A stretch of 64,000 nucleotides of DNA, taken from the NCBI RefSeq assembly GCF_036971445.1, contig NC_091479.1, forward strand, positions 7,812,001 through 7,876,000, in the 5' to 3' direction. The stretch comes from Narcine bancroftii (lineage: Eukaryota). This document shows positions 1-64,000 of this stretch, piece by piece. The notes under the pieces were generated by a model that worked only from the letters and a program-made list of their open reading frames with translations, was not told the origin of the DNA and ran no database searches. A program made the translations under genes and the position numbers. Within the stretch, counting starts at the first letter, position 1; the number at the start of each line of letters is the position of its first letter.

Positions 1-395
1 TTCGGCTCTTGGACCATACTCAGAGTGCAGGAGGTTCTTTAGAGGCATTTCGAATGCTGAAAGGCCTGGACGGAGGAGATGTGGCAAGGATGTTTCCCAT
101 GGTAGGGGAGTCTAGGACAAGAGGGCACAACTTCAGGATAAAAGGGCATCAATTTAAAACACATGCAGAAATATTTCTTTAGTCTGAGGGTTGGGAGTCT
201 GTGGATCTTGTTGCCACCGGCGGCTGTGGAAGCGAAGTCATTTGTTGTACTTTAAAAGAAGAGATTGACAGGTATTTGATCAGTCAGGGCACTGAAAGGA
301 GAAAGCCAGGTAGAGGGACTGAGTGGGAGGGTGGATCAGCTCATGATAGAATGGCAGAGCAGACTTGATGGACCTACTTCTGCTCCTGTATCTTG
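1..395 (+). mobile_element. CR1 LINE 3' fragment. Similar pieces at about 1860-2165, 5420-5770, 6190-6550, 9345-10060, 18660-18940, 21110-21410, 27720-28010, 33470-33820, 36085-36300, 41300-41720, 42600-42880, 49555-49930, 63280-63390.
   Basis: Shared 3' ORF2/UTR sequence (FF.QRVV..WN.LP motif and the ggccgaatggcct-like tail) recurs across the copies. Confidence 0.8.
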
Positions 396-557
396 TGACA
401 ATAAAGAATCCACTGAATGAATGTCCACTGACTGAATGAAGTTCAGTCATTTTCTGGTAGGAGAGGGTGTCCATGGGCTCAGAAAGATCTGGGTTCTTCA
501 TTTCTGGCAGCTGGTTGTTTGAACAACTGATGAAAATGGCTGTGTCCTTGTTGACAG

Positions 558-757
558 GGTGTTGGGACAGAGGATGAAATTTCAGGCGAGATCATGGATA
601 GCCTGGGACCTCTTCTCGCCTTCATCGAGGAAGAGAAGATCAAACAAATCGATCAAGCTGATCTGCTGCTTCACCTTGACGAGGTCAAGGGTTACTGCAT
701 CCCTGAGCAAAATCAGAAGTCGTTTGGTTGGATGTTGACAAAGGAGGATGTGCTGGG
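558..757 (+). CDS. STRC: Stereocilin internal coding exon (1st in window; gene starts upstream)
   Basis: ttgacAG acceptor and GTAGG donor. Translates GVGTEDEISGEIMDSLGPLLAFIEEEKIKQIDQADLLLHLDEVKGYCIPEQNQKSFGWMLTKEDVLG, resembling human STRC EVSGEVLETLGPLVGFL...LQGFC...GWLLLQESVLG as recalled. Confidence 0.9.
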
Positions 758-2237
758 GTAGGATTCAACTCACAACTCCAACCCCACCCCAGTCCCCGCA
801 CCTGATGCCAGGTAGCGTTCAGTAGCTAATCTCTGTGGAGTTGTACACCACGTAAGTTCCGATCTTCACAGGCAACAGGGAAGGGAGGAGAAAAGAAAAA
901 TAGAACTGTGGAAAGCTGAAAGAGAGTGAAACTTGAACGTCTGCCGACACCATGATAGAAGTAAAAACACAATGCTGGAGTAACTCAGCAGGTCAAAAAG
1001 GGTACTTTATGTAGCAAAGCTAAAGATACAGAACCAATGTTTCAGGCTTGAGCCCATCAAGGTATGACCTGCTGAGGCTGTAGGCAGGCACCTGAACATA
1101 ATAGTGGTGGGGGGGGGGGGCAAGGGAGGAGGACAGTCCCACAGGCAGGAGGTTACAGGTGGATAAGGGAGGGACGGCACACCAGCCACAGGGGGATGGG
1201 GTATAGTTCTGTGAATGGAGAGGGAAGGGGAGCTGGAGGAAAGAAGACAAAGGGATGGGGAAGGGAAGGAGAATGGGGAGTAGGCTAGCAGAAACTGGAG
1301 AAGTCGACATTAATGCCATCTGGTTGGAGAGTGCCAAGTGTTGCTCCTTCAGTTTATGGGTGGCCTTGGTGGAAGAGTACATGAGGCCATGGACAGGCTT
1401 GTCAGCACGGGAAGGGGGTGCAGAATTGAAGTGTTGGCTACTGGTGAGATCCCTGCCACTGATGTGGACAGAGCAAAGGTGCTCAGCAAAATAATCTCCC
1501 AGTTTCAAGCTTAAAGAATGTCTTCCTCCTGAGTCAGTCCCTTGGACGATTCACCTCATCCTTGCGATGCATACAAAGGTAGGGGCAACGTCAGCAACAA
1601 CAACTTGCATTTCTATAGCCACTTTAGCTCGGCAGAACATTCGATGGTGTTTCATGTGGGTGACCTCACAAAAAGTTACACAGGCATGGTAATCTTGAAG
1701 CAGGTGACTGGAATCTCAGTCAAAGTGCTCTGAGAAGACAGACGGAGAGACGTCTGGGTTAGGGAGGGGGTTCTTGAGGCTCAGCCCTTGGCTGCTGAGG
1801 ACACGATTGCCAGCAGTGATGTGATAAAATTTGAGGATGGGCAGGAGGCCAGAACAGCAAGAGATCATAAGCCAAAGGAGCATAAATAGGCTATTCAGCC
1901 CATTGAGTCTACCCCGCCATTTAATCATGAACTGATCCATTTTCCCACTCAGCCCTACTGCCTGCCCTTCTCCCCATCAATCTCTGCCTTTAATACAACT
2001 AATGACCGAGCCTCCACAGCTGCCTGTGGCAGCAAATTCCACAGATTCACCACCCTCTGGCTGAAGAAATTCCTTGCATCTCTGTTCCAAGCAGACGCTC
2101 TTCGATCCTGAAGTTGTGCCTTCTTGTCCTAGATGCTCCCACTGCAGGAAACAACCTTTCTACATTTACCATGGGGTTTCGGCCCAGAACAGGGATTTGA
2201 ATAATGAAAAATGAGTTTGACTTTATTTGATTGACAG

Positions 2238-2328
2238 GGCTGCTTCGCGCTGGAATCTATCACAGGTAGAATATGTGGACAGACTCGTCCTCACCCTTGC
2301 ACCTGAGGACATCCACCAACTGTCAAAG
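2238..2328 (+). CDS. STRC: Stereocilin coding exon 2 in window
   Basis: AG/GT bounded; phase fits the previous exon; AASRWNLSQVEYVDRLVLTLAPEDIHQLSK. Confidence 0.88.
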
Positions 2329-2383
2329 GTAGAGATCTGGGAGACTGGGCAAATGGCATCTCTGATTTAAACCCTTGACTGTA

Positions 2384-2680
2384 CAGGGTGTCCCCAGGTT
2401 ACGAATGTCCGACTTGTGGACAACTCAAACTCGCGAACAAACTGTGCCCCAATTTGTGCATGCACGTAATGTTATCTCATGAATGCCCCTTCCTATATGC
2501 AGGTCATCAATGGAATGAGAGTGTCAACGTTTAATCGTGATTAAAATGTTTTAAGAACTGTTTCTTTAAATTTTTTTTACAGTACTAAGACAAACATTTG
2601 ATTGATGCTGAATAAGAACCTATGTACCTGTTCTGATTTAAAATCAGATGTAGTTCATAAAATGGGGACTCCCCGCACAG
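2384..2680. mobile_element. Possible Tigger-like MITE remnant
   Basis: TA-CAGGGTGTCCCCAGGTTACGAA start and a degenerate complementary end TTCATAAAATGGGGACTCCCC. Confidence 0.45.
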
Positions 2681-2796
2681 TAAACCTATCTGGAAATATT
2701 TGATCATTCCTTCCTCTATTCCCACACTGTAGCTGCAAAGGCTCCTTCAACAACACATTCCAGACCTGTGGGTCAGGTGGGAAAAGGCTCTGAATA

Positions 2797-3371
2797 CACT
2801 GGACAACAATTTTTTTTCAAAAGATTTGCTTCCTGAAAAAAAAATTGGGGATTATGGTCCAAGCTGAACACCAAGATAATTTCAGATTTGCTGTATCACG
2901 TCGGAAGTTGGATAAACACTGAATTAACTTTTATTGGATTTAGCCTGTTTAATGACGCCGACACATCGGGTTAGTTCAACTGACCTAAAAATGTTTTGCT
3001 GCGGATTTTCGTTTGTACTCAGAATCTGTGTCAGTGTCCAACAATAGTCGGCCAGCAATGACAGATTCCAGTTGCTCTAATACTGCTTTTCCAGGCTCAC
3101 AATATCCTGGTGAAACCTTTTACCATGTTTGACACCGAGATCAGCGGGGAAGGAGTCCAAGTGCAAATGCAGAAAGTGAATTTTCAACGACATGTTACAC
3201 TTCACGGTTTTGGATGTTTGAAGTAGATTTAAAATATGACAGGAAATATCAAAATTAGGTTAGATCTAAAAAATGGTATGTGAAAGGAAAATGTTAGGGT
3301 GATATTTATTTTGTGATCAGCCGCCCAAAATCCATAATATGCACCCAAAAGAAAATCTTTGTTGTCCACTG
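2797..3371. mobile_element. Non-autonomous Tc1/mariner-type DNA element, copy 1
   Basis: TIR CACTGGACAACAA / TTGTTGTCCACTG flanked by TA; internal sequence shared with 61319-61853. Confidence 0.75.
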
Positions 3372-3384
3372 TAATTAAGGAGGT

Positions 3385-3695
3385 GAAGTAGGTGGAGCCA
3401 CTACCTCACTGCTCCCTGAGACCTGGGTTCGATCGCGGCCTCTGGGGTTGTCTGTGTGGAGTTTGCACATTCTCCTTGTGACTGTGTGAGTTTTGCTTGG
3501 GTGCTGTAGTTTCTCCCACATCCCAAAGACATGCAGACAGCTGTTCAATTGCCTCTCGCAGATAGATGGGTGCTGGGGGGGGGGGGAGTTGATGGGGAAT
3601 GTCAGGAGAATTAAATGGGATTCTTGCAAATGGGTAGTTGATGGATGGGTTGGACTCGAGGAGCCAAAGGACCTGTTTCTGGGCTGTGAGTGAGC
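3385..3695 (+). mobile_element. tRNA-derived V-domain SINE (HE1-like)
   Basis: B-box GGTTCGATC, V-domain GGAGTTTGCACATTCTCC...TTTCTCCCACATCCCAAAGAC and a CR1-like tail. Related copies at about 9035-9135 and 17290-17560. Confidence 0.8.
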
Positions 3696-4155
3696 ATGAG
3701 AGACTTCAGACACTGGAATCTGGAGCTTAGACAATCTACTGAAGGACGTCAGCAGTCGAGCAGCGTCAGTGGGATAACATTTCGGGTTGGAACCCTTCAT
3801 CAAGACTGAGAGTGCAGAGGAGAGATAACCAGTAGAATAAGGACAGGATGGCAGGGGTTAGATGGGCCAAGAGGGGATGAGTGAACCAGAGAAGGGTGAA
3901 GGATAATGGGCAGATAGGGAGGAGGAGAGGTGAAGGATGATGCACAGATGGGTTGGAGGAGAGGTGAAGGATGACAGACAGATGGGGAGGGTGAGGGATG
4001 GAGTTGGGAGATAGAGGCAGCTGACTGGAAAGTGTCAGCTGTCCCAGGCTTGATGCATTTCCTGCAATACTGCACCATTGTCTTCCTAAGGAGGTGTAAT
4101 GTGAAAGCATGTTTGAAATCTTGCTGCTGTCCCCTAACGATTTGCTTCCTGGCAG

Positions 4156-4333
4156 GAAGTGCTAACTCCTGAGTCAGTAGAGCTGGTGTTGCACAGCGAG
4201 GAGCGATGGGGACTGAGCAAGGTGGGCAGGATCTGTCGAAGGCAGCAGAGTCGCAGGGCACGCACCACCCTCCTCAGCAAGAGGCAAATCCTGGCAGGCC
4301 ATGCCATTAAGAGCATTGTGGCGAGGCGGAGAG
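4156..4333 (+). CDS. STRC: Stereocilin coding exon 3 in window
   Basis: cctggcAG acceptor, GTCAGT donor; EVLTPESVELVLHSEERWGLSKVGRICRR..., compare human [29 protein letters not shown]. Confidence 0.87.
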
Positions 4334-4354
4334 GTCAGTAAGGGCTGGTCGTCA

Positions 4355-4625
4355 CATAGGCAATGGGTTGGGGAGTGGGCACCTGTACCCTCACACGAGG
4401 AACCGGGTTGGGGAGTGGGCACCTATACCCCCATATGAGGTTGGGGAGAGCACACAGGGAATGGGGTGAGAAGTGGGCGCCTGTACCATCACATGGGGAA
4501 TGGGCACTTGTACGGTCACACAGGGAACGGGGTGGAGGAGAGCCCCTTGTACCCACACTGGGAATGGGGTGGAGGAGAGAGCGTATACCCCCTGCACGGG
4601 GAGCGGGCGCCTGTGACCCCGCATG
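4355..4625. repeat. Degenerate minisatellite
   Basis: Recurrent GGGAGTGGGCACCTGTACC.TCACA units. Confidence 0.65.
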
Positions 4626-4891
4626 GGGCAGCATTTCTGGAGACGATGGACAGTCAAAAGTTTAGGTCAGGACCTTTGCTTGAGGTTCCCTTTGCTTGAG
4701 GTTCCCTCTCCCCAGTGGTGATGGGGAGGGAGCTTCTAGACTGTTCTAGTCAGTGATGATGAGAAACTGGTGATGTGTCCCAGCTCGAGATGGATGGGGG
4801 GTGAGGGGGCTGTTTTTCCCTGCATCTGCCGCCCTTGACCTGAGCCGTGGGAATCTGCACATGCCTCAAAATGTCCTTTGCTTCCTTCCAG

Positions 4892-5061
4892 ACGACAGCC
4901 CGCGCTGCATTGACATCAAGGCCACCTTCCCTGCTGCCTGGAGTAGCAGCCAGCTTGGCAGCATGGCGGACACGGAATTTGCTACCTGTCTGGAGGTTCT
5001 CACTGGCGACCCAGACCTGTCCATTGAGCAAAAGAAAGTCCTGGTGTCCAAGGCCAAGCAT
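4892..5061 (+). CDS. STRC: Stereocilin coding exon 4 in window
   Basis: ttccAG/GTGAGA; PRCIDIKATFPAAWSSSQLGSMADTEFATCLEVLTGDPDL matches the STRC motif C.DVRGTFPAAWS. Confidence 0.93.
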
Positions 5062-7627
5062 GTGAGACCCAGTGGCCCCGGCAGTGGGGTGGCGCCCACA
5101 TGGCCGGCGGTCCAAGGGCAATCTGCTTTCCACTGGTGGTCAGGGTGATGGGGGTGAAGTAAATGGGGTGAGGGGAATGGGGAGAGCCTGGTGGGCGGTT
5201 GTGGTAGTGGGTCTGGGAGTGGTGGTGGGTCAGGGGAGTGAGTTGGAATAAGCGAGAGCCAGGGAGAGTTTGGGTTTCAGGAGCGAGGTTGGGTGTGGAG
5301 GGGTGTTTGATGAGACTGGAGGTTATAGAGTGGGGATCATGGGGTATGAAGAGGGTGAGGCAGGGAGTGAGGCGAGTTAAGCAGGAGTCAGGGTGAGAGA
5401 GGGCCTCCTCACAATCAGTGGAACTGTTGTCAGAAATTGGAGACCTGGGAACAGAGCAGGTTTGATGGAGGCGTTCCCATCTGTAGGGCTGGTCGAAACC
5501 CCTTCATCAGAACTGGGAAGGAGGGAGAATGAGGGACAAGTAGGATGAAGGGAATATCCCTGAGAGTTTGAGGCTGTTTCCTTGGGTAGTTCTCTCCCCT
5601 GAAGGGTTGTGGAGGCCAAATTAGTTGGAGTTTTTAAAGGGGGGGGAATGGAAATTTTGAAAGGTTGTGGAATGAGGGCAATTGGGACAGACATGAGAGC
5701 GCATTTGAGGCTTAGGATAGATCAGTCATGATTGTACTGAATAAAGGTGCTGAGTGGCCTTGATTACCCAGTTAGTGGGACTGTTAGGGAGCGAGAACGT
5801 GGCTCTGTTCATCCTGGCCGTTAGTTGGTACCTCAAAAAGTAGCCTTTATCTTCAAGAACCCCCACCACCCAGGCTCTGCCCTCTTCTCACTGCTACCAT
5901 CAGGAAGGAGGTACTGGAGCCTGAAGATGAACACTCGGCGGCTACAAGGTCAGCTTCTTCTCTGCCATCAGATTTCAGAACGGACACTACCTCACATTTT
6001 TTTTCTCTTTTGCACTAGTTATTTATTTTTTAAAATCGTGTATTTACGGGATTGTCATTTTGCACCTTCTTCTGAACAAAACCCTGCTTCCGCCCAAACA
6101 ACAAACTGCATGACACACGTTCATGACAATAAACCTGATTCTGAATGAAACGAGGGCAGTTTAAGGTGTAAACATAACTAAAGGGAAGTTAATCACAGAG
6201 TTGCACAGCATAGGCCCTTCGGCGCAATTTATCAAAACTTACCAAGCTGTCTACTTAACTAGACCCATTTGCCTGTTCTTGGCCAATAACCTTCTGAACC
6301 TTTCCCTGTCTAAATGTCTCTTAAATGTTGTAATTGGGGGTTGTCCCTGCCTCTGCAACGTATCTGGCATCTTGACTGTTTCCACACCACCCTCTGTGGG
6401 AAACATTGCCCCCCTGGTCACTAAAGTCTTTCTGATTTCACTTTAAATCTATTTGCTCATGTTTTAGACTCTGCTGCCCTGGGTCCATTTGCCTTTTCTG
6501 TGCCCCTCAGGATTGTGTGTACCTCTTGGAAGACCACTTGGCTTCAGGGAGAAAAGGGGGCGGCATGGATCAGGACTGGGGTTCGAATCCCATGCTGTCT
6601 ATAGGGAGTTTGTACGTTCTCCCTGTGTCTGCTTGGGTTTCCACTGGGGCTCTGGTTTCCTCCCACTGGGGCTCTGGTTTCCTCCCACTGTTTGAAATGT
6701 ATGGGGGTTGCAGGTTAATTGGGAGTAATTGGGCAGCACGGGCTCATGGGCTGAAATTGCCTGTTACCTGTTGCATGTCTAAATTTAAAATTGAAATATA
6801 TTTTTTTTCTCAGCAAGTGTCTCTGAGCCATCACACAAGGCCCTTTCGACCCAATTAACCTACAACCCCCCGGTACATTTTGAATGGTGGGAGGAAACCG
6901 GAGCACCCGGAGGAAACCCACGTACAAACTCCTTACAGACAGCGTGGGATTTTAACCTGGGTCTCTAGCACTGCAACGGTGTTGCGCTAACCGCACTACC
7001 ACATTCTCCACCACAGTTAGTGCTGCAATTTCTTTCCATTCTTTAAGATGTCAAAGATGGTAAACTTCAACTCTTGAGTTCCAACATTCCTCTGGATTTT
7101 CATATTCCTCGATCCAGGTCCAACACATGCCTTCTGACCTTTCCCTCCTCGATCCCAAACTATAATCAGGACGCTATTGGTGAGACCAATTTGTGTTGCC
7201 CATCCTTCATGACCCCTGCAGAGAGGGATTGCTGGGCCTCTTCAGAGAACATTCCCTGATATGTTTGGAGTCCCCCACTGGCCAGACGACACCAGACTCC
7301 CTCCCCTGAACCACAAGACTTTAAACAATCTAATAGTTTCATGGTTATTAATGCAATTAGCTGTTTCTTAGTTTTGCATCAGTAAAAAAAATTGAAATAC
7401 TACAACTGCCATGGTGTGAATTGTCCTCTTTACCGGATTGGTTAGGGTCATGGTCAGGGTTGGTCCAATCACTTAACCCTGAGTGACCAGTCTATCATAT
7501 CTGGGGTAGATGGAGTTGCAGCATGGATTGGCTATAACCTCATTGTAGAGCAAGCCTTAGGGGTCTTGAAGGAAGGCAGGAGGAGGTGGCAGTGAACCTT
7601 TGACTGATTGATTGTGTCTCTTACCAG

Positions 7628-7783
7628 CTGTATGGCCCTGTGATGTCCATGAAGCGCTGGCAGGTAATGCAATTGGGCAGAGCGGCCTCGCAGCTCAACG
7701 ACCGGGATCTCCAATCCCTCGATCTGCTGGACCTGGGCATTCTGTCCTTCCTAGGGGAGATGGAGGAATGGAGTATGAAACAG
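7628..7783 (+). CDS. STRC: Stereocilin coding exon 5 in window
   Basis: accAG/GTAATG; LYGPVMSMKRWQVMQLGRAASQLNDRDLQSLDLLDLGILSFLGEMEEWSMKQ. Confidence 0.92.
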
Positions 7784-8550
7784 GTAATGGTCGTCCACCT
7801 TTCCGGACGGGTATCCCACTGAACCTTCCTTCCCTTCCAAACTGCTGGAGATGTTGGAAGCAGTTTGATTGATGGGCATTGTCAGTGAACCCCAAACAGT
7901 TACAAGATGCAGTGAAAAGCTTCTTCTGCGTTACTGAGTCAAATCCCTACCATGGGGGACAGCAATTGGAAGATTCTGAGATGACATACCATCTTCTTTT
8001 GAATCATTTTCGCATCCCATTATCTGATGTGATTTTGACTGGTAAAACCCCCAATCTGGCTGAATCCTAGACCTTTCTACTCCACCCCCCCTCCCCCACT
8101 ACTTCACAACTCCTCCAACTCCCAACTCCTCCACCTCCCTTAACCCTCTCTCCACTTCCCACCAATCCTGTGGAGCTGGATTTACAACTTAAGCAGGTAA
8201 TTCATGGTGAGAGTTCGGATCTTTGTGTGAAATTGCATTGCTGTTCCTAAATGAGCATTAATTTTACTCTCTCTGATCAAAGGGCCAGCCCATATGACAT
8301 TGATGTTAAAGCAGATAATAATAAACTTCTGTGGGGTGGATGGAGGGATTTAGCATTCAGTCTCTGGAGTGGAACTTGAACACCAGACTCTTGAGAGCAA
8401 GACCACTGCTGCCTTGAAGGAACAGGGCCCGAGTTCAGGTGAAGGGGAGCTTATTGGAGCAGGCAGATTTGTTGGTGCTAAATTGAACTGAAACCTCGTT
8501 CAAAGGGCAAAGTAACTGTTCTGCAAATTATTTCATCATGTGTCTTGTAG

Positions 8551-8693
8551 AGGAAGGCAGTGTTGGACCGCTTCCTGCGGCAGGCGAGACGTCAAGTAAC
8601 AGAACTCGACGCTACCACACTGGTAGCCTTGGGGCACTTCATCTGTGGAATGTCAGTCTCGGAGATTGAAAGGATCCGTCCTGAGGAACTCAG
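8551..8693 (+). CDS. STRC: Stereocilin coding exon 6 in window
   Basis: ttgtAG/GTCTGT; RKAVLDRFLRQARRQVTELDATTLVALGHFICGMSVSEIERIRPEEL. Confidence 0.92.
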
Positions 8694-9424
8694 GTCTGTT
8701 ACCAAAGAGAGCTCAGTAACATTCTCCCTGTGATGGAGGACATTGTTCTCCTGCAGGCTCACCCCTATAGTTGCATATCTCATCTTTATCTGTGTTCTCC
8801 TTCTCCATCCATCTTGGGATCTCCACGGAGATCCTGTCAATGCCAAGGTGGAATTCCTGAGAAGCATTGATCCGGTGACCTCTGTCCACTGAGGTTTGAG
8901 CTGTGGATCATTCATTTACCCCGAGTGAAACTGGGCTGCTCCTCAGAGTGTCTGTCCTGAAAAATTCATGAGTTGTCTCTTCACTGTGTGAACTGAGTGT
9001 CTGGGGTCCATACACCCCGTTCCCACAATGACTAATGTTGGACGGGGCAGTGGTGCAGTGGGTAGAGTTGCCACATCACTGTGTCAGAGACCTGGGTTCG
9101 ATCCTGACTCCAGGTTCTCCCTGTGACTTCCAGGGGCTCCGATTTCATCCTCCATCCCAGGTGCGTAGCTTGGTGGGTGAACTGACCCCAATGTGGGCAT
9201 AGTAGGGAGATGATGAAATGGTGGGAAGAATATAAAAAAATAGCTGATGAGAGCATGGATCTGGTGTACTGTAGGCCATTTCTCCATGATGTATGGCCTG
9301 TGAGAAAGCAATGGTGCAGAATGTTTGTGATGAGTCCACAAGAATATAAGAACTAGGAGCAGGAGTCGGCCATTCAGCACATCGAGCCTGCTCTGCCATT
9401 AAATGAGATCATGACTGATCTGTT

Positions 9425-10312
9425 GATAGAGACTTCCTGATGAATAGTTCAGATTTTGTCCAAACTGGATACACGGGATGGCTTCATTCTACGGAATGTG
9501 CAGATCACATACTCCCAGGCAGAGGTTACATACAAGGTGGAATGCTCGTTATACCACACACTCCTCGGGCAGGGAGAACAGTGGTTAAAGAATAACCCTC
9601 CCGATATATTCTCCCATCACAAACTCCTAAGGCAAGACCTATAGTTTGTCCAAGTTGAGGGGGGTGGTACACAGATGAGGGGGTTGTCTATGAGGAGGTA
9701 TCATTTCCACCTACCTGCCTTTCCCCCATATTCCTTAATACCCCTACGATGTAAAATCTATCCAACCTTGTCTTAAATATATTCACTGAGGTCGCCTCCA
9801 CTGCTTCAATGGGCTGTGAATTCCACAGATTCACCCCCCCCCCCACCCCAGCTCTGAGAAAAGCAGTTCCTCCTCATCTCCATCCTAAATCTACTACCCT
9901 GAATCTTGAGGCTATGTCCCCGAGTTCCTGTCTCCCCCACTAATGAGAACTTGCCTACCTCCATCTTATCTATGTGTTTAATAATTTTCTATAAGATCTC
10001 CTCTCATTCATTCTAAAATCCAACGAATACAGTACCAGATGACATCCATTGGCTGATATCTCCTCATAGACAACCCCCTCAACTTGGACAAACTACAGGT
10101 CTTGCTTTGGGAGTGTGTGATGGGAAAATATATCAGGAGGGTTATTCTTTAACCACTGTTCTCCCTGCCCGAGGAGTGTGTGGTATAACGAGCATTCCAC
10201 CTTGTATGTAACCTTTGCCCTGGGGGTAGGTAGTCTGCACATTCCTTATAATGAAGCCATCCTGTGTATACAGTTTGGACAAAATCTGAACTATTCATCA
10301 GGAAGTCTCTGT
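9425..10312. repeat. Local inverted duplication, arms about 9425-9697 and 10061-10312
   Basis: The arms are reverse complements with scattered mismatches. Confidence 0.9.
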
Positions 10313-10380
10313 TCATTGAGTGTATCTGATTTGCAGCTGACTTAGTCCCATTGGACTGTAACTTTTTATTTCCTTTTCAG

Positions 10381-10529
10381 TAAAGCTGTGTTGTTCATTG
10401 GTGAGTTGAAGCTGAGATGTTCTGAAGACCAGCTTGAAGCTCTGGCCAGGCTTTCCACCCATTCTGAGGCCTTTGGTCCAGTCAGCAAGTGGGGGGCCGA
10501 AATCTTCACTGAGACTGGTTCCATTGCAG
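10381..10529 (+). CDS. STRC: Stereocilin coding exon 7 in window
   Basis: Strong pyrimidine tract with cAG, GTATAA donor; [24 protein letters not shown]...[19 protein letters not shown]. Confidence 0.94.
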
Positions 10530-10659
10530 GTATAATGGCTGGGAGAGGAATCGTGGGGCCACTGGCCAGCATCTCCATTTCTCTGCTTACAATTTCATTA
10601 ATGTGTGTGCTGAGGACATCCAGGTGATTGGGGAATACTTCTCACATTGAACCATAGAG

Positions 10660-10930
10660 GTCTGGGAGTGTGTGATGGGACGGTACAAAGGGAACTTCAC
10701 TCTGTCTAAACCTTTGGGAGTGTGTGATAGGGTAGTTTAGAGTTTCACTCTAATCCTGATTTCTGGGAGCCTATGATGGGATAGTGTAGAGGGAGCTTCT
10801 CTCTGTCTAATCTTGTGCCCTGGGAGTGTATGATGGGATGGTGCAGAGGGAGCTTCATTTTGTCTAATCCTGAGCCTTGGAGTGTGTGATGGGACGGTGA
10901 AGAGAGAGCTTCACTCTGCCTAATCCTGTT
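10660..10930. repeat. Minisatellite related to the 38110-38525 array
   Basis: About 5 units of GGGAGTGTGTGATGGGA.GGTGTAGAGGGAGCTTCACTCTGTCTAATCC. Confidence 0.8.
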
Positions 10931-11527
10931 AGTAACAAGATGGTATGAAGGGATGGGGCATGTCTAGCCATGTAGTTGGGAGAGACACAGGGTATTATTG
11001 AGCTAATAATTGATTGATTACTCACTCCATTCAAACTGCAGAGATATCAGCCAATGGATGTCAGTTTTACAGCTGTGTTAGTCATCAATAGCAAGGGAGA
11101 CCAGTTAGTGTAGTGTGATCTGATTTATTAATGTATTCAAAACTAGTTACTTGGTTAAATGACACCATAGTCCCAGTGACGTCTGAAATGTGTAGTTACA
11201 AATGGTTTCCAAAACTCGTGACCTGCTCAGCCTGGTATGACAATGCTTCTCCAATCGCTGGAGGGTTCACACGCTGGAAGCCCCAGACGAAGCCACACTG
11301 AGCACGTCGCCCCACGTGATGTTTCTTTAAAGGCTCAAGAGAGCACACAGACTGAACATTTCTGCTCTCCACAGTCTCTGAAGTCCTTCTTGTTCTGGGT
11401 GGTCAGATGATACACAGTGCAGCAGTGGAAAAGGTGGGAGGCTGACTGGGCCACTGGGCAAGACAGCTCTTGGCTGTGGTGTGGATGTTGTGGCAGATTC
11501 AGCTCACCGCTTCTCTTCCCTTAACAG

Positions 11528-11625
11528 CTGGCTTGGCCGACATGGACCTCTCTGCACTGATTGAGGAGCAGATTGAAGGGCTCACACCTTCCGCCATCTC
11601 CCTCCTCCTACCTGACAAATTTGCG
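11528..11625 (+). CDS. STRC: Stereocilin coding exon 8 in window
   Basis: aacAG/GTGAGT; AGLADMDLSALIEEQIEGLTPSAISLLLPDKFA. Confidence 0.94.
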
Positions 11626-12177
11626 GTGAGTTTTTGAATGATAAATTGAAGTTTTTGGTAGAAATATTTTGGTTAGGAAAGTAAGACAGGATTGCATGTC
11701 ATAATATCGTCACTGTGGGAATGTGTGAAACACACCAACCCACTTAGGCACAGCAAGACCCCACTAACAGCATGTCCAGAGCATATTTGTGCATGGGCAT
11801 TGAATGAATTGCGGAAGAACTCTCCTCCTTGAAGCAAAGCTTGGTATCTACTGTATCTGAAAAGGCAGATTGAATGTACGGAAGGGGCAGCATTCCCTTG
11901 GTCCTGTGCCTGCTGGGGTCAGACTGATATCTCTAGTGTGGCTCTTGAACTCACAATGTGCTAAGGCAGAGATAAGTGCACGACCAACCTGAAGACCACT
12001 CACGGTGCCTCATTCTACCCTGTCCCATCTGCATTTGACACCTTTGGCCTGCTGAAATTGACACCACCTTCCCTCCACTTCTGGCTGGAAGCAGTCCTCT
12101 GACCTAGGAAGTCACCTGTTCCTGAGCGTTTTGCCTTCTCCATCCAGCATCTCTGTGATGTCTGTAATATGACCTTT

Positions 12178-12832
12178 TTTTTTTTAAATAAATTTTTTTT
12201 ATTTTTCACACCATAAATCACATTAGCCATGATATACACTATTTCTTTTTCACACATATACAGTGACTTTTTCTCCCCCCCCCTTTCCTCCCAAACCACC
12301 CCCCCACCCCCCCTCTCATCCATTTTAGGTATACAATCTAGGTTGCATTAAGCCAGTCAGACAATGTTGTCATTCAACAAAATTACACCAGAAATTCTAC
12401 TGAGTCCATTCTTTTCTTTCCTTCTCCTTCCATCAACTTAGGTAATGTTTGTCCCCGGTAGGTTTTCGCTATTGTATTTAATGTAAGGCTCCTATACTTG
12501 TTCGAATATTTCAATATTATTTCTTAACCAATATGTTATTTTTTTTCTAATGGAATACATTTATTCATTTAAATTTGGTAGTTTCTTCCTTTTAATTTGG
12601 TTATGTATTCCATTAATATTTAAAGACATATAGTTCAGCGTAGCCCTTTTATATTTTGTTTATCTTCTCTTTCCGTTTTTCCATCATTACCTTTCCTCCT
12701 TTTCCATTTCTGTTTTCTTATTTTCAACTCTTTATAAGACAACATTCCTACAACATCTAACATTTTCCTTATTCTCCTATTTCTATCTTATTTATCCCCA
12801 ATCTCCCCTTCACCTCCTGAGTTGTCCTTTAT
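12178..12832 (-). mobile_element. L1-clade derivative with poly(A) tail and internal ORF2 deletion
   Basis: 15-bp TSD TGTAATATGACCTTT (12163-12177, 12833-12847) and a poly(A) tail. ORF2 N-terminus SLNINGIHNQIKRKK is joined to C-terminal PLEK..Y..F...EPY. Confidence 0.8.
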
Positions 12833-13969
12833 TGTAATATGACCTTTGAGGTCTGACACAATAGGATAACCCAGCTCTTCTGTCGCTGATGGTTGAGAAA
12901 GTCCCAGTATTGATGTGGGAGAGTCCTGGTTGGGCCCAGTCAGAACCTTGTGTCTGATTCTCAGCCCAATATTGGGAAATGTCACTAAGATATTTGTCAG
13001 CCTGGAGAGGAACAGAGCAGTCAGTTGTCCAGAGAATAGAAAAGACTTGAGAAGATTTCCCAAACATAATGTTGACTGACTACATTTAACCCATGGACGT
13101 TGGCAGACCAGGTTCTCCCATGGACAATGCCTGATCCACTGCTTCCCTTGGTTCACACTGAATCCCTTATGGCTGTTCGCTTGGAGTAGAAATGGATAAG
13201 GGGAGATTCGACAGAGCCACTGAAATTGGCTGGGGAGATAAGGAAGAATTGTGTCCGGTGACCCTAGGGATACTCAGCTGAGGCAGAAAGGAGAAGATTT
13301 TGTGTAGCAAGTTGTTTTTGTCTGAAAGTGTTGCTTGGCATGGAGGTTCAAGTTTATTATCATCTGACAACCAGACTAAACAGCATTTCTCCGGTCAATG
13401 GAGCACCACATAATAAACACATATACTTAAAAATATAAAATAAATATTCCAGAATATTTAAAAAGTGCAGGTGGATGAAGATTTTTTAAATTTAAATTTA
13501 GACATACATGACAGGACCTTCCAGCCCACAAGCTTGCTGCCCAATTTCACCTACTGACCTGCAACCGCCGGTACATTTTGACTAGGGGAAAGTGTGCAGG
13601 GCAAATGCATGGCATGGAGAGAGAAGGGATGAGGGGCTGAATGATTCTGGTCTCATTCTGCTCTCAGCTCACAGCTCAGTCCATTACACACCCCTTCCCC
13701 TCCCCTCCGTCTGCATTTCCTGCTGCACACTGAAAAGCAGCCAACACGTTAAAAGATTTGCCCCCCTTACGCTCTCCATCCCACTCCTGTCAGGTTCAAG
13801 GTCAGGTTCTTTCTTGCTGTTATCCATATCCTGAATGAATCTCACTTCTGTGAGATTACACTGCCTTTGTTCTGGACCAACTGATCTCTCTCCATAACCC
13901 TGCATTCTGTTTTTACCTGCTGTACTTTGTATGAGTTAACTAGCTGTACTACTAACAAAATGGACTTTC

Positions 13970-15850
13970 TTATAGAAACATATAAAATAGGTGTAGGAGG
14001 AGGCCATTTGGCCCTTCAAGCCTACACCACCATTCATTATGATCATGGCTGATCAGTACCCAGTTCCTGCCTTCTCTCCATACCCCCTAATCCCCTTGGT
14101 CACAAGGGCCAAATCTAACCTACACATAAATATTGACAGGGAACCGGCATCAACTACTTCCTGTGGCAAAGAATTCCACACATTTACCACTCTATGAGAG
14201 AAGGAATTTTTCCTCATCTCAGTCCTAAAAAACTTCCCCTTTATCTTTAAACTATGGCCCCTGGTTCTGATTTTTCCTGTGTCTAGTCTGTCTAAACCAT
14301 TAAGAATTTTAAAGTTTCTAGTAGATTCCCCCTCAATCTTCTAAATTCCAGAGAATACAAGCCTAGTCTATCCAACCTCTCTTCATCCCCAGTATCAGCC
14401 TAGTGAACCTTCTCTGCACCCCCTCCATGGCGAGGATGTCCTTCCTCAGATAAGGCGACCAAGACTGCACGCAGTACTCCAGGTGTGGTCTCACCAAGGC
14501 CCTGTACAGGTGTAGCAGGATCTCCCTACTCCTGTACTCAAATCCTCTCGCTATGAACGCCAACATACCATTCGCCCTCCTCTCCGCCTGCTGCATCTGC
14601 AGGCCCACTTTCAACGACTGATGCACAGCAACACCCAAGTCTCGCTGCATCTCCCCTTTTCCTAAACAGATACCATTTAGATAATAGTCCTCTTTCCTGT
14701 TCTTACCTCCAAAGTGGATAACCTCACACTTATCCACATTAAACTGCATCTGCCACGTCCTGGCCCACTCGCCTAACTTGTCCAAATCACCCTGCCCTCT
14801 CCCAGCATCCTCCACACAGCTAACTCTGCCACCCAACTTCGTATCGTCTGCAAATTTCGAGATACTGCTACCTATTCCCACATCTAAGTCATTGATATAT
14901 ATCGTAAACAACTGCGGCCCCAGCACTGAGCCCTGTGGTTCCCCACTAGTTACTGGCTGCCATTCTGAAAAGAACCCATTTATTCCTACTCTTTGCTTCC
15001 TGTCCCTCAACCAATTCTCTATCCACCTTAATACCATACCTCCTATACTGTGCTCTTTAAGTTTATACGCTAGTCTTCTGTGCGGAACCTTATCAAACGC
15101 CTTACTAAAGTCCAGATATACCACATCCACTGGTTATCCCCTCTCCACTCTACTGGTTACATCCTCAAAAAACTCTATTAGATTCGTCAGACATGATTTC
15201 CCCTTCACAAAACCATGCTGACTCTGTGAGATGATACGACTTTCCAAATGTACTGCAATTGCATCGTTAATAACCGATTCTAGCACGTTCCCTACTACCG
15301 ATGTCAGACTAACTGGTCTGTAGTTTCCTGATTTCTCTCTCCCTCCCTTCTTAAAGAGTGGGGTTACTTTGGCCACTCTCCAATCCTCAGGAACTAATCC
15401 AGTATCCAAGGAGGTTTGAAACATTATCACCAACGCATCCTCTATTTCCTGGGCTACTTACTTCAGCACTCTCGGTTGCAGACTATCCGGCCCCAAGGAT
15501 TTATCCGCCTTTAATCCCTGCAATTTAACTAATACAACTTCACAACTTACAATTATTTCCTTTAGTCCCTCCGTCACAATAGATCCCTGATCCTCAATAA
15601 TTTCCTGTAGATTAGTTATGTCTTCCTTGGTGAAGACAAAACTAAAATAGTCATTCAAACAGTCTGCCATACCCTTGTTCCCCATGATCAACTCACCCGT
15701 TTCTATCCGCGACGGACCCACATTTGTCTTAACTAACCTCTTTCTCTTAACGTATCTGTAAAAGCTTTTACAGTCATTTTTTATGTTCCCTTCCAGCTTC
15801 CTCTCATAATCCCTTTTACCTTTCCTAATTAATCCTCTTGTCCTCCTGTC
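13970..15850 (-). mobile_element. CR1-clade LINE, 5'-truncated
   Basis: NYRPVSLTSVVG, YLDFSKAFDKVPH, QGSVLGP, FADDTK, RPHLEYC; in-frame stops. Confidence 0.95.
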
Positions 15851-15982
15851 ACTGCATTCTCAGTACACGTGACAATAAACTTGAACTTGAGCAGCACGTC
15901 CACTTTCTGACGGTGAAGGCGGTGGAGGGAGGAGTGTGTGAGGTACAGTGGGTGAGGATCACTCTCTAATCCCCTCTGGCAG

Positions 15983-16130
15983 GTGGTGTTCAGCGCTGAT
16001 CAGCTGTCCTACTTCACTAACGTCCAGGCCTCTGCTGTGACCATGGGACAGTACGAGAAGCTAAGTCTGGAGCAGAGGCGAGCTCTCAGTGCTGCGCAGT
16101 ATGATGGCGAGCTTCACCAGGAACAGAGGG
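15983..16130 (+). CDS. STRC: Stereocilin coding exon 9 in window
   Basis: ggcAG/GTATGT; VVFSADQLSYFTNVQASAVTMGQYEKLSLEQRRALSAAQYDGELHQEQR. Confidence 0.94.
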
Positions 16131-16261
16131 GTATGTGTGCTAAAACCTATGGGCAACACAGTCACAGCTTTTTAAAAAAAAATCAAAATAAAATACTTTA
16201 TTCAACATCATTTATTTACAAAAGGATCACCATTCACTGTTCTTCCCCCCCTTAGTTTCAT

Positions 16262-16490
16262 ATGGGCGGCACGTTAGCTCAAAACCGTTACAGGCGCCAG
16301 TGATCGGGACCTGGATTCGAATTCTGTGCTGTCTGTAAGGAGTTCGTGCATTTTCCCCAGGGACTCTGGTTTCCTCCCTTCATTCGAAACTTACCAGGGG
16401 TTATAAGTTAATTGGGTGTATTTGGGCGGCATATGCTCATGGGCCGAAAGGGCCTGTTTCCGTGCTGAGTGTCTAAATTTAAATTTGTAT
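16262..16490 (+). mobile_element. V-domain SINE family with TCTAAATTTAAA tail. Copies at about 6560-6790 (+), 6830-7000 (-), 16900-17110 (-), 28140-28330 (-), 29790-30010 (-), 31320-31475 (-), 32345-32555 (-), 40945-41130 (-), 52340-52410 (+), 63890-64000 (+).
   Basis: tRNA-like head with GG.TTCGAA, the core GGAGTTTGTACGTTCTCCC..GGTTTCCTCCC and a shared tail. Confidence 0.85.
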
Positions 16491-17706
16491 CCAGACATTT
16501 CCATCACTGTACATTGTTACATTCATTTCTATTTGGTAGAATTGACACCATTGTAGCACCTTGCCATTAGTCCTCACTGTTTATTGAGGGGCTTCCCCTC
16601 AGTCACAGCCCCTCAATACTTGGTAACAGAAGTACTCTAGACTGTGGTCAGTCCAGCATTCATTACCCAGCCTGAATTAGGGGGTGAGCCACCTTATTGA
16701 ACCACTGCAGTCTGTCCAGGCAGGAGTTGCAGGAGCCTTGGAGGTCGCTGGGGTACCTGCTGCCCTTATCATCTTTGAGGCTATGGGTCAAGCAATGACT
16801 GTGGGAATATCTGGATATCTCTATGGCGTTTGAAAGGAGCTGGTCCACAAGTTGCTACCTGGGTATGTCTCCGGTGTGGGCACTTGTTTTCAAGTCTTCT
16901 TTTTTTTAGACATACAGCACTGGAACAGGCCATTTCGTCCCAAGAGTCCATGCCGCCAAATTTACTTCCCATTAACTTACACTCCCGGTACTTTTTGAAC
17001 AGTGGGAGGAAACCGGAGCCCCCAGAGAAAACCCACTCAAACACAGGGAGAACGTACAAACTCCTTATAGATGGCACTGTAAAAGCAATGTACTAACTTA
17101 CTATGCCAACCGTGTTTCTGGGGCTTCAGTCTGGGTCCACTGGTTGTCAAGTTTCTGGTGCCACAAGCAAGGGAAAACCAACCAGGAATCTGGCCTCTGT
17201 GTCCTGGGATTGTAGAACACCGGATTTGCTTGCAAAATGCCAGCTGTTGATCAACTATTGCAGTAAGCAGCACTCAGCTCCAGCAACCCCTGCTCGATTC
17301 TGACCTCTGGAGCTGTCTTTGTGAAGTTTGCATGTTTTCCCTATGTCTGAATGGGTTTTCCCAAAGCAGGGGGGGGGGGCGGGTTGTCCAGTTTCCTCCC
17401 ACTTCCCAAAGATGTGCAGGCTGGTAGGTTATTAGCCGCAAGGCTTCCCTCAGTGCAGGTGGCTGAGAAAGTCAAGAGGGTGTTAATGAGCATGTGAAAG
17501 GGAATAGGTTTCAGGGAATGAAAGCTGGAACGACCTTGATGGGCTGAACAACCTCCTTCACCCTCATGAGATGGACAGGGCATAACTGAGTCTTGGTTCC
17601 AGACTCACTTGCCTGGAGGCCTTTCTAAGGCGATACTGTGGCTGTGCTTTTTAAGAGAGGAAAGATGTGTATTTAAACTAAATGCTACTTCTCTTTAAAC
17701 TTGCAG

Positions 17707-17786
17707 GCAAGAATACTGCTGCTTCGTTCAAACTCTTTGTCCCCTACCTGGGCCTCTCAGTGACCTACAGTCTTGGGGCTGGTTAG
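17707..17786 (+). CDS. STRC: Stereocilin terminal coding exon
   Basis: ttgcAG acceptor, phase 1 fits; GKNTAASFKLFVPYLGLSVTYSLGAG-TAG, a short hydrophobic tail like the human last exon. Confidence 0.85.
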
Positions 17787-17842
17787 ACTGTCAATGGATT
17801 TATGCTGGATTTAGATTTAGATTTCTTTTGTACTAAATAATG

Positions 17843-17848
17843 AATAAA
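17843..17848 (+). terminator. Candidate STRC polyadenylation signal
   Basis: AATAAA 57 nt after the stop codon, with GT-rich sequence downstream. Confidence 0.6.
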
Positions 17849-18584
17849 ATTTAGGCTGGAATGCTCCAGGTGGTTGGTTGTATTTCAGTATAATCTGATG
17901 CAGAAAATTAAGACTTCAGCATTTAAATTGGTATCCTGTTTATTCTCAACGGATGCTGTTGGAATGTGTTGTTTTCCCCAGAATGATTCCTGCTTTTAAT
18001 TCCAGCACCAAAGGCTGTTTTTGTTCTTGCTGTATTTGCAGCACGTGTGTCTGTGTGTGTCTCTCTCTCTCTGTGTTTGTGTCTCTACGTCTGTATCTCT
18101 GTTTGTCTGCGTGACTGCCTATGTGTGTGTCTGCATGTGTATTGAGTGTAAGTATTTGAGTTGTTTCTCCATTTTCTCCATTGATCTGAATGGGAAGGGT
18201 CAACACGTTTTTGACCATCATGAAACATAATTACACCGTTCAAGAAAATGAGACATAATTACCAGATGGAAATGCTGAGTGGATCATTCAGTGCCTGAAA
18301 TGAAGTAGGCGACATTTCAGGGAGATGATGACCCCACAGCATGGGGAAACCAACCACCCTCGAAGAATTATGTACATTTCAACAAGACGTTACAGAAATT
18401 GGAAAGGAGGAGCTGGCAGCTTTAAAACAGAGGACGAGAATTAAAAGGACAGGAGCAAGAATTTGCCTGGGTATCTTGCCAACAGCCAACTTGCCTGGTC
18501 TTGGATAAAACTATCAACAATGGGGTCTTGGTTCTGATTGATACTCCTTGTCAAATGCAGATGTTGTGGGATAGGGTCAAATTC

Positions 18585-18958
18585 CAGTGGTTCTCGACCT
18601 TTTTTTTCCACTCACGTACCATGTTAAGTAATCCTTTACTAACCATAGAGCACCTAAAGTAACTCTACAAAGTGAAGGGAGGAAAGTTTAGGGGAGACAT
18701 CAGGGGTAAATTTTTTTTTTTTACACAGAGAGATGTGGGTGCCTGGAATGCCTTGCTGGGGGTGGTGGTGGAGGCTGGAACAATGGGGTATTTAAGAGAC
18801 TCTTAAACAGGCACATGGATGAACTAAAAAGAGCGTTACAAGGTCGGGAGGGTTTAGATATCTTTATTGTGGGAATATATAGGTTGACACAACATTGAGG
18901 GCCAAATGGTCTGTATTATGCTGCAATGTTCTCTGTTCAAAAAGGTTGAGAACCACTG
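18585..18958. mobile_element. Same hAT MITE family, interrupted by a CR1 3' fragment
   Basis: CAGTGGTTCTCGACC ... GGTTGAGAACCACTG termini. Confidence 0.75.
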
Positions 18959-21899
18959 ATCAGATCGGTTGTGATTCTCTCCAGGGCCAAATCCTCACTT
19001 CATAAAATGGAGATCAACAAGAAGTCAACTTCGGCCTTACTCTGGGATCAAGGAGATCTCCTGCTCATGGTTTAAGTTGCATGAGGCCAGGCTTTGGGCT
19101 TGGATTCTTGTTGACAGAAGCCTCTGTCTCCCAACAGGAAATACTAGACACAAACAACCCCTCTCCGATGGGAGGGCAGGGCGCCTCCTGGAACAGGACA
19201 ACATTCTAGAGACAGGCTCAGATAAACATCTGAGAAGACGAGAGTATACAAACCAAGACTAGCACGCTCCCAAAGAGGCCCACTCACACATACCCTCACG
19301 CCGCTCTCTTGCACACACATGTGTGAATGGACAAGATGAGCACACACCTTCCCCGACCCTGTCGGTGTTATCAGGTTAACCAATCACATCTCTCCCCCCT
19401 TGTTCACTTCACCCAGAAGCGGGTCCTTTGTTCTTTTTTCCTAAATCTATCCTCTGTCCTTTCAAAATGTATTGATCGAGCATCAAGACAACTTGGTACA
19501 CATTATACAGATGTACACCGTGCACCTGGTTACATTTTTTTGACAGAAAAACCAACACAAATGTTCGCGAACACCCTCAGATACACACCTGGCCCCTTTG
19601 CTGACAATATCATTGGTATATTACCCATTGTACCGGTCGGTACACCCTCTGAAAGTGTTCGTAATTTACAGAAATAACACACAAAGGGTTGCCATTTGTG
19701 GGGGAAAAACATTCCGGTGGGCCCTCTTCATGTGTATTTGATTTTCTCCAGTTAAATAAAGAAACTGATGTCCTTAATCCGTTGTGTAATAGAGGGACCC
19801 CAGTAGTGTAACACAATTAGATGCTTGGCTATTAGGGATGTAAATGCTATCGCTGCAGGGAATTTATGGAAAGTTCACAGAGATTCCAAATATTGTTTGG
19901 CTACAAATTGACTTTAAATGTTACAGATAGTGAGCTGAAAAGTCCGCTGCGGAACCCTTGTATTTTGGGGCACTGACAGAATACATATCCTGCGTGGCAA
20001 GGGGACCCATTACATTGATTGCATTTGTCCTCTATTTCAGGATAAATGGCTAGCAGGTCCCTTGTTCATAAACTGCAACCTGACCCCAGACTGAAATGCT
20101 GTGTAATAGAGGGGCTGGGAGTGTTGAAGGAAGCGAGGCGTCTGGTCAGATTTACTTTAAAACCACCACTCTCCACAGTCAGCTGCTCCCTCCGCTCCCC
20201 TCTGGAGCCAATGGATTAATAACAACAATTAGCGGGATTGCCTTAAGGCATCAGTGGAATGCAACAGGGAAATAAGAACTCCCGAAATTTAACCCCCTCA
20301 TTGCTGCTTCGGCTTCTTCCATTGTTCCTTGATCCCTTTCACAGGAACCCTTCCCTTTCTCCCGTGCTTCTCCCTGCCATCTTTCCATGTGGCTCCTCTT
20401 GTGGTCACTCTTTTAGGATAATTCCTTGTCCTCGCCCCACGTTGATCCTTTTCCTTCATCCCTCTGTCTGCTTGCCCCTGTTGACTCTGTGTCTTCCCCC
20501 TCCTCTGCTGTGTTCTCCCTTCACCTGCCCTCTCTCCACCCATACTCTCCCTCCACCCTTGCTCTGGTGATGTGCGCAAAAGGAAGCTCGAATGCCGGAG
20601 GGACTGGGCCGATTCGACAAAAGAGCACGGGGTCAGAGGCAGGAAAAGCTCTGCTTCCTTTACAAGGAGCAGAGCAATTTGGACCCAGTCACCGTCACCC
20701 CAGAAGTAGGCGCTCGCTCTCCGAGGACAGAGCACCGATGGCCCTGCGTGGAGCAACAGAGAGGCTGCAGCAGAAATCCCAGTTCGTCTGAGGCGAGAAT
20801 GGAGCCAGCAGTTTCCTCCGCTGTGAGAAGTGCAATTTACTTTTGCCAGGGGTTGTGGAACAGAGTTGGTCAGAACACAAGATAGTTTGGTAGTTGAGTG
20901 AACCCTTTTCAAGGCAGTGTAAGATTTGGTTTTGAGTGCCTTGCAGGTCTGTGCAGGTATGTGTTTAACTAACATCACTGTGCGCCAGGGGCAGCAAGAG
21001 GCATCAGTTCAACTAACATTCAGTGGAAACTTCCCCAATTTTGTGTTTTGTAATGATCAGGCCGGTGGGGGGAGGGGGGGTGGAGCTCTGATGTTGTCCC
21101 ACAGTCGCCTTAAGACAAGAGGGCACAACTTCAGGATTGAAGGGCGTCTGCTTAGAACACAGATAGAATGGAGGAATTTCTTCAGCCACAGGGAGGTAAA
21201 TCTGTGGAATTTGTTGCCACAGGCAGTTATGGAGGCCAGGTCACTGGATGTATTTAAGACAGAGATTGATATGTTCTTGATTAGCCAGGGCATCAAAGGT
21301 TATGGGGAGAAGGCTGGGCAGGGGGGCTGAGTGGGGAAAATGGATCAGCTCATGATTAAATGGCGAGGCAGACTTGATGGGCTGAATGACCTTTTTCTGT
21401 TCCTATGTCTCACTGTGTAGATGGCAAGTCATGTGCTCAAATCCCTCGTCATTGTCAATAACGTTCAGGCTGGTGGCTCACTCATCACACTGGTGCAGTT
21501 GTCTGCCACTGGACGTGCAAAAAAGTACAGGCCCTTTGACCCTTTGTGCCGCTCGATGTAAACTTAGTTCAACAAAACTGGGTGAAGGGACCAGAGAAAT
21601 AAAATGACCAGATTGTCCAGGAGCTATCAGGATAGCATCAGTCTGCCAGACCCGCATCTACCATTCCCAATTGACATCTCAGATCTGCTCCCACCTTTAA
21701 ATCCTGGGGCATTTATCGACATCAACAAAACTAAACCTGTTTGGGTGGGCTACAGGAGAACATTCTGCCTCCCAACCTTTAGTTCAGCGCCCGGCTCTTG
21801 TTTAAGCTTTGACCTGTCTGACACAACCTGGAATAAGAGCAGTTGAGGCAGTGAATTCTTACTTCACTTTCAACCACGTGATGGCCCAGCCAGAGCTTT

Positions 21900-22510
21900 G
21901 TGCGGCTGGGAATCCAGATACATAATTCCCTGAAAGTGGCGTCACAGGTGGAAAGGGTTGTAAAGAGAGCTTTTGGCATATTGGCCTTCATAAATCAAAT
22001 CATTAAGCAGAGGTGTTGGGATGTTATGGTAAAGTTGTACAAGACATTGGTGAGACCAAATTTGGAGTATTGTGTGCAGTTTTGGTCACCGAACTGCAGG
22101 AAAGAACAATAAGATAGAGAGAGTGCAGAAAAGACTTACTAGAATGTTGCCAGGACTTCAGGAACCGAATTACATGGAAAAGGTTAAACAGGTTCAGACT
22201 TTATTTCCTGAAGCGTAGAAGAATGAGGGGAGATTTGATATTTAAAATTATGAAGGGAATAGACAGAATAAATGCAGGTAGGTTTTTTTTCCACCGAGGG
22301 AAGGTGAGAGACAAACCAGAGGACATGGGTTAAGGGTGAAAGGGGAACTTCTGGTGGGGGTGTGGAAGGAGCTGCCAGCTGAAGTGGTGAAGGCAGACTC
22401 AATTTTAACATTTAAGAAGAATTTGGAGATGGATGGGAGAGGTACGGACTGAGTGCAGGTCTGTGGGACTGGGTGGACTCGCAGGGCTCTATGCTGTAAT
22501 GTTGTGTGGT
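21900..22510 (+). mobile_element. CR1 LINE 3' fragment
   Basis: LYKTLVRPNLEYCVQFWSP plus a CR1-type tail. Confidence 0.85.
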
Positions 22511-22629
22511 TCTCTGGAGAGGGGGGGCATTTCTTCCCCCCTCCCCCCTTTACACATTTTCTTCTGGTTTGATTTTCGGTTTCTGGGCTGGCTGGGAAGA
22601 TGTTCATGCATTTGGGGGGGGGAGAGAGG

Positions 22630-23015
22630 AGGAGTAGAGTGGTGTGGAGTGAAGTGGAATGGAGTGAAGTGGAGTGGAGTGGAGTGGAGTGAAGTGGAGT
22701 GCTCCCATCCTGCTGTTACACCAGGACCACCTCGGATTCCAGAGCTGATGGGCCCACTCTTCCCACAGGAATCCCCGCTCATCCATGTTTCTTTGCTCCT
22801 CTCAGAGCTTGCCCTGAATCTTCTCCCCTCCTCCCCACCCCCCCTCCCCCCCCTCCTCCCCTCCCCCCCTTTCCCCCCCCTCCCTACCCCCCTCCCCCCT
22901 CCCCCCTCCCCCCTCCCCTCCCCTCCCCACCCCCCCCTTTCCCCCCCTCCCTACCCCCCTCCCCCCTCCCCTCCCCTCCCCCCTCCCCTCCTCCCCCCCC
23001 TCTCCCCCCACCCCG
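22630..23015. repeat. (GGAGT)n microsatellite followed by a C-rich tract of about 190 nt
   Basis: Pentamer repeats at 22630-22700; almost pure C/T runs at 22822-23015. Confidence 0.9.
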
Positions 23016-23068
23016 GAGGCCGGCTCCCATGGGCCTCCCGGCGCCGAGAGGAAGGCTGCCCTGGGAAC

Positions 23069-24175
23069 ATGGACGGGATCCCGGGGGCCCAGGCCCAGGC
23101 CCAGGCCCAGGCCCAGGCTCAGGCTCAGGCCTACCTGCCCATCCTCGCCCTGGGGCTCTCCCCTCAACGTCGCCGTGCTGCTGCTGCTCTCCAGGAGCGT
23201 CCCCAACGCGTTCGTGGCGTCGCTGGGCCGCTCGCGCGGGGCCTCCCGCCCGTCGTCATGGTGACCGTGACGCGGGCCTGGCCCCTGGGCGCCGCCTCCT
23301 GCCAGCTCGCGGCCTTCGGCCCTTGGCGCTCACCGTCACCAGGGCGGGGGGGAGGTGATCGCGTTCTCGTGGTGGGCCGGCTGTTGGGCGTCGGCCCCTT
23401 CCAAGGCCTTGCGTGACTCCATTTGGACAGGTGGAGGGCCCGGCCTGGCCTCCAGCATCTCCCTTTACACCTGCGTGGACCTGTCCTATTACTTCATCTA
23501 GCGAGTCACCCGGGACCACCAGCAGCCTGGCCTCTGGACACCAGGGCAAGGTGGTCCCCTCACAGCCCAAGCCCCTCCGTCTGCTGCGGGGCAGCCCCCC
23601 CCCCTCCGCGCAGAGGGGCCAGCCTCGCGTCCTCCAACTCCGCGTTCGCCCCGGGCCTGGCGAGGGAATCCAGGACGGCCAAGACCATCCTCGGGGTGGT
23701 CGCCACCTTCCTCCTCACCTGGCTGCCCTACTTCGGCCCCGACTCCCCCACCCCCCACCCCGAGAGCGACTCCATCCAGACGTTGGACTTCCTCGTCACC
23801 TGGCTGACCTTCACCAACTGCGTCCTGGATCCGGTCCTCTATGCTCTGCTGAACCGACAGTTCAGGCGCCATGCCAAGGGTTGGTTGGGCTGGTGGTTCA
23901 GAGTGTCTGCTCAGAAGGCCCCAGCGGAGATCCAAACACCAGCTGGCCAGCACAGATCTCGAAACGCAAGGAGAGCCAACGCTGAAACCAAGGTTGGAGC
24001 CAACGCACCTGCCTTCCTCTTCCCTCAAGGTAGTCTTTCGCCCCCGTGCTCTGTTCATTGTGGAGAGCAGGGGAGGTTCAGTCTCAGACAGACGATCCCA
24101 CTCTTCACACTTGGGAGCCCAGTGGGACCAGCAATTCAGTGCACAACCTCGGGGTCAGAAGCAGGGAGGAGATGA
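23069..24175 (+). pseudogene. Disrupted class A orphan GPCR, GPR161/GPR101-like
   Basis: Motifs are spread over several frames: TM1-2 LNVAVLLLLSRSVPNAFVASL; ECL1 LPPVVMVTVTRAWPLGAASCQL; DRV; TM5 end SYYFI*RVTR (TAG 23499-23501); TM6 AKTILGVVATFLLTWLPYF; TM7 WLTFTNCVLDPVLYALLNRQFRR. There are multiple frameshifts and the TM4-ECL2-TM5 region is too short. Confidence 0.8.
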
Positions 24176-24764
24176 AACATTGCAGCTATGAAGTTAGAGG
24201 GGCAAAATCAGGCTACTGCCCAGAATAAACAAGGTTAGGTGCCAAATGCAAGCAATTGGGACTTAGCTTGGGTAGATCACTGGAGAGGGGATGGAAGTGG
24301 GCAATATCACAACAAGTGAAAAGAAGCCAAAAGTACACGTGGGGTGAAAGTTGACTCTGAGTCTGTCAGGACTCTACTCAGTTTCCAAAAGTCAAGGGGA
24401 TAGAATCAACAAGGTATGGTTTGCAGGCCCACAGGGAAGGAGCGGTTGGAATGGGACAGGCAGGATTACTCTAGATAGGAACATCACTGACAAGAGTAGA
24501 GGAAAGATCATTTCCTTCAGCACCACATTCTCACCCTAACTCCATGATTCCTTTAATTACTTGCAATCTCTATCTTGAATCTCCTCGGTGATTAAAGGAT
24601 TCACCCCACACTGGTTAAAGACGTTTCTTGTCTGTCTCAGTCCTGATTGGCCGATTCCTTATTTTTGGGAATGTGACCATGGTTTTACTTTTCAATAAAA
24701 TCAGGCCAGATTCGAGAGAGTGTCGGGCAGGCCCAAAGAGGTCCTCTCTCTAAATGCAACAAGC

Positions 24765-25990
24765 CCACCATCTCGTGTATCAATACCTGCTACTGTCTGT
24801 TCTTGCCTCTCTCTAGACCATTCTACTTCCAGGATGAGGTCTTCCATCCCAGTTCATCAGAGATGTCCTCCTCCTTCAAACAACGTGGCTTTCCCTCTAC
24901 CACCATCAATTCAACCCTCTCTCGCATATCTTCCATTACCTGTACATCCGCCCTGGCCCCCTCCATCCCCATGTGCAACAAGGTCAAGATTCCTCTTGAC
25001 CTCACCTACCACCCCCCCAGCCTCAGAGTCCAACATATCCTCCTCTGCCAATTCTGCCACTTTCTATGTGATAAAATCACTAGTCAAACATTCCTGTTTC
25101 CCCTCTCTGTCTCTGCCTCTGTGACTCCCTTGTCCACTCATCCATCCCCTCTTGGCACCTAACCCTGTGACCGCAGGAGGTGCTCCACTTGCACCCACAC
25201 CTCCTTTTGTGCCCCCAAACAGTCCTTCCAAGTGAAGCCACACTTCACTTGTGATTTTGTGTAGGTCATCTATTACAGCCAGTGCTCCCATTGTGGCCTC
25301 CTCTACATCAGAAAGACTGGGCAGAGACTGGGAGATCACTTCATTGAGCACCTCAGCTCTGACCTTCAGAAGGGCGTGGATCTCCCATTGGCTACCCATT
25401 TCAATTCACTGTCCCATTCCCTTTCTGACACGTCTGTCCATGGTCTCATGAACTACCAGACTGAGATCACCCACAAATTGGAAGAACAACACCTCATCTT
25501 CTGTCTGGGCACATTAACATCGACTTCTCCAAAGGGGGTGAGGGAGGGAGGGAAGAGAGGGGGGAAAAAGGGGGAGAAAACAACACTGTATATATTTAAG
25601 AAGAAAAATGTCCGTATGTATCTTGGTCAGTATGGTTTATAGTGTGAAAAATAAAAAATTAAAAAAAAAACATCGACTTCTCCAGTTTCCATTAAATCCT
25701 TCCCCTCCTCTTTCTCCTGTCACCTTTCCTCTAGCTCTGTCTCTCACACTCTCTCTTCCCTTTTCCCTCTGTCTCCTTTCACAGATCCAAAATCAATTTT
25801 CATCTCTCCTCTTATCATAGCCAATTAACACCTTTTGTTGGTCTGGACTCCTCTCCCTCCCATTGTTGCCCTTTTCTATTAAGACACCTGCCTGCTTGTT
25901 GCTTCTACCTTGAGGAAGGTAATACATCTTTCTTTCCTATGAACGCTGCAAGACCAGCTGAATTCCCAGCATCTCTGTGTGTTGTAGACT
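24765..25990 (+). mobile_element. Penelope-like element fragment (GIY-YIG region)
   Basis: F.QRGFP, IPL.LTYHP, LPLATHFNS.SH, KLEEQHLIFCLG motifs. Confidence 0.85.
25532..25668 (+). mobile_element. Short L1-type 3' end insertion
   Basis: 16-bp TSD AACATCGACTTCTCCA, AATAAA and poly(A); resembles the 3' UTR of the element at 12178-12330. Confidence 0.82.
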
Positions 25991-26227
25991 ATTCTTGTAT
26001 CTGGTCTCCCCTTCGCTCATCAACCCATGGGTCCTTAGCTGTATTCTGAACTTTCCCAATAATTGTTCGACATTTCCCCTCATCAAAGGTCACACAGCAT
26101 CCAGAGAAAATAAAAGGTAAATGGTGTTTCATTCACATGGCAAAACTCTCCAATCGTGCACTAGTCCCATGGAACACCCCTTCAACATTAAGCTACTCCT
26201 ATACAACTCCCCTCCAATAGCACCCAC

Positions 26228-26392
26228 CTCCCGCAGTCCAGCGCTCCCTCCGCACTGCCCTTCCAGCAGCCCAGTGCTCCGCACTGCCCCTCCAGCAGTC
26301 CAGCGCTCCCTCCGCACTGCCCCTCCCGCAGTCCAGCGCTCCCTCTGCATTCTCCCTCCCGCAGTCCAGCGCTCCCTCCGCACTACACCTCC
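26228..26392. repeat. About 33-bp tandem repeat
   Basis: GCAGTCCAGCGCTCCCTCCGCACTGCCCCTCC, about 5 copies. Confidence 0.85.
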
Positions 26393-28433
26393 CAAGGTGA
26401 GCTGGGTTTTTAAGATAGTCTCCGCTGCCTTGCTGCAGACTGGGCCAGAGGTGCGATCACTGAATCATAGCTGAGTGTTTCAAAATCTGCTGTCAGATGT
26501 GGTGGATCAATTGACGACAGGTGCTGACACAGTCTTTCTCCTATCTGCTTGCAGAGCTCCAGAGGTCAGCATCTCCAACCAACCTTGGGGACTCACCACT
26601 CCGTAGAAGCCCTCTCTATTCCTCCTCTCCTTTCCAGCAAGGAGCTGCCACTGGTGGAAGATGACCCAGTAGCACGGCCCACAGGCCAGGCACCAAGAAC
26701 AGACCAGCTGTGTGACAGGTCAGTGACCCCAGCAGTGGTCGGTGATCCTGGAATCAGGCCGTATCCTGGTAATGATCAGTGGGTACTGAGACAAAACACA
26801 ATGACCGCGGAGAACATTCTGAGACTCCTTCGGAATGGTCAGTGAACCGGACAATCCCTGCAAGATTGGTTGACACCCCTACCACCCCTTCCCTGTGAAT
26901 GAGTGCCAACTCTGCCCTCTCCTTCTCCATCAGTAACCTCCCTGTGGTAGACATCGAGATGCTGCCAAAAGTCAGTGACCCCAGGGATGGACTGCATCGG
27001 TGCAGCAAGAGTTTTTGTCCATAAACAGACAAAACCGGAAATGGGTGCAAAAGGTGCCCAAGAAACAGCAGTGATGCTGGTGATTTAGAACTGAACTACA
27101 TCCCCCTCCTTCTCAATGCTCCCGATGTGCTCATCATCCTTGGTGGTGACTGGGTACAGATGATGTGGTTGCCAGTACATGGAAACTGCTCAGGGAAAGG
27201 TCATGCTCAAATCTCGTGCAAAGGCCGGGGTTGGGTGAAATTGCGATAAAATGAATCTGTTCTCTTGCACTGTGTACTCGACTCTTGATGAGTTTCCATC
27301 TTGACCCTTGATGGCGCTGAATGGGGATGTTGTGTGAGGGCTTTAGGTGCTGTGTACACATAATTTGTTTAACGTCACCAATTTCTTCCCCATCCACTGT
27401 TGTGGCCTGGACCTGTGCACAGGTGATTGGTGAGTCACAACACTGTGTACAGACGTGGGTGCAGGGTGTGGGTGGATGTGTGTGAGGGCGTGCGTGGGCA
27501 CGCGTACACTTGTGTGTGCGCGCACGTGCAAGCTGCCACATCATTGGGCCATCACACCTCCTCTCTGCTGTTGACAGCTCCTGAACACACAGACACCAGA
27601 GCAATCCCACGCCCTGTTGCCCTGGCAACACCAAAGACACTGTGAATGATGGCAGAGGCTTCAAATTTAAATCACTTCCATTTGCTTCTTATTCTTGCCA
27701 TTCCTCCTCAGCCATGGAGAGGAACATCAGGAGCAGAGCAGGAGTTGGCTATCTGGCCCGTAGACCCTGCTCCACCAATTAACACGAGCACTGATCATCT
27801 GGCCATAGACTCAGCTCTACCTACCAGCCCATTCCCCAGATCCCTTAACTCCCCAACTAGTCAAAAATTTATTGATCTCTGCCTTAAATACAGTTAACGT
27901 GGCAACCCCTGCTGCTTTCTTGGGCAGAGAATTCCACAGATTCACCACTCTCTGGTAAAAGCAGTTCCTCCCTCATCTCCATCCTAAAATGAGGCTGTGT
28001 CCCCTGGTTCTCGACGGGATGAGTTCTGTGTGGTCTACCCCCTGCCCGGGGTGGGACAGTTCTGTGTGGTGGGACGGGGGCTGTGATTTCTCTCTAGTTG
28101 AGGAGCGATGTTCTAGCTGCAATGACTGTTTACATTTTTTAAATTTAAATTATGACGTAGTACGGTAACAGGCCCTTCTGCCCACGAGCCTGTGCTGTCC
28201 AAATATTCCAATTAACCTGCAACCCCTGGTGTGTTGTGAAGGGTGGGAGGAAACTCCTTACAGACAGTGCAGGACTCGATCGCTGGCGCTGTAACAACAT
28301 TGTGCTAACTGGTACACCAACCAAGCCACTTTTTGGTAGAAGCCAGTTCCAACCCTTAGTTGAAGTCGCAGGTGATCTGCACAGTGAAATGATGACAAGC
28401 AGCCACATTATGTCGGTTGGAACAGTTGGGGAG

Positions 28434-28439
28434 TTTATT
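28434..28439 (-). terminator. Candidate CKMT1 polyadenylation signal
   Basis: AATAAA on the minus strand about 100 nt after the stop codon. Confidence 0.6.
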
Positions 28440-28539
28440 TAAGCTGCTGTTGGAATGGAAGAAGTTCCAGAGGATTGCCAGCCTTGGTACCAGGTGTGCG
28501 ACATATTGATCGCAGGGACACAAGGATGTGACTTCGATC

Positions 28540-28656
28540 TCAGCGTCTGGTGTGGCTCACAGGTGGAGGGATCTTGATGTCCTGTCCTCTCTGCAGACGC
28601 TTCTCACACTCGGTTAGATAATTGACCCCGTCAATCACCAGCTGAACCAGCTCCAC
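28540..28656 (-). CDS. CKMT1: CKMT1 coding exon 9 (terminal)
   Basis: [41 protein letters not shown]. The nine exons sum to 1254 nt in frame. Confidence 0.96.
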
Positions 28657-29267
28657 CTGAGGAGGCGACAAACCTTTCAGTGTTGGATCCAATGACGAAT
28701 CCCTAGAGCCTCCCAAAGTGGGAAGGCATCTGAGCATGACTCTTGCCCAAGGAAGCCTGCCCTTCCCAACACCCCCCTCATCCCTTCACCTTCTCCCCTT
28801 CCTTAATTATTTTCCTGCATGCTTCACCTTTCCCACCCTCTTCCATCCCTCCTCTTCTCTCTAAACCTTTCACCTCGCACTTAACTGCCTTCCTCCTCCC
28901 CTTCCTTCCCCTTCTCCCTCTCCCTTTCCTCTGTCTTCAACATTCTTCCTCCCCCTTTCCCCATCATCGACTCCCTCTCACCCTCTTCCTGTTGCCCCCC
29001 TCCAACTCCCTGTTGCCCCTTCCCCTTTGCCCTGTCGCCCCTCCCAATTACCACCCTCTCTTCCTGTCACCCCCATCACCCCCTCCCCGTCACCCCCTCT
29101 CCCTCTCTCTGTTGCCCCTCTCCCCTTCTCATTGCTCCCCCTCTCCCTGTTTCCCCATTCCCCCCCCCCCACTCTCCCTGTCACGCCCCCTCCTCTCCCC
29201 TCCCTCCCTCTCTGACCCTCTCTCCCCAAGTCCCATCCCCAGGACCGTGGTACAGGCGGGCACTGAC

Positions 29268-29393
29268 CTCGGATTTGCCGAGCCGGTCAAGGTTGGAGAT
29301 GTCATAAATGCCACCCACGGCTGCAGTGTCCACTCCCCCCGTGCCGCGCTTCTGCAGACGCAAGTTCTCTAGGATCTTCGCAAAGCGGGGGTC
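29268..29393 (-). CDS. CKMT1: CKMT1 coding exon 8
   Basis: [42 protein letters not shown]; 126 nt. Confidence 0.97.
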
Positions 29394-30319
29394 CTGAAAC
29401 ACAGAGAATGTGTTTGATGTTGTCAGGCCCCATCGAGGATGTCCGTCATCACAGGAGGGCCTGATCCCCAGAAAGCCTGGCATGGGAATGGGCCCTGATA
29501 TCGGAGAAGGGAATCACCAGGAATAGGTGTGGGCCATTCAGCCCATCTAGCCTGTTCTTGTGTCTGCTCTTCCACATCCCTGCACTCATCTGCTTTTTCC
29601 GATTTATATTTATCAATCTCTATCTTGAATTAACTCAATACAGTAATTAACTTCTAAAGGCCTCTAGTTAGAGTATTCCAAAGGGTTGCCCCCCCCTCTT
29701 TGCTTCTCTTCATCTCAGCCAGATATTCCATTTCCAACCTCCCACCTGCTCCTGCTCGAGTATTTTTTAAAATTGTAAATTAATTTTTTTTTTAGCCATA
29801 CAGCACGGTAACAGGCTCTTCCAGCCTATAAGCCCGTGCCACCCAATTATACCCAAATGACCTACAACCCCCCAGTACTTTTCGAATAGTGGAAGGAAAC
29901 CGGAACACCCAGAGGAAGCCCACGCATCACGAGGAGATCATACAAACTCTTACAGATAGCACAGGATTCGAACCCTGGTTGCTGACGCTGTAGAACAGTA
30001 TTGCTGCCCTGTGCCGATTAGTCATCTATCCTGCCCATAATTGCAACATCCTGCTTCTCCCTTCTGCCGAGTTCATCAAGGCTGGGAGATGCACCATTTT
30101 ATTTAAGGCAGAGTTATGTCTGAGCTTGTTAAAGATGATCTTCATTGCAAGAAAATCCAATTACTCTTGAGGTAGGGTAGAGGGAGCTTTATCCTTGTAC
30201 CTAATCCAAGCTGCCCTTGCCCTGGGAAATCCCAATAAGCATGTGCTAAATGCACTGAGGCTTCTTGTGTGGTATAAGGAACCTTGCATTGCCTGTGAAA
30301 TTGGAAGTAATTCACAGGA

Positions 30320-31042
30320 TGAAGTAAAAACACAAAATGCTGGAGAAGCTCATCTTGTCAAACAGTGTCCTTTATGTAGCAAAGGTAAAGATACAGAACT
30401 AATGTTTTGGGCTTGAGCCCTTCATCAAGGTAAGAGAAAATGCCAGCAAGCATCACAACAAAAGATTTTAGGGGGGGGAGGATGGATGGCAAAGGCAGGA
30501 GATGATAGGTGAGTAAAGCAGCAATGAGGGGAGGAAGGGTGGGTGAGTAAAGAACAGGAAAGGGGGAGGGAGAAGAAAAGGCGAGCAGGTTGAATGGAAA
30601 GCAGTAAAGTCAATGTTCATGCCATGTGTCTGGAGAGTGCCCAGACAGAGAATAAGGTGTTCCTCCAATCTGTGGGTGGTCTGGGTGGGACAGTACATAA
30701 GGCCATGGACAGACAGGTGAGCGTGGGTGTGTGACCCGGAAATGAAATGGTTGGCCACTGGGAGATTGCTGTGATTGGGAATGAAGAGGAGGTGCTGAGC
30801 GAAGTGATCTCCCAGTCTGAGACCGGTCTCTCCGACGTAGAGAATGCCACAAAGGGTGCACTGGATGCAGTAAATGTCCTCTGGATGTACGTGAAGTGTT
30901 GGTTCACGTGGCCCCGGACCACGGTGAGGGAGGAGGTGTGGGTGCAAGTGCTGCACCTCCTGCGGGCACAGGGGAAGGTGCTGGGGGTGCAATGTGTCAA
31001 AAGTAAATCACAAAATTCTGTAGACATCGTGATTGAAGTAAA
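30320..31042 (-). mobile_element. Penelope-like element fragment, circularly permuted terminus
   Basis: IYCIQCTLCGILYVGETGLRLGDHFAQH (GIY-YIG), followed by the family terminal repeat. Confidence 0.88.
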
Positions 31043-32113
31043 GTTCAGCAGTTCTTGTCAGAAATACATTGTGAAATTGAAGTCACTTTTTTCTCCTTTG
31101 GATTTTGCATTCATTTCAGCCTGTGGCTTTATCACAGTGTATTTAACACATACTTCTCTGGATTCCCCAGGACAAAGGCAGATTGGATTAGATAGAGAGT
31201 AAAACTCCCTCGACGCTGCCTCACCAGTCACGGTCAAGGCACTGACATTGCAAGTTAGAAACAGAATAGAGCTCCATCTATACATCCCAGGGCATTCATA
31301 AAACAAAGTTGCATATTTTGATTTAATGGAGAGATTCAGCACGGTAACAGGCCCTTCAGGCCCACATGCCCATGCCACCCAATTATACCCATGTGACCAA
31401 TTAACCTACAAACCCCGCCCTTTGTAGGGCGAGAGGAAACGGAGCACCTGGACGTGGGGAGAATGTACAAATTCACAGAAACACAATAAGTTGCAGTCGC
31501 TGCGATTGATGTAAAAACACCGAAATGCTGGAGGAGCTCAGCCCGTCAATTTAGCATCTATAGGAGACTGATAATATTGTTGATGTTTCTTCTTCTTTTT
31601 TTTTTTTATACATTTTTTTATTTTTGTTGATGTTTCTTCTTCAAGCAAAAATCAGATTCCTCCCCCGTTGTTTGAATTCTTTCTGATCGATCCTGCTTCT
31701 GCCTTTTCTCATTATTCCTTGAAGAGGGGCTCCGGCCTGAAACTTTGGCAATATATCATTGTCTCCTATAGATCCTGAATAGATCAGCTGAGTTCCTCCA
31801 GCATTTTGGGTGTGTTTAGAACATACAAATTGTTTTGGCAGATTTAAATCTGGGTTGCTGGCCCCCTAATAGTGTTTCTCTAACCACGGCAGCCTTGACG
31901 TGTCTGTATTCTGAACATATAACATTGTGTCTCGGCCAGAATCCAGAACCACACTTTAATAATGAATGAAAGCAATGGTTGGGCGCGTCTCTATGGCCCC
32001 ATCAGGCAGATTCAGAGCCATTACTGCTCAGGTACACTGTGGTTCCAATGTTATGGACAGTGCAAAATCTGACACCCCGGTCTGGATGTCAGGAGCTACA
32101 CGGGCCATAGTAC

Positions 32114-32248
32114 CTTGCTGAGCATAGGTAATTTCATGTGCACCCCAGCTCGAAGTCCAGTGCCCAGGTTTGATGGACAGGTCAGGATGTAGCCGAGTCT
32201 CTCATTCCACATAAACTCCCAGCCTTTCTCTGAGATCAGTCTCTCCAC
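32114..32248 (-). CDS. CKMT1: CKMT1 coding exon 7
   Basis: [45 protein letters not shown] with the reactive Cys motif; 135 nt. Confidence 0.97.
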
Positions 32249-33902
32249 CTGAAAGAAACAAGGTTCATATGAAAGCTCAGCTTCAATCCAAACATCGAGC
32301 ATTCCCTGGGAGGGCAGCTTCCACACCTTAACTCTCCAGGATAAATTTTTAAATTTAGACAAACAGCATGGGCCCACGAGTCCATGCTGCCCAATTTACA
32401 CCCATTTAACTGCACCCCCGGTACATTGAGCCCCCTGGGGAAAACCCACACAGACACAGGGTGAATGTACAAACTCCTTACAGAGGGCGTGGGATTTGAA
32501 CCCCGGTCCAGATCGCTGGTGCTGTAAAGGCGTTGCCCTAACCGTGCCACCCGAGGAGCTGTCATCTCAGAACTAAAGTGTAATTTTATCCCAGGCTGGA
32601 TAAACATCAGAAATTCAACTCTGTTCTGTCTCGCCTCTGGGCCGGATGCTGTGGCTCAAGGCCCTATGTCAGGAGTTCGGGCAGTATCCTGCTGGCCCTC
32701 TGGGGTAGTTTTCAGGTATGATGGAGTGGTGTTCGACTGACAAAGCGTGGACGCCCTTGCTCAAAAAGAAGTTGAAGTAACCTGAGATGAACCAGATAAG
32801 TTCAACATTGTGGAAAATTCCAGAAAGAATTGTGGACAGAACCATCAAATGGCTTAGATCAGCCATTCGCAATTTTTTTTTGGCAATGGCCACCCCTTGG
32901 ACTCTACTCAACATTTATTGGCCCAAAGGAAATGGGCCAATGACAATTTTTCTCAAGCAAAATATTTCAGTAATAGTTGGGTCTAGAGGAGTGATTCTCA
33001 GCCTTCCCTTCCCACTCACAGACCACCTTAAGCAATCCCTTACTCATCACGGAGCACCTATGGCATAAGGGATTACTTAAGGTGGTCTGTGAGTGGAAAG
33101 AAAAAGGTTGAAAACCACCTTTCTTCAAGTCAAGTTTATTGTCATCTGATTGTACAAGTACAACCCGATGAAATAGCGTTCTCCGGTCCTCGGTGCAAAA
33201 CACGCAGACAGACAGACAGACAACGTACATACAGACAAACAATACATATGCAGGACAAGTATTCATCGATATAAATAAATATTGTTTCATGAATATGAGA
33301 GTCTCGGGTGATTAGTGGGAGCAGTTCCTTTGGTCGTTCAGCATCTCACTGCCCGTGGGAAGAAGCTGTTCCTCAGCCTGGTGGTGCTGGCTCGGATCCT
33401 CCTGGATCTCTTCCCCGACGGGAGCAGCTGAACGATGCTGTGTGCGGGGTGGAAGGGGTCCTCAATGACTTACAGAAAGAAAGGAAGTATTTGGAGAGGA
33501 TGTTGGAGATTTCCCAAAATGAGCCTAGGGTTGAAGAGCTTTAATTGTGTGTATGGACTGGTGAAGCTGGAATTGGAATTGTGAGGAGTTTAACCTCGTG
33601 AATGGTCGATGAGGTGGGGGGGGGGAGAGTGGTAAACAAAAACTGTTCCCATTGATAGAAGAGCTGAGAACCAGAGGTCATCGACTGGTCAATAAAACCA
33701 AAATTAAATTGAGGGCTTTCTTCACTAATCACAGTGTTTGGGTTGGACTATTCTCCTGCGAGATTAGTGGAGACGGATTCAATCAGAGTGTTGAAAAATC
33801 GGTTAACTGGGTGCTTGAATGGAACAATTCCATGCTTCTCCACACTTCTGTATCCTACTTAAATATTGTCCTGCTCCAGGCAAGAGCACTCCAAGGTTTT
33901 GA

Positions 33903-34640
33903 AAGTAAATCACGAAATTCTGAACACACTGTGGTTGAAGTAAAAACACAAAATGCTGGAGAAGCCCAGCAGGTCAAACAGGGTCCTTCATGTAGCAAGA
34001 GTAAAGATACAGAACTGACATTTCAGGTTTGAGCCCTTCATCAAAATATGAGAACACATGTCAGCAGGCATCCGAACAAAAGTGTTGGGGTGGTGAATGG
34101 GGTTGGCAAAGGCAGGAGATGATAGGTGGAGAAAGGAGAGGGGGGATGATGGGGTTGTGTGGGTGAAAGATATGGAAGGACAGGAAAAGGGGGAGGGAAA
34201 AGAGAAGGTGAGCAGGTTTAATGGAAAGCAAAAAAGTCTATGTTAATGCCATTCAGTTGGAGAGTGTCCAGATGGAAAATAAGGTGTTGCTCTTCCAATC
34301 TGCAGGTGGTCAGGGTGGGACAGGACCAAGGCCAATCATGAGCGTGGGAGTGTGACTGGGAATTGAAATGGTGGGCCATTCGGAGGTCGCTGTGGTTGCA
34401 AACAGAGTGGAGGTGCTGAGTGAAGCGATCTCCCAGTCTGCGACCAGGCTCTCCAATTTTGAGAATGGTACAAAGGGAGCACCAGATACAGTAAATAAGT
34501 CAAGTGTTGCACCTCCTGCAGGTACAGGGGAAGGTGCCAGGGGTGCAATGGGTGGGGAGGGAATGAGTGAACAAGGGAATCGGAGGGAATGGTCTCTACG
34601 GAAGGCCCAGGGGAGAGAAGAAGAAAAAAATGTCTGGCAG
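33903..34640 (-). mobile_element. Penelope-like element fragment. Related pieces at about 930-1505 (-), 3700-4030 (-), 48260-48355 (+), 62455-62930 (+).
   Basis: Same GIY-YIG C-terminal remnants and the shared terminus TGATGAAGGGCTCAAGCC.GAAA...GACCTGCTGAG..TCTCCAGCATT. Confidence 0.82.
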
Positions 34641-36188
34641 TGGGATCTTGTAATTCTCCCACATACAGCAGTATCACAGTGGAGGGTCATGAGGGGCGGT
34701 CACTGCTCTGAACAGAGTTCCATTCAACTGAGAAAATCCCTCACTCCCTCCTTTCAGGCTATGGATCACTGAGGCCATAGGACGCTCCCCATGGGAGGGG
34801 ACTTCAGTTCCTCTCTGACCCTTTGTCCTTGCCTCACCCATCCCCCAACCTGTTCGATGGGGAGACAAACTGATGCCGAGAATCGCAAACCTGAGAGGAC
34901 ACAGGCAGGAGCAGAACTGGGGGCAGTCGGGGGAACAGAGAGCAGGTTCTAATTGTAAAGAGGAGGCATTGTAATTGCTGAGCGAGTGGGGAGGGGAGGT
35001 GGAATGATGTGAGTGGGTCAGAACAAAAGACATTCAGAATAGATTCATAATACCCAGCGTCACCAAATCAAGTGGGAGATTGGGTTCCCAATGGAAGGAG
35101 GACTGGTAACCAGGGCAACACAAGTTTTAAATGCGGCAACTGACAAAGCAAGGAGGAGGGAAAGAAGTTGCTTTCATACCACGAGTTGTTGCACTGTTGG
35201 AAATCAGATTCCACTTGCAGCTTCTCGGAAGGAAACTCAGTCTGTGCCTGCCTGAGACAGGAGTCCAGGAAAACCTGAGGCCGTGGCATTTACAATGTCT
35301 ACGTGCCAGCAATGACCATCTCCAACTAGACAGAGTTTAACCAGCTCTGCTGAGATTTTTAAAAATGGCGGTACTGTTAGAGCTGCTGACACGGACCCAC
35401 GGAGAACAGTGAAAGGAGACACACCTCATTTCCTCAGGGTTCTGCCCAGTCCAACTACCAACGGCTCAGTGCAGGCTTTGAACTGTCTGCTAAAAGAGCT
35501 GACAGTGGTTTATTTTACTTTAAAATCCTGCAATTGCAGGGTCTGGGCCCAGGATGGTGGCGCCTATGTCCCACAGCAGCCTCAAGGGGATACAGTCTCC
35601 GGGGAAGCAGAGGATTGGTGCGGGGCACCAGAAAGAGGGGAGACCATCCCCTGTTTAAGAAGGAGAAGCAGAGGAGATGATCCATGGGACAATGACGGAC
35701 CAGAGAGAGGTTCTGTGGCTGAAGAACACAAGCGGTGGGCTCGAGGCGAGCACCTCACACCAGATGGTGGACTTCTGGAGACTAGCTCGAGACTGGCTGA
35801 AGGGGTACCAGCTGAAGGCTTCCTGATCATGTTGGAAGGTTGCTGACGGGCAAACAAGAGTCTGTGGGGCAGGCAAGGACTGTTTCACTTTTTCAGGAAC
35901 TGCATCTGGTATTTGATTTCTTGTTCCCTCTAAATCCTTCAGTATCCTGGCTGGGAACTATTTCACCATTCCTGTGTCTCGTTCCCAGCAACTGTTGGAA
36001 TACCTTCACAAATCAAGTAGGCGCCTCACCACCACTTTCTCCAGAGCGAATGGGAATGGACAATAAATGCTGGCCTTGCCCACATTGTGTGGGCATTCTC
36101 AAACATCAAAATCAAGCCTGCATTTACCATTTCAGCTGGCAGCCTGTTCCACACTCCCACCACTCTCTGTGTTAAGAAGCTTCCTTTA

Positions 36189-36512
<324 letters not shown>

Positions 36513-37294
36513 TCATACCCAGGAATAACCTCACATCACCCCCATCACCTCCACTGTTGGGGGCATTTGCGATTAAATCCCCCCACAAATGTGTTGAACT
36601 CAGATTTAGCATCTTGATACAGTAAAAGTCCTAAAATCTGGACTACTTAGGGATGGAGTTGGTCTGCATTTTCAGATTTTCTCAGGCAGCACGTTTAAAA
36701 TTCAAATTTTAGAAGAATAAGGAAGAATTGAACAGGTAAATTTTGATCATTTATTAACAAAACATTTTTTCATATAAAATGCAAAGCACAAAAAAATTAT
36801 TTGTTATTTCTGCGACTTCCATGCATCTGTGGCACTTACGTACACATGCACCCACACAAAAGCCTGCTAAATTTATAAAGTTTGAGAGTTTTCAAGGTCT
36901 GGATTTCTGGTATCTGGATTTTTGGATTATTTCAATGAACCTTCTCTCCATGGTCACCCCATCCCCAACACCCACCTCCCATTCCCCTCATTCAGACCTG
37001 GAGCAAATGATACTGGATTACCAAATTAAAGTTGAGACTTGTGTTGTGGGATGTCTTAGCTTCTGATCGCATGGCAGCAATCGTTGTACAAAGGGCAGCA
37101 GCATTAGGACCAAGGAAGGGTGTGGAAAGGGGGGGGGGGGTGGGCAGAAATGAGGGGCAGGTCATCTGGGGAAAGTGAGGTAAATGAGAAAGGGGAGGAA
37201 GAGGAGAGCAGGGGGAGTGGGGGGGGAGTCTCTAATGGTTTTGGCCAGCCATAACTTGCACAGGTAGGCGGGGCAGTTAGACCAATGAACTTAC

Positions 37295-37380
37295 CAGATG
37301 CCACGGGCGTCAGGCCAATCTCTGGCCATCCCAGAAGAGGTCAGCAAGGGAGACACTGGCTTGTCGAATAAGAAATGATC
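37295..37380 (-). CDS. CKMT1: CKMT1 coding exon 5
   Basis: DHFLFDKPVSPLLTSSGMARDWPDARGIW; 86 nt. Confidence 0.97.
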
Positions 37381-37976
37381 CTAGGGAAGGAAGCATCAAT
37401 GAGTATTGACTGGACCAAATCAGATCGAAGCAAAATTAGCATTGAATAGAAAACCATGGATAACCATGGTTCTCTCTCTTATCACACTCTCCCAGAGAAG
37501 GATCCAGTCCTTGTCACATTCTCCGAGCAGGACCCTGTCACTTTCTCCCAGATCAGGCCCCTTGTCCCTGTCCCACTCTCCCAGACCAGGATCCAGAGGC
37601 ACTCTCCCAGTCCAGTGTCCTTACACTAATAACATAACAAAGGTCCCTCTGCAGTGTTTGATCAAACTCCCCGGGTTAATGTGGGTTGGATGTGGAGTAC
37701 GACTCTTTCCTATCAAATCATCGTACCAAGTGCTGGATACAAACAAGGATTTACACTCCACCAATGTCCATTAGTCCCATGATTGCAAGGAAATCTCTCC
37801 CCCTGAACTGATCCAAAACAAGGAGCAAGGCTGGTGATTGAATCATGATTGTTTTGCAAAAACTCAAAACCTTTCTTAGTTGAACTCTTACAGATGTGAG
37901 AGCCCTTGATCACAGAATCTGGATTGAACTTGAATGTCTGGCATATACTGGGAGTGCGTGACAGGACGGTATTAAG

Positions 37977-38106
37977 CAGTGGTTCTCAACCATCATCCCT
38001 TACTAACCACAGAGCACCTATGACATCCTATGCCACTGGCGCTCTGTGGTTAGTAATGGATTACGAGGTGGTATGTGAGTGGGAAAAAAATGGTTGAGAA
38101 CCACTG
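37977..38106. mobile_element. hAT (Charlie-type) palindromic MITE
   Basis: TIR CAGTGGTTCTCAACC; 8-bp TSD GTATTAAG/GTATAAAG (7 of 8 match); internal palindrome. Confidence 0.85.
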
Positions 38107-38109
38107 GTA

Positions 38110-51570: not shown

Positions 51571-54500
51571 CCCTCCCTCTCCAATCCACCCCAGCGCTGG
51601 GCCTCAGCCCTTCACAGCTCTCTTTGGTGGAGAGTCCCCATTCCCAGGTGAACAACATGACTATTGCTGTTTTCCAGCCTCACAATGTTCTCCCTGGGGT
51701 TTTTGTATGGAGTGGGGGGGTGAAGGTGGGGTACTGGTGGATTGTGGGTGGAATGTGGCTGGGGTAGGCTTTGGGGTGTGAGTGGGGATAATGGAGTGTC
51801 GGTGGGGTTTGGGTGTGTAAGGTGCTGTTGGGGTATGGGTGGAGTTTGGTTGTGGGTGGAGTGTGCATGGCAGGTGGGGTGGGGGTGTGGGTAGGGTGCG
51901 GGTGGGGTTTAGATTATAGGTGGTGTGGGTGGCAGGTGGGGCATGGCTGGGGTGGGGGTGGGGGGATGATTGGGGTCTGGGGTGGGAGATGGGTTGTGGA
52001 TGATGCCGTGGAGTCCATGCCGATTTCTCCGAATTAGTGTAATGTGATTCTCTCCATCGTGTCTGTGTGGAGGCCCAGGAATCTGGGAGGACGACAGGGA
52101 AGTGGGGCTGAGATCTGATAGAGCGGGCCAGATGCCTGCTTTAGATTCTCTTCCCTTTGATCTTCCTGCTGCTCCTCTCTTTTTTTGCTCACCACTCCTC
52201 CTCCCACTGGATTTTCCTTCCAGTCCATCCTGACGTTCTGTGGATCATCCTTTACCTGCTTTTCTTGGAGATCCATGGAAGTGCTGGCCAGTGGGTTGGG
52301 TCCTGATGTTCACTGGCCCAAATGTGTCCTCCATACAGGGGGTGACAATTGGGCGGCATGGGCTCGTAAGCCGAAAGGGCCTGTTATCAAGCAGTATGTC
52401 TAAATTTAAATTTTAAATAAATATATATAAATATTTTGGAATGAATTACTCGGTTTCAGGATACTGTTCATCGATCTCACAGACTGCAGGAAGAAGCTAT
52501 TTCCCAGCCTGGCCGTCCTGATTTTGATGCTCCTCTACCTCCTTCCTTTTGGTAGAGGGTTAAAGTTACTGTGTGCTGGATGGAACAATTCTTTGAGCCC
52601 AATTTAATAAACTCAATGGAGGAAAGGGAGACCTCAGTGATCTTCTCAGCCGTTTGATAATCCACTGTATTGAATTCCAGATCGGGGCTTTGCAGTTACC
52701 ATACCACACAAGCTTTCATGAAGCAAGACTGGACACTTTCAGTTGTGCTTCTGTGAAACGTGGTCAAGATGGGAGCCAGCAATCTTACCCTTCTAAACCT
52801 CCTTAGGAAGTGTCGCCACTGCTGTGCCTTGTTAACTAACAAGGAGGAGGTGTGTGTCCAGGATATGTACACGGTGGAGCCATTGATGTGTAATGGAGAA
52901 TGATCAGCCTCGTTCCTCCTGAAGTCCTCAAGCATCTCTTTTGCTGTGTCCATGATGAGACTCAGATTGTGGCTGCCGCCCTCCTCCCAATGGGTCTTTC
53001 ATTAATGTCTCCTGCCAGTGGAAGCAATTCACTAACCTCGTCGGGCATCTGAATAAATTATAAAAGAACATTAATAACAATAATGCCACAAATGTTGCAA
53101 CAGAAATAAGCACTTTGGTCCACTGATTTTTACCCATCTACAATAATTCCCATTCCCCGGCATTAGGACTGTATCCTATCTTTTTTGTCTGGTTAAGTGT
53201 CTGTTCAATGTAGCACCTTACCATCATGAATGTGGTTGGGAGGTATTCAACTCTGCCCTTCAACCTCTTGCACATATTGTCACTTTGCTCTCCAAGGCCC
53301 CTTATCTTTTCCTGCTTACTGTCTTGTTCATAAATTATTTGCAAAATGCCTTGGGATGTTCTTTAATCTTGCCTGCCAGGCTATTTCCTGTCCTCTTTTC
53401 ACTCTGCTCATTGAATTTTTAGCAACTCCTTTGTATTTTCTCTCCTGTTTCCAGTTCTCTGTGGGCGACGTAAGCTTTACTTCTGTTTAACAAATTCTTT
53501 TTGTCCAAGTTTAAACAGTTGCTATTATACCTGGACAAGGTGTGTTGCAGTTTATTTGCACAGTCCTAACTTGCTGACCTTTGGAACTGTTTCATGATCA
53601 ACCTGAAACTTGGAAGCCACGGATTTATCTGATCCCTCACGCCAAAACTTGGAAATTTTCTTAAGATTAAAAAGGAGAAAATATTGGAAATCTCAATCAG
53701 AATTTACTGTTGTGAACATGTCACAAAATTGATTTTGCGGCAGCGTCACAGAGCAAACATTTATATAAACCACCTTACAACAATAAATCAAAATAATGCA
53801 AGAAAGAGTCAAAGTGAGGCAGTATCTGTGGTTTGTTCTTCATTCAGGAATCTGAAGGCAGAAGGGAAGAAGTTGTCCTTGTGCTGCTGGGTGCTTGTCT
53901 TCAGGTTCCTGTACCCTTTTCCTGATGGTAGCAGAGTGAAGAGGCCATGGCCTGGGTGGTGGGGGTCTTTGAGGATAGAGAATGTTGTTTTAAGACACCG
54001 CCTCTTGTAGAGGTCCTCGATGGAGTGGTCTGGTGCCTGTGATGTTGCAGGCTGAGTTAACAACCCTCTGGAGTTTTTTCTTGTTCTGAGTATTGGTACC
54101 TCCGTACCAGACAGTGATGCAACCGGCCAAAATGCTCTCCATGGAACATGTTGACTTTTTCGAGAGTCTTGGTGACATATTGTATCTCAAGCTCCTTACA
54201 AAATATCTGGAAATCTGGAAAAATATTACTCAGGGGGTGAGTAGGGGGAGAGAGAATCAACGTCACTTCATGTCATGGAGTTGTACAGCATGTAGTTTCT
54301 ACCTTACAACTCTTACGATTAATTTTATTTGCCATAAGGTACTTTGGGACTCCTTGTGGTGAAGAAAAGTACTGCTTAAACGTACACTTTTTTTTACACA
54401 AGGAAAGTGTAGCTTGAAATGATTTGTTAGAGAGATGAGTGGAGATTTAGAGATTTAAGTTTGTTGGATGTGACATGTGAGCTATCAGTTAGAGGGATTC

Positions 54501-56410
54501 TGAGAGATCAGGGTGGGAAAGAGTTGTACCGAGTTCCAGGAGAAGAGAAACATCAAGTCAAGTTTATTGTCATCTGATTGCACAAGTACAACCTGACGAA
54601 ACAGTGTTCCCTGGTCCTCGGTGAAAAACAGGCAGACACACAACCAGACAGAACACACATACAGACAAACAATACATATGCAGGGCAAGTATTATATCTA
54701 TAAAAATAAATAAATAGATATTCTTTTGTACAAATGGTTAGCATGAGCAGTTCCTTTGGTCGTCCAGCATTCTCACTGCCCGTGGGAAGAAGCTGTTCCT
54801 CAGCCTGGTGGTGCTGGCTCTGATCCTCCTGGATCTCTTCCCCGACGGGAGCAGCTGAAAGATGCTGTGTGCAAGGTGGAAGGGGGTCCTCCATGATTTT
54901 GCTCGCCCTCTTCAGACAACGATCCCAGTGGAGGGTGGGGTGGGGGAGGAGGAGAGACCCCAGTGATCCTCTCTGCCACTCTAATGGTCCTGTGGATTGA
55001 CCTCTGATCCATTTCCCTGCAGTAGCCCCGTCCCGCACTGGGATGCAGCTGGCCAGAATGCTCTCAATAGAGCTCCTGTGGAAGGTTGACATGATGGTGG
55101 CCGGTAGCCTTTCCCGCTTCAGTCTTCTCAGGAAGTGCAGTCGCTGTTGCGCCTTCCTGACAAATGAGGAGATGTTGAGTGTCCACAATAGGTCAATAGT
55201 TAAGTGAACTCCAAGGAACTTGGTGCTCTCCACTCTCTCTACCACAGAGTTGTTGATGTGGAGTGGAGGGTGGTCGTTCCTGATCCTCCTATAGTCCATG
55301 ATCATGTCCTTCATCTTGTCCATGTTGAAATTCAGGGTGTTACTCTCGCACCATTTCACGAGATTTTCCCGCCTCTTCTCTGCAGGGCGACTTGTCGTTG
55401 TTGCTGATGAGGCCGACGACTGTCGTGTCATCTGTAAACTTGATGACACTGTTAGAGCTGGATCTGGAAATCCAGTCATTGGTCAGTATCGTGAACAGGA
55501 GCTGATTGAGCACACAGCCCTGAGATATACCAGTGCTCAGTCTGACAGTACTTGATGTTCTGCTACTGACCCGGATAGACTGTGGTCTTTCCATTAGGAA
55601 CTCCAAGATCTACTGGTAGTTACAGAGAGGCTGTTAATTCCCAGCTTCTCCACCAGCCTCAGGGGTATGATCGCATTAAATGCCGAGCTAGTCAATGAAC
55701 AACAGCCTGGTGTATGAGGTGTCATTCTCCAGGTGGGCCAGGACAGAGTGAAGGGATGAGGCTATAGCATCATCTGTGGAACGGTTTCTTCTATAGGCAA
55801 ATTGAAATGGATCTAGCATCTCCGGGAGTTAAGCTTTGATGCGTTCCATCACCAAATGCTTGAAGCACTTCATAATAGTGGCACAGGTAGTCATTGAGGC
55901 CTGTTATTGTCATCCTTTTGGATTCTGGGATGATGGTGGCTGTCTTGAACCCTGTGGGAACAATAGACTGCGGCAGTGAGGTGTTGAAGACCTCCGTGAA
56001 GACCTCCATCAATTGGTCGGCTGTCCTTCAGTACCCGACCAGGTATGTTGCCTGGTCCCTCCGCCTTGTGTGGGTTCACCTTGGATAGGGTTCTCTGTAG
56101 AGCTCGTCGAAAGAACCAAAGACTTGTTGATCCAAACCAAGGCTTTTATTAGCAAAAGACCGGAGCTCTTCACAGGTGGCCGACCAGTCCGGAATGATCC
56201 GACCTGGCTAGGGACACAACCCTTTAAGGCCCAAACAATAGGTGTGGCTTAGCTCTCAGCCAATCGCTGTAAGCACAGTCTAGATACAGTAACTATATAC
56301 ACTATGTACATTGGTGATAGATCTGTACTATCACATTCACCCCTTCTTGGAGAATTGACCCGGGGAAAAAAAAAAAAACAAAAACGAGGGAGAGAATGAA
56401 AAGGGGTAGG

Positions 56411-57360
56411 TCAAGGACTGTAGCGGTCAGGGGGTCTGACCATCCGGCGTGACCGCCGTGGTGCCGGGATTGGGGTCGCTGGAGTGGTGTCACCAGCGGG
56501 CTCATCGGGTGCGACTGCTCCGTCGCTCAATTCCCCAGTCGTTTTGTCGGCAGGGTGGCCCGAGTCATTGGGGTGCTGTTGGTCCTTCTGTTGCGGCACG
56601 GGGCCTGGAGCATAAGGAGTTGGGGGGTTTGCTGGGTCTACCGCGTCCTGAGCTAGGTCCCGCACCGAAACAGTGTCCTCCCGCCCGTCTGGGAACTCCA
56701 CGTATGCGTAATGTGGGTTCGCGTGGAGTAGAGTCACTCGGTCGACCAAGGGGTCATTCTTTGAGTGCCGGACGTGGCGTCGCAAAAGGACGGGGCCAGG
56801 GACGGTGAGCCATGCCGGTACAGTGGTTCCCGATTCGGATTTCCTCGGGAAAAGGAACATCCTTTCGTGGGGGGTGGCATTTGTTGCAGTACATAGGAGG
56901 GAGCGGATGGAGTGTAAGGCACTAGTGAGAACCTCCTGCCAGTGAGAGGTGGGGAGACCTTTAGACCGGAGAGCCAGTGTAACCGCTCTCCATATGGTGG
57001 CATTCTCCCTCTCGACCTGGCCATTACCGCGTGGGTTATAGCTCGTGGTCCTGCTTGAAGCAATGCCACACTCCAGAAGGTACTGTTGCAGCTCTGAACT
57101 CATGAATGAGGACCCCCTATCACTGTGGATGGAATTGGGGTACCCGAAGATGGTGAAAATACTGTGAAGGGCCTGTATCACTGAGGTGGCAGTGGTGTCT
57201 GGGCAGGCCACAGCGAATGGGAAGCGGGAGTATTCGTCGATGGCCGTAAGGATGTAGGTATTACGGTTGGTCGACGGTAGGGGTCCCTTAAAGTCTACGC
57301 TAAGACGCTCGAAGGGGCGGGTGGCTTTGATGACGTGGGAGTTATCCGGACGGAAGAAGT
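56411..57360 (-). pseudogene. Integrase core and C-terminus (N-terminally truncated, no start codon of its own)
   Basis: PFERLSVDFKGPLP..IDEYSRFPFA, HSDRGSSF and GNGQVERE give an intact D,D,E triad. Protease, RT, RNase H and the HHCC domain are absent. Confidence 0.9.
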
Positions 57361-58161
57361 GTTTGAATGGGATAGCGGCGATTGGGCTTCACACGAGGCA
57401 CTGTGTTTGCTGGCGGCCATTTTAGACCTACAGACTGCAGCAAAGTGGCCGTTTTTAAGGCACTTCTGGCACCTGGCTTTTCTTGCTGGGCACTGGGATC
57501 TGCTGTGCTTGTTCCTCCCGCAGAAATAACATTTCGGGTTCGCACGGGGCAGGGTAGCAGCAGCCGACAGGCCGTCAGGGGTAGGGTAGAAGGGCACTCT
57601 ACTCACATCAGAACGAGGGGTCCAGTCCCTAGAGAGCTCGGTGGATTTTAAGGCTGCATCCTCCATTGTGATTGCAATCCGGGCCACGTCCTCTAGTTTT
57701 TCTACCCCTTGTTCGAGCAAACGCAGCCTCACTTCGTTCGATCGGAGCCCAGCCACATAGGCATCCCGGACGAGGTCGCTAGTGATCTCGGCAGCAGTTT
57801 TGTCCACACAGTTACAGTCCTTGCCCAATGCCTTTAATACTTGTAAATATGCCCTGCTGGACTCACCGGGCTGTTGTTTCCTCGACGCAAGCATGAGCCG
57901 GGCATGAACTCTGTTCACCGGTTGATCATACAGTCCTTTCAGTACCTTTATGGCTGCGGTGTAAGTGGTCTCATCCTGGATGTTCTCGTAGACTCTCAAG
58001 GACACCATAGACAGCAATGCTGTTAGACGCTGGTTATCCTCCTCTACCTGAATGAATCTCAGGAAGTTTTCAAAGTTCAGCAGCCAGAACTTAAAGGCTT
58101 TGAAGGCTGTAGCTGACTGTGGGTCGATATCAAGTTTTTCTGGCCGAGTTAAACGCTCCAT
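57295..58161 (-). CDS. gag: Retrotransposon Gag with two zinc knuckles
   Basis: ATG 34 nt after the 5' LTR; CYFCGRNKHSRSQC and CQKCLKNGHFAAVC. The last residues run out of frame into integrase sequence. Confidence 0.9.
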   Translation of the reverse strand: MERLTRPEKLDIDPQSATAFKAFKFWLLNFENFLRFIQVEEDNQRLTALLSMVSLRVYENIQDETTYTAAIKVLKGLYDQPVNRVHARLMLASRKQQPGESSRAYLQVLKALGKDCNCVDKTAAEITSDLVRDAYVAGLRSNEVRLRLLEQGVEKLEDVARIAITMEDAALKSTELSRDWTPRSDVSRVPFYPTPDGLSAAATLPRANPKCYFCGRNKHSRSQCPARKARCQKCLKNGHFAAVCRSKMAASKHSASCEAQSPLSHSNTSSVRITPTSSKPPAPSSVLA

Positions 58162-59391
58162 CCCTTTCAAAAAAAATTCCTTTTGCTAATAAAATTGTAG
58201 AGCTCGTCGAAAGAACCAAAGACTTGTTGATCCAAACCAAGGCTTTTATTAGCAAAAGACCGGAGCTCTTCACAGGTGGCCGACCAGTCCGGAATGATCC
58301 GACCTGGCTAGGGACACAACCCTTTAAGGCCCAAACAATAGGTGTGGCTTAGCTCTCAGCCAATCGCTGTAAGCACAGTCTAGATACAGTAACTATATAC
58401 ACTATGTACATTGGTGATAGATCTGTACTATCACATTCTCCTCACCTCGGCCACGGCTATGTGGGAGGGGGGGCAGTTCATCAGGGGGACCTGGAGCTTT
58501 CTGCGGCATTATCCTGTTCTCATCAAACCATGCATAGAAGGTGTTCAGTCTGTCCGGAAGGGAGGTGTCATTGACCTTAATTCGCAAGGTTGACTTGTGA
58601 TACGTTATAGTCTTGATCCCTTGCTACATGCGCCTCATGTCGCCAGTGTCGCATAGCTGTCTGTGGATCTTCTGTGCATACCCTTGCTTTGCCTTCCAGA
58701 TTGCACGAGAGAGTTTTGGCCTGACTGATCTTAGTGCCATTCTACATCCTGTCCTGAAGGCAGCATCACAACCTCTTTGTGGTTAGTCTTGGTTGTCGAG
58801 CATTTGATCTCAGTGACATCCTCAATGCACTTGTTGAAGTAGCCAGTCACTGAGCTCATGTACTCCTCTAACTGTTGTAGGTGGCCGCCTCCCTGAAACA
58901 GTTCCAGTCCATGGTCTCAAGGCAGGCTTGCAGCTTTTCTATGGTCTCCTCAGCCACGTCCTGATCTCCCTGTGAACTGACCTAGTTTGCTTGGCCAGCA
59001 GTCTGTACGCTGGGGTTAGCAGGAGAGATATGTGATCTGAGTAACTAAGGTGGGGGTGAGGTGCAGCCATGTACGCACCGGGGACATTGTGGCACCTGAT
59101 CCAGGGCATTCTCTCCTCTGGTGGCAAAGTTCACATGCTGTTGAAAACGTGGAAAGACTGATTTCAAGTTAGCGTGATTGAAATCGCCGGAAACAATCAT
59201 GGCACCGTGACAAAAGAGGTAAAGGTAAAAGGAATTGAAGTGAATTGATTGGAACTAGTTTCAAGTGTAGGACAGTTGTCCTCAGTGTCTTCTTCATCTC
59301 AGAGTCATCACCATTTAAAGAGATATCATTTCCTTATGCTTTTCTGTGGAACTTGCTGAACACAAACTGGACTTCACATTTCCTTTGTTAC

Positions 59392-59621
59392 TGGGTGAAA
59401 TCACTATTGTACATATTTGTCATATGTAAATTACTTGACCTTTCCTGGTTGACCCTGCTCTCAGTGGCCAGCTCGTGATTCCTCCCCTCTCATGCTGCAA
59501 GCCTGCCCTCAGTTCAAGTCCGGGCCAGTATGAGGACCAACCCAGGGAAGCCGTCCATCTCTTGTGAATAAAAGCCTTCAGCTTTGATTACTTCCGTCTT
59601 TGTGTAATTGATCGTATATCA
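59392..59621 (+). mobile_element. Solo LTR
   Basis: TG..CA termini, 230 bp, 5-bp TSD GTTAC on both sides, internal AATAAAAGCC. Confidence 0.75.
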
Positions 59622-60004
59622 GTTACAACCGTAATTAACCGTAATTGACTTGAAGCTCTTGTAGATTTTGTAAATAGTGAAAGCCACTCTGGAAATGCAG
59701 TCTTCTTTTTGGAAGATTTTTCAGAGGTTTGATTGTCCAGTGGATCAAATAGTCAATCTCCACTGAGAAAATAATAAGATTTAAAATATAATTTATTTTC
59801 TTGCCTGTTGATTTTATACAACACTGGATAATTTAGTTACCCTTGTAACTAAATTATCCAGATTCAGATTGAATCAACCTAGCCCTTCTATTTCATGGTT
59901 CCTTGCAACAACGTGAACTATTTATTGTCACAGGATATTATTGCTAATGAGAAATTCTGTGTCATACTTACACCATGAGTGTTCTATAAATACAACAGGA
60001 TCTC

Positions 60005-61305
60005 CATCTTTCTTTGGCTTGGCTTTGCAGACGAAGATTTAAGGAGGGGTATGTCTACGTCTGCTGCAGGCTCGTTGGTGACTGACAAGTCCGATGCGGG
60101 ACAGGCAGGCACGGTTGCAATGGTTGCAAGGGAAAATTGGTTGGTTGGGGTTGGGTTTCTCCTCCTTTGTCTTTTGTCAGTGAGGTGGGCTCTGCGGTCT
60201 TCTTCAAAGGAGGTTGCTGCCCGCCGAACTGTGAGGCGCCAAGATGCACGGTTGGAGGCGAGATCAGCCCACTGGCGATGGTCAATGTGGTAGGCACCAA
60301 GAGATTTCTTTAAGCAGTCCTTGTACCTCTTCTTTGGGGCACCTATGTCTCGGTGGCCAGTGGAGAGCTCGCCATAGAACACGATCTTGGGAAGGCGATG
60401 GTCCTCCATTCTAGAGACGTGACCCACCCAGCGCAATTGGGTCTTCAGCAGCGTGGACTCGATGCTTGCGGACTCTGCCAGCTCGAGTACTTCGATGTTG
60501 GTGATGAAGTCATTCCAATGAATGTTGAGGATGGAGCGGAGACAGCGCTGATGGAAGTGATCTAGGAGCCTTAGGTGATGCCGGTAGAGGACCCATGATT
60601 TGGAGCCAAACAGGAGCGTGGGTATGACAACGGCTCTGTACACGCTGATCTTTGTGTGTTTCTTCAGGTGGTTGTTTTTCCAGACTCTTTTGTGTAGTCT
60701 TCCAAAGGCGCTATTTGCCTTGGCGAGTCTGTTGTCTATCTCTTTGTCGATCCTTGCATCAGATGAAATGGTGCAGCCGAGGTAGGTAAACTGGTTGACT
60801 GTTTTGAGTTCAGTGTGCCCGATGGAGATGTGGGGGGTGGGGCTGGTGGTCATGGTGGGGAGCTGGCTGATGGAAGACCTCAGTTTTCTTCAGGCTGACA
60901 TCCAGGCCAAACATTTTGGCAGTTTCCGCAAAACAGGACGTCATGTGCTGGAGAGCTGGCTCTGAATGGGCAACTAAAGCGACATCGTCTGCGAAGAGTA
61001 GTTCACGGACAAGTTGCTCTTGTGTCTTGGTGTGAGCTTTCAGGCGCCTCAGATTGAAGAGACTGCCATCCGTGTAGTACTGGATGTAAACAGCGTCTTC
61101 ATTGTTGAGATCTTTCATGTCTTGTTTCAGCATCATGCTGAAGAAGATAGTAAAGAGGGTTGGTGCGAGAACGCAGCCTTGCTTCATGCCGTTGTCAATG
61201 GAGAAGGGTTCGGAGAGCTCATTGCTGTATCTGACCCGACCTTGTTGGTTTTCGTGCAGTTGGATAACCATGTTGAGGAACTTGGGGGGGCATCTGAGGC
61301 GCTCC
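60005..61305 (-). mobile_element. RTE-clade LINE, 5'-truncated
   Basis: KQGCVLAPTLF, LFNLRRL, ELLFADD, FTYLG, QLRWVGHVSRM; one frameshift near 60840; short-repeat 3' tail. Confidence 0.92.
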
Positions 61306-61318
61306 ATATGTATAATTA

Positions 61319-61853
61319 CACAGGACAACAATTTTTTTCAAAAGCTTTGCCTCCTGAAATAAAATTGGGGATTGTGATTGACAACTTCAAGCTGAACACC
61401 AAGATAATTTCAGATTTGCCGTATCATGTAGGAAGTTGGAGAAACATTAAATTAACTTTTATTGAATTTAGAAAGTTTAATCGGATCGTGACGCTGACAT
61501 GTTGCGTTAGATTAATTGACCTAAAAATGCTTTGCTTCTGATTTTCGTTTGTACTCAGCATCTGATGCCTCTCGTGTCAGTGTCCAACAATAGTCGGCCG
61601 GCATTGATGGATTCCAGTTCCTTTCATCATGTTCATCACTGACTGCAACAAGATCAACGGGGAATTCCAAGTGCGAATTTTCAATTACATGGTTTTGTAT
61701 GACTGAAATAGATAGGAAATCACAAAAAATAGGTTATTATCTATAAAATGGTACGCAGTAGGAAAGTTATAAGGTGATTTTTGTGATCAGCAGTCCGTAG
61801 TCCATAAAATACGCCCAACAGTGTTCAGAAAGCAAAATCTTTGTTGCCCTGTG
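61319..61853. mobile_element. Non-autonomous Tc1/mariner-type DNA element, copy 2
   Basis: TIR CACAGGACAACAA / TTGTTGCCCTGTG flanked by TA; colinear with 2797-3371. Confidence 0.75.
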
Positions 61854-64000
61854 TACCCTGGAACAAACTTATTTCTGAAGTAATCGTGGATTTCTCTGCT
61901 ATTTCAAAGAATTTCATCGGTAAAGTCACTGACCATTCTTCACTGTGACTCACTGTTTGAGTTGATAAGGCCAACATTATTGGAAAGGTGAAGTGAAGCA
62001 ACTCAGGCTGGCTTGAGGACGTAGGAGAGCGAGTGATTCTGTTGACTGTTCTATCCCATGGCCCCGGCAGCAAAAGAGTGCTGGACCTTCGTATCACCTG
62101 GCATCACATTCAACATCTGCCAGAGTGCCTCATAGTTAATTAAGTAAAACTTGAAGTATTATCACTGTTGTAAGAGAGAAATCAATGCAGTCAATTTGCT
62201 CATAGCAAACTCTCAGACACAACAAATTGAACTCAGCCAGATACTCAGATATCTTGTTTTTGCTGGAGGGATAAATATTGGTCAGGAGACAAGGGAGAAC
62301 TGCCGAGGCCTATTTCAAACTGGTGCTAAGCTTGCACACAAATCAGGATTGATTACTTATGAAAATTAATACGATAGTTTGATGGGATCGGGAAGATCTA
62401 AATAATGACAGAAAGGCAACCTTTTCAAAAACATTGAGAGAATGTCTCACTGCTAATAAGTCTGTCCATGGCCTCAAACCGTCAAACCAAGGCCACCCAT
62501 AAAATGGAAGAGCAACACCGAAGTCTGGGTGCTCTCCAACTGGATGGCATTAACCTCGACTTCTCCAGTTTCTGCTGGCCTACTCCCCATTCTCCCTCTC
62601 TTCCCCATCCCTCTGTCTCTTTCCTTCAGCTCAATTCCCCCTTCCTTCTCCATTCACAGAGCCACATCCCCCCACAAAGTTTGCTGCTGTGTCTTCTCCA
62701 CCTATTACCTCCTGCCTGTGGGTCTGTGCTCCTTCCTCTACCCCCTCCCCTACCATTTTGTTTGGGCACCTGTCTACATTTTGCTCAGACCTCGATGAAG
62801 GGCTCAAGCCTGAAACGTGGGTTCTGTATCTTTATCTTTGCTACATAAAGGACCCTGCTTGACCTGCTGAGTTTCTCAAGCGTGGTGTTTTTACTTCAAT
62901 CAAGGTGTCGGCAGATCTTCGTGTTTCACTTTCGGAGACATTTCCAGAGCAGGACTCGGGGTTTGGCTGGAGCTCTGACCCTTGCCTGCTTAGACTCGAG
63001 GTTTAATGTGGAGACTGGATTCTGAGTATTTACCAAGTTTAAAAATACAAGTAGGAGGAACTCAGCAGTCGAGCACCATCTGTGGATTGTGGATGAATAG
63101 TTCCTGTCCGAAAGGCAACACACGAACATGCTGGAGATACTCAGCAAGTATGGCAAGTAATTCCTGATGAAGAGCACAGACCTGAAACATTGGTGCTGCA
63201 TGTCCTGCTGAGGTTCTCCAGCAGATTGTTTGATGCTCTGAATCCCAGCATCAGTATTCATAAAACCATCATACCACCATAAGACATGAGGAGTAGAAAA
63301 AGACCATTCAGCCCATTGAACTGATCCATTTTCCCACTCAGCCCCACTGCCTAGCCTTCTCCCCGTAACCGTTGATGCTCTGGCTAATTCTCTGGTGGGT
63401 GTCCAGAATTTAGAAACAGAATTGATTGTCATGCATATGTCACAACATTCATTGCTTTGCAGCCATGTTACAGTGCAAATATTGCTATAAAATTAAATTT
63501 AAAAATAGAGGAATAAAGAAGAAGTGAGATGGAGTCTGTGTATCATGTCTGGTCAGAAATCTGATGGCAGTGGGGAAGAAGCTATCCTTGTGCTGCTGCC
63601 TCCTGGACCTTTTCCCCGATGGGAGAAGTGGCGAGGGCATGGCCTGGGTGGTGGGGGTCTTTGAGGACAGAGGCTGGTTTCTAAAGGCAATGCCTCTTGT
63701 AGATGTCCTCGGTGGTGGAGACTGATGTCCATGATGGTGATCGCTGAGTTCAGAACTCTGTGTCGCCTTTTCCAGTTTTGTGCGTTGGCACCTCCATATC
63801 AGACAGTGATGCAACCGGTCAGCATGCTCTCCATGGTACACCTGTAGAAATTTGCAAGGGTCCTGGGTGACATACCAAATCTCCTCAAATTGGGCGGGAC
63901 AGTTAGCGCAATGCTGTTACAGCACCAGGGATGGGGGTTCGAATTCCAGACTTTCCCTGTGTTTCCTCTGGGTGCTCTGGTTTCCTCCGTTCAAAAATGC

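Follow-up and report, generated by a model that had tools for sequence, protein, structure and literature searches.

A Ty3/gypsy element of an electric ray with a primer-binding site complementary to its own LTR: probable self-priming and integrated fold-back cDNAs

Reverse transcription primed independently of tRNA has been established experimentally for the fission-yeast element Tf1, and it is inferred for relatives of Tf1 and for some plant lineages. As set out in the passages cited here, the first 11 bases of Tf1 pair with its primer-binding site (PBS), with RNase H cleaving after base 11, before base 12 (PMC7175516, PMC4600332, PMC5341516, PMC11042837), while the Tf1 cDNA keeps a single-stranded PBS at its 3′ end (PMC11042837). 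Self-priming has also been proposed for Tj1 of S. japonicus (PMC4600332). For plants, the Tcn1 and TAR (Houba, Osr-1) lineages are predicted self-primers, on the basis of a complement of at least 10 nt that begins 0–5 nt after the 5′ LTR (PMC6317226), and the cited part of the same source names no animal non-chromovirus clade among self-primers.

The element described here was found in a stretch of 64,000 nt from the electric ray Narcine bancroftii (hereafter, the window). It is a deleted Ty3/gypsy copy of 2,340 bp on the minus strand, the strand of all features given below. Its two 240-bp LTRs (5′ LTR, TG..CA, 58196..58435; 3′ LTR, 56096..56335) are identical to each other at 240/240 positions, and they are flanked by a 5-bp target site duplication (TSD), GAGAA, at 58436..58440 on the 5′ side and at 56091..56095 on the 3′ side. 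The gag ORF (57295..58161, with its ATG at 58161) codes for two CCHC knuckles and reaches its stop past an internal deletion junction with a 10-nt overlap (57352..57361, located against full-length copies). At this junction, gag has been joined to the integrase core, and about 2.6 kb with protease, RT and RNase H are missing by comparison with full-length copies. The original description needs correcting here, in that the copy is internally deleted. Integrase core and C-terminus (56411..57388) match Pfam rve with E 2e-19 and give no chromodomain match, and the GAA end of a polypurine tract (PPT; 56336..56348) adjoins the 3′ LTR. The insertion itself sits in an old LINE endonuclease/RT-like repeat fragment (window 58441-59200 and 55900-56090), and contigs of related repeats run across the site without the element.

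In what follows, LTR position p corresponds to window position 58436-p, and positions along the primer arm are counted upstream from −1, which is LTR nt 192. The 5′ LTR is followed by one unpaired spacer base, A (58195), which is kept in the fold-back junctions described below, and then by a PBS without TGG, TTTTATTAGCAAAAG (58180..58194). It had been noticed that the 5′ LTR is followed by A and this 15-mer instead of TGG, and the coordinates given for them are correct. It had also been noticed that the 15-mer (58194-58180) is the exact reverse complement of an AATAAA-bearing LTR segment 49 nt away, LTR 178–192 or 58258-58244, and this was confirmed on the window sequence. The 15-nt extent of the pairing is exact in the window copy, but the family-wide core is 14 bp (PBS 58194-58181), as the last PBS base varies among copies and the 15th pair is found only in one subfamily. 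This LTR segment, the primer arm (58244..58258), contains AATAAA at 58245..58250; the hexamer and a GU-rich tract (58223-58210) are arranged like a poly(A) signal and form a putative one. The 3′ LTR carries a second copy of the arm (56158-56144), with no PBS behind it.

If up to two mismatches are allowed, the window has three occurrences of the 15-mer, one in the PBS and one in each LTR, where chance would give a mean of 0.11, and none of 100 shuffles reaches three occurrences. The folding energy of the whole region is unexceptional (z −1.98 and −1.17) and, thus, the case for the stem rests on position and covariation. When folding is predicted with the RNA starting at LTR 141 or 178, the arm pairs with the PBS with a probability of 0.92–1.0 at −2 to −13. 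An Rfam search of the LTR–PBS region returned no tRNA-like or ribozyme match, its single match (E 4.4) being one expected by chance. The PBS position is taken up by a helix in which the PBS pairs over 14–15 nt with its own LTR, with no TGG.

The family is a young Ty3/gypsy. Among 1,171 candidates found by searching with LTR plus leader, the best 40 are all 100% identical, and a gapped pattern detects 1,364 LTR–PBS junctions with an intact stem in the genome. All eight full-length copies that were fetched measure 4.76–4.95 kb and have a 5-bp TSD and the same PBS, and seven of the eight contain a single ORF of 1,396–1,459 codons. The domain order of a full-length copy is PR-RT-RNase H-IN, as in Ty3/gypsy, its best solved relative being the Ty3 RT (E 3e-51); TG..CA LTRs, PPT and TSD are likewise all present, as in Ty3/gypsy LTR retrotransposons. 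Full-length copies also carry a tandem repeat of about 45 nt (L033:1388-1766), coding for an Ala/Thr-rich linker between Gag and protease, which is absent from the aligned relatives and accounts for the longer ORF. Two loci (L048 and L049) have no 5′ LTR and start within the first PBS bases, joined to other sequence. Contigs of four presumed-RNA runs, which are possibly DNA, contained no transcript start, end or poly(A) junction of the element.

The nearest named protein is from the electric ray N. bancroftii (96–97%). A search with a relative returned 910 proteins at E 1e-100 or better and, among the best 120 of these, the named hosts comprise aphid, spider, damselfly, moths, shrimp and nematode in addition to the electric ray. 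A quickly built RT-RH tree places 39 rows in a single clade with a long stem (SH-aLRT 99), apart from the chromodomain stand-ins P0013 and P0014 and from P0011, P0012, L039 and L040, which we take to be Mag-like. This tree was made by a quick method, omits L129 (a fragment too short) and contains no named Tf1/sushi sequence, and its deep branching order is unsettled. Gag, for its part, is homologous to that of stand-in P0011 (28% over 250 aa, E 7e-15) and has the double CCHC. The label of a Mag-like element, as first applied to this copy, is consequently borne out by Gag, through homology to a stand-in, but not by RT-RH, which forms a separate clade. A search of this genome with a distant Gag recovered only this family among the 30 inspected of 150 matches. 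One Narcine bancroftii gene model, P0003 (‘BRCA1 homolog isoform X2’), contains the element’s Gag at 100% identity over 64% of the query, which points to a chimeric transcript of an inserted copy or else to faulty annotation.

Compared with the known self-primers, the family resembles Tf1/Tf2 of Schizosaccharomyces pombe, Tj1 and Tf1/sushi elements in having a PBS complementary to its own 5′ LTR and no tRNA site, in a well-paired core of about 11 nt, and in a PBS retained behind the 3′ LTR in some insertions. By contrast, it shows no chromodomain or SH3_Tf2-1 Pfam match in the full-length polyprotein or in two relatives (such a match is present in P0013), its RT-RH falls in a separate long-branched clade, and its Gag has two CCHC knuckles, as in Mag-type elements. 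The pairing also extends to 16 nt in many families of the clade, there is one unpaired spacer base, and the arm overlaps the poly(A) hexamer. Moreover, the primer of Tf1 is its first 11 nt, whereas here the RNA may start at a candidate site about 50 nt above the cut. With respect to Tcn1 and TAR, the family does have a complement of at least 10 nt, but those are plant chromovirus and copia lineages.

The Mag lineage (Mag, SURL and kin) is alike in Gag homology (to P0011), double CCHC and short LTRs with AATAAA, and unlike in that the stand-ins L039 and L040 have TGG after the LTR and that RT-RH groups apart. The clade is kept out of Tf1/sushi because it lacks chromovirus domains and has a separate RT, and out of Mag because of the separate RT and the missing tRNA site. 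Cigr-1 of Ciona intestinalis has 245-bp LTRs, one ORF of about 1,200 codons, an echinoderm-like Gag and a different RT, an architecture that presumably fits relatives P0004–P0138; its likeness to this clade is one of architecture. A Cigr-1 clade has been reported in molluscs (PMC6238403). The Saci2/lennie clade is described as having a 4-bp TSD (PMC12471100), against 5 bp in this family (8/8 copies). The literature that was covered contains neither self-priming in this animal clade nor integrated fold-back cDNAs; Repbase Reports, GyDB and key older papers were outside this scope, and an earlier mention is possible.

The comparison of PBS and LTR among related families, which had been proposed as a check on this element, was carried out with 80 metagenome loci (the best of 564). 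After leaving out 46 loci without a Gag start and five with little or no upstream LTR (L073, L075, L093, L146 and L147), the 29 with a scorable LTR end and one copy from this genome were reduced to 21 families by merging nine near-duplicate loci by eye. L076, L077, L078 and L082 are close kin among the 21. The LTR end is backed by an LTR pair in 9/21 families and was placed at the CA before the complement in the other 12, where it is not independent. Viral contigs contributed only two distant loci, which served as outgroups. The layout is the same in every family: CA, one base (up to three in damaged copies) and a T-rich site, with no TGG after the LTR in any of the 30 scored loci. In the two Mag-like outgroup loci (L039 and L040), by contrast, the LTR is directly followed by TGG, and an anchored complement is missing.

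An exact complement of at least 10 nt to the family’s own LTR was found in 17/21 families, against 5/420 cross-family pairs, and those five share near-identical 11-mers; the other four families have 9–10.5 of 11 positions paired. As 18 different 11-mers occur among the 21 families, the PBS tracks its own LTR in different letters. Eighteen of the families beat all 300 LTR shuffles and, among the nine whose LTR end is supported by an LTR pair, seven have 12–19 nt exact and two have 7–8. Two further families, L073 and L075, show complements of 14 and 12 nt across contig ends. Position by position, 123/126 cells are paired at −4 to −9 (permutation mean 64), although these positions helped to place the arm. 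At −12 to −16, which were not used for arm placement, 77/105 cells are paired against a permutation mean of 47 (0/5,000), while pairing at −17 to −22 is at background (33/126 vs 31.5).

Some letters are nevertheless shared. Position −10 is a G in 21/21 families (58253 in the window copy) and is followed by a pyrimidine, giving W-G-Y at −11..−9 in the 11-nt core; the arm has T at −4 in 17/21 families, ends AAA and is then followed by RCC in most, and a purine follows it in 20/21. An exact AATAAA or ATTAAA falls within the paired 11-mer of 10/21 families, the commonest clade letters at −6..−1 being ATTAAA. A second stem beside the duplex, similar to that of Tf1 (RCC..GGY), is visible, yet it is no longer than in shuffles. 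W-G-Y was also considered as a 3′ splice site and rejected, as AG is found in only 15/21 families and is absent in this one. In the LTRs of L073 and L075, a polypyrimidine tract with CAG at its end lies a short way upstream of the primer arm and resembles a 3′ splice site; if this LTR intron is real, the start would lie far upstream of the arm. Within one foreign family from a single metagenome assembly (L079, L081 and L087), L081 and L087 differ by a compensated change at −7, in arm and PBS.

Variation inside this genome is consistent with the same pairing. Among 36 junctions with a change at −9, 16 combine T in the LTR with A in the PBS, 12 combine T with G (a wobble) and eight are mismatched, while 16 junctions changed in the PBS only, seven of them to A. 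In the sister subfamily, LTR C>T at −9 is matched by PBS G>A, a compensatory pair. As 15 of the 16 compensated copies belong to this older sister subfamily, they represent one evolutionary event, and a Fisher p computed on them overstates the support; three of the compensated copies are fold-back products, and in the five that were examined a normal leader or gag follows the changed PBS. Where the 3′ LTR of a wobble copy can be read, it mostly carries C, and such copies thus changed after insertion. In one wobble copy, however, the PBS has kept G while both LTRs read T, and the older main subfamily has a five-A PBS in 15/18 ordinary copies, which makes 14 bp the duplex common to the subfamilies. 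Taken together, these two observations leave routine copying of the primer into the PBS without support. Pattern searches for more compensated subfamilies gave no matches.

A different kind of evidence comes from 281 loci at which the LTR ends in CA and one A and is then followed by an inverted LTR that reads upstream from nt 192, beyond the PBS. Their number is about a sixth to a fifth of that of the 1,364 intact-stem junctions, among which some of them are also counted. We examined the first 90 places and all 76 matches of a pattern that enriches for broken arms, 140 distinct loci in total. Of the inverted arms at the first 90, 64 stop at LTR nt 1, two go on into the PPT and 24 break earlier. 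As many of these fold-backs have a 5-bp TSD, they are considered integrated mis-copied cDNAs, and four classes were distinguished.

Class A consists of a full LTR, A and inverted LTR 192–1, a palindrome of about 433 bp. It accounts for 18 of the 90, with an identical TSD in 14/18, and it is the product expected if plus strong-stop DNA folds its PBS end back onto the arm. Between the two arms, 1–9 substitutions are seen in 14/18 and, at two loci, the arms are equal to each other yet differ at seven sites from the yardstick copy. Class B, on the other strand, has LTR 1–192, T, a minus-sense copy of U5, a stop, and a switch to internal sequence. The switches have 0–2 nt of homology in nearly all cases, and the internal partners vary by locus while the junction register is fixed; TSDs are present in 9/10 checked. 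The U5 parts cluster at 182–203 in 22/26 cases (median 195.5, mode 192; p 3e-19 vs uniform). Eight of the 26 junctions begin upstream of 192 (157–189), and a clean cut does not directly explain these.

In class C, with 30 loci and 26 events, the full LTR and A are followed by an inverted arm that passes over into other sequence of the element. Its arms end at or above nt 132 in 22/26, eight of these at 136–143, and at 103–122 in the remaining four, with none below; within 132–176, the pile-up at 136–143 is only modestly enriched (8/22, p 0.03). It lies about 30 nt below a TATA-like word and on an Inr word (see below), in a predicted hairpin where RT pausing could also be the cause. Four class C loci, L207 (G000:C1:72964003), L228 (C1:292444878), L262 (C5:205767649) and L354 (C17:167159914), share one junction, the arm reaching nt 140–141 and continuing at element nt 665–675, and differ further inside; it seems that a variant carrying 53 nt of complement behind the LTR multiplied once it had arisen. 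Class D is a minus-sense U5 copy that snaps back at 190–193, found at 14 distinct loci in both subfamily backgrounds, with an identical TSD in 8/14. Its site lies in an imperfect inverted repeat (8 of 9 bp, LTR 190–198/210–218), which could by itself drive the reaction.

Older-subfamily fold-backs follow the four-T run of the LTR and not the parental five-A PBS (34 vs 3), and seven five-A fold-backs occur among matches of another, low-capture pattern. Breaks inside the PBS show no pile-up at 11 nt, with +6 to +11 represented in 7/20 matches of the same pattern. At L375 and L377, a 3′ LTR is followed by 12 nt of PBS and then by host DNA, as reported for the ends of Tf1 cDNA (PMC11042837); both loci resemble the integrase-independent, PBS-homology insertions described for Tf1. 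The fold-backs require only complementarity between PBS and LTR and a DNA 3′ end in the PBS; they would form with any short primer complementary to the PBS and, consequently, the origin of the primer is not proven by them alone.

What has been established directly is the pairing, the fixed register (CA, one spacer base, PBS), the covariation across families and the integrated by-products. From these, we propose that the element self-primes in the style of Tf1, using a fragment cut out of the 5′ part of its own RNA, a reading to which we assign a probability of about 70%. In this model, the transcript would fold so that arm LTR 178–192 pairs with the PBS, and the RNA would be cut at 192|193 (predicted between 58244 and 58243), probably by the element’s RNase H as in Tf1. 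The new 3′-OH (...GCUAAUAAAA) would then prime the minus strand through the spacer and U5, and the strong-stop DNA would run off near nt 193 and jump to the 3′ R. The plus strand that copies the primer, being complementary to its own LTR, would often fold back, giving rise to palindromic insertions. As a plausible second role, the helix would hide AAUAAA, and this in the 5′ copy alone. The original interpretation is partly supported: self-priming is backed by the family covariation, the compensatory pair in the sister subfamily and the fold-back cDNAs. It had left the primer to either the 5′ or the 3′ copy of R; since the inverted arms end at LTR nt 1 in 64/90 and enter the PPT in only two, the 5′ copy is favoured and the 3′ copy is less likely.

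Where such an RNA would begin may be approached from both sides. A strong-stop end near 193 would account for classes B and D, and a template end near 141 for class C, in which case the capped primer would measure about 52 nt. A start at 141 is predicted from a TATA-like word, CTTAAAG (LTR 108–114; 58322..58328), and an Inr-consensus word, TCATTCC (LTR 139–145; 58291..58297, candidate start at 58295), both with similar words in the sister subfamily. The alternative, a start at LTR 178–183 with a primer of 10–15 nt, close to that of Tf1, is supported by W-G-Y, by a lower edge of 182 for class B, by covariation that ends at −16 and by variability at PBS +16. We lean very slightly towards the start near 141.

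Taking the primer from the 3′ LTR copy is the first of the other explanations to be considered. The RNA would be cut after ...AAUAAAA, and this end would prime the PBS of the same or of a co-packaged RNA, whose start could be at about LTR 193. The complementarity and its covariation are explained equally well in this way. The purine after the arm in 20/21 families and the broad spread of U5 parts around 193, as dispersed starts would produce, also agree with it, as do the few inverted arms that run through the PPT into internal sequence (2/90 and 4/76). Nevertheless, such arms should then be the rule, whereas 64 of the 66 that reach the LTR start stop there. With its 3′ copy cut, the RNA would also lose its R acceptor; this family has no TATA-like word about 30 nt above 193, and a separate cause would be required for the break zone at 132–176. 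We therefore consider it unlikely.

It had also been suggested that the helix serves to hide AAUAAA in the 5′ LTR; in its strongest form, this would be its only function, priming being left to some other primer. The arm does combine AATAAA with a GU-rich tract below and has its PBS partner in the 5′ copy only, the commonest letters of the clade at −6..−1 are those of ATTAAA, and the hexamer bases have a predicted pairing probability of 0.95–1.0. However, the exact hexamer lies in the paired 11-mer of only 10/21 families while the pairing is kept in nearly all, so that the hexamer is not the conserved part. The register is tied to the end of the LTR and one further base, a constraint relevant for integrase ends and not for occlusion; occlusion likewise leaves the invariant G-C pair at −10 unexplained and, as the helix sits at the PBS position, no other primer site is left. 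Hiding the signal is thus at most a second role, and very improbable as the only one.

The 5′ half of a host tRNA-Ile(AAT) could act as the primer, with the LTR match being secondary. Priming sites for half of tRNA-Ile have been described or proposed for plant Bianca copia elements, in the part of the source cited (PMC6317226), and the anticodon arm of the tRNA-Ile(AAT) of this genome pairs with 9 nt of the PBS (+4 to +12). These 9 bp, which leave the first PBS bases unpaired, compare with 14–15 bp for the element’s own LTR. Position 37 of tRNAs is a purine, whereas the corresponding arm letter, −4, is T in 17/21 families, the letters following the own LTR. Moreover, tRNA sequence follows in none of the 10 copies that leave the PBS at +13, whereas 281 loci go on as LTR. 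A complementary host tRNA had been named at the outset as the finding that would speak against self-priming; the comparison covered tRNA-Ile(AAT) only, and it gave this 9-nt pairing and no copies continuing into the tRNA, which makes the tRNA a most improbable primer. Finally, although palindromes are a known artefact of long reads and the junctions are known from assembly alone, it is scarcely credible that they are sequencing or assembly artefacts or post-insertion rearrangements, given identical 5-bp TSDs in 14/18 palindromes and 8/14 snap-backs, TSDs in 9/10 inversion products, palindrome arms aged by 1–9 substitutions in 14/18, two loci with arms alike but seven sites off the yardstick copy, and a fixed junction register with locus-specific internal partners.

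Returning to a primer from the 5′ part of the RNA, a broader reading may be put forward tentatively, with odds that we place clearly below even. It holds that a metazoan-wide gypsy clade, unrelated to Tf1/sushi, starts its RNA about 50 nt upstream and cuts it internally one base past the poly(A) hexamer, so that one 14-bp helix provides both primer and poly(A) hiding, at the cost of frequent plus-strand fold-back, which would have left hundreds of palindromic cDNAs recording both primer ends.

The 281 fold-back junctions represent a natural record of reverse-transcription intermediates, which shows a cost of self-priming and makes the primer ends directly testable. If the reading with an internal cut is true, the chemistry of priming could be mapped from fossil insertions in any genome, even where no element is active. 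Elements of this kind would be missed or mislabelled by annotation based on the PBS, and self-primed elements would escape control by tRNA fragments. If true, a widespread animal clade of self-priming elements outside the chromoviruses would imply either an independent origin of this mode of priming or a much older one.
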